Part shown: piece by piece, positions 1-64,000 of the stretch
Layout: each line of letters begins with the position of its first letter
How positions within the stretch are numbered: the first letter of the stretch is position 1
The notes under the pieces: generated by a model
What the model was told of the DNA's origin: nothing
Databases searched by the model: none
The model's input: only the letters and a program-made list of their open reading frames with translations
Translations under genes and position numbers: made by a program
Origin: Eremomyces bilateralis CBS 781.70
Lineage: Eukaryota
DNA: 64,000 bases
Strand: one strand, 5' to 3'
NCBI GenBank assembly: GCA_010015585.1
Contig: ML975150.1

Positions 1-1685
1 TTGCAGTTCAGATGTTCCCTTACTGCCGTTGAGCTCGGATTTAGACTCATACCGCATTTGCTCTTCTTCCAAGAGCCCGCCTTTTTGCAAGCATTTGACA
101 GCACGCTTCTCCTCAATAGCCACGTCTAGTGACTCCTCCACTGCGCGAACCACATCATCGACTTTGTTTAGAGCCATTACACCGAATCCGCTGGCTGGAC
201 TGGCTCCGACCGCCCCCGCCTCCTCCTCGTCATACATAGCATCGTCGAACATCTGCTTCAGTTGAGCTTCAGCATCCGCGAACTTGTGCGCCCTCTTCAT
301 GTCCGCCACTCTCCTCGCATGCTTCTTGCGCAACTCTTCCATTTCCCGCTCACCCTGCTCGACGAACTTATCGACGCGCTTCTGCACCGAGTCCAGTTGT
401 TCACGAGTGATCTTATTATAGGCAGGAATCGGTACAAGAGGGGCATCGTCAGCACTCAGATTGAGTTGATGGTTGTCCTTGACCCTGCTCTTATCCTTTT
501 CCAGGGTTTGAGGACCGGGAGTAGCGGTGTTTAGGCCGTCGGTTATTTGCCGTAATTGTCCGCTGAGACCAAGACCAAGGTCGAGCGGCTGGATCTTCTC
601 CGCCGCGAAAGTCGAGCTGAGGATTTCATCCATCCACACGTGATGTTGCTTGTATCGCAAAACACTGATCTCCTTGGGAGTCAAGTTGTCAAGAAGGTCG
701 CCTTGGTGCGCCACGTGTTCGTCGTATAAAGCCGGATCTTGTTCAACCATTGCATTCACCGGGGCGGTTCCGCCTGGTAATTGTGCTGGTGGTTGTTGCC
801 TTGCTCGTTTCGCCGGAGGTCCCGCCACCATCGGACCCTGTGCTTGCTGGTAGTACTGTGCAGCTGCTCTTGATGGACCTGCGGGCATCTGTTGCATCAT
901 TTGATTGGGATACATGGGACCCGGAGGTACCATGCCCGGCCCCATTGCTGGGCCATGGACGAACTTCACGTCGGGCCAGTTCGCACGATCTTTGAACATG
1001 AATTCCTTCCGGACGAGATGGCCCTGTCGCTCGACCATGCGGCGTTCCTGTAGGATCGCGTTTGTGTGTGGTTGCATGGGAAGGTTCATGACCGGAATGT
1101 GGTGCTGAGGGTCGGATTGGGAATAATGGACGATCCAAAGGGACGGGTCTGGATCCGGGCCGGTCGTAGAAGGAGACTTTCCGACAAGTCGGTAGCGTTG
1201 ACGGCTGTGAGATGCGACGTTCTCACCCGGACGATACCCAAAGCGGTGAATCAGGACTTCCATCGTCTTTGTGCCATTAGCGGATGCCCCCAGCGATGAG
1301 AATGAATGGATGCTTACATAACCTCGTAGTTCCATCGAATATGTCTGTTCTTGATCGCCCCACACGTAGCCATCGCTGGCAAAACGGCTCCCCAGGCGCA
1401 TCTGCGGTTGCCAGGCAAGGAACATAGTTCCGTCCCCTGGAGGAGCAAGAAACGTCCATGCCACCGGTCGGATATCATTGATGATTGAAGGGGCCTTCAA
1501 CAAGTATTCGAAAACTTGGTCTTGAGTGATCGTCTGGTAGATAGGGAAGCTATATGCCGAAAGCAAATGGATATGGGGTAGCTAAACGATGGTTAACTTT
1601 CTCTTTCTCGTCGCGAGAGGGTGGGAGCAGGACTGCGCGGTGAACGTACCAGGCTCGCTGGAACCCTGAAACTTGGGTCTTGCAT
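1..1685 (-). CDS. ssr4: SWI/SNF and RSC complex subunit Ssr4-like (DUF1750); 3' end runs off the window start; 2 introns
   Basis: Manual translation: ATG at 1685, MQDPSFRVPASL|LPHIHLLSAYSFP...YLLKAPSIINDIRPVAWTFLAPPGDGTMFLAWQP...FASDGYVWGD...RGY|TMEVLIHRFGY...RYRL...LVRKEFM...GDLLDNLTPKEISVLRYKQHHVWMDEILSS. This matches the Ssr4 family pattern. The long last exon is absent from the ORF track because it has no stop inside the window. Confidence 0.88.
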
Positions 1686-2277
1686 TGTGACGGGTTCTGA
1701 AGAACAGTTTTGGGTATGATTTCCAATTCAGCGTCCTGCTGTCGAGGGTTGCGACAAAGTTGCGATGGGAGAGTCGCGTCCAAATGTCCCAGTTGAGGAA
1801 CTCAGAGCAGCGCGAAGCCGCGAACTAGATCGCCGAAGCACGTGACCACGCTCTAGTTGGCCTTGATGCCTTATCAGGCTCATTTAGATCGCTCCATGTC
1901 CCTCCATGTCACATCAAACTCCGGAATAGAGTCCACAGCACTGCTAACCTGATGATTGGCGGCTTGTACTGGCTTTGGTTACATTGGAACTACTGTGTAC
2001 GGCAGACGGGTAGCAATACAAGTTTTTAGTTTCACGCTTCAAACCTAACAGGTACTCACACCACGCGCCTATTATCCCCTCATATATTAGGCGTGTGGCT
2101 AGAGTAATTGGACGTGGAACATAACGCAAGCGGTCTAATTTCTGATTATGTGGTTGGAGCATACAATCCAATTCCAGCCCATGCATGTCTGTCCATACCG
2201 GTCTCCCGACTCCTTTGCAATTTTAGATCCTGATATTTCATGGTTCCTTACAGGACGCTTCTCGTCGTTCCGTTCAG

Positions 2278-3961
2278 TCATGCGGTATACGTCGAAGCCG
2301 ACACGTTTCCACCACGTCCGGTCCAGTTCACGTGGATATCCGTGTCCACCGGGTACTTTTCGTTGGCGGATTCGGGCTTGATTCGGAAGGTATGGGCGCC
2401 GAAGTAGTCACGCTGCGCCTGGAGCAAGTTGGCGGGCAGATCCTTCGTGCGGTAACCGTCGTAGAAGGAAAGCGCCGTGGAGAATGCGGGAGTGGGAATG
2501 CCCCAGAGGACGGCCTTGGCGACCACGTTGCGCCAGCCGGGCTGTGCCGTGTGGATGGCCTTGTTGAAGAAGTCGTTGAAGAGCAGGTTCTCAAGGTCAG
2601 GCTCGGCACGGTAGGCGGCGGTGATGTCCTTGAGGAAGACGGAGCGGATAATGCAGCCACCACGCCACATGAGGGCGATCTCGGGCTTGTTGAGCTTCCA
2701 CTTGTATTCTTTGGCAGCCTAGGGATCGTCAGCAGGAATCTTCCGAACGGGATGGCGATCAACTCGCATTCTGGATGAGCATGAAGCCCTGGGCATATGA
2801 AATGATCTTCGACGCATAGAGGGCTTGTTCCAGATCATCGATGAACTGTTCCCGGTCCCCGGAGAACTCAGGCGTAGGGCCGCCCAGGACCTTTGCGGCA
2901 CGACCACGCTCAGACTTGAGAGAACTCAAGCAACGAGCAAACACGGCCTCGCCAATGAGGGTGACAGGCATGCCCAGGTCCAAGGCGTTGATGGCGGTCC
3001 ATTTCCCGGTACCCTTCTGTCCGGCGGAGTCGAGGATCTTTTCGACCAAGGAGCTGCCATCGTCGTCGTTGAAGTACATGATATCTCGAGTGATCTCAAT
3101 GAGGAAAGAGTCCAGGACGCCCTTGTTCCACTTTGCGAAGACATCGCCAATTTCCTTGCTTGACATGCCCAAGCCGCGCTTCATGATATCGTAAGCCTGT
3201 GGGGGTTAGTCGGTTGCTAAAGCTGGTTCCTCGAACTCAATTGACAGAATCGGTTCATACCTCGGTGATCAGTTGCATGTCGCCGTACTCGATGCCGTTG
3301 TGGACCATCTTGACATAGTGACCAGCTCCTTCGTCGCCAACCCATTGGCAGCACGGCTCACCATCGGCTTTCGCTGAAATGTTCTGCAGGACATCCTTGA
3401 TGTACGGCCATGCCTCCTCGTTACCGCCAGGCATGATACTGGGCCCATATCGCGCACCCTCTTCGCCACCCGAGACACCGGTTCCGACGAATCGGATGCC
3501 CTTGCTATTGAGGTATTGCGTTCGGCGGGTGGTATCAGGGTAGTGGGAGTTGCCGCCATCGATAATAATATCACCAGGCTCCGCTCCTCCTTCGTTCAGG
3601 AGCAACTCGATGAAGTCGTCGACGGGCTTGCCGGCCATGACCAACAACATCATGCGCCGGGGTGTCTTGAGTTTCTGGACAAACTCCTTGATGGAGTGAG
3701 CACCAACGATGCTCTTGCCTTTGGCCTCGTTCTCCAAGAAGCGGTCGACCTTGGCGACGGTACGATTGAAAGCCACAACGGTGAATCCATGATCCGCAGC
3801 ATTGAGGATCAGGTTCTGGCCCATGACCTAGTGGAGCGTGGTATGTGGTCAGCAAAATTGGATCATCGCGGACATGATAGGACGGAATGGGGAGCGTGAC
3901 AAGAGAATTGAAGGCATACCGCGAGGCCAATGAGGCCGAAATCTCCTACGGCTTCAGTCAT
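2278..3961 (-). CDS. gnd1: 6-phosphogluconate dehydrogenase, decarboxylating; introns 3828-3919, 3197-3260 and 2719-2767 (GC-AG)
   Basis: Motifs MTEAVGDFGLIGLA|VMGQNLILN, IIDGGNSH, GVSGGEEGARYGPS, GHYVKMVHNGIEYGDMQLI, GQKGTGKW, WRGGCIIRS and QAQRDYFGAHTF. Confidence 0.98.
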
Positions 3962-4012
3962 GACGTTGGATGTCAATATGCTCGGCGGGGTATTGGAGAA
4001 TTGAGGGGCAGT

Positions 4013-4040
4013 GATCAGAGATCAGAGATCAGAGATCAGA
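4013..4040. repeat. (GATCAGA)x4 tandem repeat about 50 nt upstream of the gnd1 ATG
   Basis: gatcagagatcagagatcagagatcaga read directly from the sequence. Confidence 0.9.
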
Positions 4041-6263
4041 GGTTACGGGGTGGATATGGACTCCTGGTATAGAATATTATAATAGGATCGATCTCACAAG
4101 CTGTGTTAAGAGCACCGAAGACGATTAGAATGGGATGAAGAAGAAAGAAAATGATCTGGGAGCGATGCAGTAATGTTTGTAACCAAGTGGGTTTCGGAAG
4201 CTTCGGGGGGTGGGGGGAAGAGCCGTCCCCCAAGCCACCAGCCCGTACCAGATCATCCAGATGTGCGATGGTGTCTCAACTCCATGGAAATGCACACACT
4301 ATGGGAACCCGCCGAATTCCCACCGGATAGGCGCATTGTGGATGTGACTACCAACGAGCATTTTCTGTATCTATCAGCGTGACTTGCATATGAGGCGAAG
4401 GGATTTTGATCAACATGACATGGGCCCATGGTCAAGCTTGAGAATTGGAAGGGAGGGTTGCCCTGGGTCCTGAGTGAAGGTGTGTATCATAGGTAAATTC
4501 ATAATCCTATAATAATCCGACGAAACCAGGCGAATCATACTAGCCCAAATTCCGCGGAAGAAGCATCGCGCATGGTGACATCTCCTACAATTTCCTTTCG
4601 GGGGTTTAGAAGTTGTCCAATCGCTCCAATGGCAGGCTTCCTACATCGGACGACGGCGTGGTGCAGTAGACTCAGGGATAAGTCGGCACAGGTAAGATCT
4701 GGTAAGTACTGTAGCTTAGATCGATCGTGGGAGTTCGTTGACTGCCTGCCGAAGGACTGGAACTGAAATTGAATTTTGGCTAAAAGGAAGAATGGGAAAG
4801 AAATGCCCGCGATAACTTGCGTCCCAAAAAGGAAGCAGAGGTTCCTAGCGATTCAACCGAATGTCCCGACTGCACTGTGGATTTCTCGTCTCGACTCCAT
4901 AGCAGATCATAATGGACTCTTTCTATATTCGACTTTTGTTCATAAATATCATTTACATAATATCCGGTTTTATAATTCCGTGCAGGAACTGACGTGAATA
5001 TCGCTGGAGTTGAACGACTGAATAGTATTACGTTGACGGGTGTGTGGTGTGCAGGAAAAGGCATCAAGGCGACAAGGCGGCAATATATCTTGACACAACA
5101 AACAAGCATCCCCGGTAGGGCACGCCGTCCTCATAAAGTCTTCATGAAATCTAACCCGATTTATCTCTAGCGCTCATAAATGCTCTCATAAATACTAGCC
5201 CAATTAGGTATAGCATTACCAAATGTGGGTGCCTTAGGCACTCACATCGGTATTTGTGGATTCTACCCATTCGTAAAGCTCTCTCCAACTGTATATAGTC
5301 TTGTAATCAACATTTTCATCGCTTAAATAACCAAACCATAGCAGGAATGGACGTGTATATACATAGCTTCAATCCTCAATTCTTCATAAAGAAGGCAGGT
5401 TACATGACTCATCATGATGAATCAGCAATGCACGAGCCCATTACTGCCACCTTTTATGAGATTCCTCCGTAATTCATCATTTAATCCAGATGAGCTCATT
5501 TGGACTGCCCTAATCCCCGGATCCCCCTTGTCGTCGGCACTTACTCAGCAGCTCATCAGCACCACTAAGAAATGCCCAGCCATCCGTAAGTTCTGCCGAT
5601 GCATCTAAATTCCGAGTAGTACTCTATCTGTCCCAATTCTAATTCCCAATGAACTACAGTCATCTTACAATTTACTACCTGGCGTCCTGTATTCCGCAGC
5701 AAGGAGTCCATTCACTCCTCACTGTTGGGATGCCTTGATGTGACCAATGAGAATCCAGGTCCAGAAGTCTTGGCACTTGCCGGGGTGTCGGGCTTGCTAC
5801 ATAATCTGATATATCGACTGCGGACTGACAGGACTGACACGCTTGACTCTCGAAGCTCTCGCATGGACGCCACATCTTGTACTTGCCCTGGAATTACCGC
5901 CGACCCGCAGCATCATCCAGGACACGACTAGGCGATCAGTTGGGCGTTTTGTGCATGATACCGCCGTTTTGAAATGAAGAATCAAGTGTTAAAGTGTACC
6001 TGTCCTCCGCACTTGGCGAAATATTAAGAGCAAGGCTGTATGACTTATGAGCACGCATTGAAGATATATGGTTACGAGACCGATCGTATTTGTCTAACTA
6101 ATGGCGACATCAAGTCGAAATGCGGTCTAGCCAAGAAAAGAGAGCCCGTTCAAGGATTGTCCAACTGTCTCAGCCGTCCCAGGGCTTTCAAAGCATCTTC
6201 ATGTTGAAGAAGATCAGCCGTTTGCTTCCATCAAACAACTGGATTTGAAATGATACGCAGTGG

Positions 6264-6764
6264 CTAATTCGTAGCACTACCTGCGGCAGCAAACCGATTA
6301 ACCAAGAATTGCGCTCCCTCCTGAATGGATCCATCTGAAGTATACGCAAAATGGCCAGCGGTAACCACGAGGTTCCCATCACAAATACCATCATCCTCCC
6401 TACAGAAGACCTCCAAGTTCTCGGAGGGAAAGCCCGGAAGTTGACCGTCCTTCTGCTCGTTTTTGGTATACCCATAGAACACACCGCCGACAACCAGTTT
6501 CAAAATTGCGGCGTCTAGCTTTGGCACTGCGTTAAGCATAACAGCTGAACCCTGGGAGTAGCCGCCGAATACGATCTTCGAGTCGGGGCAGTTCTTGGCG
6601 GCTAGTTTAAACATGTCGATGCCTTCTTGGATCGCATCCGCATCTGTGCCGGCGGGGAGGGTATTCGAAGCGAGCTCAGCGCGATAGCCTCCTCCGACAC
6701 CCTGGCAGGCAACGTTTAGAGCCCCTTTCAGCGCTCCACAGAGGGGTCCTGTAGCTCATCCCAT
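6264..6764 (-). pseudogene. Cutinase (CE5) gene, 5'-truncated or disrupted
   Basis: The frame reads MG*ATGPLCGALKGALNVACQGVGGGYRAEL...GGYSQGSAV...VFCREDDGICDG...GHFAY, so the GYSQG nucleophile, Asp and His are present. There is an in-frame TGA at 6756-6758. I found no signal peptide or FARGS exon upstream. Confidence 0.7.
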
Positions 6765-7529
6765 ACCTACAATCATCGTGCCCTATTTGTCCTATTTCCT
6801 ATTCGCGGTTGCCGAGGCTGCCGAGGTCATGCCCTGGTACGTTTGTGCCAGAAGTATCTTGAAAATTTTCACTTTCAACTATTTTCGCCAGTAAAGAACT
6901 GAGGAGAGTTGCAGGATTTCTTGCCTACATAAAGTCCTAAGATCTGTCTGCGCGGGATCACTAAACAGGGGCCAATGGGGGCTATGAGACCCCGCATCGT
7001 GGCGCCCCAACCCGCCAATCCAACAGGCGCCAAGATACACTGAAACGGGATGCTGGGTCGGGATTCGAGGCCGAGACTACCCTACATAGTAATTACCCCA
7101 CTGGTTCTATAAACTCCTCAGTCCTCACGTCTGATTCTATGAATATCGATTCTGCTCCATGCTACAGTGCAGCTACGCTACATAGCAATCCTCGGGCCGC
7201 CACCAACATTGCTCCTAGCGTATCAGGAAACGTCGTGTGGATCGAAATGGGTGTGAGATAGATTACTACTGTGCATTATTTATGTACCGAGCAGTAACGT
7301 TTGTGCCTATTGGCGGACATGCCCCCTCTTCTATGGTATGGTTCTTCTGGATCGCCGAGATCGAGTCAGGCGACGCAGTGTCGAAAAGGGTCGAACATAT
7401 CGTGGACGTGTGCTCGAATCCAGAGCCTCAGAGCTATCCGAGGAAAGCTGCGCATAAAAGACGTACTTTATCCAGAGGCGCAAATTGTTTCGGACAAGAC
7501 TCGAACAAGTCATCTGCCTCGCCGATCAC

Positions 7530-8060
7530 CCTGGGAACAACCGAAGCGAACACCCGAGGAGAACGTAGTTTTGGTCGCCTTTGACGACTCCCTGTAGTTC
7601 GAGACGAACGGTGATATGACCTCTTAAATCCAGATCTGTAATCAAAGGGCACTGGTTCAATGCTAGACGTTGCTAAGTTAGGGACTTCACGACCACAACA
7701 GCAACACCCTGAACATGTAAGATATCTCCTGGGGTCAGGAATTGGGAAAATGCGGGAAGTTGTTCACTCGCAAAGATGCCCATTTGGGCCGCATTGCTGC
7801 CGAGGTACTCCATCGATGACTTGCTAGTCGTAGCCCAAGGGGGGACCCAAGATGGCAGAAACTGTGTCTGGTCACGAACCTTTGACCATATCGTAACATC
7901 TAGGCTCTTTGATACCTCGATAGCGATCCAAGCCCTATCTGTTCATATTTCTGCTGTAGATTCGGAGTAGTCCACTGCTAGCAATGAGCGCACTGCGGGG
8001 TGAAAAACATCCGTGATTCCAAGTTATAGATTTTGTCATTCATATGAAGACATGTATCTC
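7530..8060 (-). pseudogene. Decayed HET-6-like heterokaryon incompatibility gene fragment (C-terminal region)
   Basis: Manual translation across one frameshift and several stops: NDKIY/LGI...VDYSESTAEI*TDRAWIAIEVSKSLD...LPSWVPPW...GDILHVQGV...KGDQNYVLLGCS. This echoes the DKIYxLLG / VDYS / LPSWVPDW / GDxxxVLxG motif series typical downstream of HET domains. Confidence 0.55.
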
Positions 8061-9073
8061 CCTTCAAGAGCCGTCATAGTTGCTGAGGATGAACAAAAGA
8101 ATGATGGAATGAAGAAAAAGGTAGTAAGAGCTGAATTTAAGAATGAAATGCAGATTATTGATTGACTTGAATGACTGTAGCTCGACTGGCTTGGACATAT
8201 TGTGAATTCATCCAGGTTTCTTTGGCTCGTATGTAAGACAACGTTCAACACCAAAACAATGTTCACGATGTTCACCCGAGTAACCCCGTCCTAAATCATT
8301 GTGATGTGGTATGTTCTCAGAATGCATTCGTAGCCAGTCCGAACCCGTCCACTCCACGCTCTTGTGACCATTGCGCAATGCCTAGACATCGACCAACACA
8401 TCTTGCCCCCACCCACGGGCGAAGGGAGTGTGCCCCGATGGTGCAAATGGCAGAAGTCCCAACCGATGTTCTATCTAGTGGACTCTACTGAACGTCCTAG
8501 GAGCTATTGATGGAAGAAGTCATTGATGGGAGAGGTGTATCATGGTATGGGAGAGGTGAGTAATTAGTAAGAAGCAGGGTAGACGATTGGCGTGTGGCGC
8601 TGGTATTACGGAGCAAAAGGATCTAACGCTATTCCGTATATAATAAGAGCGTACATTGTAAGAGCACGTGCAAGGACTTGGCACTACGACAGGGAGGTTT
8701 AGAGGCAATTTCAGCAGCATTCAAAGTTACTCCGTAGGTACTCTGTAGATCAACAGAGATCGATATTTAGAGATAGTCTTGAACTCGAAATATTAACAGA
8801 AGTTGTCCCATCCTCCCCAAGTCCATTCGATTTCAACTTTGGACAATCTTTGGAGCCACTGGAATCCCCACGACGCGTGCCCATCGTGTTCTTCTACTCG
8901 ATTTGCCACCCTATCTACAACTACTTACATAGGTAGTTAGTCATTTCATACCGCAACCACCTCCCCGACTCCAACAATCCCATCGCTCGAGGACTCATCT
9001 ATTATAGCGGACCTGTAAGTCCCTCACAAACCGCGACACGCTCGCCACTTTCAAGGACTGCTCAATCCTCAAC

Positions 9074-10189
9074 ATGGCCCTTCCACCTCCACCAGGCGTC
9101 TCCCGACCACCGACCTCGACTACTCCACAACCGCACCCGTCTCTCCCAGCGCGACCGCCTCCGCCATCCGACCCTCTCCCCCCTCTTCGAAGTGGTGGGG
9201 CGCTGGCTGCTGGTCAGAATAAAAGCCGCAACACCAACTTCAGCACATTCACTGGCTTCAAACCACGGTCGGTCGCCAGCGCTTCGTCCGCGTCCCAGCA
9301 GCAATGGCCATCGTACACCGCGACGGCCAGTCCAGCTCCGACAACGGGGTATGCTGCGCCGCCAGTCACCCAGACCACATCCTATCAATCACCAGCGTAT
9401 GCGCAGCAGTCGTCCTACTATCCCCAACAGGCCGTGAACTACGGAGGCTCGGCAGCACCGTATACCGCTGCATACCCCCCACCAGCGCAAGCCGGCACTT
9501 TCACGCAAGCACCACTCAGCCATTCCGCGGCACCAGCCTACGAGACGGACTATGATGCGCAGGTCGCCCAATGGCAAAGCGCATACGCGCCCCGCGATGA
9601 CGGCAAGAAGCTCGGCAACGCCAACAACATCCCGCTGGGTGCCCGTGGTGGGACCGACGCCGGCGCCAGCGCGACCCCCATCGGCGTGGCGGTGCCGGCC
9701 GACCCGAACCAGAAGACGGTCGTGCGCAGCGGAGGCGGGAAGACCTGGGAGGATACCTCGTTGCTAGAGTGGGATCCGTCGCATTTCCGGCTGTTTGTCG
9801 GGAACCTCGCGGGGGAGGTGACGGACGATTCGCTGCTGAAGGCATTCGTGCGCTATCCGTCCCTGCAAAAGGGCCGGGTGGTGCGGGATAAGAAATCGAC
9901 CAAGAGCAAGGGGTACGGCTTCGTGAGCTTCAGCGATGCGGACGATTACTTTAAGGCGGCCAAGGAAATGCAGGGGAAGTATATCGGGAGTCACCCGATT
10001 CAGATCCAGCGGTGCAAGACGGATATCAAGCCCATGGCGATGGGCCAAAGGGGACGAGGCGGGCGCCACTCGGGTAGAGCAGGGGGGCGAGATCGAGATC
10101 AGAATAAGGTTGCGGGACATGCGCAAACGGGGGCAGGGGTGCAGAAGAAGCCAGCGAAGACCAAGGGCGGCTTGAAGATTTTGGGATGA
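9074..10189 (+). CDS. RBM42-like single-RRM RNA-binding protein
   Basis: 371-aa ORF with a P/Q/Y-rich N-terminus, then VRSGGGKTWEDTSLLEWDPSHFRLFVGNL (RNP2) and KSKGYGFVSF (RNP1), as in RBM42. Confidence 0.9.
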   Translation: MALPPPPGVSRPPTSTTPQPHPSLPARPPPPSDPLPPLRSGGALAAGQNKSRNTNFSTFTGFKPRSVASASSASQQQWPSYTATASPAPTTGYAAPPVTQTTSYQSPAYAQQSSYYPQQAVNYGGSAAPYTAAYPPPAQAGTFTQAPLSHSAAPAYETDYDAQVAQWQSAYAPRDDGKKLGNANNIPLGARGGTDAGASATPIGVAVPADPNQKTVVRSGGGKTWEDTSLLEWDPSHFRLFVGNLAGEVTDDSLLKAFVRYPSLQKGRVVRDKKSTKSKGYGFVSFSDADDYFKAAKEMQGKYIGSHPIQIQRCKTDIKPMAMGQRGRGGRHSGRAGGRDRDQNKVAGHAQTGAGVQKKPAKTKGGLKILG

Positions 10190-10746
10190 AGGTTGCAGCG
10201 AATCCGAGCATGTTGTCAAATCTCAAAATCCACTTCAAACGGCTACCGTGGCCCGGAAGATGCGTTGCCCATTTCGTCCGGAATGTAGATCACGCGAATG
10301 GGGACAAGCCGCGCTCAGGCGTTGCTGATAGACTGGCAGTAGATGATCAGAGTCAGGTCGGGGGTCCAAACAGAAGAGGGCGAGGATCCTGTGGTGCTGA
10401 CTACAATAAACACTAGTACACGGATCCTTGGACAAGGGGCGACCTACATGATGGCGGTTTGTGTGGATGAAGGTCACTGTAGCAAGAATTTGAGATCAGA
10501 TGAGTTAAACTCTTAGCTTCTATACTCGTAGCTTCTGATATACAAGAACAGAGATTTCTGTTTTCTTCACATATTATCAACTTCCGAACACCATCTATAT
10601 GCAATATTCCAACACATGTACGTCGACCGTCTTGGGTCATGTCTATTAGAGCGAGCCAGATTTTGGTCTCGAGAATAAATTCACAGAGATGAGGTTTAAC
10701 CCCCTTCCAATCTCATAGTCGATTGAGTAGGTGAAGGGCGGTTTGC

Positions 10747-12206
10747 CTAACACATTTTGCTCGGATTCCAGCCCACCAGTATCACTCTCGCGGCAGTCAG
10801 CACGAATCCGGCAGACAACTGAAAAACTCCCCCAAAGACCTGCATTCCTGTATACTTCCCATCCCATCTTGTCAGCAACGAGCCGCCGATCGGGTTGCTG
10901 ATGAGGGCCGCAACGGAAACGATCGCAAACATCGTTCCGGTGCGCACACCAATCCGTCGAACATCCGGAGTGATCTGTGCAATGACCGCGGGGCCCAAGC
11001 TGACAAACGCACCAGTCGAAAACCCGTACAACGCGGCGAAGACGATGATCGGCGCATTGGCACGCGCCGGCAGCCAGAGTCCCAGATCGATAATTCCGGT
11101 AAAGAAGGTGAGGACGATCAGCACGTTGTAGCGGCCAATCTTGTCACCCAGATAGCCCGGGATGACACGTCCGAAGAAGGAGGCGGCGTTGAGGATGGAG
11201 ACGAGGTAGCCGGCTAGGGACAGGGACATGTTGATGGGTGCCTGGGAAGCCTGGACGATCAGGTAGTTGATGGGAAGGAACATGCCTAAGAAGAAGAGGA
11301 AGAAACCGAAAACGGAGATAGCGAAGGGAACCTCCTTCAGCGGTTCGATAAAGTCCATGACCCTGAAAGGCTGCGGGTGCGGCGGGAGACGTGAACGGAC
11401 CGTCAAGTTGGCGATGACGAGAAGGAAGAGGATGATAAACGCGGCGATGCGCATGGTCCAACCAAAGCCCACTAGTGGAAGTAGTCGCTGGACCATGATT
11501 GGGATTACAACACCGCCGATTGACGATCCTGCTGCCGTGATGCCATAAGCGAACGCTCGTCTCTTAAAGAACCATGTTGCGACCGTGGACATGGCCGGGT
11601 AGAAGACCATGCTGGCGCCGATGGACGAGCAAATGCCTTGAGAGAGGAGGAACTGGTAGTACTTGGAAGAAATCGAGGCCATCATGAGGCCGAAGACGTG
11701 AAGAAACGTGCCAATCAGGAGAATGTATCGTGGGCCGTAGTTATCATAGGCTTTGCCGATGAAGGGACCTCCGGCAAACATCATGAACGCTTCGAGCGAG
11801 GGGATCCATGAAATCGTGCTGGCGCTGTACTCGCGCAATTGATTTTTCTGATAGTGCGCCTGGAACACCCCTATGCAGTTGATCCACCCAAAAGAGCAGA
11901 ATCTGAAGTCATGGTCAGCATCTATATCCACGTCTGCTCAAGGCAACCATATAGCACCCAAACTTACAGACAAGCGAACGCTCCGATCACCACCGTCCAT
12001 GCTTTCAAACCACCGTCGGGGAACGCTGAAGGGTCGAACGCTGCTGCTGGACCAGCCGATGGCTTCTTTTCTATTGGTACACTCGTCTCTTCATCGGATT
12101 CTTCGCGAGAATCCACATGTCGCTGTGGTGCAGTATCTTCAATATCTGTTTTCTCTAGATGATGCTTCTCTGGGTCGGAGAGCGAACTGGCAGCCGGGGA
12201 GCCCAT
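10747..12206 (-). CDS. MFS transporter, monocarboxylate porter (Mch/MCT-like) family; intron 11903-11967
   Basis: Motifs FPDGGLKAWTVVIGAFACL|FCSFGWINCIGVFQAHY, WIPS, YQFLLSQG, TWFFKRRAFAYGITAAGSSIGG and GRVIPGYLGDKIGRYN; about 12 hydrophobic segments. Confidence 0.93.
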
Positions 12207-13264
12207 GACGGATGGATGGAGTTGCGTGAAGCGTAAACAAGACCAGTTGTATATCTGATCTAAGTATTTTGAGAAACCTTGAGGGTAGGAATTAATTAGA
12301 GGCGGGAAAAGGCAAAGTAAATGTTATGTGACTTGGAGTAGCGTTGTGAAGTGGAAGCGCATGAAGCAAGACTTGACAGCTCTAAAACTGCTACAGTCGG
12401 TCAAGCAAGAAGGGAATCCCCAACATATATATATGAGGTGATGCGCGATTTAAGGCTTAGGGGACCGCCAAACTAGTCAAATCTGGCAGAACAACAGAAA
12501 TCGGCGATAGGCGAACAAATGCGAACATTTGTGCAAGGGACGTACCAGGCGCCTCACAGCTGGGCCCCTTTGGGGTAGAAATCTCCAAATATGCGGCCCG
12601 CATGTGGGTTGTCATGGTTCACTGCGACTCGGATTTTAGAAAGCTAAGAAAGGCGATATGGCCGAACTGTGGAGCAGGGGATGTTACAACACTAAAACAA
12701 AGCTTGTGCTCGGAGTTGCCCCATCAGGTAATTCTGCAATCGCCGACTACGCCCGTACGCCGAAGGCCGATGTCCCAGGGACATCGGCCTTGCAGGTACT
12801 ATTATGTCCCATCTCGAGTGGTCCACAGATGCCTGTCTAATGTCAACCTTTAGTTAATAATTAATGAAGCAGGGCGGTGACTGGATCGAACCAACGTGAT
12901 CGCGCTTCACGTTATGATGCAACGAAAATGATGGGTCCAGACCATAAACACCGTTCGATTGACATAGATAATATATTAGTGATCCGTCCCTGAGAAGTTG
13001 GTGACAAATGAGGGGTTGGAATCAAGGACGGCTTTAGTATTCAGCGAAACGCGAACACCTTCCCATACCCACTGATGAATCCCAGCCATGTGGTCAGGTC
13101 TAACCGTTCACTGTCGGGCCTGATGGCCGATGAATTCATGCTTAACTCGCGTAGTTACGCGTTCCAATCGGTCGACAGACTCGGCACGGTCGAAAACAAG
13201 ATGCCGCTAAATACGAGGCGGAAGGATTCTGTTCCATCATGACTCATTAATAGAAAAGAAAACC

Positions 13265-13305
13265 GTCCAAACTCCGACAGTCCGAACTCCGACAGTCCAA
13301 ACTCC
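13265..13305. repeat. About 2.7 copies of a 15-bp unit (GTCCRAACTCCGACA) between the divergent MFS and UTP18 genes
   Basis: gtccaaactccgaca gtccgaactccgaca gtccaaactcc read directly. Confidence 0.85.
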
Positions 13306-13800
13306 AACCTCGCATGGTCCATAGAACCTCGATGAGAGTTGAATTTGAAATTTGATGTGCAACGCGCAGGAAAGCAGGGGCCAAGTCTGAGATATATCAA
13401 TCTATCAGTGAGTATTCCGTACGGCATGTTGATACTCGTACGTGGAGACATGTGTAATCTTCGGTGTATACGATGTCCGGATTCTCTCAACTTGCTCTGG
13501 ATTTCTGAATGAAGAATGGCAACATTCTCTGCACATGACTGGAGTCTTTCTCTGTCACCTGACCTGTCACCTGACATGTCGGTGTTTCGGCGTTAAGGCC
13601 TAATTAATATTTCCCCCTCCAGTGCCAGCCCGACCCCTGCAGTGCTCAAGGCTCAAGCTGCTAGGGGAGTGGCCGAGTGGAGAGGTTCTCAGTATGAAAA
13701 AATTAAGATGATCAAAGACAAAATATCATTCCGCGTACACCATTTCAATCTCGTACGCATCCCACACTAAATCAACTCCCGCTTTCACCGGTTCGCCGCA

Positions 13801-15630
13801 ATGCCCGACATGGACCTGGAGAATGACGTGCTCATGCACTCCGACAAAGATAGCGACGAGGAGGAATTGGAACGTTTGGTTTTCGGTGATAGCGAAGGCT
13901 TCAGGGACCGCTTGAAGTCCGTAGGCCAATCGACCCAGGAGCTGCTTCGAGTCGGCGAGGAAGATGAAAACGACGAGTTTCGAGGTCTGGATGACGATGC
14001 GGTATGCGTCTTCCTTTTTGAGCCCTTATATTGCGGACTGGAACTAATGCGCGGCGTAGCTATTCTTCGTCGACGAGGGACCGGGTGTACCCGCGCAGTC
14101 CGATGCTCAGGCAATCCAACATCAGACGTCGACCCCCTACCTAGACGGTCGACAGGCTGCCTGGGAGGATAGTGATGACGAACGTATCACGGTGTCGCTC
14201 TCATCGGTGCCTAGGTTACGAAAGCTGCGTGTGACGGAGGGAGAAGATTTGGTGACAGGCAAGGAATATGTTCGCCGCTTGAGGATACAGTAAGGACGGC
14301 AATTCGGCAGTAGTCGAACAGATCTGACGAATATAGGTACGAGCGATTGCATCCTCGTCCGGCGTGGGCGGACGTCGGTAAGCAAAATGGGACGTCAAGG
14401 AAACGAACAGCAGGCGACAGCGACGACGAGGATGATGGGGAGTCGAGCGATGACGATCTTCCTTCGTCAAGGCCTCTCGCACAGCTTTTGAAGGATGCCA
14501 GTCTTTTCTCAGCGTCGGACGCGTCGCACCCACGGAAGAAGCGCAAGCTCCGCCCGGAGGTCATTGACATTCAGCGTATCAAAGGCGTCACCGGCACCCA
14601 GCACTCGGCCATCACCTCTCTTCATTTCCACCCGAACCTCTCCCTTCTCCTCTCGTCTGGCCCCGCCAGCACACTCTACCTCCACCATATCAATGGCGAC
14701 CCCACCGACCCCGCGACTCCTCATCCGCTCCTCACCTCGTTGCACATGCGGCGGACTCCACTCACGACCACTCTCTTCTCCCCCGCCCCGTCCGACCCAC
14801 GCATCTTCCTCTCCGCGCGGCGAAAATACTTCCACACCTGGGACCTCTCCACCGGGCACGTCTCCAAAATCTCCCGCATCTACGCCCACCAGCACGAGCA
14901 GCGTAGCATGGAGCACATGTCCCTGTCTCCGGACGGGCGATATCTGGCGCTCCGTGGCACGGCGAAGAAAGGCGGGGGCGTGGTCAACGTGCTGAGCGCG
15001 GACACCATGCAGTGGCATTCGCAGGTCCGCGTGACGAGCGAACAGGGCGTCGCGGACTTTGCGTGGTGGACGGACGCGAAAGGCATGACCGTTGCCGGCA
15101 AGAATGGCGAGGTGAGCGAGTGGAGCCTAGCGGAAGGACGGGTGATTGCACGGTGGGCGGACGAAGGCGCGGTCGGAACCAGTGTCATCTCGCTGGGTGG
15201 GCGAAGTGGACATGAAGGTTGGCTCGGTGGGGATCGGTGGGTCGTGATCGGAAGCTCGACGGGAATCGTCAACGTTTATGATCGCGGAGCATGGAGAGAT
15301 GAAGCGAATGAGACCGATATGGACGACAACGCAGGAGTCCCCTCCCGGCCGAAGCCAACCAAGGTCCTCGATCATCTGACGACTCCGATCTCTCATTTGC
15401 GATTCTCGCCGGATGGTCAGTTGCTGGTCATGGCCAGTCGATGGAAGAAGGATGCATTGCGTCTGGTGCATCTTCCAAGCTGTACAGTGTACAGGAACTG
15501 GCCGACGGCAGATACGCCGCTTGGGCGTGTGTCGGCGGTGGCGCTGGGCGAAAAGGGGGTGAATGGCGAGTTGGTCCTCGCTGTTGCCAATGAGCAGGGA
15601 AAGATCAATATGTGGGAGATAAAAGCGTGA
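13801..15630 (+). CDS. UTP18: U3 snoRNP/SSU processome WD40 protein Utp18; introns 14002-14059 and 14290-14336
   Basis: Motifs EEELERLVFGD, LFFVD, AAWEDSDDERITVSL...RLRKLR...GKEYVRRLRIQ|YERLHPRPAWA, WD40 repeats and DALRLVHLPSCTVYRNWPT...TPLGRV. Confidence 0.95.
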
Positions 15631-15872
15631 GAGTTTTCGATATAATAGCTAAGCTGGCCTGGAACCACAACTAGTTTGATCAATATCCCTAAGAATAGAG
15701 CAGAGTGTCTCTGGTCTTTGTCATTGATTTCCAACGCCTACGCTAGTATGCAACTCCTAGAATGCGGATAATGAGTGGTATCGTGCAAAAATAAAGTCAT
15801 AAAAGGCAGTGAATCGTATCGAACCATCCAATATCAAACCATGCATCTCCTTTTCTTTTTTTGGTACAAGAC

Positions 15873-18026
15873 CTAAACAATCAGATACAACGACGTCACT
15901 AGGCTCGGTCCCACGAATAGACCGAACCAAAACACTAGATTTCCCAAGATATCGCGTCCTTTCAACAGTTTCGTCCGACTGAGCTCCGCCAACGGCAGTT
16001 GACTCAACTGCAAAATGAACAGATACCCGCGCACCTTCCTGAACAAGCAGAACATGACCAATTCATGCACCAGCGCGCTTAGCAAAAAGGTCACGAGGGT
16101 CGCCTCCTTCTTGCTCAGCCGCAGCGCCGAGATGCTCGAATGATAGACGTGCCTCAGCAGGAAGTTATGCACCGGTCGGTTCCAGTCCCGCGCGTACTGG
16201 TCCCACGACACGCTGTTCCACCAGTCCCCATAGAACCCTCGGTCGGCGAATCGCGTCACCTCGGCCAACACGTTCAGACAGCATTCCCAAATGACGTACC
16301 ATGTCAGGAGCTGCTCGAGCAGGAGTGGAAACAGCATGTCGGACAGTACCCAGGGCAATTCCGGCCAGCGATGCTTCAGAGACACCCCGGAGTTTCGCAG
16401 CGTCACCGCCGTCATCACCGGGGGGTAGATGAAATGTTGCGAGATGATGATCATGACCCAAATGACGCCGAACGTGGCCAGGGTTTTCTCCAGGACGTAC
16501 CACCAATTGATCGACTCCTGTCGCGGGTACTCCAGCTCATAGACGAGCGTGGGAAGGCAGATCCAGTCGGCCCAATTGGCGAGTGTGAGGTTGGATGGGT
16601 AGTGGTTGTATGAGTGCGTGCATTTCCCACGTAACTCCGTATCAAGGTCGGAGAGTTCGGATTGGAGGATCATGCGGAAGGTGCGGAGTTGTTTGGCGTC
16701 GAGGGGCCGCCCCGACTCGATGGCCAAGGCGATGTTGGAGACTTCGGTGTTCTCGCTACGGAGGTCGGTCGAGGCTTTGGGGTTGACCGAAGCGCGTCGT
16801 TGGGAGGGAGAATGCGGAGGGTGATCGAGCGCCGAGGTGAACGGATCGGCGGATGCCGGACTGGATAATGCTCGTGAACGAGGTTCCCCGGTAGGTGATG
16901 AGGAAGGAGGTATATCGTCAAGACGAGCCAGTTTTTGTGCGACAATGGCACGGCGACGGTGGACTTGTGATACTGTTGTCTGGTTAGCAAGAGGTTCCAT
17001 AGGGATTGGTAACTCCTTACAATGTCCGTTATAGAAGGCATAGCTGTGTTGCTTCATGACGAACACGAGGCCATGGAGAACAATGAAGATGGTATGTGTC
17101 CACGGCCATTCGCGATACCAGGTCCACCCGATGACGGCGAAAAGATAGAACATCTGCCACATGTTTTGGATGATCCATCCGGAACCATTCCATGTCAAGT
17201 ATCCTCGGCGGATCAGCTTCTGCAGGACCAACCCCATCGCCGTGCCCGCAGTCATGACGCCATCAGTAAGTCCCAACACAATCAAATCACGCTTGAACAT
17301 CATGTGGAGGATCTCCGCCGGCCCTAGCACGCTGCCATACTGCTTCCAATTCTGCATCGCCACGCGAATCAACAACAGCCCAATGCCCAGCCAGAATAGC
17401 GTGAAGAATCCATGAAAGGGCGAGCCGCTCGCGGGATTTTGCCGGTCAAACCTGGTGAATTGTCGCGTGAAGACCAGATCTCGAAGCCGTGTCCGTTCCT
17501 TCTCGGAAACTTTTGCGCCGTGCTCGATCTGGATTCGATTTTCGAGGATCTCTCGGATCGCAGGGTCGTCGGCCGTAAGCACATACTCCCCTTTGCGGCT
17601 GGTCGGCTCCAAGACCACCTGGATGCTCTGTCGCCGCGACCGAGCCGCCGCGGGAGATCTCGTTTTCGCCGTAGTGGGGGATCGCAAGGTCGCAGGAGCG
17701 CCATTGACTGTCGGATCGATGACAAGGTTCGCCGGCGCATCAGCACGATGAATGCCCGCACCTGCACCGTCCTCGACGACGGTATTGGGGTCGATCTCTA
17801 GGTTGTCGTAGTCTTCCTCCTCGTCGCCCGAGATGGGGTTGCTAGAGAGTTGGTTTCCATCCTCGCTGCTCGGTTTCGATGGGGACGCTGGAGGGGTGGA
17901 TGGACCATTCGTCGGCTTTCTCACGATGTCCGGAGCGATGGCAGGGTCGAGACCCGAGAGGAGATGAGACATTGGGACATCGGAGAGGTTGGAGAGGCGG
18001 TGCGGAGCGTCCAAAGATTTGGGCAT
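15873..18026 (-). CDS. ARE2: Sterol O-acyltransferase (ACAT/ARE, MBOAT family); 48-nt intron 16973-17020
   Basis: Motifs MKQHSYAFYNGH, YPSNLT, PTLVYELEYPR, FADRGFYGDWWNS, WNRPVHNFLLRHVY and SALVHE (catalytic His). The first in-frame ATG is at 18026. Confidence 0.94.
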   Translation of the reverse strand: MPKSLDAPHRLSNLSDVPMSHLLSGLDPAIAPDIVRKPTNGPSTPPASPSKPSSEDGNQLSSNPISGDEEEDYDNLEIDPNTVVEDGAGAGIHRADAPANLVIDPTVNGAPATLRSPTTAKTRSPAAARSRRQSIQVVLEPTSRKGEYVLTADDPAIREILENRIQIEHGAKVSEKERTRLRDLVFTRQFTRFDRQNPASGSPFHGFFTLFWLGIGLLLIRVAMQNWKQYGSVLGPAEILHMMFKRDLIVLGLTDGVMTAGTAMGLVLQKLIRRGYLTWNGSGWIIQNMWQMFYLFAVIGWTWYREWPWTHTIFIVLHGLVFVMKQHSYAFYNGHCKELPIPMEPLANQTTVSQVHRRRAIVAQKLARLDDIPPSSSPTGEPRSRALSSPASADPFTSALDHPPHSPSQRRASVNPKASTDLRSENTEVSNIALAIESGRPLDAKQLRTFRMILQSELSDLDTELRGKCTHSYNHYPSNLTLANWADWICLPTLVYELEYPRQESINWWYVLEKTLATFGVIWVMIIISQHFIYPPVMTAVTLRNSGVSLKHRWPELPWVLSDMLFPLLLEQLLTWYVIWECCLNVLAEVTRFADRGFYGDWWNSVSWDQYARDWNRPVHNFLLRHVYHSSISALRLSKKEATLVTFLLSALVHELVMFCLFRKVRGYLFILQLSQLPLAELSRTKLLKGRDILGNLVFWFGLFVGPSLVTSLYLIV

Positions 18027-19752
18027 CGCGAGGCTGATGTTGGAACGCGGGGAGAGGATGGAAGGGGATTTAGCATCCAGGAACTGTGGAAGAGAAGCAT
18101 AGCAGATGGTCCACAAGGGACAACACAGTCGAGTAATACGGAGTCGATCGTTTCAACATTTGAGAATGGTGCTGGAGCACGGTATGGATTAATTGGTCAT
18201 AAAAGGATAATATGTATTACCTTGGAGTCCGTAGTCTGGAACTCTGGATAGCGATAGCAGCACCATCCATCTCAGGCAAACCCAGGGTATGATCTCACCA
18301 CCACACGTTATCCGGCGTTGGATATCTCGGCAACTGATTATAGTTGAGTGGCGGAGAGGATGGTAGGTTGCCAACTACACATGGCAAGGAGTACGAAATA
18401 TATAGCATTATCCTCCCAATTCCTTACCATAACACCACGCCTATAATGGAGAATGCTCACGAAGCTAGTAGGTAGTACTTGGTGCACGGAGGATGGATGA
18501 ATGTGTGAATTGTGACAGTTGGCGGGAGAGGCAAGAAATCCGAATTCCTTCAGCTGAAGTCCGAATTCCAACCTTCAACTCGCAATATCAACTCGGACCA
18601 TACAATAAAAATCTTTCTCAAATCAGGGAATACCTCAAACGGGTGTCAAACCTCATCGTGTTTGATTCCTCTGTATTCCCCTTTCTTCCCTCGGATAGTA
18701 TTCTCTCCTAGTTCCGCGGAGCACAGCCTCTCGTCCAGGACAGGGGTGGAACATTCTTCACCTTCGCAAGGCAGACTCGAGCCTCGACACTGACTGATAT
18801 CCAGCAGTCTGCCAGTCTGGCACTTTCTGTTGTTTCTAATATGAAAGTTAATTATTACGGAGTACGGAATTATTATGGATTCAGAATCGCTTTTCAGAAA
18901 TGTCAATGATCAATCAATCCGTCTCGTGCCTTTTGGTGTCACTTTTCAGCACATGCCCCTAATTGCTGATGGTTCTGCTTAGGCTCTTCGTCGCGATTCT
19001 CGGTCCCGAATAATTACAGCATGTCTTTGATAGTTCATTCCTCGGACCACGCCGTGTGAATACCCCACACTCTATGGCAGCCCGTTTCAGCCAGAGGGAG
19101 ATGATCTTGGGGGTTGAGATCGCTGCCACCCCGGACCGTTTCGGCCTTCAGGGGACGAGAGCGAATCGGCGGACTGGCCTCCCCGTAACCCAGCCCCATT
19201 GGAGTTTGTGATCGAGAGCAAAAGTCGCGACTTTCTGACAAGCTTCCCCTAGCATCAGCCTCAAAATATGGGTGAGATTCAGAGCTTAGGCATGAGAGCA
19301 GAGAGATGGCATAGAGTGATTGAGACGCTGTCCAGCGCTCAGCCGTGTCTACTGTGAGTCTGTGACTCTTCAGTCTTCACCCCCTGTCTCTGATTCTCCT
19401 GGACAGGGTGAAGCAAGCCAAGAAGGCTATCCACATTCAAGCCGCTTTATGGTCTAGCTTTTGCCTAATCTTGGACCACTTCTCGTATTCGAGATGCCGT
19501 GGCGCCATATACAAATTGCTGCATCTCCCAGTCGTTTTTGCGCGTTTGACCTTCCAGAGCATTTTCAACTCTTTGTTTCCGTCAATATTTGTTAACTCAC
19601 GACGATTCTACAAGACTGTGGCTATTATTATTAATAGTGCGCAAGCCTATGAGGATCTCGAGTCGCTCAAAGAGCCTCATTACAGATCCCTGTTGGACAC
19701 AGTCAGATTAACCTTATCGAGACCTCATCTCAGACCCCATTGGTACCGTACC

Positions 19753-21071
19753 ATGGCTCCTAAAGGTGGCAAAGGCGGCGGCTCCAGCTCGGGTGGCGGG
19801 TCCTCAAAGGGCGGCTTCAGCAGCTGCCCGTCCTCCCATTTTCAAGATGGCTATGTCCTTTCCACCATCATTGTTCCTGCCATCTGGACTGTTGTCTACC
19901 TAATAACCTTCAGTATATGGGTGGTAAAGAAGAAGCGGAGCGCTAAGGTCCGGGAGATATTACCATGGAGCTCGTACGGGCTGGCTTTACTTTTGGTTTT
20001 AACGTATGCCGTCTTGATCAACATGATGAGAGTCATTTGCTTACATATTATTACAGAGCCACGATCCTCCACTTGAGCCACTCTGTTCTTATAGCGTGCT
20101 CAACAAGCGCGTACGCTTCCCATGACTTGTTGATTGCCGAATTCGTCATTCGCGAGATTGCGGTTCAGATGATCATCTCGATTATTCTGATCCCGCTCGC
20201 CCTGTCTCTCGTCACCCATTCCGGCATGTCGATCCGACTCCCAAAAATCATTCTCTACACGACCCTAGCCATCCTGAGCGTGATCTTCCTTGCGCAACTC
20301 ATCCTCGCCTGCATCAATGCTGTCGGCAATGGGAATGTCCGGTCCGCGCTTGACATGGATGCCGCGTATGATTGCCTGTTTCTCGTCGCGGCTGTCGTGG
20401 TGGGTGCCATTATGTTCATCGCGGTGATCAAAGCGAAGCGGAACGGAGTCGGCACGTCAGGGCTCATGGCCAGTCTCATCGCCCTATTCCTGTTCCTCGC
20501 CGGTTTCTCCCTGCTCAACGTGGTCGATGACGCTGCATATTCTCTCCAGGGCAAAAGTGTTCGCTCTCTTTCCATAAGCGTCGTCACGGACGTTCTTTAC
20601 TATACCTTCCTCACGGGTGTATTCATCTCAGTCATCTTCGTCGGCAGCAACAAGGCCCTCGGAGGGTACTCCTCGGTCAACCCGACCGACCTCAACAACC
20701 TCGCCCCTCTCGGTAAAACAACTTCTCCCCGAGCCTCCACCTTCGTGTCGGGTCCGCAAACGTCCCAGCCACAACCTTCCTATGGCTGGAATCCCCCCGC
20801 CGAGAACCCGTCGACCTACCCCTTCACTGCTCCTTCTCCAACGGCCCTAGAGAATCAGGGGATTATGAATGGCCATGAACAGCAGCAGATAGATCAGCAG
20901 ACCGCATACGTCCCACCGCACATGCAAGGTACGCAGCTACATCAATTTCCGCCGGGGCAGCAACCATGGGGAATACCAGCGACGACGCCGCCGCCGCCGC
21001 AGTACATGCAACAGTGGACAGTGCCGCAGCCGTTGCAGGCTCCGCAAGGACAGTACCCACCACCGCGGTAA
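19753..21071 (+). CDS. Uncharacterised fungal integral membrane protein with about 7 TM segments and a P/Q-rich C-terminal tail; intron 20004-20056
   Basis: MAPKGGKGGGSSSGGG start; a GTATGC...TTACAG intron joins two ORF-track frames; seven hydrophobic stretches are followed by a low-complexity tail. Confidence 0.8.
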
Positions 21072-21519
21072 AATACTGCGCTTTAACGTGACTAATTTAT
21101 GGAGTTGGCCTGTTTCACTTGATTTCAACGCTCGGAGTCGAGGCGGGGATGGAGACACGTTATATACCCCCGAAAACACCAGGAATGTGTCTTTAGGATA
21201 TATCATATGGATGATATATATATATACACCACTGAACGCAAAATGGGGGTTTCTTTCACTTTACGATAATTTAAATGGACTATTCCTTTTCTCATCATAA
21301 CCTAAGTCACAATCGAGTGATTCTACACTCATCGAGCTTGCAATGTCCCATCACAAAAGTCTCAAGATTTGTCGGTCAGGCAGCAATCCTTACAATTTCG
21401 ACGGTCCTCCTCTACCATATAAGTCAGCCAATCCTGCGCGTGGAGCATCTCCCTCTTAAGGACTCACCAGTCGACATGTTTACCAGCAGGCTTGTCCCGT
21501 AGGGAGTGGGATGTAATAC

Positions 21520-22888
21520 TCACGCCGTAACATGATAGTTGAACCAGGTCACCGCCTGCAAGAAAGCCTGCTCCTTTGCAAACTTAGCTCGCTTGTTGCT
21601 CAGGTCGGCACGCACGGAAAACCCATGGACCACATCGCTGAATAGATTGATCTGCCAGGCAATATCCATCTTGTTGAGAATCGCTTCCGACTCATGGCGT
21701 TTGGAAGCCGGGAAAATTTCGTCAGTCTCTGAATTCGTCACAGTTAGTATTGGACTGGCTGAAGTGAGAGAGATAGGCAGAAGTGCAGGAGGAATTTCCC
21801 TTTGCTTGCGCATTTCACTCACCTGCTGCTGCGATCGACAGCGGTCCATCAATGGCGGCAAACTCTTCCGCAGCCACGAAGCTCGGATGTGCCATGTATC
21901 CTGCATCAAGACCTCCTCCCTTTTTCTGGAACCTCGCGACATACTTAGCACCGAAGCAGTATCCAACACCGCCAATCCACTTGCATCCCAGGTCTTCACG
22001 CATATGCTTGAGCGTGGCCGACACGACGGGGTCGACGAGGCCGGTGTGATGCTTCGGGAGCCATTTGCCGAAGTCGAAGTTCTCGCCGTTCACGGGCACC
22101 GGGTCGCCTTGGAAGAGATCGGGAACGACGACGAAGAAGCCATTGGCGGCGAACTGGTCCGCAATGCTACGAGTTTATCAGCCATGATCTCTAATCATAC
22201 CACGGAGTCATCCATCTGGTATCCATATCGGAGTAACACCTGGGAACAGAGGGGAACGCAGCTGATATTAAGGGGTATGAAGCAGAGACGAGGAATGTGC
22301 TGGAAAGGAGTGCCCGCTCCGCAATGGGCCTAGATGAAGGGTCGAAAGATCCATTGGAGAATGAAAGTTGTAACCTACAGCTGCACATTGATGAATTTGT
22401 GACCGAGCACATCGGTGAGTATCAGGATGGCATTGGTGGTGGATTTGTCCTTTGGATAGGCGAAGTACGTCTCAACTACAACGTTACACCCTCCTATTAG
22501 TCTTTGTGTGACTTGAGGTCAAGATGACCGTTATTAAAATAAGGAAATGTGCTTATTTTCTGCGTAACAGTGCGTGAGACATTCTATGCCCCCAAGCCAC
22601 GTTGGTACGTCTGTTTTGCGGACCATATTGAGGCTGAGAGGGGCGCCCCACTATGAATGTGAGATACACCATGGAGGGGTCAGACTTAGGGGCCATAAAG
22701 TAGGGTACGGAATGTTACAATGCATTCTGAAGAGGACAATTGACTCTTGATTCGTGTGTGACTTGGGATAGGAAAACTCAGCTGAGAGCCAGGGACTCAC
22801 CATCACCAACCAACTTCACCTCGCCAGCAGCTTCGCCCTCATGCTTGACTCCGACAGCGCAGCACTGGGCGGGTTGATGAGATGTCAT
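21520..22888 (-). CDS. Dienelactone hydrolase family (AIM2-like) alpha/beta hydrolase; introns 22476-22800, 22167-22378 and 21729-21822
   Basis: MTSHQPAQCCAVGVKHEGEAAG..|VETYFAYP...LTDVLGH..NVQL|IADQFAANGFFVVVPDLFQGD...GYCFGAKY...AHPSF...|ETDEIFP...VVHGFSVR, giving a Cys-Asp-His triad. Confidence 0.93.
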
Positions 22889-23960
22889 GGTAGGGTGGGG
22901 AATTTCTTCAGCAAGTAAGGTATAAAGGTAATTTGAAGTGGCGCACGGTTCACTATCGTAGACAGCGACGTTTCAGTATGATAAATGCGAAAAGAACTGA
23001 GGGAAGGACTGAGCAAGTAGATGAGACGATGTTGGTGCATGAACTCCTCGGTCAAACCCTTGCGACAAGTGGAGGTTTGCGATGGAAGCCTGCGACACGT
23101 CATGTAGTATTAGTGGTGTCTGCGGATACTTAGTGCATCCACTGCTCCTCTTTTTCCCGGCGTTTCGCATGATCGTATCCGAGGGTGGGTTCGTTATTCC
23201 AATACGGTTCGGTACGGTAGATGTCAGCTCCGGTTTGAAATTGGGCAATTTGCACATGGAATCGTGGAACCCAGGCGAGGATCTAGATACTCGCCCAACT
23301 TGGGTGATTTTGTTGGACTGTTGGAGTCTTGGAGGGGAAGCCCGCGCGGGAAGGACATGGAACATGGGTTCAGATTGCTTCAGTTTTTGGGGCTCTGTTC
23401 CTCCATATTCCAATGGTATCAGCCTCACTCGGGCTGAACGGAATGTTTATTAATACTATATAGTAGGTGTCTAGAACGGACGTGGAGGATTAATTGCATG
23501 ACTTACGGAGGATGGTGGATAGGCACTTGTAGAGGGTGAGAGGTCCCTTGATGGTCGATATTGTACCATCCCTGGATTCGGCTTCACGTTACATCCTGGC
23601 TTCGGTACAGTAATATTTACTTATTTACCAGATTCTGATATCCAACAGGGAAGAAACGGAGTCTAGCCCGATCCTTCCAATTGAATACTTCATCAGGATT
23701 CAGGAACAACAGAAATTCATGATGTCAAAGGCTGCGTGTATGGTAGCAATTCGCTAGGCAGATCGAAACAAGTACAGCCTTCATATAAAATGATTGGACT
23801 TTATGAGCAGCTTTGTTGAACGATTTGGCTGAAATCTGCCTGTCATATCGCAATCGTCGTATTCTGTCATTGGTTACCCGTTGTGCGCCCGCTACCCAAG
23901 AAGTGCTATATCCCCGCTCGTGGACCCCAGTGAGTGTCATTCCCAGCGTAGGTGCTATTA

Positions 23961-25508
23961 TTATCCTGGGTTGATATTCATATTCCCTGGCACAAAGGAA
24001 GTCGGAGCACGCCAGAAATGCCGTGCAACTAGGTCCAACCGTTCCTTGAGTGTCATCAATCCGTTGCTGGGATCCGCCCAGCCCTGTGACTGAGCGAGCG
24101 ACGCCATTCGTGACAGTGTCTCCGTCATCTTCTCCATCTGACTGGAAACAAGGCACCGTACGATGCTGAAGCACTCCTGTTGACTCTCTAGCTCGTATGC
24201 TCCAAGTCTCAAAGGAATGCTACTGGTGGAATCACTGGCGCTGGCGCCGCCGACAGCGGGTGCAATCTCATGGCCTTCGGAGATGCCGAGTTCCATTTTC
24301 GCTAGTTTGATCGAGAGGCCTTCGTAGAAGCGGACGAGGTTTCCAGATACTTGTACCATCATCATAATAGAGGCGGATGTCTGGCTGCAAGTCGGACAAC
24401 TAAGGACTCGGTCCGAGTAGTTCATTGCCTCCCGTAGAAGCGTAAGAGTTGTATCTGCAGGCTGCGTTGAGGACTGTGGGTCGTGATTTCGAACTTCCCT
24501 CAAGAGCTGGTCTGCGTCTTTGATACAGGCGCAGTCGGGTTGATGTTGCGGTGGAGCCAGCGCCACGTCAATAACTTCGGAAGAGACTAAATGTGCTGGC
24601 GTGATGTCTGAGAGAGAAGACATTCCGTAGGGTGTGTTTGAAGCTGGAGTGTCCATGGATAAGTCACCTCCACTCAGAGGTTTTGCGGTGGGAGTTGGAG
24701 TAGATGAGTCCAAACCAAATGACACAGATGAAGGCGTCTCTGGCATCGTACCCTGGTGATTGGGTATTGAGGGTGTAACGGTGCCATCGTTCACTGTCAC
24801 CATTGAATATTCGTGTAAATCAAGGAGTGTAGTGAACTTACCCGCCGGATTGGACAGTGGATATCGTCCTAGCGTAAAGGGGTCGAAAAACATATCCCCA
24901 ACATAGGAACCTGGGAGACTTGTTGTCTGAGGGATTGATGTGAAATTCTGGAACGTCCCCGATGGGAAACTGAAGTCGGACGGTCCGTCGAGATCGGTGA
25001 AGAGTGGCTCTTCGTAGATGGACGATGAATCGGAGTAATTTCCAGAAGGTGTGTTCGGAACATCGTTAGAAATTGGGAATTGGATCTTAGACTCTGACCC
25101 CGAAGACCCAGGTTTCGATTGAGCCGAATCCTTCCTTTGAGAGAGAGCGGATGGCAAAGAAGGGGTTGATACATGGCGAAGGTGCGGTTTGCGGCGATGA
25201 TATCTTGATTCATCTTTCGTCTTCCTCCTCCGTTCTCGTGGCAAAGCATATACACAATCCACGCCTTTGGTTCGACATCGGTGGCACTGAGGTTTCTCTC
25301 CTGTACATCGGAGCTATCAAGACATTAGCGGAGATCGGAACCAAGAAAGAATATCAGCGTTGAAGCGTATACCGACCTTCTTGGACCGGCAACAGTTGCA
25401 TGCTAGATGCAGTGGAGCCGCCACCTGAGGTGATCCCGCTGGATCGTCCGACTGATATATGAACCTAGCAAACTCATTCTGCGAGCCAAGAGAGAAGGTC
25501 CGGAACAT
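23961..25508 (-). CDS. Zn(II)2Cys6 transcription factor with AflR-like architecture; intron 25314-25376
   Basis: Spliced binuclear cluster CNCCRSKK|LRCTGEKPQCHRCRTKGVDC (CX2CX6CX6CX2CX6C), an S/P-rich linker and a C-terminal CAC...CPTC...LRLGAYEL region. Confidence 0.9.
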
Positions 25509-28500
25509 GCTGTATGATGGACAAGAGAACGAGATAGGCGAAGACCAGCAAGACTAAACAAGAAACTGGGGACGCTTAAGATCTCGAATGAGTAGTGCAT
25601 CGTCGCCGACAGTCACAAAGCCTCAGTGCTGGTAAAACAGTGGTGATCGGGGGAACCCATTCAGGGACACTAGAAACGGCGTGGATATGTATGGGCAGTT
25701 TCCCGTAACCCAACACTCCCGTCTTGCAAATGGTACGAAAGGCGTTCAGTCCAGACAGAGAACTTTCGGTATGGCCGCGTGAATCCCAGCGAGGCCTCTT
25801 GTGGTTCAGCACAAGCCCCGCCGGAGTGGGAGCGGCGATACAGATGCACGGCCCGATAGTGTGCGACTTGAGAAACGAGCACATTCACGACCGAGTCTTT
25901 TGAGAACGAGTCCGACGGAATTGAACGACGTGCGAGTGAGTCTTGGGGGGACAGTTGGGTGCCGATCCAAGCGCATCGACGACAAGGACGTACCTACATA
26001 TCCAGCTACCTTCCGTATAGGATTGGGCGTGGGTAGTCGCTTGTGGTAGCCTATGAAATGAGGCACGAGCTGAAGAATGTATCGGCTGTTTGGCTAGATC
26101 ATTAGATAGGTGTTGCTGCAACATAGATATCAAAATAGTAGTTCGGACATGGACTATGCGTCGTCGCATCGAGGGGCATGGTGAAGAGAGCCCCACACTC
26201 CACTCATCCTGTCTTACCTATTACTGCATCTGTATTTGTTACATGATGTACGAGGACTGAGGAGGGCCGGGTCGAAAACCATTGGCTGCAGCCATGGATC
26301 GAAATGCTTTTCACAGCCTCGCAGTTATTCGTGACCACTCACCCGTCGCATGTGGCAGGCATTGCAAAGCGCAGATAAAGGCTAGTGCGATTGCCCAGAA
26401 ATGGCATCTGTTCACCTTTCTCAGACAGTCCCTGCTAGTATCAAGCGGACTCTAGACAAGGTGAATTGTGCAATGCCTTTAAGATCCTAACGCAGGTCAG
26501 GGCCGCGGAGGGGAACAGTAGGGCAGGGCTTCTTACTATCCACCATCCAACATGTGAGATATGTTGGAAGCCTAGAACTCCATATCAATCTTCTGTCGTT
26601 GCTAGACTCCTGAGAAGTGAGATTTTATCGAACGGGAGGAAAATGGGCGCCGCCACTGCCGCAGCCCGCAGTCCCGCCGCGGACAGGTCTCCGCTGTCCG
26701 CATGAAGGTTCCCAATTCTCTCTTGTCGGGAACCCTGTTCTGGACATGGGACCTGGACGTCGAAAATGTCGATATCACTCAATGATGTTGGGATTGGACT
26801 GTCCTCGAGTTCCTATTTGATGGGCGATCTTCATATCCAGGCGACCGCCGCGACGGGGTGGGTAGCGAAGGCAAAGCCATTCTGATTCTGTTAGCCAAGG
26901 AACGGTTATCCGGGATGAGACAGCACATGGGATGATGCGATCCTCCCGTCTCCTCCTGCCGATGTGGGGAACGACATGGAAAGTTGTTGGAAAACACAAA
27001 TGACCCTGTCTTGATAAATTGCGGCTGTTCCAGGTTGGAGGCTTCGCGTCCTTTTCTGTCCTATTTGCTCCGCGGTAGCGAAAAAGAATGGAATGGAACG
27101 GAGGCTCAAAATTGTGGAGGATCTGAAGGATCACTTCTGATACAGATGTGCAGTATCCTTCGACGCAGACGAATCCGTCGAATGGTTCTCTAGTTCCCGG
27201 CAGGATCTTGATCTAACGTAACGGGTGGGATTAATACACCAGTGCCGGTGTGTTCTTGGAATCGAGCATTGCGTAGTAATATCCGAAAGCCATTAGTTAA
27301 TACTGACGAGGCGACTTTGGTGCTAGGTTGTGACCTGCAACTTGCAAGATTCCAACGCATACATCATCTTCTGCGTCATTTCAATCTCGTTGGGAATTCT
27401 TCCCTCGGGAAATTCACGCATCGATACCCCCAAACTAAATGGCTCGTTATCCTTCACAATCGAGAATGAATATGGCTCTCAACAAAGTCGCAACAAAACC
27501 GCAACGCTCAACTCTCAAGTCCTCTGAATAATATTACCCCCGAGGAAGTGCCGCTCCAAGCGGCGGAGAGCAAACGTGCGCAGAACTTGGCGTCTTCCTC
27601 CAACAGTTGACGATGTCGACAACAAAGACAGCGCGAGATGCACTGGCTAACAGGCTAAGTGGCTATTATTATTCCCGACCTTGCCGTACTATGTACATGG
27701 GCGGGTTGGTGTTGGGACCACCAGCAACGGTTGGTGCTTGGCTCCATGATGATTCGGGATCCTACATGGATGCTGGATGGTTTCGTAGCCGTCGCTGAAT
27801 ACCCAGTCGACAAGGGCGATCAAGTACTGCCTTGTGTCTAGAGTCCAGGCTCCAAACATCTACCCAACCCAGTCAGATGTATCTTTGCTGCACGATGACG
27901 GCGAATATGCCCCTGGGAGCTGGGGAAAGATACCACCATGAACATCGCCATGTTGTCAAACCTAGGTCATCGTCCGGTTTTCTTGGGCATCCAGGGAGAC
28001 CTGGTTAATGGCACCAGTAGAACAAGCTTGAATAGGCTTTTATAATAGGGCAGTACCGAATATCTTGTCGTTAATCCCTTAATTTGCTGCCGCCATGCCA
28101 TCGTGTACATCCATCGCGGAGATCGTCCAATTGATGGTCTGTGGCGGGGATTTATATGCGATTGTATTCCGTATCCATATTGCCTACCAGATCTGTTCCG
28201 CCCAATGCGAGTCATTGAAGGATATTGGCAACGTAGGTCATTCTGAATGAATGTTTGACCGTTTTGAATCTGTGCCGCCGAATCGATTGTTCCACGTTAT
28301 TTCTTGAGCAGGTTTCGCGACGCATTTCAAGTCTCAATGTTCCATCCGCCGCTCCCCTGTCTTGGCGAAGGATTCCTTATCCACGACGTGTGCATGGGAC
28401 CCCTTGATCAAATGCCTAGTAAACCCTGGGAATTGGCATCGACCGGAAACCCGGAAAGGAATGGACACTGGGTGGCTAGACCCAGGACTGACTGGGAGGG

Positions 28501-29335
28501 TATTACTCCGTATCGCTGTCAGAATCGACCTGAACTGCGACAGAACGGCTCGATTGGCTTCAGGCTCATTCCCTTTCTTGGCTTGTTGTAGAGTTTCCGT
28601 AAGTTTGAGGGTCCTAAGGCCATCGGACCTTGGCAGTTGGATAGTAGCGTAAATAGTAATACAACCAATTCTCAGCCAGTAGCAAGGGTTGTTGTTGAAT
28701 CAGCAGCATTGTTGATTGATATCCTTCTGACCCGCAACCAGGGTTGCCAGTCCCTCCTGAATGATTGGATCGGGCTTGACAATTGAGTACGCGAGTCGAT
28801 GTTGGTTAGTGAAGAGGATGATGCCGTACGGGATGTGCTCTCTACTGTTAACCCTCAAGATGTCCCAAAATAACGTCGTATTGGAGTCCAGACTCCAGAA
28901 ACCAGTCACTACGCTCACTACTCAGCATCAGTGTATGGCTTTGATATATGAGAGTAAGCGGAGGGTTTAACTGTAAATCTGGCGGAGTACGGTCCAGTGT
29001 AGCTGAGAGATCCACTGGAACGATGAGGTACCGCATACTCGCAGGAGTCTTCACTGTAGATCCTTCCCGCTACAGGAATGACGTCTAAAAGGGTAAAGCA
29101 ATTGTAGTGCGGCACAGGCCACAGAGAATCCGACCCCGCAACAGCAGAGATAACCTAATGTGATGGTTGAGCGTGGAACATCGCAGGAAAACGGCCAGAC
29201 AGAAGAAGCAATATGAGCACGTGAAGGATCTACAATTGAACGACTCCTAATGTGCAGAGCCGTCAGCCGAGGATATGATGACGTAGTTAATTGAAATGTA
29301 GGATCATAGCAAAGGTAGATGCTTAGATAAATGAT

Positions 29336-30794
29336 TTATTGCAGACTCAGAGCTTCCTCGACAAGCTTCTCGGCGTCCCAGTCGTATAATTCGTTGTTAT
29401 AGTTGCCCAGTAACAATTTACCTGGCAGACACGAACGTTAGATATCCGATACACACAGAACAGAGGGGGTTGTCCACCTACCAACAGATGGGAACTTGCC
29501 TATGAGTCCGAGGAAAAAACACATCATAAACTCTGCCACCAGGGTGAGTTCTCGCTTGCCACTTGCAGACTGGGCGGCGAATGCTGCGATCTTCTGGACT
29601 CGTGGATTGCGAATTTGGTACAGCGTCTTTGCGGTCCGGTCAATTGCTTCTTCTTCAGTCATGCTGCCGGATGCAGCTTTCTGCAGAAATCCTCTGAGAA
29701 GGAGCGCCAGCGTCAATGAGTCTTCCAAGGCTTGGCTAACGCCCTGACCAGAAGTCGATTGTAAAGCATGTGCAGCATCGCCAATCAATATAAAGCCATT
29801 TCCGCCCCAGGTAGGCAGCTCTGGGAGAGTCCATGTTGGGTACACACTGTCAACCTGAACCTTGTTGATGATATCGTGAATTACCGGATCCTTCCAGTCT
29901 TGATGCCGTTTCCTCAGCTCCTCGAGGATTCGATCACGGTCGATAACTTTCTTGTCAGGCAAGGAGTCGTCCTGATAGGTGCTCCACCACATCATTTGGT
30001 TTTGATTAGCTGGACGGTGCGAACCATAGCCAAAAAAGCCATTGCGCCCAAATGTAAAACACAGAGTTTTGTCACGGAGGACATGGTCTGGCAGTGGCAT
30101 CTCGACGAAGCCGCCAACACCGAGAAGGCCCCTGAATTTGATCTATGTCAGAGTGACTTGCCATGTAGCGAAGGTATTAAACTCACTCCGAGACAGCATC
30201 ATATTGGCCTTTGTCTTCGATGCCTTCGAGAGCAGCGTCCTTGACCTTGCTCCAGACTCCATCGGCTCCAATGATGAGATCTGCCTGCTCATCCTCCCCT
30301 TTGTCGGCAAACTTGATGCATGGTTTTCCAGCTTCATTCCGATACGCTCCAGAGACCTTTCGAAACGAGATATTATCCTCTCCAACGGCATCCTTGAGGC
30401 ATTCCCAAACAGTATGTCTCGCAATGCTCACGCAATGCTCCGGTAGCTCTTTTCGATCAGTAGCCGGTGTTGTAGCCAGCACAAACCCTCTGGCACTTCG
30501 GAACGTGAAATTATCACAGACGAATCCTTCATTCTCGAGCCTATCATGGATCTGAGGGTCCAATTTCCGAACTACACGCATGCCATTTGGTCCAACCCCT
30601 AACCCTCCTCCCACAAGGGCTGTAGATGCATTCAGCTCTGCAAGTGACGAGGTTTGAACATTGATGTTACTTCGATGAGATTCAAATATTGAAAGCTGAT
30701 GACTTGAATTATCCGGTGAAAGGCGAAGATGTTTCTTGAGATGTAAATATGCTGCGAGTCCGGCTGGACCAGCGCCAACGATGATGATCTTCAT
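29336..30794 (-). CDS. FAD-dependent monooxygenase (group A, salicylate hydroxylase/zeaxanthin epoxidase-like); 2 introns (about 30133-30187 and about 29422-29481)
   Basis: Motifs IIIVGAGPAGL (GxGxxG), IIGADGVWSKVK (DG) and LIGDAAHALQSTSGQGVSQALED (GD). The last exon reads KLLLGNYNNELYDWDAEKLVEEALSLQ*. Confidence 0.92.
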
Positions 30795-31526
30795 GATGAT
30801 TTCGCGAGATGCTCAGAACATAAGATAACCCGACCAATTCCTATAGAGTAGTGTAAGCATATCGTACCAAATGGCTTCTAAATAGACTTTACGTGTGGAC
30901 AATGCGACGACGACAATACCCGCGACGCGTGGCAACGTGCCGACAAGAACGGTGATACCTGACGCTTTGCGTAGGCACAAACAGGTATTGATAAGTGATG
31001 ACGATGAGAGGATGACGAAACTTTCCTATGAACAAAGAACAGGAAATTGCGACAATTGGAGATGGAAATACCTAGACTCGTCAGCCAGTGTTTGACGATG
31101 GTCAAATTGCTAATGCTGGCCGTCAAATACGAGTACACGTGGGGGGAAATACGAAGGGTGCAGCACGTGAGTAGCCCGAGCATGCGGACTTTGAATGGAG
31201 GAATGAACTGAAGGTCCAGAAAGATATTATTGGCAACCGGAATGTATTGTGATTTTCTCCAATTTGATACCGGTACAATCATTCAGGCATCAGTTCTCAA
31301 GCAAAGACCTAGACCATAAGAACCAATCGGGATAGGCACTGAGCCTGAGCCATGTTTTCCAGGTATAACAAGGCATTCTAAGATCTAAATCCTGAGTCCT
31401 GTTTATTTTACACCTCGGAGAGTACCATTTGGATGCTTTTCGAATGCCTATGCAAAGAGATGTTGGGGAAATGCCTAGGATGCATGCCAGACGTTAAAAC
31501 CTGCAGTCCACTGCAAGACACTGCCC

Positions 31527-34134
31527 CTAGAGCACATTCTCAACATTTCTTGACTCCCGTAATGCCGCAAGCTTCTCAATCGCCTCATCGAGGGGCATCA
31601 CGATCTGTGGCGCCTTGCTATCCTGGTCTCGCACTCGAATGCTAACAGTTCGCTTTTCCATCTCAGCGGCACCGAGGACTAGAAGTGCATATTAGCATTT
31701 GCAAAAAAACCGAAATCGAGCTTCACGTACCCATGATGAAGTTATACTGCAACAACTGCCCATTGCGGATCTTCTTGTTCAGCGTGTTCCCGCTGATATC
31801 CATGTCCGCATGGAATTGATGCTTTCGTAGAAGCGCGTGAACTTCCTCCACATAGCTATGCGCATTGACCATGACGGGGACAATAAGAACCTGTCGCGGG
31901 CTGAGCCAGAACGGCCACTTGCCGCCGAAATGCTCGATCAAGATGCCAATGAATCGCTCGAAGCTACCATAAACGGCGCGGTGGATCATGACAGGCCGGG
32001 CATAGCCAGCGGGCAGCGGCTGTTCCACGAATTCTGATTCTTCTCCCTTGCGGTCACAACTGCTCTTGGCCTCGGGTTCTGCAGCTGTTGGTGCTGATTC
32101 AGGGGCAGTGACGACTTTAGCAGCTGGGGGAAGCTCAGGTTTTCCTGCGTTCTCGGAAACATGGCCGACATCGTCGGTGGCATAACGAAGATTGAAGCGC
32201 GCGGGTAGGACGAAGTCTAGTTGGATAGTGGCGCACTGCGCTGGTTAGTTGATAAGTAGGGGCTGCAGTAGAATCAAAGCATACCTGGAATTGCCGTTTT
32301 AGAGCATCCATGATTGTGATGTCGATTTTGGGACCGTAAAATGCCCCATCGCCAGGATTGAGCTCCCACTTTGCATTCCCAGCCTGGCAATACTCGTCCA
32401 AAGCCTCCTTCAGCTTGTCTTCGGCCTTGTTCCAGGTGTTGATGTCACCGAGATATTTCTCCGGCCTCGTGGAAAGCTTCATGCGGAACGTGAAGCCGAA
32501 CTTGCCATACACAGTTTGTAAAAAGTCGAACATCTCCGCCATTTCGTCTCGCAACTGTGACTCGGCACAGAAGATGTGAGAATCATCCTGCACGAATCGA
32601 CGCACGCGAGTAAGGCCGCCCAGAGCTCCGGACGCTTCGTTGCGATGCAAGATACCGAAATCAGACATTCTGATGGGTAGCTCTCGGTAGCTGCGCTCCC
32701 GGTGTGCGAATATCAGAGTATGACCGGGACAATTCATCGGCTTCAGTGCCCACTTCTCCTTTTCGATGTCAAAGGTGAACATGTCATCCTTGTAGTCTGG
32801 ATTGTATTAGGTTTGGTACTAGAGGACCGGGGGCGAGATACTCACATTGCCAATGGCCCGACCGTTTCCAGAGCTCTGAATTATACATGTTGGGAGAGAC
32901 AACTTCTTGATAGCCCCTCTTCCAATACTCGGACCGGATGAAAGCCTGGAGTGTGTTGTAGATGATAGTGCCATGGGGAAGGAAGAAGCAGGAGCCGGGT
33001 GAAAGCTCGTGGAAGAAGAAGAGCTCTTGTTCTTTCCCAATCTTCCTATGATCTCGCTTGGCGGCTTCTTCGAGGTATTTCATGTGCTCGTCCAGCATCT
33101 TTTTCTCAGGAAATGAGATGCCGTATATACGCTGGAGCGAGTCATTCTTCGCGTCTCCGAGGAAGTACGAAGCGGAATTCTTTAAACAGATAAGCAAAAT
33201 CCCGAATCAAATCATTTCGGCCTTGGCTATGCCTACTCACCTTGAGGACTTGGAAGGCTTTGATTCGGCCCGTATCTGGGACATGAGGACCCCGACACAA
33301 GTCAATCAGCGGTCCGCACCGATAAACCGTGGTGAAGGTGCCGTCGGGAATCTTGTCCTTGATGATGTGCTGCTTGTATTTGTTCGTTTGGAACATTTCC
33401 AGGAGGTCTTCTTTCGAGAGCGTCAGTCGCTCGAACGGTTGCTTGTCCTTGATAATGGACCTCGCAAGGGTGGTCAGTGGCTCTTTGTCTTCCTCCCGGA
33501 CAGGTTGCTGTTCGGGCAAGGCCATCTCGTAGTAGAAACCATCGTCGGTAGGCGGGCCAATGCACAGGTCACAGCCAAACCTTCTCTCCGCTGCTTCTCC
33601 TAGAATGTGCGCCGAAGAGTGCCAGAAGACTTTCTTGCCTTCCTCATCATTGAAATCCAGGAAGGAGAGCTCGCAATCGCTTTCTAGCGGCCGGTTGATG
33701 TCCCACAGCTCGCCATTGACCCGCGATATGACGGTACGTTCGAGAAGAGACTTGCTTATTGAGCGTGCGACTTTCGCAGGCGTGGTTTCCCAGGATTCTC
33801 CGATTTCAATCTTCCCGTCTGGCAGAGTGATGTTGATGGGTTTCCGGGGTTTCTGTGCGATTTCCGCGTCGTGTTTTGCCTTGAGCTTTTCGAAGATGGC
33901 AATTCGGTGGTCGAAGTATGGAGGAGGAGGGCTCAATTCGAGGTGTTTGGAAGCAGAGCCGGTGTCTTTGCCCTTCTTGGCCTTACGGACCGGAAGGGCG
34001 GTTTCGGCCATTGTTGCGAAAGGTCGAAATCGAAGGATTTGAAGGGGATTTTGCGCGCAGATAGATGCAGTGGAGATCTTCCGGATGATGTTGTTGCGGA
34101 GGAATTGAGGAGATGGCAGCAATCCGACAGTCAT
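31527..34134 (-). CDS. THS1: Threonyl-tRNA synthetase (eukaryotic cytosolic type) with two in-frame ATGs (34134 and 34011); 4 introns
   Basis: TGS domain, [61 protein letters not shown] and RPVMIHRA. The final exon ends SRNVENVL*. Confidence 0.97.
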
Positions 34135-35740
34135 CTGAATGGAAACAGTTGCCGTGGACTCACACCGAGGATTTTGTGAATCTGTGGGAGCTGCATATTA
34201 TGTACTGCGCGACAGGAGACTGTTGGATCGAGTGGAGAGTCCAGTCATACATCGTCAATTGATGCCTTACTATGCCTCAGGCCAAAATCACCTTTTGCAT
34301 GTCTGTAACAACATGGAATTCAGAAATGAGGAGTTAGTCATTATTATTAATATCATTTTATGCGTCCGGTCGATAATACGGAATCCTCTCTCTTGGGTCC
34401 GAATACCAATACGGTTGGGTATTGAATTGATATTTGGCCGGAACACTTGGTAGTTAACTTCGCTAGTCAAGTCTCCTCCGTTGATCAAGCAATGATCGGT
34501 TTCACCTCCGTAGTCAGTGACCAACGGGACCACTTTTGAACTCTCCCCTTAACAGTTCTATATCTGCCAGCCATACTCTATAGTGGAGCTTATCCAGCAT
34601 AAAAACAATTAGGTTGAAGTGTACGCATCTAACCTCTGGCAAATCTCAGCTTGGGCTACGTTAGCAGCACTGATGTCTCATAGCACTCTCATCCGCGAAG
34701 ATTAAAAGCGAGACGGTATTCTGTCCGGAAACGGTAAGCAGCGCGCTCAAGATCGCGGCAATAGTGAGAGATATTCAGTGTGGCATCTTCATATGGTGTT
34801 AGAACCCGAAACCAAACCCGAAACCAACGCAGTCCGCTTCACCATAGTGGAATGAATGCAACTGACATGTAACATTGAAGGAGATGCCGAGTAAAGAAAA
34901 TTGTCAGAGAAATGGACTCAGAGACACTTGAATCCCCATATTGAGCAGATGTTCATGCAGGAATTGCCCAAATGCCCAGGTATCACGAATGCTCCCCTTG
35001 AAGAACGAAGTCCCGTGTCCAGGTAATGTTATGACTAAAGGAACTGTTCACGAAACTAGGAATCTGTGCCACCAGTCCGGACAAAAGAACGGCCATTACT
35101 CACTTGACTCGAGGACATATGCCCGTCCATAGCAGAACGGGTTCATGCCATCTAGAGCAAGCTTATCCAAGCAAGTCTAGCTAAGACAAAAGAGAAGACA
35201 AAAAGAGGACTTGGAAACATGAGAAGATTGAGTCTCGACATGACGTCGCGAGGATGTACCGGTTGATGCCACTGGGTGACATCGAGTGGGAGCCTAGGCC
35301 ATAACATAGGATGTGGTGAGAAAAGATATGTATCCGCGCAGTACTCGTTACCTAGGTTCTAGCCCCGAGTCTCCTCAGGGATGGTTCCCAGGGTTTCGGC
35401 AGCACCATTGCAGCAATGATATCCTTCTACATCCGCGGACGGCTGCAGACAGCATGTGCCTGGATATTTGACACCTGCATGCAGACTCCAAACCCTGGAG
35501 CCACCGCAGCATATACAGGTATCGTCCTCACATGCACTCCCTGTTCGGAGGCTTCACCGGTTCATTCAGCCTATCTATCCGTATACATGGACACTATTAG
35601 CTGTCGTCCACGGCCTCTGGGGTGGATTCCGCCTCGGTTTCCAACGGCCACGCCCCGCGAGTAGGAGGTGGCATGCGACACGCGGCACATCGCACGAGGT
35701 ACGAGATTCAGCCCCTCAGTGCGCCCAGCTCATGGTTGGC

Positions 35741-35784
35741 GGGAGGGAAGGAGGGAGGGAGGGAGGGAGGGAGGGAGGGAGGAG
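35741..35784. repeat. (GGGA)n microsatellite, about 11 units
   Basis: gggagggaaggagggagggagggagggagggagggagggaggag read directly. Confidence 0.92.
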
Positions 35785-36310
35785 CGGGCCTTACCGTGTC
35801 TGGATTGGTCCGGTCCGCGAGGTTGCTGCCTAGTCTAAATGATTTGGCAGGGGTTGGAAGAGCCTATGAGAGGGTTGTGTAACCACACGAATGTGAGAAT
35901 TGGCAAAGGCTGCCAGACAAGGTTGGGGGTCGAAGAACATCGGAGATGGTAGCGGTACTTGAACATGCACGCTGTATATGAGATGTCGTTGGGAGTAGGG
36001 CAAGGTCCCATCGGGAGTACCTCGGTAGAGTTAGGGTACTCCCACCATGCAGTAGCGCAGCGCAGCCACTCCTGGTGTGACGTGTCGGATTGGGCTCGAT
36101 TTGGTCTTTAGATGGATGAAGAAGGACACGGGGGAGGCGTTTGAATTTGTGACTCAAGAAAGCCAAATGCTAGTATTGTACACGCGAAATACGCTGTATC
36201 TTCGCTAAATGGATGTCCCACGCTAAACCATGCTCAAAATTCAAACAGACCGCTTGGGCACCTACCCATCCACGACCTGCAAAACAATCGCGAGATGAAT
36301 CCAATCATCT

Positions 36311-37606
36311 TCACGTATCCACTCTTGTAGGAATCTTGACCTGCCCCCTCTTTCGGTCCTCGTGCGGGAATCCGTACCGCCATCCCACCCCAGCGGGACT
36401 CCTCCCGTTCTTCCCGACCGAGTCGACACTGATATCCTTGAACCGGAACTCATGCCTCTTCCCCGGCACGACCGTGACCTGCCTTTTCTCCCGCTCCATC
36501 ATCTTCTGTTTCCTCCGTTCTCGGTCCTGGATCTCCCGCCGCTCCCGCTCGTCGATCAGATTCTGCCGCACGGCCGGTGGAAAATTCCGTTCCCGATGCT
36601 CTTCGATGAGCTGCGGGTGAGGGATCCGGGCGTCGGCAGGGAGGAGATCGGTGTTGAAGGCTCGACCAGCGTCAGCGCGTGTGAAGTCGCGTGACTCAGA
36701 GGTAGGGTAGAAGATTTGTTGGGTGGTATGTGAATGTACGGGTAGGTCGTTGATGTCTTCGTGTGGCTGAGGGTCGTTGGGGATATAAGGGGTGGTCGGG
36801 AGCATATTCAAGACGGCTTGGGCATAAGGTTTCGCGAGAGATTTCCCCTAGTGGCAGGTGTTAGAATGATCCGCTAAGTAGCTTTCAACGAAGTTTTTCT
36901 TTCCGGGTTGCGGTATCAGTGCAAATAATTTGTAACCATGTGGTTGTCTTCAAGACTAATCGAAAATATTGGAGCTCATCATATAAAGGCGGGCAATTGG
37001 GGAAGAAAAAAAGGACGAAGATCAACTCACATCTTTCTGCCAATCCTTTTCTATCTGCTTCATCCTGACCACCGCGCCTACCCTCTCCATCGATACGGAG
37101 AACTCAGCGCTCACCGAGCGCACACTGCTTCCGTTCACCACTACTCGATTGTAAATCTCCTCTCGGAGCTCTTCACTGAGGACTGACTGGCTGCGGAACT
37201 GCGTATTTAGGGGGAACGGCATCAGATCTTCCAGCCTTTCAGGTGGCAGTTGACCATCACTGGTGGCATTTGCCTCCGATCCTTCCTCGCCCTTTCTTGT
37301 GTTCAGTCGAAATAGCTTGCCACTGGGCGAGTACGCGTTCAGGTAATTTGTTGATCCATGTAATGGATCTTTGAACGCGCTTCCAGGACCTTCGAGCCAG
37401 CCATCGGCGAGTGCTTTGAGCGATAGCTCCTCCTCTTCCATGGGTTTGAGCACCTCCCCTTTTTCAGCGGTTGCTTCGAGTTTGCGAAAGTAGTGGGATG
37501 AGCGGGTAGATGTTCGCGAGATTGATAGGCTGGAGAGTTGGGAGCAGGAGGTGAAGCGGGTGAGAGAACTGCTCCCACGCCGAAGCGCGTGTTGTGGAGC
37601 AGCCAT
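36311..37606 (-). CDS. MRPS35: Mitochondrial small ribosomal subunit protein mS45 (Mrps35/Bot1 domain); one intron of about 180 nt (about 36849-37029)
   Basis: R/S-rich presequence, then GPGSAF, PFPLNTQFRSQSVLSEELREEIY, RVGAVVRMKQIEKDW|GKSLAKPYAQAV, SESRDFTRADA and GVGWRYGFPHEDRKRGQVKIP. Confidence 0.9.
36913..36985 (-). ncRNA. Intronic box C/D snoRNA with a 25S rRNA guide
   Basis: Box C ATGATGA (36982-36976), box D CTGA (36919-36916), putative D' TTGA (36953-36950). The segment TTCGATTAGTCTT is antisense to the conserved LSU rRNA sequence AAGACUAAUCGAA. The host intron is several times longer than typical introns here. Confidence 0.82.
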
Positions 37607-39448
37607 ATCAATGGGTGTTGGCTGAAGGTGATGCTATGAATGGAATTGCCTCTCAAATATTGTAGGTTTTCTAACTTTTGCGGAAGAATTGAAGTTTGAT
37701 GAGAATAATACTGTATATTGCGAAAAGTTTGTGTTGCAGTCAAAACCCATCTCATCCACCTTTCAGTTTTCACCAGCTCAGATATGGAAGCCGAGGATTA
37801 ACCGTTCCGTCCCTGGCCTCACGGCTACCACTCAGGGGTACCTGAACGTAGTATGTCGGTTGGGCTGTTGCTTGTTGATGCAGATGGTGGACTAGATACT
37901 GGCAAGTCGGATTCTGCAGGATTTATTACGTGTATCAAGTTTCTATCATATGCATCGTAGCTGCTGCAGATAATACTCTAGAACCCGGAGGACTCCAACC
38001 TCGCCGGAGATATGGCTGTTCTGGGAGTGCAACACGACAATGAAGACCTGCATATGCATCTCAACCGGTTTCGTAGGAGCTATACCATACATTAGATTGT
38101 CTAATGCCATGAGGGCATTTAGATGATGGTGCTCGAGTTGTAACATCATATCACAAAATTGCATCTAAATTCAATCCAGTGTATTCACTCCATGTCATTC
38201 ATTGAATTCGCTAACAAGGAAATAGCCATATGCCAGACCACCAGTCCAATGATGATTTGGGCAGGATCCCAATGTACATTATGCCGTTATGCCCATGCAC
38301 GCAAGGAGACAATGCGCCATCAAAGATCCGGTCCTAGTGAATGAATGGGGAAAACACCTCATATGATCAAGCGCTCCGGGGCCAGGCGTTTTAGAAACCT
38401 GAAGAATCCCCGTAAGCACCCCTAACCTAGGAGACCGTGAAAAAAGTCGATAATGACAGACTCCAGGATGATGTGCACCTCCAAATGAGATGGAAAACCA
38501 TGATGTGTGTACTCTTGCGTTTCATGCCGTCTAACTGTAAGGAAAAAGAAAGGGGAAAACCAGGGACCGTACGGTCCTGGGAAGAGAATCCGAGATCCGA
38601 AGGGTTTAGGGCAACAACCTCATTAGGATCCACCGCAGCGGAAAGTGACCTTGGTGTTGCAAAGAGCATTTCGGGATAGTGGTCGCTGTAGCCCTTCCCG
38701 CCACATCCTCCTGATCACTTGAGGTCGCCGTCCATGCACCTTCAAGATGCTCTTAGGGGAACAGCTTGTGAACGCCAGTGTGCAACTCCGCATACAGCAA
38801 AATGAGACCGAAAAAGAGGGTATTCTAGCGTGTCAACACAAATCCGACATCGGGACATCGAATCGTATCGTGTGAGATCGACCTGCACCCCATTTGAAGA
38901 ACATAAAGACCATAGAAAGGAAGAGAAACGCCATGTTTGGATATGCGTCCCTCATGCTGCGCCATGTGAATGGTCGCTGAACGTAACAGTCCAGCCCAAT
39001 GATGCGCAGCCATGTACTCCCCCTGATGGGGATCTCCTTTGTTTCCTCCTTATGACCCCATAGAAAAGAAAACAACCCAATAAGGCATGCCATGCCCATG
39101 ATTTCCTTCCGAGGGCTCAGAAACACTCCATAGCACCGGCCTCGTTGAAAATGGAAATCGGCAGCAGAGGGAATCTTGTGCGGAAAGGACAGAATGCGGA
39201 AAAGAAGCGGGAAACAAAGCAAATGTGAGATGCCAATTCCTCCAGAAACGACTGACATGAGCCATGCCGAGAAAACCCGTCGCAATGCCGTGGAAACCCC
39301 ACAAGCCAAACAAAACCACCATCTTCCCCGTGTGTATGCTCACGAAGGGCACCATATCAACCTGCTAGTGCACCACGCTCGACTCCATGCAAACAAACCC
39401 CAATCCAAGCACCCGGCTGCTGGTGCCGAAATGATCCATCCCCGTTTT

Positions 39449-41164
39449 TTATCTACCCATCATGTACGCCGAATAATCATTTCCCATACCGTGAAAACCA
39501 TTGCTCCCTGCGCCACCTCCAGGGATTGGCTGCCGCATCGCCCCACCGATCGGCGGGCCGAATGCAGATGCAGATGGGCTGAACATGCCCAACCCCGCGG
39601 AAGAGCTGCCAATTGGACCAGCCAACCCTGGTGGCGCGGCGAGTCCAGGGGGAGGACCACTGGCGGAAGGAAAACCTGGAGGGGCTCCCATATTGCCAAC
39701 GTGGCCGCCTTGAGGAGTGAGTGGGGTGGTCGGGGCGACGTTGGTGTTGTTGTTCTGGATGGAACGAACACCGAGAGGGTTCTTGGAAAAGGAAAGGCGA
39801 ATGCCACCTTTGACACTGTTGTGAAGAGGATGACCGTATAGTTCATTGAGAGCCTTGGTCGCAAACGAGACATCCTCGAACTCGACGAAGCACATCGGTC
39901 CGTTTTGCTTGGTACGGAAGCAGAGACGCTTGTAGCCTCGCTGTTTGGAGAACATGGCTTTCAACTCGTCTTCGGAGGTGTCGATCGGGAGGTTACCAAC
40001 GTACAACGTGTTGCACGGGGGATTCTGGTCGGCCGGATTCACCGGTGGGTAGTTGTGACGTTGGTAGGGTTTCGGGTTGATGTGAAATGGCCCAGTAGCT
40101 CCGATCCCGCTCATGGGAGATTGCAGCGACGTTGGTGAGAGGGCACCGTTGGGGGATTGCATCGGCATTCGTGGCGATGCAAAGCTCGACATCGGCGGCG
40201 ATGGCTCCCGGCTTCCTCGGTTGACATGCTCCACGGTGTTCAGGGACAAGCCGTTGAATCGGGAGATGGGAAGTTGCGGATTCGTTGGACGGCGGGAGGA
40301 AACCGCATGGTTCTCTCCGCTCTTCGCATATGCGACGGGATCTTTGAGAAGCTTCCCCGTCTCTTCATCTTCGACGTTGATCATGGACTTGCTCGACACA
40401 AAGGTGTTCCCGATGGGCGATTGAGGAGAAAACAGGCTCGACAAATGCGGGTTCGGCTCCGGCATGGCAAACGAATCGGATGTCAACCCTTGAACTCCGT
40501 TCGGAGGGGACATCTTCTCCATGGACTGGAACGTATCATTGTATCGGGACGGTTGCCGATTGGCATGCCCGTTCGGTGGGGACATCTGGCCAGAGATGGA
40601 TCCGTGACGGGCGAGCGAGTGATCCACCGTGTTTCGTCGGCCATTAAAGTAGCCGGTGAATTCCTGCTGGAGCACTTCGACCACCATGTTGGCATCGTTC
40701 GAGGTGTTGGCTTTGCCATGCAACCGATCGGTGGCTTCGTTGGCGCCATTGAGCGTGCGGAATCGTGCGACCGCTGACACAAAGCCGTGGTCCTCCGGAA
40801 TGTCCGCGCCGATGAAGTCGACATTGATCAGATCCTTGGCGAAAAGGAGCATGCTCCGCAGGGTTTCGATGGTGGTGCTGCGCGGGAGCCTGCGAAGGAG
40901 GATGGTCGGAGCAAAGTCCGTGTCGGGATTGCTCACCGGATGTTCCAACATGCTGAAGGACAGCAGGCTCCCGCTCTTGTCCCCGACAGCCTTGCGATCA
41001 CCTCCAATGGGAGGCAAACCGTAACCGTGGGAGACTCCCGCTGCTCCAAATCCGTCCGTAAAGGTTTGTTGGGGAGGCGAGTTCGAGGAGGGAAATACGG
41101 GGAGGAAGGAGCCAGTGACGGCCCCATTGGAACTCGTGCTGCTCGGACTTGGCCCACCGGCCAT
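39449..41164 (-). CDS. whi3: Whi3/Scw1-like RNA-binding protein
   Basis: Signature YPPVNPADQNPPCNTLYVGNLP...GYKRLCFRTKQNGPMCFVEFED...KGGIRLSFSKNPLG, plus a degenerate N-terminal RRM (TILLRRLP...AVARF). The first ATG is at 41164; the ORF track starts at a TTG. Confidence 0.93.
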   Translation of the reverse strand: MAGGPSPSSTSSNGAVTGSFLPVFPSSNSPPQQTFTDGFGAAGVSHGYGLPPIGGDRKAVGDKSGSLLSFSMLEHPVSNPDTDFAPTILLRRLPRSTTIETLRSMLLFAKDLINVDFIGADIPEDHGFVSAVARFRTLNGANEATDRLHGKANTSNDANMVVEVLQQEFTGYFNGRRNTVDHSLARHGSISGQMSPPNGHANRQPSRYNDTFQSMEKMSPPNGVQGLTSDSFAMPEPNPHLSSLFSPQSPIGNTFVSSKSMINVEDEETGKLLKDPVAYAKSGENHAVSSRRPTNPQLPISRFNGLSLNTVEHVNRGSREPSPPMSSFASPRMPMQSPNGALSPTSLQSPMSGIGATGPFHINPKPYQRHNYPPVNPADQNPPCNTLYVGNLPIDTSEDELKAMFSKQRGYKRLCFRTKQNGPMCFVEFEDVSFATKALNELYGHPLHNSVKGGIRLSFSKNPLGVRSIQNNNTNVAPTTPLTPQGGHVGNMGAPPGFPSASGPPPGLAAPPGLAGPIGSSSAGLGMFSPSASAFGPPIGGAMRQPIPGGGAGSNGFHGMGNDYSAYMMGR

Positions 41165-44100
41165 GTCGACGATCGTGGGGTCGCCAGGCGACAAACTTAG
41201 AATGGCGGCGGTGGAAAGACGCAGGCGTCGACGGCGAGACCGCTGCGATTATATAGCCAGTCGAAGCGGACGTGCAGCTCTAGCATGCGCGACAACCACG
41301 CCCGAGGTGCCGCGATTGGGATTGGCAAGCGATGTGGTTCGAAATGCAGTCGGGTGGATGCGTGTTCTGCTCGCGATCGACTCGAATTCCCTCGACGGTG
41401 TCGTGGCGGAGCCCGTCGAACATGAAGGATTGAATGGCGATGCGGGATAGGGAGGACGAAGGCGCAATCGGACGGTGAGTTGACAATGGGTACTCGGACT
41501 CGGGGCTGCAAAGCTGGCGTGGGACGGATCAGGTAAGACTTCGGAAAGGAAAAGTTACGGTTGGTGAGAGAGGGTGAAGGTTTCAAATGGGAAGATGACG
41601 GCAATGTCTCAGAAAGTTTCGAGGTGCGACCGAGACGGCACCACCACCAGCAATCGACTCACACGCTACATCAACCCAGGTCCCATATGCAGCATGCGAC
41701 AGCTTCCTTAGAGACCTGCGGGCTGCGAGTTGCGACCTTGCCGCTTGCGCAGGATGAGCGGTTGGCCAGGACAGGGAAACAAGGCTAGGCAACGTTGCCA
41801 ATAGAACTTAGAACTTTAGAAGGGGGAGATCCGGCCGTGCAGGACTCAGCAGGAGGGCATGCGACAGGATCCTCACGGTGATTGGGAGACTTCAAGAACA
41901 AAAGGGCCAGAGGGGTGAGAGGCAATTCCTCTTCAATGTCCAGACCACAGGCAGCGAGGATGCACTGAACCGATGAGTGGAATCCCCAGTAACCCAGGAG
42001 TTGTAGTCAGTACCCACTCTCCAGTAGACCCGATAGTAGCGGAGCTAAGGCAGTAGTGTTGAGGCTTGGAGGGAACTCAAGGATTCTTGGGAATGGTGGA
42101 AGTGATGGAGGAGGGGGGGCCGGGGGCCATGGACTGGGGGTGATTAGGGGATTGGAGGGAGAGTTTACGGCTTGAATCACTTGAATGGCAGGGCTGGGAG
42201 ATGAGTGACGAGTTACGAGGATGGGCAATGGAGAGATGGAGAGGTGGAGGCCGGGAGGGGGGGAGGGGAGCGTGCACTGGGCCACTACTCACTAGTTCAG
42301 TGGAAGCCAATCTGCCCAATGATAAGATAAAGACTGCAGAAGTTCTGAAGTTCTTGCCTGAAATTCTGAGTTCTGGGGAACTGGTTGTCGATAATTCAAT
42401 ATGCCTACATCCGATGGGATGGATTTGGTGGCAAGGACTGGGGATGGTGGAGGGGATAACGATGATGGAACTCGGAGCCTGATGGCTATGCTGTGGTAAG
42501 TACCTGTCCTCTAACAGATTACAGAACTGAATGGATCGTTCGAGGTGAGGCAGTGCGCCAAAGTCCAAAACACAGGAACCGAACAATGAGAGTAGCCATG
42601 CTCCATTATCGTAAGTACAGGTATTCACCAAGTACCGTACAGTGTACACACCACATACGGTCGTCTACCTGAATCATAGGGCAGGCAATGGATAATTAAG
42701 ACAAGCGGAATATCACTGTATCGACTTTGTTTGCCCGAGAACAATGAAGACTGGGCATTCCTTGCAGAAAGCTCGCATGCAGATATCAACACATCGTATG
42801 TCTCATATGCGTATCATGCCGGGCATCACCCTGCGGTAGTAGGTGGCAACACGACGAGTCCAATATCACACATCGTCGTTCCAAAGTCGCAACAATTGGT
42901 ACTTGAGGTACTTACCTACCAACCTCGAATCAAGGCACGATCATCTTTCACATGTATGGGAGTAGACATTAAACTCCGTTTCAAAATTCTAGAATTCTAT
43001 GCTTCCAACTCTTTCGCAGTGGCATTCGATTCGCGCTAATATCACGCCTTCGAGTCGGGTTTAGGGCAAGTTGACTTATCACGATTTTCCTGTCCTCCCG
43101 CCTCGCATGCGCCGGCGCATAGGGAGAGGCCAGATAATGGTATGTAATAGTGATGTGCTACAGAGTCAGGAAGAGTCCAGATGCACGCCCCCGAGCCCCT
43201 CCAGTTCGCTCTCAGCCTCAAGGATGAAGGGCTACTCTCTGGCGGAGTCTCCAAGTTCTCTCCACTTCATTTCGTCAGCAGTCAGTGAAGTCTCGAGGAA
43301 TAGCAATAAATATTACCTTGCCGGTTCTCCGTACTTACCGATCAGTGTCATAAATACCTTCCCAGGGATCCAAGGGTGAGAGAGCAGAATTGCAACGAAA
43401 GCCACGTCAGCAAGGATGCGAATTACCTGGCACTCGACCCTTCGTTCCGTGTCTTCTTGTCCTGATACCATTTCAAGATGGACTTGCACATCGCCCCTCC
43501 AGCTCGTGTGCGACGCACACCATCCTTCCGACATAGCCTTCTGCCTTTGAGTGTTTGCGTAATGTTGCCCTCCATAAGCGACGTCTGGATCCCCATGATG
43601 ATAGGATATAATATTTTCTCAACAATTGGTCGTCATGAGGACTCCTTTTTGCATAGCCTCAGATTGAAAGGCTGAAGCACGGAAATGAGTCCAGAGTCCT
43701 CAAGTTCAACCAACAAATCCTCCTCTCGATAGTGGTACCAGCCTTCCGGGTTATCGTCTCGCTTGAAGACCATCATCGTACAGGATGTCAATCCCCGAAA
43801 CACCCTGGATACCCCCTCCGATGGCGTATGATTTACGAACGATCGGAGCGGAGGCCAAATCTGCCGTCTCGAGTCAAATATGTGGTGTAGGTTCCACAAC
43901 AGGGTGGGATAGGCCGGAAAGCCCCATTTTCGTTGAGGGAGGGGAAGAATGTCATCTGTGAATCCATCCGCCCCTCCATGGCAGGATTTGAGGATAGATG
44001 TTCCCAGCCCATTTCCAGCGCTACGGCTCCACGTTGAGCGCCAGGTTGGCCTACAGCGAATGAGAGCCGCGAGTCGGTCTTGGTTTGATAACGGTTTCTT

Positions 44101-44613
44101 TCGTGGCTTGGTCGCCTCTGTCGCATGTTCTTGTTCTGCCCCCTCCACCACATCGATACCAGGAATTCTTCCCGCCCGTGCCAATCACGTTGTCAACAGG
44201 CACTGCGACACAATGTGAGCATTCGGCATTTCATCCAAAGGCATGTGGTGAAGAGGAGAATGAGAACTGAGATTTGCCAAAAGTCCTCGAGGCTGATAGT
44301 TGCACGGCCTTTCAAAACCCTTGGACTCGGCATATCCGCATGCACCCGCTATGCGGCTATCAACATTTATCCCCCGAGAACACCGAATGGTAGCCATGAC
44401 ACTGGGCGAAGTCCTGTCGAATGGAATCGCACTCGGCATTGCCGTGCCACAGATGCTGCGGAAAATGTCCATGTAGGATCATGAATCTGAAGGACGAGCT
44501 CGGGAAGTGTGGCGTTGTGCAAAGAAACTCTCTCAGACATCGTCCTCGCTATTAATCTTGGTCGGCATGGCTGCTTACGATGCCAATGATATCATGGAGA
44601 ACCTGCTCAAATG

Positions 44614-44648
44614 CCGCTTGCGAAACGACCGCTTGCGAAACGACCGCT
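44614..44648. repeat. 15-bp tandem duplication (CCGCTTGCGAAACGA, about 2.3 copies)
   Basis: Read directly from the sequence. Confidence 0.85.
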
Positions 44649-47600
44649 GGCGGCCTGATTGACACAGGTGGATTATCGTGATTCTCAGCACCACCGTCTT
44701 ACCTATTGAGGATGTTGCAAAGGGTCGGGGAAGTTGCCCGATAACTTGCGCGACGCGAAACCTGCGATTTGAGATGTACGGCATATTTTCTGGCAGCCTG
44801 GCACCTCAACCTTGTTGGCGAGAGTCGAGGCTCGAAAGTCGTAACCAATGGGACGTCGCTGTCATACCCTCTACAGCTGTCACCTTGCCCGCGGAAGGAT
44901 TTCATTCCTGGGGATATTGACATCCTTTCCAACGTCGGGACATATATCTGCCTTTGGACCAATCCGCAGAAGCCCTTCTTGCAGCGGATTTGACTGGATG
45001 AGGGGGGGTTCATTTGATCTCTATTCACACCACTCAGGAAGTCCACATCCTCTCGGACCTTCGCGAAACGCAGAGACTGAACTGCCGTTGGGCACAATTC
45101 ATCCGAATGGTTGCCACGTGGAACCATCCAGCGATTCTTCTCTGGACTCCTATCCTCGAACGCTGCACCTTTTCGTTCCTTAAATCGATGCTTCTAACCG
45201 CCTCAGGAAGTATCCCGAATCCCGCGATGTTTCTCAAAAGGATGGGTGCAGACACGGCTCATAGGCTGATCGAGCACAACACTTTACACCACCAGTCTAG
45301 ACTCTGGACCTCACATCAGATGAGAAGGAATATGGAACGATCGGTGAGACGACAGGATAGAGCCGGAACCAATCAAGTTGTACAAATGTATCTTGCCATT
45401 TTCGTACATAGGCACCAGGAGATGCCTCCGAGTCCTCGGACTTGTGCTTGTGCTCCTGATATCGACCCAGGGTGTGCGTTGCTGTGGGCTACCTTTTCGT
45501 TCATATAGGGCAGTCTTCAGTGCATGACTTCCTAACCAGTTATCCTATCAAACACTGAACTCTTTTAATGTCGAGTTTGTTTCAGTCAGGGACATGAAAG
45601 CGTGCCCGTCCGATTGGCTGCGGATGGCTGCTCTGATCGGCCAGGCAACAAGACCGCAATTCTGTGGCATTTTTTCTGAACTCCTTTCGGGCCAAATTTA
45701 GGATGAGCACTTATGGTCGAAGATTTATGAAAGTCTCGAAATAAGCGCTAATGATGCAAGCGATTCTAGTGATTACCAGGGTTTCCTCAACGAAAGGATT
45801 CGAATCGACGATGCCGACAAGTGATCAACGGTTTTAACTTTTAACCATCGAAGTTCGATGGAGAGTGGAGCACTGAGCACCATCTCAGGCTCTCAGCTCC
45901 AAAACATTGTTGTGAGTTATTTATATCTAACTAGACTGTTTCTTCCTTGTCCTTATTAGTTGTCGGTTATTCACGCTACAATTAACCAGTCAAGCTTGAA
46001 ATCTTGCATTGGAATAGAACCCGTCGTCTTGCGCTGTTTCCGGAGTCTCTCAAGTCATTCTCATTCTCCAACTTGGACAAGCAAAAGGTCAAAGGAGGCG
46101 AAGTCGGCGTATAAGTTGGTCATCAGCTCTCACCAGTCACCAGCAAAGATCATGAGCGATATATCTGTCTGCTCAGCTGTCAAGTGTCAGTTAGCCCACT
46201 CCATTCACCCTCTGGCGCCTGGCGGAGTCTGGCGTCGGTATACCTACCAAAGTTACTTCACGATCATCCACCAAACCACTGGCGGCCAACCTTATTCCTG
46301 GAATGGGTCTGCAAATGCCAACTTGCCAAGGTCCTGTTCCTGCGTCAACCTCATCGTCGATCCAATCCCATTCATCGCTCCGACTCTAAACTCCATTTGT
46401 ATCCCGCACCCTCGCTTAAGTCTACAATTATGGCGTCGGAGTACCCGATCAACGGATTCCCCATCCGTTCGCCATCGCAAATCCTGAAATCCAAGCCCAA
46501 GATAAGCGAACCCAACGATGCTTAGCTGTCAATCCGCAGTGTTTCTTCGATGTCGGCTGATGTAATTGGTGGTGCGTGGCGGAATACGAGGCAACCCGAT
46601 TCGGAGCTGTGTGTCCTGGAGGTGTGAATGATGGGCCAGATCTCCCCAATCAGGGCTCGATTTCAGGGGTTTGGATGTGATGGCCGAATTTTATTCCCTG
46701 TCACGCCTGTCAAGCGTCGAAATCCTATTGTTGGATACACCATTTAGGAATCGCTGTCATATTTTTAAGTGTCGAGGAACATAATCTGCATTGAATTATT
46801 GCAACGTTGACGAGCAATTTACAGTAACAAAGAGTCAATGAATTCATTCCGTACAGTAGAGCAAGGGGTACAGCAGCATTCTATCCGATTGAATCAGTGA
46901 CGACCAGACTGGTGTTCCCTGGGTTTACAACTTCCTGTTTTTGGTCGCCGCTCTTTGTTATGGTCCCAGGCCTGCGGCCAGTTCCCTTGGTTGTGGCTGA
47001 AGACGTGGCTGGTGGATTATATCAGAGAAGCAAACAAACATGGTAACACAGCAGTAGGGCATTGGAGAGGAGAGTCGCTATCTCGCGCACAAAGGTGCCG
47101 GGAGATTTCTTCTCTCTCTCTCTCTCTTCAGTTTAGATTAATGGAACTTGGTAATCGCAGACCTTGCGCATCCAGACCGTGTCAGCTCTCACGATTATTT
47201 CTATCTGTAATTCCTCCCTCTCTTTCTAGTGTCTATATTACACGACTCACGCTGACTCACTTTCATAAGGTTCGGGAGCTTCGGGTAGTGTACAGCTGAC
47301 TTTCTCTGTATTGACGCCCTAGTCAAGGGAGTTGAAGTCCTTGGTTCAACGATTTACAATCCAGACCTCCAAAGACATTCCTATCATTCGGTTCTTGTAC
47401 CTATCGCTACGATCGTGTCCTGTCTCCTTCTATGTAATATCTCATATCATATTAGTGATTATGTAGTCGCTTTCTCCGGGCTATCACTAGCGGGGGCGGC
47501 CCGCACGTGCAAACACTGGACTAACCATCTTTCTGTCAAGTGTCAACCGTCATGGCTTCGGATTTTCAGAAGTTCGGAGTTTAGATACCGTATCCCTGGT

Positions 47601-47916
47601 AAGCGGTAATTCTCCGCATTAAGCACAGCCTCGCGCTTCCCAAATGTCGGTTAACCTGTAATTATCTTCGGTATTAGAGGACCATTTCCTCGTTTCTGCT
47701 ACCATTACCGAGATCGTCACTTCGGGACCGGCATAACGTGGCCTTTAAAAAGTCGTCCGGTTCCTTCTAATGTTCGAATCGCTGACACAGCCTCACATTT
47801 GCGTTTCATAGTCCTCTCTCCATTCCGACAATCTCGATTTCCTAAAACACGTGTCTACGGCACTCCTTTCATATTGTTTTTATTGCTAGGAAGTATTTTC
47901 TGAACTGATCATCGCC

Positions 47917-48417
47917 ATGGCCAGCTATCTCAACTACGTCACCTCCAATTACTCCCTTTCCCTCCTCTCTATCCCTGCCTATCACGTCCTCGCGCTTCTC
48001 CCCCATTTCTACTCCTTCCACCTCGGAACCCAAGGCGATTCCTCCAAATGGCGCAACGCCAACAGCCGTGGTCAAACACACGCGAAGGAGATCCAAACCC
48101 GTCTCTCGCCCGCGCAATACAACCGTTTTGAGCGTGCCCGCGCCGCCCACGCCAATGCCATGGAGAACCTGCCGCTGTTCGTCGCGGCCGTACTGGCAAG
48201 CAAATTCGTCGCCATCGCGAAGGGGGAGTCTGTCGGGGAAAGCCTGGGGACGGATGCGCTCGCTGTGCGATTGCTGCTGGCGAGGGCAGTGTACACGGCC
48301 ATGTATCTGTTCGTAAAGGATGACCGCGTGGCGGGGCTGAGGACGCTGGTGTGGTTGTATGGGGTACAACAGTGCTGGAAGTCGATCATCGGCGCCGCAT
48401 GGGCTCTGGCGCACTGA
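47917..48417 (+). CDS. MAPEG-family small membrane protein
   Basis: 166 aa with NYSLLSIPAY-like N-terminus, RARAAHANAMENLPLFVAAVLA, and LARAVYTAMY...LRTLVW. Confidence 0.85.
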   Translation: MASYLNYVTSNYSLSLLSIPAYHVLALLPHFYSFHLGTQGDSSKWRNANSRGQTHAKEIQTRLSPAQYNRFERARAAHANAMENLPLFVAAVLASKFVAIAKGESVGESLGTDALAVRLLLARAVYTAMYLFVKDDRVAGLRTLVWLYGVQQCWKSIIGAAWALAH

Positions 48418-48538
48418 TCGGCGAGCATGGGAGACGGCATATAGGTCAAGGTTACGTTGCATAGCACCGCAAAGCAGAAAATATATTTGTAGTTTGATAT
48501 TCCGATTGTTCCTATTATGACAACTAGGTTTGAATCGG

Positions 48539-51500
48539 CTACGCACGAGCACGATACCCTTCAGATCTCAGCCCCGCGACACTCCTCCACGGTCCTCTTG
48601 TCTGCTGCTCCCGAGTAGACGGCGACGAGGACGGCAGATGCTGAGAAGTCGGGGTTAGCGACGGCCTTCCAGCGATTTTGAGACCCCGCAGGCTTGCTTC
48701 CATCGATGCGATGTCATCAAACTCACTTGCGGTATGTGGCAGTCTTGATCCGGGCCGGACGTTCTCTTGACGGGTGTCCGCAGCCCACCCCGATGGAATG
48801 GCGAGGTCTTCCCCACCCGGGAGGCAGATATGCGTGGCGTCGAGGGTCTCTTGGATGTCGCGAAACAGGATGTCCATAGGACAGATGTAAGCGACCCGCG
48901 TGCTCTTGCACCAGGCCAGTACGTGACCACAGACGCGTCCGGATTCGTTTTGAATGACCCATGCTCCAGAATCGCCGCCAGCGCCAAATTCGCCACGAAC
49001 GGCCCAGCTGCGGGAGAAGGAGCGTCGTTTGTAGATGCGGACCGCGCCCATGGTCTCGTTAATCCTTCCTTCCTTGAGCCCGCTTGTGCGTCCGAAGCAA
49101 TGGACCGGACTGCCGCCGATCTTCCGGGAGTCGGCGATCTCCCGGGGATACTCGTCTTCGGCGGCAGAATACCCGTTCCGCGAGACTGGTTGCCGAAGGC
49201 TCGGACGCCATTGGTCTCTCCTGTTGCTGGGAGTTCGACGGAAACGGCCGCCTCCTTGAATAAGATTGTAAGGTTGCAGCCTCCCGTCGTCGATCTGGAT
49301 TAGACTCCAATCGATCTCATGTAATAGGTCATCGAACACCGCCCGTCGGATTCCTGAGGTAGCATGTATGTGGCCGAATCGATTGGAAAGGGTATGGTCT
49401 TCATCTCGATCATCTGGGTCTGGAAAGAAGTCCACATCCACATCTGTGAGCGCCGGTTGCGTAACAATGATATCTTCCCCTTCTCCCTTCGGTATCCCTT
49501 CGACATCACCTGCTGTTCCGTCTGTTCCGGTCTCGCTAGCGGCCCCATCATCGTCTTCAACGTCGGGCTCTTCATTGTCGTCATCCTCATTCGACGATTC
49601 GTCTGACAATTCAAATGGCGTCCATCCATCCATCGATGTGTCAACCGCCGTCCCAGAACCGATGGTCCTGAGAAGGAATTCAGGATCGAAGCCGTCACGA
49701 GCACTTGAGCGGGCGGGACTGTCATCGAGAACGTCGTTTCCATCGTCCGAATCGTCCGAATCGTCATCACTATCGCTTGGTGCATCTAAGATATGATGAA
49801 CGCTCATTCCGTAGGGCTTTCCGTCCACCATGATCACTCCGCCAAAAGAGACAGGAGGGAGATGGTGGTTCATGAAGGCCCCAATGGACGATCCACATAG
49901 GGGTTGTTCCTGGTAGAATGGATTGAGAGGCACCGGCTCATCGCTATCACTGTCCATGGACCGATGCAAAGGATGCGCCGGACGGTTGGTGCCACGGCTC
50001 GTGACCTTGGAGCGTCGAATCTTGCCTTTGCGAACTTTCAAATCGAACATGGAATGATCATAATCAAGCGATCGATTGATCGTGCCCTTCACCTTCGCCG
50101 TGCTGCTGCAAGTGACGAATATGGTTGGTCGAGCACTTGCCGGTGTATCGCCAACGCCGAAGAGGTCGATGCTCACCGTCTCATCAGAGTTGCGGAGCGC
50201 CCTACCAACCACGCGCTCAAGACCTGGAAGCACCTCATTGTGCCACTGGTCTAGTACCTCTTCAGGAAATGGAGTCTGCTGAATTCTCAGCTTGCGTCGC
50301 GGTTTTGGCTCGGGTGGGGTTATGAAAACAGCCGAAGTTTCTGTTGAGATGTCCCGGCTATCGGGTACAATGTAGTCCGCCTCCCTTGCTTCATTGTGAG
50401 AGTTCCTTGATTTGTCGATGTGGGTCGAAGTGCCACTTTCACCGCGACTTCGATGCGGGTCCATAGCAATGGAAACTTGCTGCCTGCCTTCGGTAATCGT
50501 GGATTGAATAGGATTGACCTGTTGTTTGCGATCGCGGCTCTCTCGCCACTGCTGGTGCGCGACACTAACTTTGCGACGATACTCTGTCAAAGAGAGTTTC
50601 TTGGTATGGTGAGAACGCCATGCACGAGCAATAATGTTTGCTGCTCGTTTGTACCGGGATGAGACCGAAAGGACCGAGACGTTGTCCTGTTTATCTGTTG
50701 ATGCGACAGCCTGTGGCTCGGAAAGGTCTTCTTCGGTGATGATTTCTGGGTTTTCATTCCACCGAGCAGTTTGTCTGCGGAGGAAGCGTCCGGGATTCGC
50801 AGGCAAAGAATTGGATCTCCGTAAGTCCATCACGTGCGGGCTTGGTGGTTCTTTTACTGCAGCGGCCGACCGCGTGGGCCCTCGTTGACCCTCTAGGAAA
50901 TTGGAGACGGAGGTGCTGATCGAAGCTGCATCATCTTTAACACCAATTTCCTCGTCCTCATCCAACAAGCAGCATCGTCGCAACCGGTTCAAGGCGCGCT
51001 CATAGAGCAAGCGGGAAGGCTCCGACGTCTGCAAACCCGTGGCCGTCTTCACAGATGCACCAAGAAAGTCCTGGACTACGTGCATATACGCCGTGCCGCA
51101 TTTCGCAGCGAGTTTCTTCACGAAAGTGTCTTCAATCTTCAGTTTGAACTCGGTCAGTGAGTATCTCGGCTTGAAAATCTCAGCAATTGGCAACCACATT
51201 CCAATCTCGAGGAGGATGAGGCCGAGACTATAGAGGTCAAAATGCAGACCGTAGGACTTGCTGTTCCGTTGATTCGCCCGAGGGTCGTTGGGATGGCGGT
51301 AGATGTTCTGATTGGGGGCAGAAGGGGGCGGTTCGACGAGCGAGTCGGAGAAAAAGTCGAAGGAGCACAAGTACGGATTCCTCATGTCATGATTGGAGTA
51401 TGTGTCTCCCAGGCTCTGGGTAACCGCAGCCGGCTTTTTGAAAAAGACGATGTTGCTACTGTTGATATCTTTGTGGACGAGCTCTTCATCATGAAGTCGA

Positions 51501-52747
51501 TGAAACGCTCGCACGATGTTGTACGCGAGTTTGAACCGGATTTCGAGCGGAGGAAGTGTCGGGATCACCCTTCGAGAGGAGGTGTGGACTCTCGCGGTAG
51601 TTTTGATGAGTTCGAAGAGCGACGTCGGTCGAAACTCATCGAGGGACTTCTGTGAGTCCCAGGCGCCACCGTAGACGGATTTGGGTAGCTCGTAGACCAT
51701 TCCGTAACGTGGCTGCCTTGGATCCTCAAAATAGCCTAGGCAGGGCAATACTCCGCTCGAGGCCGCATCGGAAGACGACGTGGTGGAGAAGTACGTGAGG
51801 AATGCCTCCAGTCTATCCTGCGGAAGCCGGACTCCCGTATCTCGATAGATGGGATCAAAGTTACAGAATTCAATCAGGACAGGGACGGTGGAGGAATTGA
51901 ATTCGGCGAGTTTGGAAGGGATCCCGGGTGATCCGCGAGTGTAGTGGCCGATCATTCGCGAATTCGCGCGAACAAAACTCTCATATGGGGGTGGCTGCTC
52001 TGGGGGTAGGGAGAGACATGAGTAGTCGATCCGATGGGGTAGCGACATCGTCGCCAGGTCGGCCTTATGGTACGGCTCATAGGTGGAGACGAGGGTCTTC
52101 GACGTGGAAACTCTACTTACGCCGCGGGTAGATGGAGGGGTTGAAGGTGATCCGGTGAATTCATCGGACAGAAAGAGGCTGCGGTGGAATGATAATGAGG
52201 ACCTCGACGGAGGATCGTCTTGGGCCAAGTGGGTCGGATAGGTGCCCTGTTGGACGGCTTTCCGTGACCGTGAGAGGTCGTATAGAATGTCGATGGAATT
52301 CGTAAGATCTTTCGCTAGCTCTTCATACCGCGCCCGGTTGGATGCGGACCATGTCGGTCTAGTAAAATCGACCTTTTCCGACGTGATATCCTTGGGGGCG
52401 TTGAAGCGGACGCGTAGGGTCAGCGATTCCACTTCGGTCAGGATGTCTTTGATGGTTCTCATCACATCTTCAACCATGTCGGTATAACCGGCGCGAGCTA
52501 TGGATTCATCGATGGTCTGTTGGCTCCCTTCGGTCCATTCCAGGCCCCACGTGACCAACCGGTTCTTCTGAATGCGATAGCGTCGATGCAAAGCATGGAA
52601 CTCGGGGGTGTCCAAAACCCTCTCTTGTTCCGTGATGGACTGGTAAGAATGTTTGGTGTCGGAATACAGTTGGGTCAAGTCATGTTTCCGAGCAAGGCCT
52701 CCCCCTAGAACGCTCTCCATTGTCGCATGCGACGCCATGTCCTGCAT
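48539..52747 (-). CDS. HeLo-like domain + protein kinase-like (probable pseudokinase) + IQ-like motifs + trypsin-like (Ssy5/S64-like) serine protease fusion, 1402 aa, intronless
   Basis: HeLo-like RYRIQKNRLVTWGLEW; kinase-like LPCLGYFEDP...RFKLA...VHKDINSSNIVFF...YRHP...DLYSLGLILLEIGMW; protease-like SIGA...GGVIMVDGKPYGMSVHH...IDWSLI...GRTSG...GDSGAWV. Confidence 0.88.
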   Translation of the reverse strand: MQDMASHATMESVLGGGLARKHDLTQLYSDTKHSYQSITEQERVLDTPEFHALHRRYRIQKNRLVTWGLEWTEGSQQTIDESIARAGYTDMVEDVMRTIKDILTEVESLTLRVRFNAPKDITSEKVDFTRPTWSASNRARYEELAKDLTNSIDILYDLSRSRKAVQQGTYPTHLAQDDPPSRSSLSFHRSLFLSDEFTGSPSTPPSTRGVSRVSTSKTLVSTYEPYHKADLATMSLPHRIDYSCLSLPPEQPPPYESFVRANSRMIGHYTRGSPGIPSKLAEFNSSTVPVLIEFCNFDPIYRDTGVRLPQDRLEAFLTYFSTTSSSDAASSGVLPCLGYFEDPRQPRYGMVYELPKSVYGGAWDSQKSLDEFRPTSLFELIKTTARVHTSSRRVIPTLPPLEIRFKLAYNIVRAFHRLHDEELVHKDINSSNIVFFKKPAAVTQSLGDTYSNHDMRNPYLCSFDFFSDSLVEPPPSAPNQNIYRHPNDPRANQRNSKSYGLHFDLYSLGLILLEIGMWLPIAEIFKPRYSLTEFKLKIEDTFVKKLAAKCGTAYMHVVQDFLGASVKTATGLQTSEPSRLLYERALNRLRRCCLLDEDEEIGVKDDAASISTSVSNFLEGQRGPTRSAAAVKEPPSPHVMDLRRSNSLPANPGRFLRRQTARWNENPEIITEEDLSEPQAVASTDKQDNVSVLSVSSRYKRAANIIARAWRSHHTKKLSLTEYRRKVSVAHQQWRESRDRKQQVNPIQSTITEGRQQVSIAMDPHRSRGESGTSTHIDKSRNSHNEAREADYIVPDSRDISTETSAVFITPPEPKPRRKLRIQQTPFPEEVLDQWHNEVLPGLERVVGRALRNSDETVSIDLFGVGDTPASARPTIFVTCSSTAKVKGTINRSLDYDHSMFDLKVRKGKIRRSKVTSRGTNRPAHPLHRSMDSDSDEPVPLNPFYQEQPLCGSSIGAFMNHHLPPVSFGGVIMVDGKPYGMSVHHILDAPSDSDDDSDDSDDGNDVLDDSPARSSARDGFDPEFLLRTIGSGTAVDTSMDGWTPFELSDESSNEDDDNEEPDVEDDDGAASETGTDGTAGDVEGIPKGEGEDIIVTQPALTDVDVDFFPDPDDRDEDHTLSNRFGHIHATSGIRRAVFDDLLHEIDWSLIQIDDGRLQPYNLIQGGGRFRRTPSNRRDQWRPSLRQPVSRNGYSAAEDEYPREIADSRKIGGSPVHCFGRTSGLKEGRINETMGAVRIYKRRSFSRSWAVRGEFGAGGDSGAWVIQNESGRVCGHVLAWCKSTRVAYICPMDILFRDIQETLDATHICLPGGEDLAIPSGWAADTRQENVRPGSRLPHTASEFDDIASMEASLRGLKIAGRPSLTPTSQHLPSSSPSTREQQTRGPWRSVAGLRSEGYRARA

Positions 52748-53888
52748 ATCGTGGAAAGGAGATTATTCAGGGTCTTCTTGGGATCTTAGGATCTCTGCGG
52801 TACAATGGGCCATGAAAGCCGAGGGGTTTGACCAAGCTGATATGAAATTCGGAAATATTTAACGCAAATGACAGCAGAAGAATTGAACATACATCAATAC
52901 AGGACGATAGACAGCAAGCATGGGGAATGATATTGGATAGTTGATGATCAAAGGCGGAGTGAAATGTTGGAGCCTAAAGAGGGAAGCGTCAGTCGTCAGT
53001 CGTCAGCGGTCCAAGCCTCCTTCAAGAGGCACGTGCGCCACAGTGATGCTGGTGTGAGTGGTGTCTGGTGAGTGCTGAGTGGTGGTTCAGGGGTTCATGT
53101 TGCCTTACTGCCTCATGTCTGGTGCAGGTGAGTGTCTCAGTGTAGCAGGCGCAGCCGCGCACAGGGCACTTAGTCAGGTGCGCCTATCAGATGCAAAGTA
53201 GAATTGCAATAAGTGCACAGCCACTGACGCAATTCTATATCTGAGTACATCACGTGCAGCTGCGCCTCTTATCATCAATCCATCCTCCACCTCCAATGAC
53301 ATCCCACATGGGCCTCGCAGAGAGGCCTGACGGGCGTATGAATCTCTCTCTCTCTCCCCCCCCCAATGACATCCGTACATTCCTCAGCCTTAAATCAGTA
53401 GTAGACATCAGTTTACATACATGCTTGACTTGTCTATGTTACACTTTCCCCACCCTTACATCTAACAGACCTTAACATCTTTGGTGTCTTTCGAGAGGGG
53501 CCGGCATCAACCACAGAAGAGAAGACGCCGAACCCCCAGATACCTGCCCACATGCTTCAAATGAATCAAATCATATGTAGAGTACAAATAATTGCTCCCC
53601 GCCCGCTTTTGTCAATGAAATCTTACAACTCCGCACTGTTGTTCGAGGTGGCATGGTGGCAATCGCAAACTCTGCTATGTTCAGTCCTGTGATCGTCATG
53701 CTGGCTCCATGAGTGCTCACTTGGAGACGAAAACACGCCCACTTTCCTGTCAATTCATCTGTCATATCCCATTCGAACGCTTTGGATCATGCCCACACCA
53801 GCCACAACCCTGATCTTCGCTCGATGCTGGCTGGGAACGAGTCAGCACTTGATGAACAGTTCCCAGTGCCGTCGTCCAGTCCTAGGCT

Positions 53889-56800
53889 CTAATCGAGCAA
53901 GTTCAATCTAGAATCCGGTGGCCCTGGGAACGCGTCAGCCGTGTCATTGGACAGTGGCTGCACAACAATATTGTCCTGTCCGAAGTCCACGAGAAGGTCG
54001 TGATCCTCCTCGACCGATGGTGGATCGATGTTCCTGGCCGGCTTAGGAGTGGGAGCCCCCCCCGGCACGGCTGGCACGCCCGCCTTCAGTCGGTATGTGC
54101 TTTCTATGGAGATTTTCTTGTGCGCGATGGCGCGTGTCCCGGAAGAAAGGCGGGGCGGTAGGGTTTGCCGGTTGGTAGCCGTTGTTCCACCATTCCTATC
54201 GGGGCTGTTGGATGCGGGTTGGATGGCAGGTGACGGCGCATACATACGCTGGGCTGGTGTAAAACGTTGATGGGCCCCGCGTGCGAGTGCCGCTGCTTCC
54301 GCCGGCGTAGGTCCAGGAGTCGTGGACGGCTGAGCCTGGTATGAGGTTCGGTGAAAGATACTTCCGAAATTTTGGGTGGTTTCTACCGTCGAGTTCGGGC
54401 GGTGAAGCTCTCCCCGCAGGGCCTGGATTTCCGTTTCAAATCCGTTCTGGGCGAACTCACGCCAGCCGGCCACATGAACTTCCTGTTCTTCTTGGGTTAC
54501 GTCTGCAAGGAAACCGACCGCCCTCGGCGATCCTTCAGTTTGACGAGCCGTCTGGCTAAGAGCAGAGTTTGATTCGGGGCACATGAAACATCGACATGGC
54601 TCGCCGCAAATTTGACCACAAGAATGGCCACATGGAAGGCTTCGCTCGCATGACGATCGGCAAACGATTTGGTTGTGCGCAAAGCTACGGAATGTCAGGG
54701 AAGAGACGAAAAAATTGCGATATGACTTACGGATGGCAGCGAAGCTGGCATGGATGTCCACAGTCAAGCGGCGTGTCGCACTCCTCTCTACAACCTCCAG
54801 TCAAGTCGGCCCAATCATCGGGATCTATCATTATATATTAGTGAATGTCTAGGCAAGAAGTATGTCGATAAGCAGCTCACCCTCTAAGAACATTTTTCGG
54901 TCATGATTCTTGCAAGTAATCGGAAGCCAGAACCCGACACGCGATTTCGGAATGGCCCCTTGGGCCGTTTTGTGCCGGTACATCATGACGCAAATTTCAC
55001 CCCAGGTGTTGCTCTCCCTCGCAAGCAACTCGGCGTTTCCGAACATGTAGAAGCCACGTTTAGCTCGGGAGATGGCAACACAAACGCGGTTGTCAACCTT
55101 GAGAAACCCAATAGTCCCGTTGTCATTGCTTCGAACCAGGGACAGAAGTACAATGTCATTTTCCTCGCCTTGGTATGAGTCGACGGTTACAACGTTGTGC
55201 CTTAGGTTCCGGAGATTGTTGCGTTGACGGAGTAGCCGGAGAAGGCGCTTGCGTTGTCCGTTATAGAAGGTCAGAATGGTCATTTTGGTGGTGTCAATCC
55301 CGTTCATCCATAGATACTCATAGAACCCGACCACCATTTGGGCTTCTTGCTCGTTCATGGCAGACATGTAGTCGTCTCGTGATTCGGGATAGGTGTGGCT
55401 GAAGAAGAACGAATTGCAGCCGCCCATGCCAGGTACGGGAGGTCGGTTGGCCGGATCTTTGACCGAGTCATGGTCTTTGATGAGATCTCCATAGATGGGT
55501 CGCAAGATTCGACGGATCTCGGGAATCATGCGACGCTGCCTCCGGAGTGCATTATACTCGACGCCATTGTTGACCAACCGCTCGAAGAGTGACAAGTTTA
55601 AGTTGACCGGGTCTCCTTCGTGGAACCGGATGTTGCAATGGGGTCGGAGTTGCAAGTGGTCTCCAACCAGAATCAAATGATCCAGAGACGGAATGCATGC
55701 CGCAATCACTGGCGCCTCTAGAGTCTCCGCGGCTTCCTCGATCAGGACGATCTTCGGCTTGATTACTGCGACCATGGCGCGATACTTGCTGAAGCCGGTG
55801 GTGGTCATGCCGATAACCCTCTGTTGGGCAAGGATCGGAACGTCTCGCTCGAACGTTGCCAGCCGTCGTTTTGTTGCGACCTCGTCGTAGATTTTCGCCT
55901 TGATTTTGAACAGTTCGGTAACCTTCTTGGTCACCTGGCGTTGAAGATAGCCGAATACACTCGGTCGATCCTTGAAATCGATTTTGTACAAGTCCGTATT
56001 CCGAAGCCTCTTCTCGCATTCCGCATCCGAAAGTTGAACCCGCCCTTTTGCCGTGAAGTTGTCATGAATGCTGATCGTGGTTCCTTTGAGGACCTCGAAT
56101 TCTTCTTCATCGGTTGCGAATGTTTCCGCCTCCATTTCCCTGAGCTGTTCGAACTCAAGCTCCGCCTCTTCGAATTCGTATCCGAAATTATCACTCTCAA
56201 AAGATTTTCGCTTGAAGGTGAGGAGACTTCCAAGCCAGCTCCCCAAGAGTCCGGACTCTCCTTTGTCAGTCGTATCTGTCACGGCCGCCCATTCCGTGCC
56301 ACCTCGTAGCAGAGACTGTGCTTGCTCGTCGGAAATGATTCCGAACTTCCTCAAAAACTCGGCATCAATCATGCATTTTGACCCAAGCTTGATCGGCTCG
56401 AGTATCAACGCGATATCCCCGGCCAATGCTTGAAGCTCTTTCCTTGCTGCGATGAGAGAACCCGACAGAAATCGTGGCATATCCAACCCGCAGCGAACTT
56501 CGTACAAGGTCCTCTTCTTGACTACATCCACGTCTTTGGAACGGCCACCAAGGCGGAGGAAGCCTGGCTCAAACTCTGCGATATGACGTAGAAGTTGATC
56601 CAGAGCATGGTTGGTCTGACAAGTCACGACGATCGGCGGATCTTCATCCGCCATATTATCAATCAGGGTTCGGATAGCTTGCACCGAAACATAGGTTTTG
56701 CCAGTTCCCGGAGGGCCTTGGACGATCGCTATCTTTTTCGTCATGATCCGGTTCAAAGCGCTCCATTGAGACACATCCATGACGGTTCTTTTATCTTCGC

Positions 56801-57866
56801 TCGGCCACTCGGTAAGGATATTCAGTCGACTGGTTTCGAATCGACCTTGGTCATCTTTCGGCATGATTGCACGAAGGTCGATGGTAGGATTCGCTTGCAG
56901 ATATGCGGGTGCTTCGACATGTGATTGAGTATCGACGAGATGTTCGGCCAAAGGAAACCTTTTCATGTCAGCTTACATCTTGAGTTCCGAGGACCTACTC
57001 ACTTCTCATGCTGCATTCGTTGCAGTGCCACTAGCGTGTGTTTTGCTGCCTCAAAATAGCTTTGTCGTTCCTCGAGCATGACATACTCGATATCCGGATC
57101 TAGTATCAAATCTTCCGATCGGGCAAAGAACAAATCGACCTCTGGGGGATTTTGTTGGACTCCACTCAAAGGTCGGGCGGCTATGGTTGCGACAAGACAT
57201 GTAGTTCGGAAACAGTCATCGCGAGGACTGAGAACCACTAGTGAACCTTGAATCAATCGACTGGACTGTTCCCAATGGACACGTTTTCCGATGCGCTGAA
57301 TGGAAAAGACAACTTTAACTGCCACCCCCATGGTAGAAGGGATCACAGCGGTTACATGAACCTTCTTCCATCAATCCTTCAGTTTCATAATTTGGGATCT
57401 CACTTACTCGGTCATAGAATCCAGCGGTAGATCCCAAATCGGTTTCGCATGCCCCGGGATCTGATCTGAGCTGTTGAACCGCATCACGGAGGGGCTTGAC
57501 CGTATCACGGCGTAGCAGCTTATAGTGCGTTTCCAGGTACTTCTCCTTAGATTTCCAGGGACCATCGACTAGATTCCTCGGGCCAGAATAGTTGTCGGGG
57601 TCGTAGTCTAGAGGGTCGGTCTCGTCAAGGAACTCATTCGCGGTTGGCACCTCGGATTCCGATATCCAAGGCATGACAGGATTGGAACCATATTTGGACG
57701 GCGATTTGGACGCATATGTTCGGATCCTATTTTGGAGGGCACGGAATTCGACGAGATTGGTACGAACCGTCTCAATAAGAGGGTGACCGTCAGCAGACGT
57801 GCGATTAAAGTGAAATCGTCCATCAGGCGCACTCGATTCATGCCTTGGTGGGAATTCTCTCGGCAT
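53889..57866 (-). CDS. hrr1: Hrr1/SAD-3/ZNFX1-like Upf1-type SF1 RNA helicase with C-terminal NF-X1 zinc fingers; 4 introns
   Basis: Motifs YLETHYKLLRRD, WEQSSRLIQGSLV, QGPPGTGKT, TNHALDQLL, EEAAE, LVGDHLQLRP, SLFERL, VDSYQGEE and NRVCVAISRAK; zinc fingers CDTPLDCGHPCQLRCH|..CERSLPCGHSCGQICG. Confidence 0.92.
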
Positions 57867-59829
57867 GATCGGCTCTTGATGAGTCGTGCGGTGGAAGCAC
57901 TACGACGCGGAAAGATGGAGTCAGTGATGGCTCCGACCCATTACGCTGGTGGGGGAGTCGACGCACCTTATTCTTGGTCCGAAACGGTGGCTAAGAGATA
58001 GGAAGGGGGTGAAGGAAGGCGAGGAGCCAAAACCTTTTCCCAAACAGAAGAAGGCCGCTCCCTTGGATGCTGCTTTGGGTACTGTTTTGGATACTGACTG
58101 CGGCACTGAGTATTGGACTAAACAGAAGAGGTTTCTCGACCTCCTCAATTTTGGAATTCTGCAGTTTGGCTTGTAAAAACAGGTTTAATGGGTGTGGAGG
58201 GAAATTGAGGAATCCGGGAGAAATTAACAACGACAAACATCAGAGTGTAGTCGGATCATGTGGTTGATCGCCACGAGCGAAAGATTGCACGCCGCTGAGA
58301 ACCGTACAGAATCCAATGGCTCAAGGCACGACGAAAAGTACCCACCGGTGTCGCCTGCTTGTCTAATTGAGTTCTGTTTCTGCTACTTTTGCCAGTGTAG
58401 TATTTAGCCACCTGCTTCAACTCGCTGAGAAAGAAACGGGCCAGGGAGCTGCAAGCTATAACAACCCTCTGCTTCAAGCGAGTCGTCAAAGTGGAATTTC
58501 CGACACTGGCTGGATGACTGAATACTCTCAAACATACTGATCACTGGAACACTTCAAGTATAGGGTGTGTGTAAAAATAATTGACAGTCAAACGGGGAAG
58601 AGGAGGACGCATTAGCAGTAGAATAAGAAGAATTGGGCTGCAATGAGCATCCAGGAGAAGTTCAAGACATGCAAAGTGAAGTTGCGCAAAGAAGATCGAT
58701 ATATCAAGAATGTCCGTGCGACCTGGAGGTTGGAGAGGGTCAATACCATACCTCTGATTCCCCTGTAAGACGACAGGGTATTCCTTAAGCAGTCAGGATG
58801 TGGAGATGAGAGCTCAGATGACCTAATGGGTAGATGCATGCTGGTATTCATTATCCTTTTACTCCCACATCCCATCATGATTGGAGGATGATATACCATA
58901 CCCTTGGTCTCTCAATGGGATCGTTGCAAGATATTGGTCATACTGTCCGTCAGGATAGATACAGCTGCTCTCTGTATCCTCGGTTGTGTTGGTCATATAT
59001 TGTCCTAGAACGGAGGCGATGGAATGCCGTCGAGAGGCTCCTTGTCGCATCGAAGATCATTGCAAGCAGCGGCAAGGCTGTCTTCAAGATTCGTTACCGC
59101 TACTTATCCGAAACTGCATGCATGAATCAAGTATCCAAGTCACAAATCAACTAGACACTTCCCAAGCACTGAGCCCTGAAGCCAAGGCGGATGGGTACTG
59201 GTCCTGTGTACTCCATCGTGTGTCTTCGGTCGGGTACCGGAAGCATCAAACAAAGAGCAGAGGAGTCCACAGCCAAATAGGATAGTCACAAGATGGTTAA
59301 ATCATGATGCACGTAGGCTATAGATACAACAGAATGGGGATCCCATGAAGTCATGAATGGTCTGATTGCTTGAGGATGACATGATTAACGATGTGTCGAG
59401 AACTCGAGATGCGTGAAGCCGCGAACGAGGTTGAGTTTGGCACTCGAGCATAAACAAACCATACTGTAAATGGAATAGCGTCTACATCCAAAAGGAGCAT
59501 AGCGTTGTATCAAGCCTTACCAGCCGCAATGCGGATGCGCTCCATCATCCCTGACCGACAGTGACAGCGTATGAGCAGTATGGCTTCCCCACGATCTGGT
59601 TCAATGAAGTAAACGATTCATACAACCCGGAGCGCATTGAGGGCACTACATTTGACTCTCTAGTCGTGTCGCCATCTCCTCCCTACATGCGAACCAAGCA
59701 TGTAGAGAGCGATGAAATGACCCATCCACACACTTCTTTGTAACCTCCCGTTCCCTTTGAACCGTGGATTCTACCATAACGCCATTCCGACCTCCCACCA
59801 ATTCACCGCATGCGATTATTGACGAAGCC

Positions 59830-62032
59830 ATGGCCTTCGAGGATGATGAAGAGAACGGCAGCGGTAATGAACCCACCCGGCTGTACCCATACTTCATTGC
59901 TAATGTTCTTCCCAGGTTCTAGCTCGGATGAAGACCAAGATGAACAGATGATGGACGCTGACAATGCCGATGATGGTGCAGATGCGGAGGCAGATGCCGA
60001 GGGTGATGGAGAAGAGGATGCTGATGGCGACAACGATGATGATGATGATGATGGGGACAATGATGATGACGACCATGACCAGGAGGACGCCGATTCGCAA
60101 GGAGGTGCACAATCCATGAAGCCTCCTGCACGACCACCGACATCGATGCCAAATGGTCTTTCACCGAGGCACCAGCCGAATGCGAATGGTGTCATGACAA
60201 ACGGGGATGCCCACCCGGAGGACCAGGTCAAACCTCCAACTCCCCAGGGAAATTCCACCCCGATACCCTTTCGACCAAGTGTTCGACCCGAGATGCTCAC
60301 GGCCCCAACTTACGACATTATTCCCACCATCGCTGCTCCTCACAGCACATCTATCAATGCAGTGTGTTCTACATCGGACATGAGATGGGTCTTTACGGCC
60401 GGCACAGATGGATATATTCGGAAGTTCAATTGGGTGGACACTGCGAATGGAAAACTGGCTCTCACCGTCGCGCAAAGGCACCCATTCGTGGATAGTGTTA
60501 CGAAGGCCGGTGTACTCCTAAGTTATTGGGACAATGAAGAAGCTCCAGGTACGGCCTATGACTCGGAAGAGCATTGGTTACGAAAGCTGACGAAACAGAT
60601 CGCACGCCTCTGGATGAAGATACTCCGCCGTCCCCAATTTACTCTCTTGCAGTCCACCATCAGGGACTTTGGATACTCTCGGGGTTGGAGAATGGAGGTA
60701 TCAACCTACAATCTGTACGTCATAACGAAGGGACGAGGATCGCAGCATTGCAAAAGCACACGTCCGCCGTTTCGGTATTGTCACTGGCAGACGACGAGAC
60801 TTCGGTGCTCTCTGGAAGCTGGGACAAGACCATTGTAAACTGGGACCTCAATACGGGCCAAGTGGTGCGCACATTTGAAGGAAGCGGGAGTCAGATTTCG
60901 GCCATCGAGCGACGACCCCAGTCGAGCCTCCCGGTGCCTGAGGAATTGGCTTCATACCGACCGGTACCAAGTTCGACATTCTCGTCAAACTATGATTCTA
61001 AACCTTCGGCGAATGGATTTACGATGAACGGTACCACCGCCGACGATCATTCTTTACCTCGAGAGGATCGACCAAGCGACGTTCTCCCGAACGGCGAAGA
61101 TCCCCCCGGCGGTTCTCCGTCACTCAACTCTCTTTTCGGCGACGAGGACGATGAATTCTCTAGAGCCATTGCGAACGGGATTCAAGCTAATGATGACGAG
61201 GATGCGGAAGGAGATGCGAATATGCAAGATGCTGGCGGACCCGTACAGCCACCCACACAAGATACTGCTGACCAGACCCTTCCAAACGGGGAACGGAATT
61301 CACCAGTTGCCGAAGCACCACCCACAAACGATGGCGAGAACTTGAATGGACACGAGAAAGCTCAAGAATCGGGTTCGTGGCCAAATGGTCTCCCTCTCTC
61401 CGATGAACCGCGCCATGCACAGGATGCCACCGACTCAACCTCAAAACCCATCGACTCCAACCGAAATACCTTCCTCGACGCCTCAATCGACGGCACGATT
61501 CGCATTTGGGATCAACGACAACAAAATCCGATTGCTCGGATTCTACCTGGTCCAGGTGTACCACCCTGGTGTATGAACGCGTGCTGGTCACCGGATGGAA
61601 ACTTCATCTACGCCGGTCGCCGGAACAACACTGTCGAAGAATACAGTCTTGCGCATGGACTAAAAGCGCCGAGTCGAACATTTAAATTCCCATATGGTAG
61701 CGGAGCAGTGAGCGCAATCAAAGCAATGCCGAATGGGAAACATTTGGTTTGGTAAGTTCCGCTACAATCCGGTCGGAATAGGAGTCTAATAGTTTTCTAG
61801 CGCATCGCATGATATCCTACGGCTATATGATCTTAAAGACCAGGAGGAAACCAAAACACGACACTCGGTCGTTCCCTTCTTGATTATTCCGGGTCATCGT
61901 ACTGGCGTCATCTCCCAGTTGTACATTGATCCCTCATGCACCTTCATGATTTCGACCGCAGGGAACCGAGGGTGGGAAGGGAATTCTACGGAGGTACTAC
62001 TAGGCTATGAGATTGGCGCATCGAAAGCATAG
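59830..62032 (+). CDS. SPT8: SAGA complex WD40 subunit Spt8; introns about 59864-59915, 60549-60598 and 61752-61800
   Basis: Acidic N-terminus, then YDIIPTIAAPH, LTVAQRHPFVDSVTKAGVLLSYWDN, LSGSWDK, PPWCMNACWS, and CASHDILRLYDL...PFLIIPGH...GNRGWEG...LGYEI. Confidence 0.96.
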
Positions 62033-64000
62033 GGCATGGAAGTCGTTGAGGCACCTCATTGTGTAGGTTGAACGACGGAGGATACCCACCACATCGGCGT
62101 TGAGGTTATTCATCATTAGAATGGAGAATGGGTCAGTAGGGTGTGATATCTAGGGTATTCAATGCCCGACATCACCGATTTTACTGTAAGTTCCACTATA
62201 AAATGTTAGTGTGCTACTACTCGTAACTTGTCAGACGGTGTGGTTTTGTGATCTATCTGCTCTGAATATCGTTAGGACAAGATTTCGAGTTATTCTTTCA
62301 CCCCCAAATGTTTAGAACGGACTTTTCATGCAGCCCTAGTCCATCCAACCTCCTCACGAGTCATTGAGAATGCGGTATTCCACAATGGGCATTCCAACCA
62401 TGGAGTTGGCCAAAGTCCACCACTAAAGCCCCAGGACAGGAGTATTTCATACCTCGATCGGGAATGCATTTTACATTGTGTTCAGCTCCGTTCGCGGGCG
62501 GTTCGCCCCCTCCGAACGATCGGCAGAAAGATCGACAGTATGTTGCCAAGTCCCAGCACCGATCCGCGATGAGGAAGACATCGAGTCCGAATGGCACCAC
62601 GTACGTACAGAAGTTTAGCAGCGTTAGGGTAATGCAGTCATAGCCTCGCAGGCGTTCCAACAAGAAAAAGCATGTATACAGTACCATCCCATTCACACCA
62701 GGGCACCCGGTGCAATAGACCACCTACTGTCAGCCGCAGGAGAGTCCTGAACCCAACGAGCCTGTTTGTAGACAACCGAGTCGAAGGCAGTGATGACATA
62801 AGCATATTCGAGAAGGGCGATGTTTGTGGATGATGATCAATGGTGTCGTGTCTAGGGGGTGGATGTGGATAGGGTTACATCACTCATGATCTCACATTCA
62901 GACAAGTTCGGTAGACCTGGTGAGATTCGATATACTTTGAAGCATTGGAATCTAAGTGGTACAAATGGCTTATGTGTGAAAGGTGTGAAAAGTGTGAAGG
63001 GTGAGGAGAGCGGGTGTTGGGCGCGTCTTGAAACCCGACCGAATCAACGGATCGGGCCAGGCTGGGGCGAAGGCGTGAAGGATGATGAGATGGAGACGAA
63101 TCAATGGATCAAATGAATGGTGGATGCAGTGGACTGTTCATTTCTTATTTTCCTTGGGGCTGTTGGTGGTTGGCGAGGATGAATTGAAAATGAATTGAAA
63201 ACGGACTTGCTAGAGTTGACACTGTGATACTCCCATAGTTACCTATCTCCCAATTATTACCATATTGCCTTCTCGCTCCCTCGATTGCCCTCTTTCTCCC
63301 CTAAGGGATCTCCGGCTTTCGCCCCTCTAGAAGTTGAGGTCTTTAAGCCCAGCACTTTAATAATAATACTGCATTTGAGTCATTCCGCTCTGACACGCCT
63401 GTGTTTCCAAACTCTTGCTGAAGACGTAATACTGGTATTCGGTAACTACGGAGGAACCGACAAAGTATTAATCGCTCCTACGACGAGTGCTACGCCGCGA
63501 CGCTTTCATCTTATCCCTACATTAATTACCCAACCAATCCCAAGGAAGTGTCATTACTTTGGAGTCTAGTTAGCCGTACCGGTGTACTGCTAATTATCGC
63601 TTGCTCGTTGGAAGACTTGGAACGTGCTGCTTGTCCCCTCCACCCGTCCTACTACTCATCACTTGCCGTATCCTGGTTTCCAACTTACCTACGTACCAGC
63701 TCCAGCGTTTACGACGAACCTCCATCTTTTCCTTCGCTTCATCTTTACTCCTCGTGCTCGACTGCCTACTTCTATCCCTCTCCGCACGCCGAGACTTGCT
63801 GGTATCGTCGCCTACCATTCGTTTCAGCCTTCTCCGACTTGTCCTTGTTCATCTGACGCCCACCTGAACCTCCCGACAACGATCCACGTATCTTGCCTCC
63901 CTGCCGATTCAGCAGGTTTGCTCAGTAACGAGAAACCCACACCCCAAGACTTATCGTCCGAAAGCGCTGCTGCCTATCATTGGATTCAACGTCAACATTC

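Follow-up and report, generated by a model that had tools for sequence, protein, structure and literature searches.

The window, a 64,000-nt stretch of contig ML975150.1 from Eremomyces bilateralis CBS 781.70, carries on its minus strand one long open reading frame. Its features, with the evidence behind each in brackets, are as follows.

48539..52747, minus strand: ORF, very probably sltB-orthologous, uninterrupted and intronless, 1402 aa including the stop codon
52250..52681, minus strand: HeLo-like helical bundle, aa 23-166 (Pfam HeLo, structure model)
52049..52231, minus strand: disordered Ser/Pro-rich linker, aa 173-233 (pLDDT <50)
50948..52039, minus strand: pseudokinase-like domain (DUF7580/protein-kinase fold), aa 237-600 (Pfam, Foldseek, VIA)
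50306..50947, minus strand: poorly conserved linker, aa 601-814 (alignment)
50522-50650, minus strand: IQ-like motifs, aa ~700-745 (Pfam IQ PF00612)
50288..50335, minus strand: predicted autocleavage region, aa ~805-820 (homology to SltB residues ~690-705)
50027..50290, minus strand: alpha/beta subdomain ahead of the protease core, aa ~820-907 (model pLDDT 95-98)
48812..49909, minus strand: chymotrypsin-fold (PA clan) serine protease core, aa 947-1312 (VIA, Foldseek)
49793..49798, minus strand: H984-H985 (GMSVHH), candidate catalytic His (conservation, predicted fold)
49469..49783, minus strand: insert separating His from Asp, acidic and largely disordered, aa 989-1093 (composition, pLDDT)
49310..49312, minus strand: D1146 (HEIDW), candidate catalytic Asp, corresponding to A. 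nidulans D1036 (present in 335/335 relatives)
48968..48970, minus strand: S1260 (GDSGAW), catalytic Ser, corresponding to A. nidulans S1142 (SltB alignment)

The ORF and its motifs are a confirmed observation. The single frame, 1407 aa from stop to stop, agrees with the intronless gene described in the initial annotation, which was made from the letters alone; homologue N-termini coincide with M10 (52718-52720), which is probably the true start. All motifs quoted in that annotation are present on re-translation, including HKDINSSN (51452-51475), VLIEF (51866-51880), SFDFF (51350-51364) and GMSVHH, whose range (49793-49810) matches exactly; the Asp and Ser motifs are likewise present, though their ranges had been misplaced by 2 nt (HEIDW lies at 49307-49321) and by 1 nt (GDSGAW lies at 48959-48976), respectively.

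Profile and fold searches confirm the proposed three-part order of HeLo-like, pseudokinase-like and protease domains. In particular, the predicted model places bundle helices at residues 23-39, 48-72, 79-85, 89-115 and 135-166, and the PF14479 profile of the Podospora anserina HET-S/HET-s HeLo domain matches the N-terminal fragment at 23.9 bits (cut-off 23.2), aligning aa 49-120 to profile positions 32-104 and leaving the first ~31 profile positions without a match. The same profile is detected in SltB of Aspergillus nidulans (E 1.1e-4, 22.5 bits) and in 28/28 family members (best E 1.9e-9), which bears out the claimed HeLo-like N-terminus, and the nearest named Atlas clusters to the bundle are HeLo (0.90/0.87/0.86). 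Some Aspergillus orthologues are already annotated as 'HET-s/LopB domain protein'. In HET-S, an N-terminal hydrophobic segment is the membrane-inserting part; unlike HET-S, the E. bilateralis bundle has no such segment within aa 1-170 (maximum 19-residue Kyte-Doolittle mean of 0.45), and means above 1.6 occur in merely 4/336 family members. The HET-S structure is not among the fold matches listed by Foldseek and VIA, a list filled by kinases. C-terminal to the Ser/Pro-rich linker lies a conserved PPPY motif (aa 252-255), in which P253 and Y255 are invariant across a 77-row alignment, and P253, P254 and Y255 across a 28-row alignment.

The pseudokinase-like fold is similarly well founded. A structure search had been expected to find a kinase-like fold, and Foldseek with the predicted model returned MerTK, BRAF and IRAK4 (E about 1e-7), while VIA returned CRAF (Z 19.7) and the rat MLKL pseudokinase (6vbz_A, Z 16.9, 19% identity). 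Pfam DUF7580 matches just above its cut-off (27.7 versus 27 bits); Pfam Pkinase (E 1.6e-4) falls below its cut-off and covers the C-lobe alone (aa 402-515). Neither a Gly-loop nor a VAIK lysine is recognisable in the kinase fold, where VLIEF/VLVEY occupies the VAIK place and SFDFF replaces DFG; HKDINSSN is retained, and H425, D427, N432 and D464 (HxDxxxxN ... D-x-F) are kept.

A helical bundle followed by a kinase-like fold is also found in MLKL, an executioner set off by phosphorylation, and in fungal stand-alone HeLo/pseudokinase proteins such as A. nidulans PskA/AN7985, all without the protease half. Stand-alone HeLo+DUF7580 proteins of 530-600 aa match aa 10-600 with 24-34% identity (E 1e-28 to 1e-17), with coverage of 85-96% in most (for example, Botrytis cinerea BCIN_11g04170). 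Full-length MLKL (4btf_A) aligns to model residues 26..591 (Z 15.8, 342 residues aligned), and its rmsd of 20.7 indicates that domain order alone is shared, not the relative arrangement of the domains. The HeLo profile and this architecture both favor the initial annotation's reading of the ORF as a single-chain sensor, switch, protease and executioner, in which autoproteolysis frees a membrane-damaging HeLo domain that kills the cell like MLKL or HET-S.

The C-terminal half has the chymotrypsin-like fold that had been claimed. VIA aligned it to rice NARROW LEAF 1 (NAL1; 7y77_A, Z 20.6, rmsd 4.3, 287 aligned, model 14..499) and, in its wide mode, to the L5 lytic protease (5mrt_B, Z 16.3, rmsd 2.6, 191/193 residues, model 133..498), while Foldseek found NAL1 (E 5.4e-9) and alpha-lytic protease (E 9.1e-5). 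Pfam protease models gave 0 families at E<=10 with the E. bilateralis protein. The His, Asp and Ser proposed earlier are the best candidates for a catalytic triad, which would comprise H984 or H985, D1146 and S1260. When their conservation was checked, H984, H985 and D1146 were present in 335/335 relatives, and the S1260 position held Ser in 277, a gap in 53 and another residue in 5. In the model, a strand (163-168) precedes a short helix (170-173) with H984-H985 at its start, and in the first-barrel stretch, which aligns with alpha-lytic-type proteases over their N-terminal third, the only other His are H961/H962. On the predicted fold, GMSVHH (A. nidulans H874/H875) would supply the catalytic His, rather than the published candidates; the published SltB model has D1036 adjoining S1142 (PMC4985261). 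The long acidic insert between His and Asp was also correctly described (37 D+E versus 4 K+R among 105 residues; pLDDT <50 at model residues 189-227, 241-245 and 250-262), and this loop of roughly 105 aa probably sits within the first beta-barrel.

Searches with the full-length protein found 218 relatives at E<=0.001, the best 120 of which are listed, every one at E<=1e-235, and the C-terminal domain as sole query found 574 proteins at E<=0.001; these numbers place the protein in a family far beyond chance, and its predicted spread through Pezizomycotina is borne out. The closest characterised relative is AN6132.2 (protein sltB) of A. nidulans FGSC A4, a published pseudokinase/protease zymogen (PMC4557415, PMC4985261). 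BLASTP aligns the two proteins in two colinear segments, one in each half: aa 16-564 with SltB 8-578 (32% identity, E 1e-74) and aa 795-1317 with SltB 680-1199 (38% identity, E 1e-101). Every SltB residue for which a phenotype or role is published (PMC4985261) has an identical counterpart, the pairs being S1142/S1260, G1140/G1258, F1126/F1244, G1156/G1274, D1036/D1146, H1033/H1143, H1008/H1118 and W722/W835, the last of which is invariant and lies in the alpha/beta subdomain. In a 28-row tree, the E. bilateralis protein falls within the Dothideomycete clade (SH-aLRT 100, 15 rows) and SltB within the Eurotiomycete clade (SH-aLRT 100, 8 rows), so the gene tree agrees with fungal class. The ORF is therefore very probably orthologous to SltB, which acts as signalling protease in the Slt pathway, a Pezizomycotina-specific route to cation and alkaline-pH tolerance, and the statement that no functional characterisation existed was wrong. 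The identity to characterised SltB is just 32-38%, which counts against this assignment.

A paralogue with SltB architecture but another substrate and role, outside the Slt pathway, is very improbable. The best database identity is just 41-50% among the matches listed, and the protein's terminal branch is long (0.92) and its position inside the Dothideomycete clade weakly resolved (SH-aLRT 80), as a paralogue's might be; against this, named species mostly occur once each among the matches listed, a single sltB per genome co-occurs with sltA (Mellado 2015, PMC4557415), every residue of known SltB role is conserved, and the tree is congruent with the classes.

The two proteins share a pseudokinase half, linker, acidic insert and chymotrypsin-like protease half with GDSGAW. 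The E. bilateralis protein has 130 aa more, most of them in its linker, which exceeds that of Aspergillus by ~110 aa and has IQ-like motifs absent there (PF00612 in 8/28 family members at E<=1, best 0.02); it also lacks the one intron that A. nidulans sltB has just before the catalytic Ser motif. Further, E. bilateralis retains the kinase HxD and DFG-like Asp, whereas SltB has N and A at these positions. Of 119 Dothideomycete-type relatives, 110 retain D427, 117 retain N432 and all 119 retain D464; of 118 Eurotiomycete relatives, 110 have N at the HxD Asp position and 97 have A at the DFG-like one.

These retained residues suggest that the Dothideomycete "pseudokinase" might still bind nucleotides or be a weakly active atypical kinase that gates the protease, for instance by phosphorylating itself, SltA or the acidic Ser-rich insert, comparable to casein-kinase control of the Ssy5 prodomain. 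Activation of Ssy5 needs prodomain phosphorylation (PMC3145550, PMC3639058), and the processed form of SltA is phosphorylated by a kinase that is not named (PMC4985261). However, the missing Gly-loop and VAIK lysine, the sub-threshold Pkinase match, the full function of A. nidulans SltB despite its N and A, and the SltB-independence of SltA phosphorylation in A. nidulans (PMC4985261) make this unlikely.

Autoproteolysis, a further point in favor of the executioner reading, does occur in the orthologue. SltB cleaves itself, SltA cleavage needs SltB, and the SltB protease fragment on its own is non-functional (PMC4985261, PMC4557415); the claimed self-cleavage has been shown by experiment in A. 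nidulans, where S1142A abolishes processing (PMC4985261). The cut lies close to Met-692, between the pseudokinase and protease halves (PMC4985261). BLASTP places V807 opposite M692 and R818 opposite K703, and autocleavage of the E. bilateralis protein would accordingly be predicted at aa ~805-820. A cut near residue 692 leaves the HeLo-like bundle joined to the pseudokinase, which contradicts the proposed autoproteolytic release of the HeLo domain.

Moreover, SltB processing is constitutive in unstressed, healthy hyphae, where the processed form predominates without death; every SltB form resides in the cytoplasm and none associates with membranes; the N-terminal half, unlike MLKL, is non-lethal in vivo; and the S1142A mutant has the null phenotype, its cells viable and merely stress-sensitive (PMC4985261). 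sltB nulls are viable but sensitive to cations and alkaline pH (PMC4985261, PMC4557415), and pskA deletion gives no slt phenotype (PMC4557415). The family behaves as a conserved gene with a class-congruent tree, and a check of the neighbouring genes for NLR, gasdermin and het genes found none, the neighbours being housekeeping genes. Thus, constitutive processing, cytoplasmic fragments and viable nulls do not support the death-effector reading, which is exceedingly improbable; the self-activating executioner likewise finds no support in the SltB data, the lack of a hydrophobic segment and the housekeeping neighbourhood. The accessible text of the SltB papers (PMC4557415, PMC4985261) makes no mention of a HeLo/MLKL-like nature of the prodomain. 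The HeLo-like bundle would instead be a piece of a regulatory or scaffolding prodomain, and the first interpretation as a whole is partly supported.

SltB shares its working logic with S. cerevisiae Ssy5 (MEROPS S64), which serves the SPS amino-acid sensor as its signalling endoprotease. The SltB authors drew this parallel from the large N-terminal prodomain (381 aa in Ssy5; PMC4985261), the self-cleavage and the clipping of a latent transcription factor (PMC4985261, PMC4557415). One cluster among the Atlas neighbours of the C-terminal domain has Peptidase_S64 in 10% of its members, and the A. fumigatus orthologue has a weak S64 match around Ser (E 0.25); Pfam S64 gave no match to the E. bilateralis protein, SltB and Ssy5 are only 25% identical across 68 aa, and SPS partners are reported as absent from Aspergillus (PMC4557415). 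Structurally, the C-terminal half is matched best by rice NAL1 (PDB 7y77, 8pmg, 8pn2), the match spanning the subdomain ahead of the protease core plus both barrels. NAL1 is a plant protein with 9-14% identity, its aligned chains (349-409 residues) leave no room for a HeLo/pseudokinase half or so large an insert, and Pfam Nal1_C does not match the E. bilateralis protein; the common fold does not show a common function.

Overall, the ORF is not a new cell-death protein, because it is the very probable counterpart of the already studied SltB. As a zymogen, its N-terminal ~600 aa would form an MLKL-like module of HeLo-like bundle and pseudokinase, which exists also as stand-alone PskA-type proteins, followed by a variable linker and a chymotrypsin-fold serine protease with structural kinship to plant NAL1 and alpha-lytic-type proteases and weak sequence kinship with the Ssy5/S64 family. 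The protease would cleave itself in cis, immediately ahead of the protease half (around aa 805-820 in E. bilateralis), and SltA, a zinc-finger transcription factor, would be cut solely by the protein carrying the N-terminal half, converting its inactive long form into an active short form that would switch on Na+, K+, Li+, Mg2+ and alkaline-pH tolerance genes, sltB included. Cis cleavage, SltA processing and gene activation were shown in A. nidulans and, by orthology, would extend to E. bilateralis, where the kinase Asp residues kept in Dothideomycetes and lost in Eurotiomycetes imply that the N-terminal half may work differently.

The minus-strand open reading frame at 48539..52747 is concluded, from sequence comparison, to belong to a Dothideomycete-type fungus and to be its sltB orthologue, with modest identity to SltB (AN6132), the self-cleaving signalling protease of Aspergillus nidulans. 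Because the gene falls in the characterised SltB family, the main result is that the observation behind the initial annotation, an MLKL-like HeLo-pseudokinase fused to a serine protease and proposed as a candidate cell-death effector, is explained. The frame is single and unbroken and encodes 1402 aa (1407 aa counted stop to stop); re-translation recovered every motif that had been quoted, as listed here, and the observation is thereby confirmed. The start codon is probably at 52718-52720 (M10), because the homologues begin at the M10 position.

Motifs of the window protein recovered by re-translation
51866-51880, minus strand, VLIEF
51452-51475, minus strand, HKDINSSN
51350-51364, minus strand, SFDFF
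49793-49810, minus strand, GMSVHH
49307-49321, minus strand, HEIDW
48959-48976, minus strand, GDSGAW

With the whole protein as query, 218 matches pass E<=0.001. The 120 relatives listed among these are 1046-1601 aa long, are 38-50% identical to the window protein, come nearly all from Dothideomycetes, with some from lichen-forming ascomycetes, and carry names such as 'protein kinase domain-containing', 'DUF7580 domain-containing' and 'HeLo domain containing'. The C-terminal 506 aa alone match 574 cluster representatives at E<=0.001 (178 at E<=1e-30), mostly at the C-terminal end of proteins of 1100-1500 aa, and the named relatives of this domain include Onygenales and one Sordariomycete. Many public models among the relatives of aa 10-600 (P0420-P0439) are 680-740 aa long, at 41-45% identity to that region; these have the look of SltB orthologues that gene calling or contig ends have cut up or shortened, not of true stand-alone forms, as do the models of 400-700 aa that span the protease half only.

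A BLASTP comparison with A. nidulans SltB, using as the subject a stored protein annotated sltB from an Aspergillus section Nidulantes cluster, yields two colinear segments, the first pairing aa 16-564 with 8-578 (32% identity, E 1e-74) and the second pairing aa 795-1317 with 680-1199 (38% identity, E 1e-101). The SltB residues singled out in the published work are identical here (S1142/S1260, G1140/G1258, F1126/F1244, G1156/G1274, D1036/D1146, H1033/H1143, H1008/H1118 and W722/W835, SltB/window numbering). A quick maximum-likelihood tree (IQ-TREE, LG+G4) of 28 rows, picked for named taxa from 336 long sequences, places the window protein within a Dothideomycete clade (SH-aLRT 100, 15 rows) and A. 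nidulans SltB within a Eurotiomycete clade (SH-aLRT 100, 8 rows); with 28 rows and a midpoint root only, the gene tree is congruent with the species classes, as orthology expects.

The initial annotation knew of no functional characterisation of such proteins; genetic and biochemical work from 2015-2016 onwards has characterised SltB, the founding member of the family, and the gene's kind is already known. In the accessible text of Mellado et al. 2015 and 2016 (PMC4557415, PMC4985261), SltB is a 1272 aa pseudokinase/chymotrypsin-like protease confined to Pezizomycotina, whose self-cleavage close to residue 692 parts its two halves and without which SltA, a transcription factor of 78 kDa, is not cut down to 32 kDa. 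According to the same portion of the 2016 paper, the S1142A mutant is null and unprocessed, and the protease fragment 692-1272 by itself is non-functional (PMC4985261). By orthology, the window protein would be made as a zymogen, with a protease that would cleave in cis near aa 805-820 of the same chain, where in the BLASTP alignment SltB M692 lies opposite V807 and the conserved K703 opposite R818. If the A. nidulans scheme applies, SltA could then be processed only by protein carrying the N-terminal half, and the processed SltA would switch on cation and alkaline-pH tolerance genes and sltB itself. Both the autoproteolysis and the SltA cleavage, shown for A. nidulans, would be properties of the window protein by orthology.

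Protease profiles do not match the C-terminal half. A Pfam search with aa 815-1320 returns 0 families at E<=10, and a search of PDB sequences with the C-terminal domain likewise returns 0 matches at E<=10. The Peptidase_S64 match that had been anticipated did not materialise, as the window protein has no S64 (Ssy5), Nal1_C or Trypsin match (Pfam, E<=10). When the 28 members of the tree alignment are scanned, no protease family is found among the 25 most-matched of the 28 Pfam families that they hit, and the sole S64 match is a weak one (E 0.25) in the A. fumigatus orthologue. The trypsin-like fold that had also been expected, the double beta-barrel of PA-clan serine proteases, is present in the predicted structure. 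The model of aa 815-1320 has a pLDDT of 80.6 and a pTM of 0.82 and is good except in the acidic insert; Foldseek matches it to rice NAL1 (E 5.4e-9) and alpha-lytic protease (E 9.1e-5), among 55 matches at E<=0.001. Moreover, VIA-align against 48,161 chains superposes it on NAL1 (7y77_A; Z 20.6, rmsd 4.3, 287 aligned, model 14..499), on Lysobacter L5 protease (5mrt_B; Z 16.3, rmsd 2.6, 191/193 residues aligned, model 133..498) and on NAPase (Z 15.2). There are 90 chains at Z>=8, and almost all of the 50 listed are chymotrypsin-fold proteases. Rice NAL1 is accordingly the closest solved structure to the protease half, ahead of any bacterial chymotrypsin-like enzyme.

The His/Asp/Ser triad proposed in the initial annotation occurs in the expected order and is conserved in the orthologues. 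When 77 rows are aligned, all 77 keep H984, H985 and D1146, and 72/77 keep S1260, the remaining 5 being gaps. Over the 335 long relatives collected (a 336-row alignment), H984, H985 and D1146 are each kept in 335/335, H1118 in 334/335 and H1143 in 328/335; S1260 is Ser in 277/335, with 53 gaps and 5 other residues. Many of these gaps are suspected to arise from gene models that mishandle an intron just before the Ser motif in Aspergillus. The acidic insert (aa 989-1093), between His and Asp, holds 37 acidic vs 4 basic of its 105 residues, and the first barrel starts ahead of it, because an alpha-lytic-type protease aligns over its whole length to model 133..498. The only His residues of the first-barrel stretch are H961/H962 and H984/H985, and in the model H984/H985 open a short helix that follows a strand, the canonical catalytic-His position. 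By the sequential numbering of alpha-lytic protease, they also lie about as far along the aligned chain as the catalytic His should. The modelled fold therefore points to H984/H985 (A. nidulans H874/H875), at GMSVHH before the acidic insert, as the candidate triad His, in preference to the published His candidates, H1008/H1033 or H925/H939. A catalytic His at GMSVHH, and not at H1033, would explain why the H1033A mutation causes only a partial loss of function, as described in the accessible text of PMC4985261.

The kinase-like fold without a recognisable Gly-loop or VAIK motif is borne out by the model, the structural matches and the re-translated motifs: the Gly-loop of an active kinase is absent, and VLIEF stands instead of VAIK. 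The Pfam DUF7580 profile reaches 27.7 bits on the N-terminal fragment vs a cut-off of 27, and Pkinase matches the C-lobe only (E 1.6e-4, 21.7 bits vs a cut-off of 31.7); across the 28 family members, DUF7580 is found in 26/28 and Pkinase in 22/28. Foldseek pairs the N-terminal model with MerTK, BRAF and IRAK4 at E ~1e-7, and VIA-align pairs it with CRAF (Z 19.7, rmsd 4.1, 267 aligned) and with the rat MLKL pseudokinase (Z 16.9, rmsd 4.4, 247 aligned, 19% identity). Further, a profile of the 28-row alignment finds only kinases among the best 60 of its 115 matches to PDB sequences (E<=10). The order of a helical bundle followed by a pseudokinase is that of MLKL, and full-length MLKL (4btf_A) aligns over 342 residues from model residue 26 (26..591, Z 15.8); because its rmsd is 20.7, the domain order is common to the two proteins and the relative domain arrangement is not. 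The N-terminal half of SltB may then be read as an MLKL-type module. A search with aa 10-600 also finds stand-alone relatives of 530-600 aa, annotated HeLo+DUF7580 (E 1e-28 to 1e-17, most at 85-96% cover), which presumably make up the PskA family described by Mellado et al. 2015.

Judging by the aligned motifs, the 'deadness' of the pseudokinase differs between the Dothideomycete and Eurotiomycete lineages. Dothideomycete orthologues keep the HxD Asp in 110/119 and the DFG-like Asp in 119/119 sequences, so that nucleotide binding by the pseudokinase may persist in this lineage; Eurotiomycetes have N in 110/118 and A in 97/118 at the same two positions, and A. nidulans likewise has N and A (27/27 in its section). 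In the linker that follows (aa 601-814), at aa ~700-745 (50522-50650, minus strand), IQ-like motifs of the calmodulin-binding type are seen in Dothideomycete orthologues. At E<=1, 8/28 members match Pfam IQ (best 0.02). The window protein carries a degenerate version of the motif, and the shorter linker of Aspergillus lacks it.

The HeLo-like N-terminus that had been described has a match to the HeLo profile, which by score is borderline in the window protein itself and firm across the family: Pfam HeLo (PF14479) reaches 23.9 bits on the aa 1-640 fragment vs a cut-off of 23.2, and 17.9 bits on the whole protein, and it is matched in 28/28 family members, scanned one by one at E<=1, with a best E of 1.9e-9. 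The AlphaFold model of aa 1-640 (pLDDT 76.0, pTM 0.75) has five helices between aa 23 and 166, disorder at 173-233 and then the kinase fold. The hit lists for this 640-residue model are filled by kinases, and the absence of HET-S from them is uninformative about the bundle. HET-S has a hydrophobic N-terminal helix that is able to insert into membranes. No such helix is present in aa 1-170, where the maximum 19-residue hydropathy is 0.45, and only 4/336 relatives exceed 1.6; positions 1-31 of the HeLo profile are unmatched by the window protein.

A new self-activating death effector, as posed, would have been striking. It would draw on the MLKL-like order of bundle and pseudokinase, with autoproteolysis freeing the HeLo domain to damage membranes; it is not supported, and the A. 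nidulans localisation and viability data, the hydropathy, the cleavage site and the neighbouring genes speak against it. In particular, the accessible text of PMC4985261 describes a processed form that predominates in healthy, unstressed mycelium, with no condition that curtails processing, which argues against an executioner of cell death. The same text places the N- and C-terminally tagged forms of the A. nidulans protein in the cytoplasm without membrane association, describes nulls and S1142A mutants as viable, and locates the cleavage such that the bundle is left joined to the pseudokinase and is not freed (PMC4985261). An executioner role for the HeLo domain is also at odds with aa 1-170 lacking a hydrophobic stretch, with the unmatched profile positions 1-31 and with the housekeeping character of the neighbours.

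Genes around sltB in the window
1-1581, minus strand, SWI/SNF subunit Ssr4, at the window edge
47917-48417, plus strand, MAPEG-family (membrane glutathione-transferase-like) ORF, Pfam E 1.7e-14
54852-56972, minus strand, SF1 helicase (AAA_11/AAA_12)
59780-61752, plus strand, SPT8 beta-propeller, in two frames, intron likely

Further neighbours in the window encode RRM proteins, MFS, MBOAT and ThrRS, and with such housekeeping neighbours a het/NLR/gasdermin cluster context was rejected. The MAPEG-family ORF is convergent to sltB, and its end lies ~120 bp from the sltB stop codon. Directly upstream of sltB is a 303-aa open frame (53889-54800, minus strand) without a Pfam match at E<=0.01, and the upstream region also holds a short G-run and a (GA)n microsatellite at ~53340-53365. 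No C2H2 SltA-like gene is found among the scanned ORFs of the window; linkage of sltA and sltB is not required. For the AGGCA-type SltA site, any 5-mer would be expected about twice by chance in a promoter of ~1.1 kb, and the site count was dropped.

For work on the Slt pathway, the comparisons mean that a HeLo-like bundle opens the 'pseudokinase prodomain' of SltB, whose domains follow the order seen in MLKL. The literature searched (open-access text, without figures) holds no relevant paper linking SltB with HeLo and none linking it with MLKL, and DUF7580 is unmentioned there. 'HeLo' has 0 occurrences in the accessible text of PMC4985261 and is not mentioned in that of PMC4557415, and the description of SltB in a 2024 paper, in the portion available, is still that of a serine protease with a pseudokinase prodomain (PMC11011638). 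Some orthologues are labelled 'HET-s/LopB domain protein' by database annotators, and a 2025 review notes, in its accessible text, that some HELL domains occur together with kinase or pseudokinase domains (PMC12881547). The HeLo/MLKL-like character of the SltB prodomain is thus, at the very most, a detail that earlier work left unremarked.

A broader reading, which as a whole we consider improbable, takes the N-terminal half of SltB to be a repurposed MLKL-type module, with the stand-alone HeLo+DUF7580 proteins found in Pezizomycotina as its paralogues, and possibly the missing input device of the Slt pathway. Under this speculative scheme, the HeLo-like bundle could read endomembrane state or ion stress, a sensor role that would fit the unexplained suppression of vps/ESCRT nulls by slt mutations, and protease activity could be tuned through the ~105-aa acidic loop that lies between the catalytic His and Asp. 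If this reading were true, the published triad would need correction to H874/H875 (A. nidulans numbering), and a housekeeping signalling protease would have acquired its regulatory prodomain through the domestication of a module of the cell-death type.
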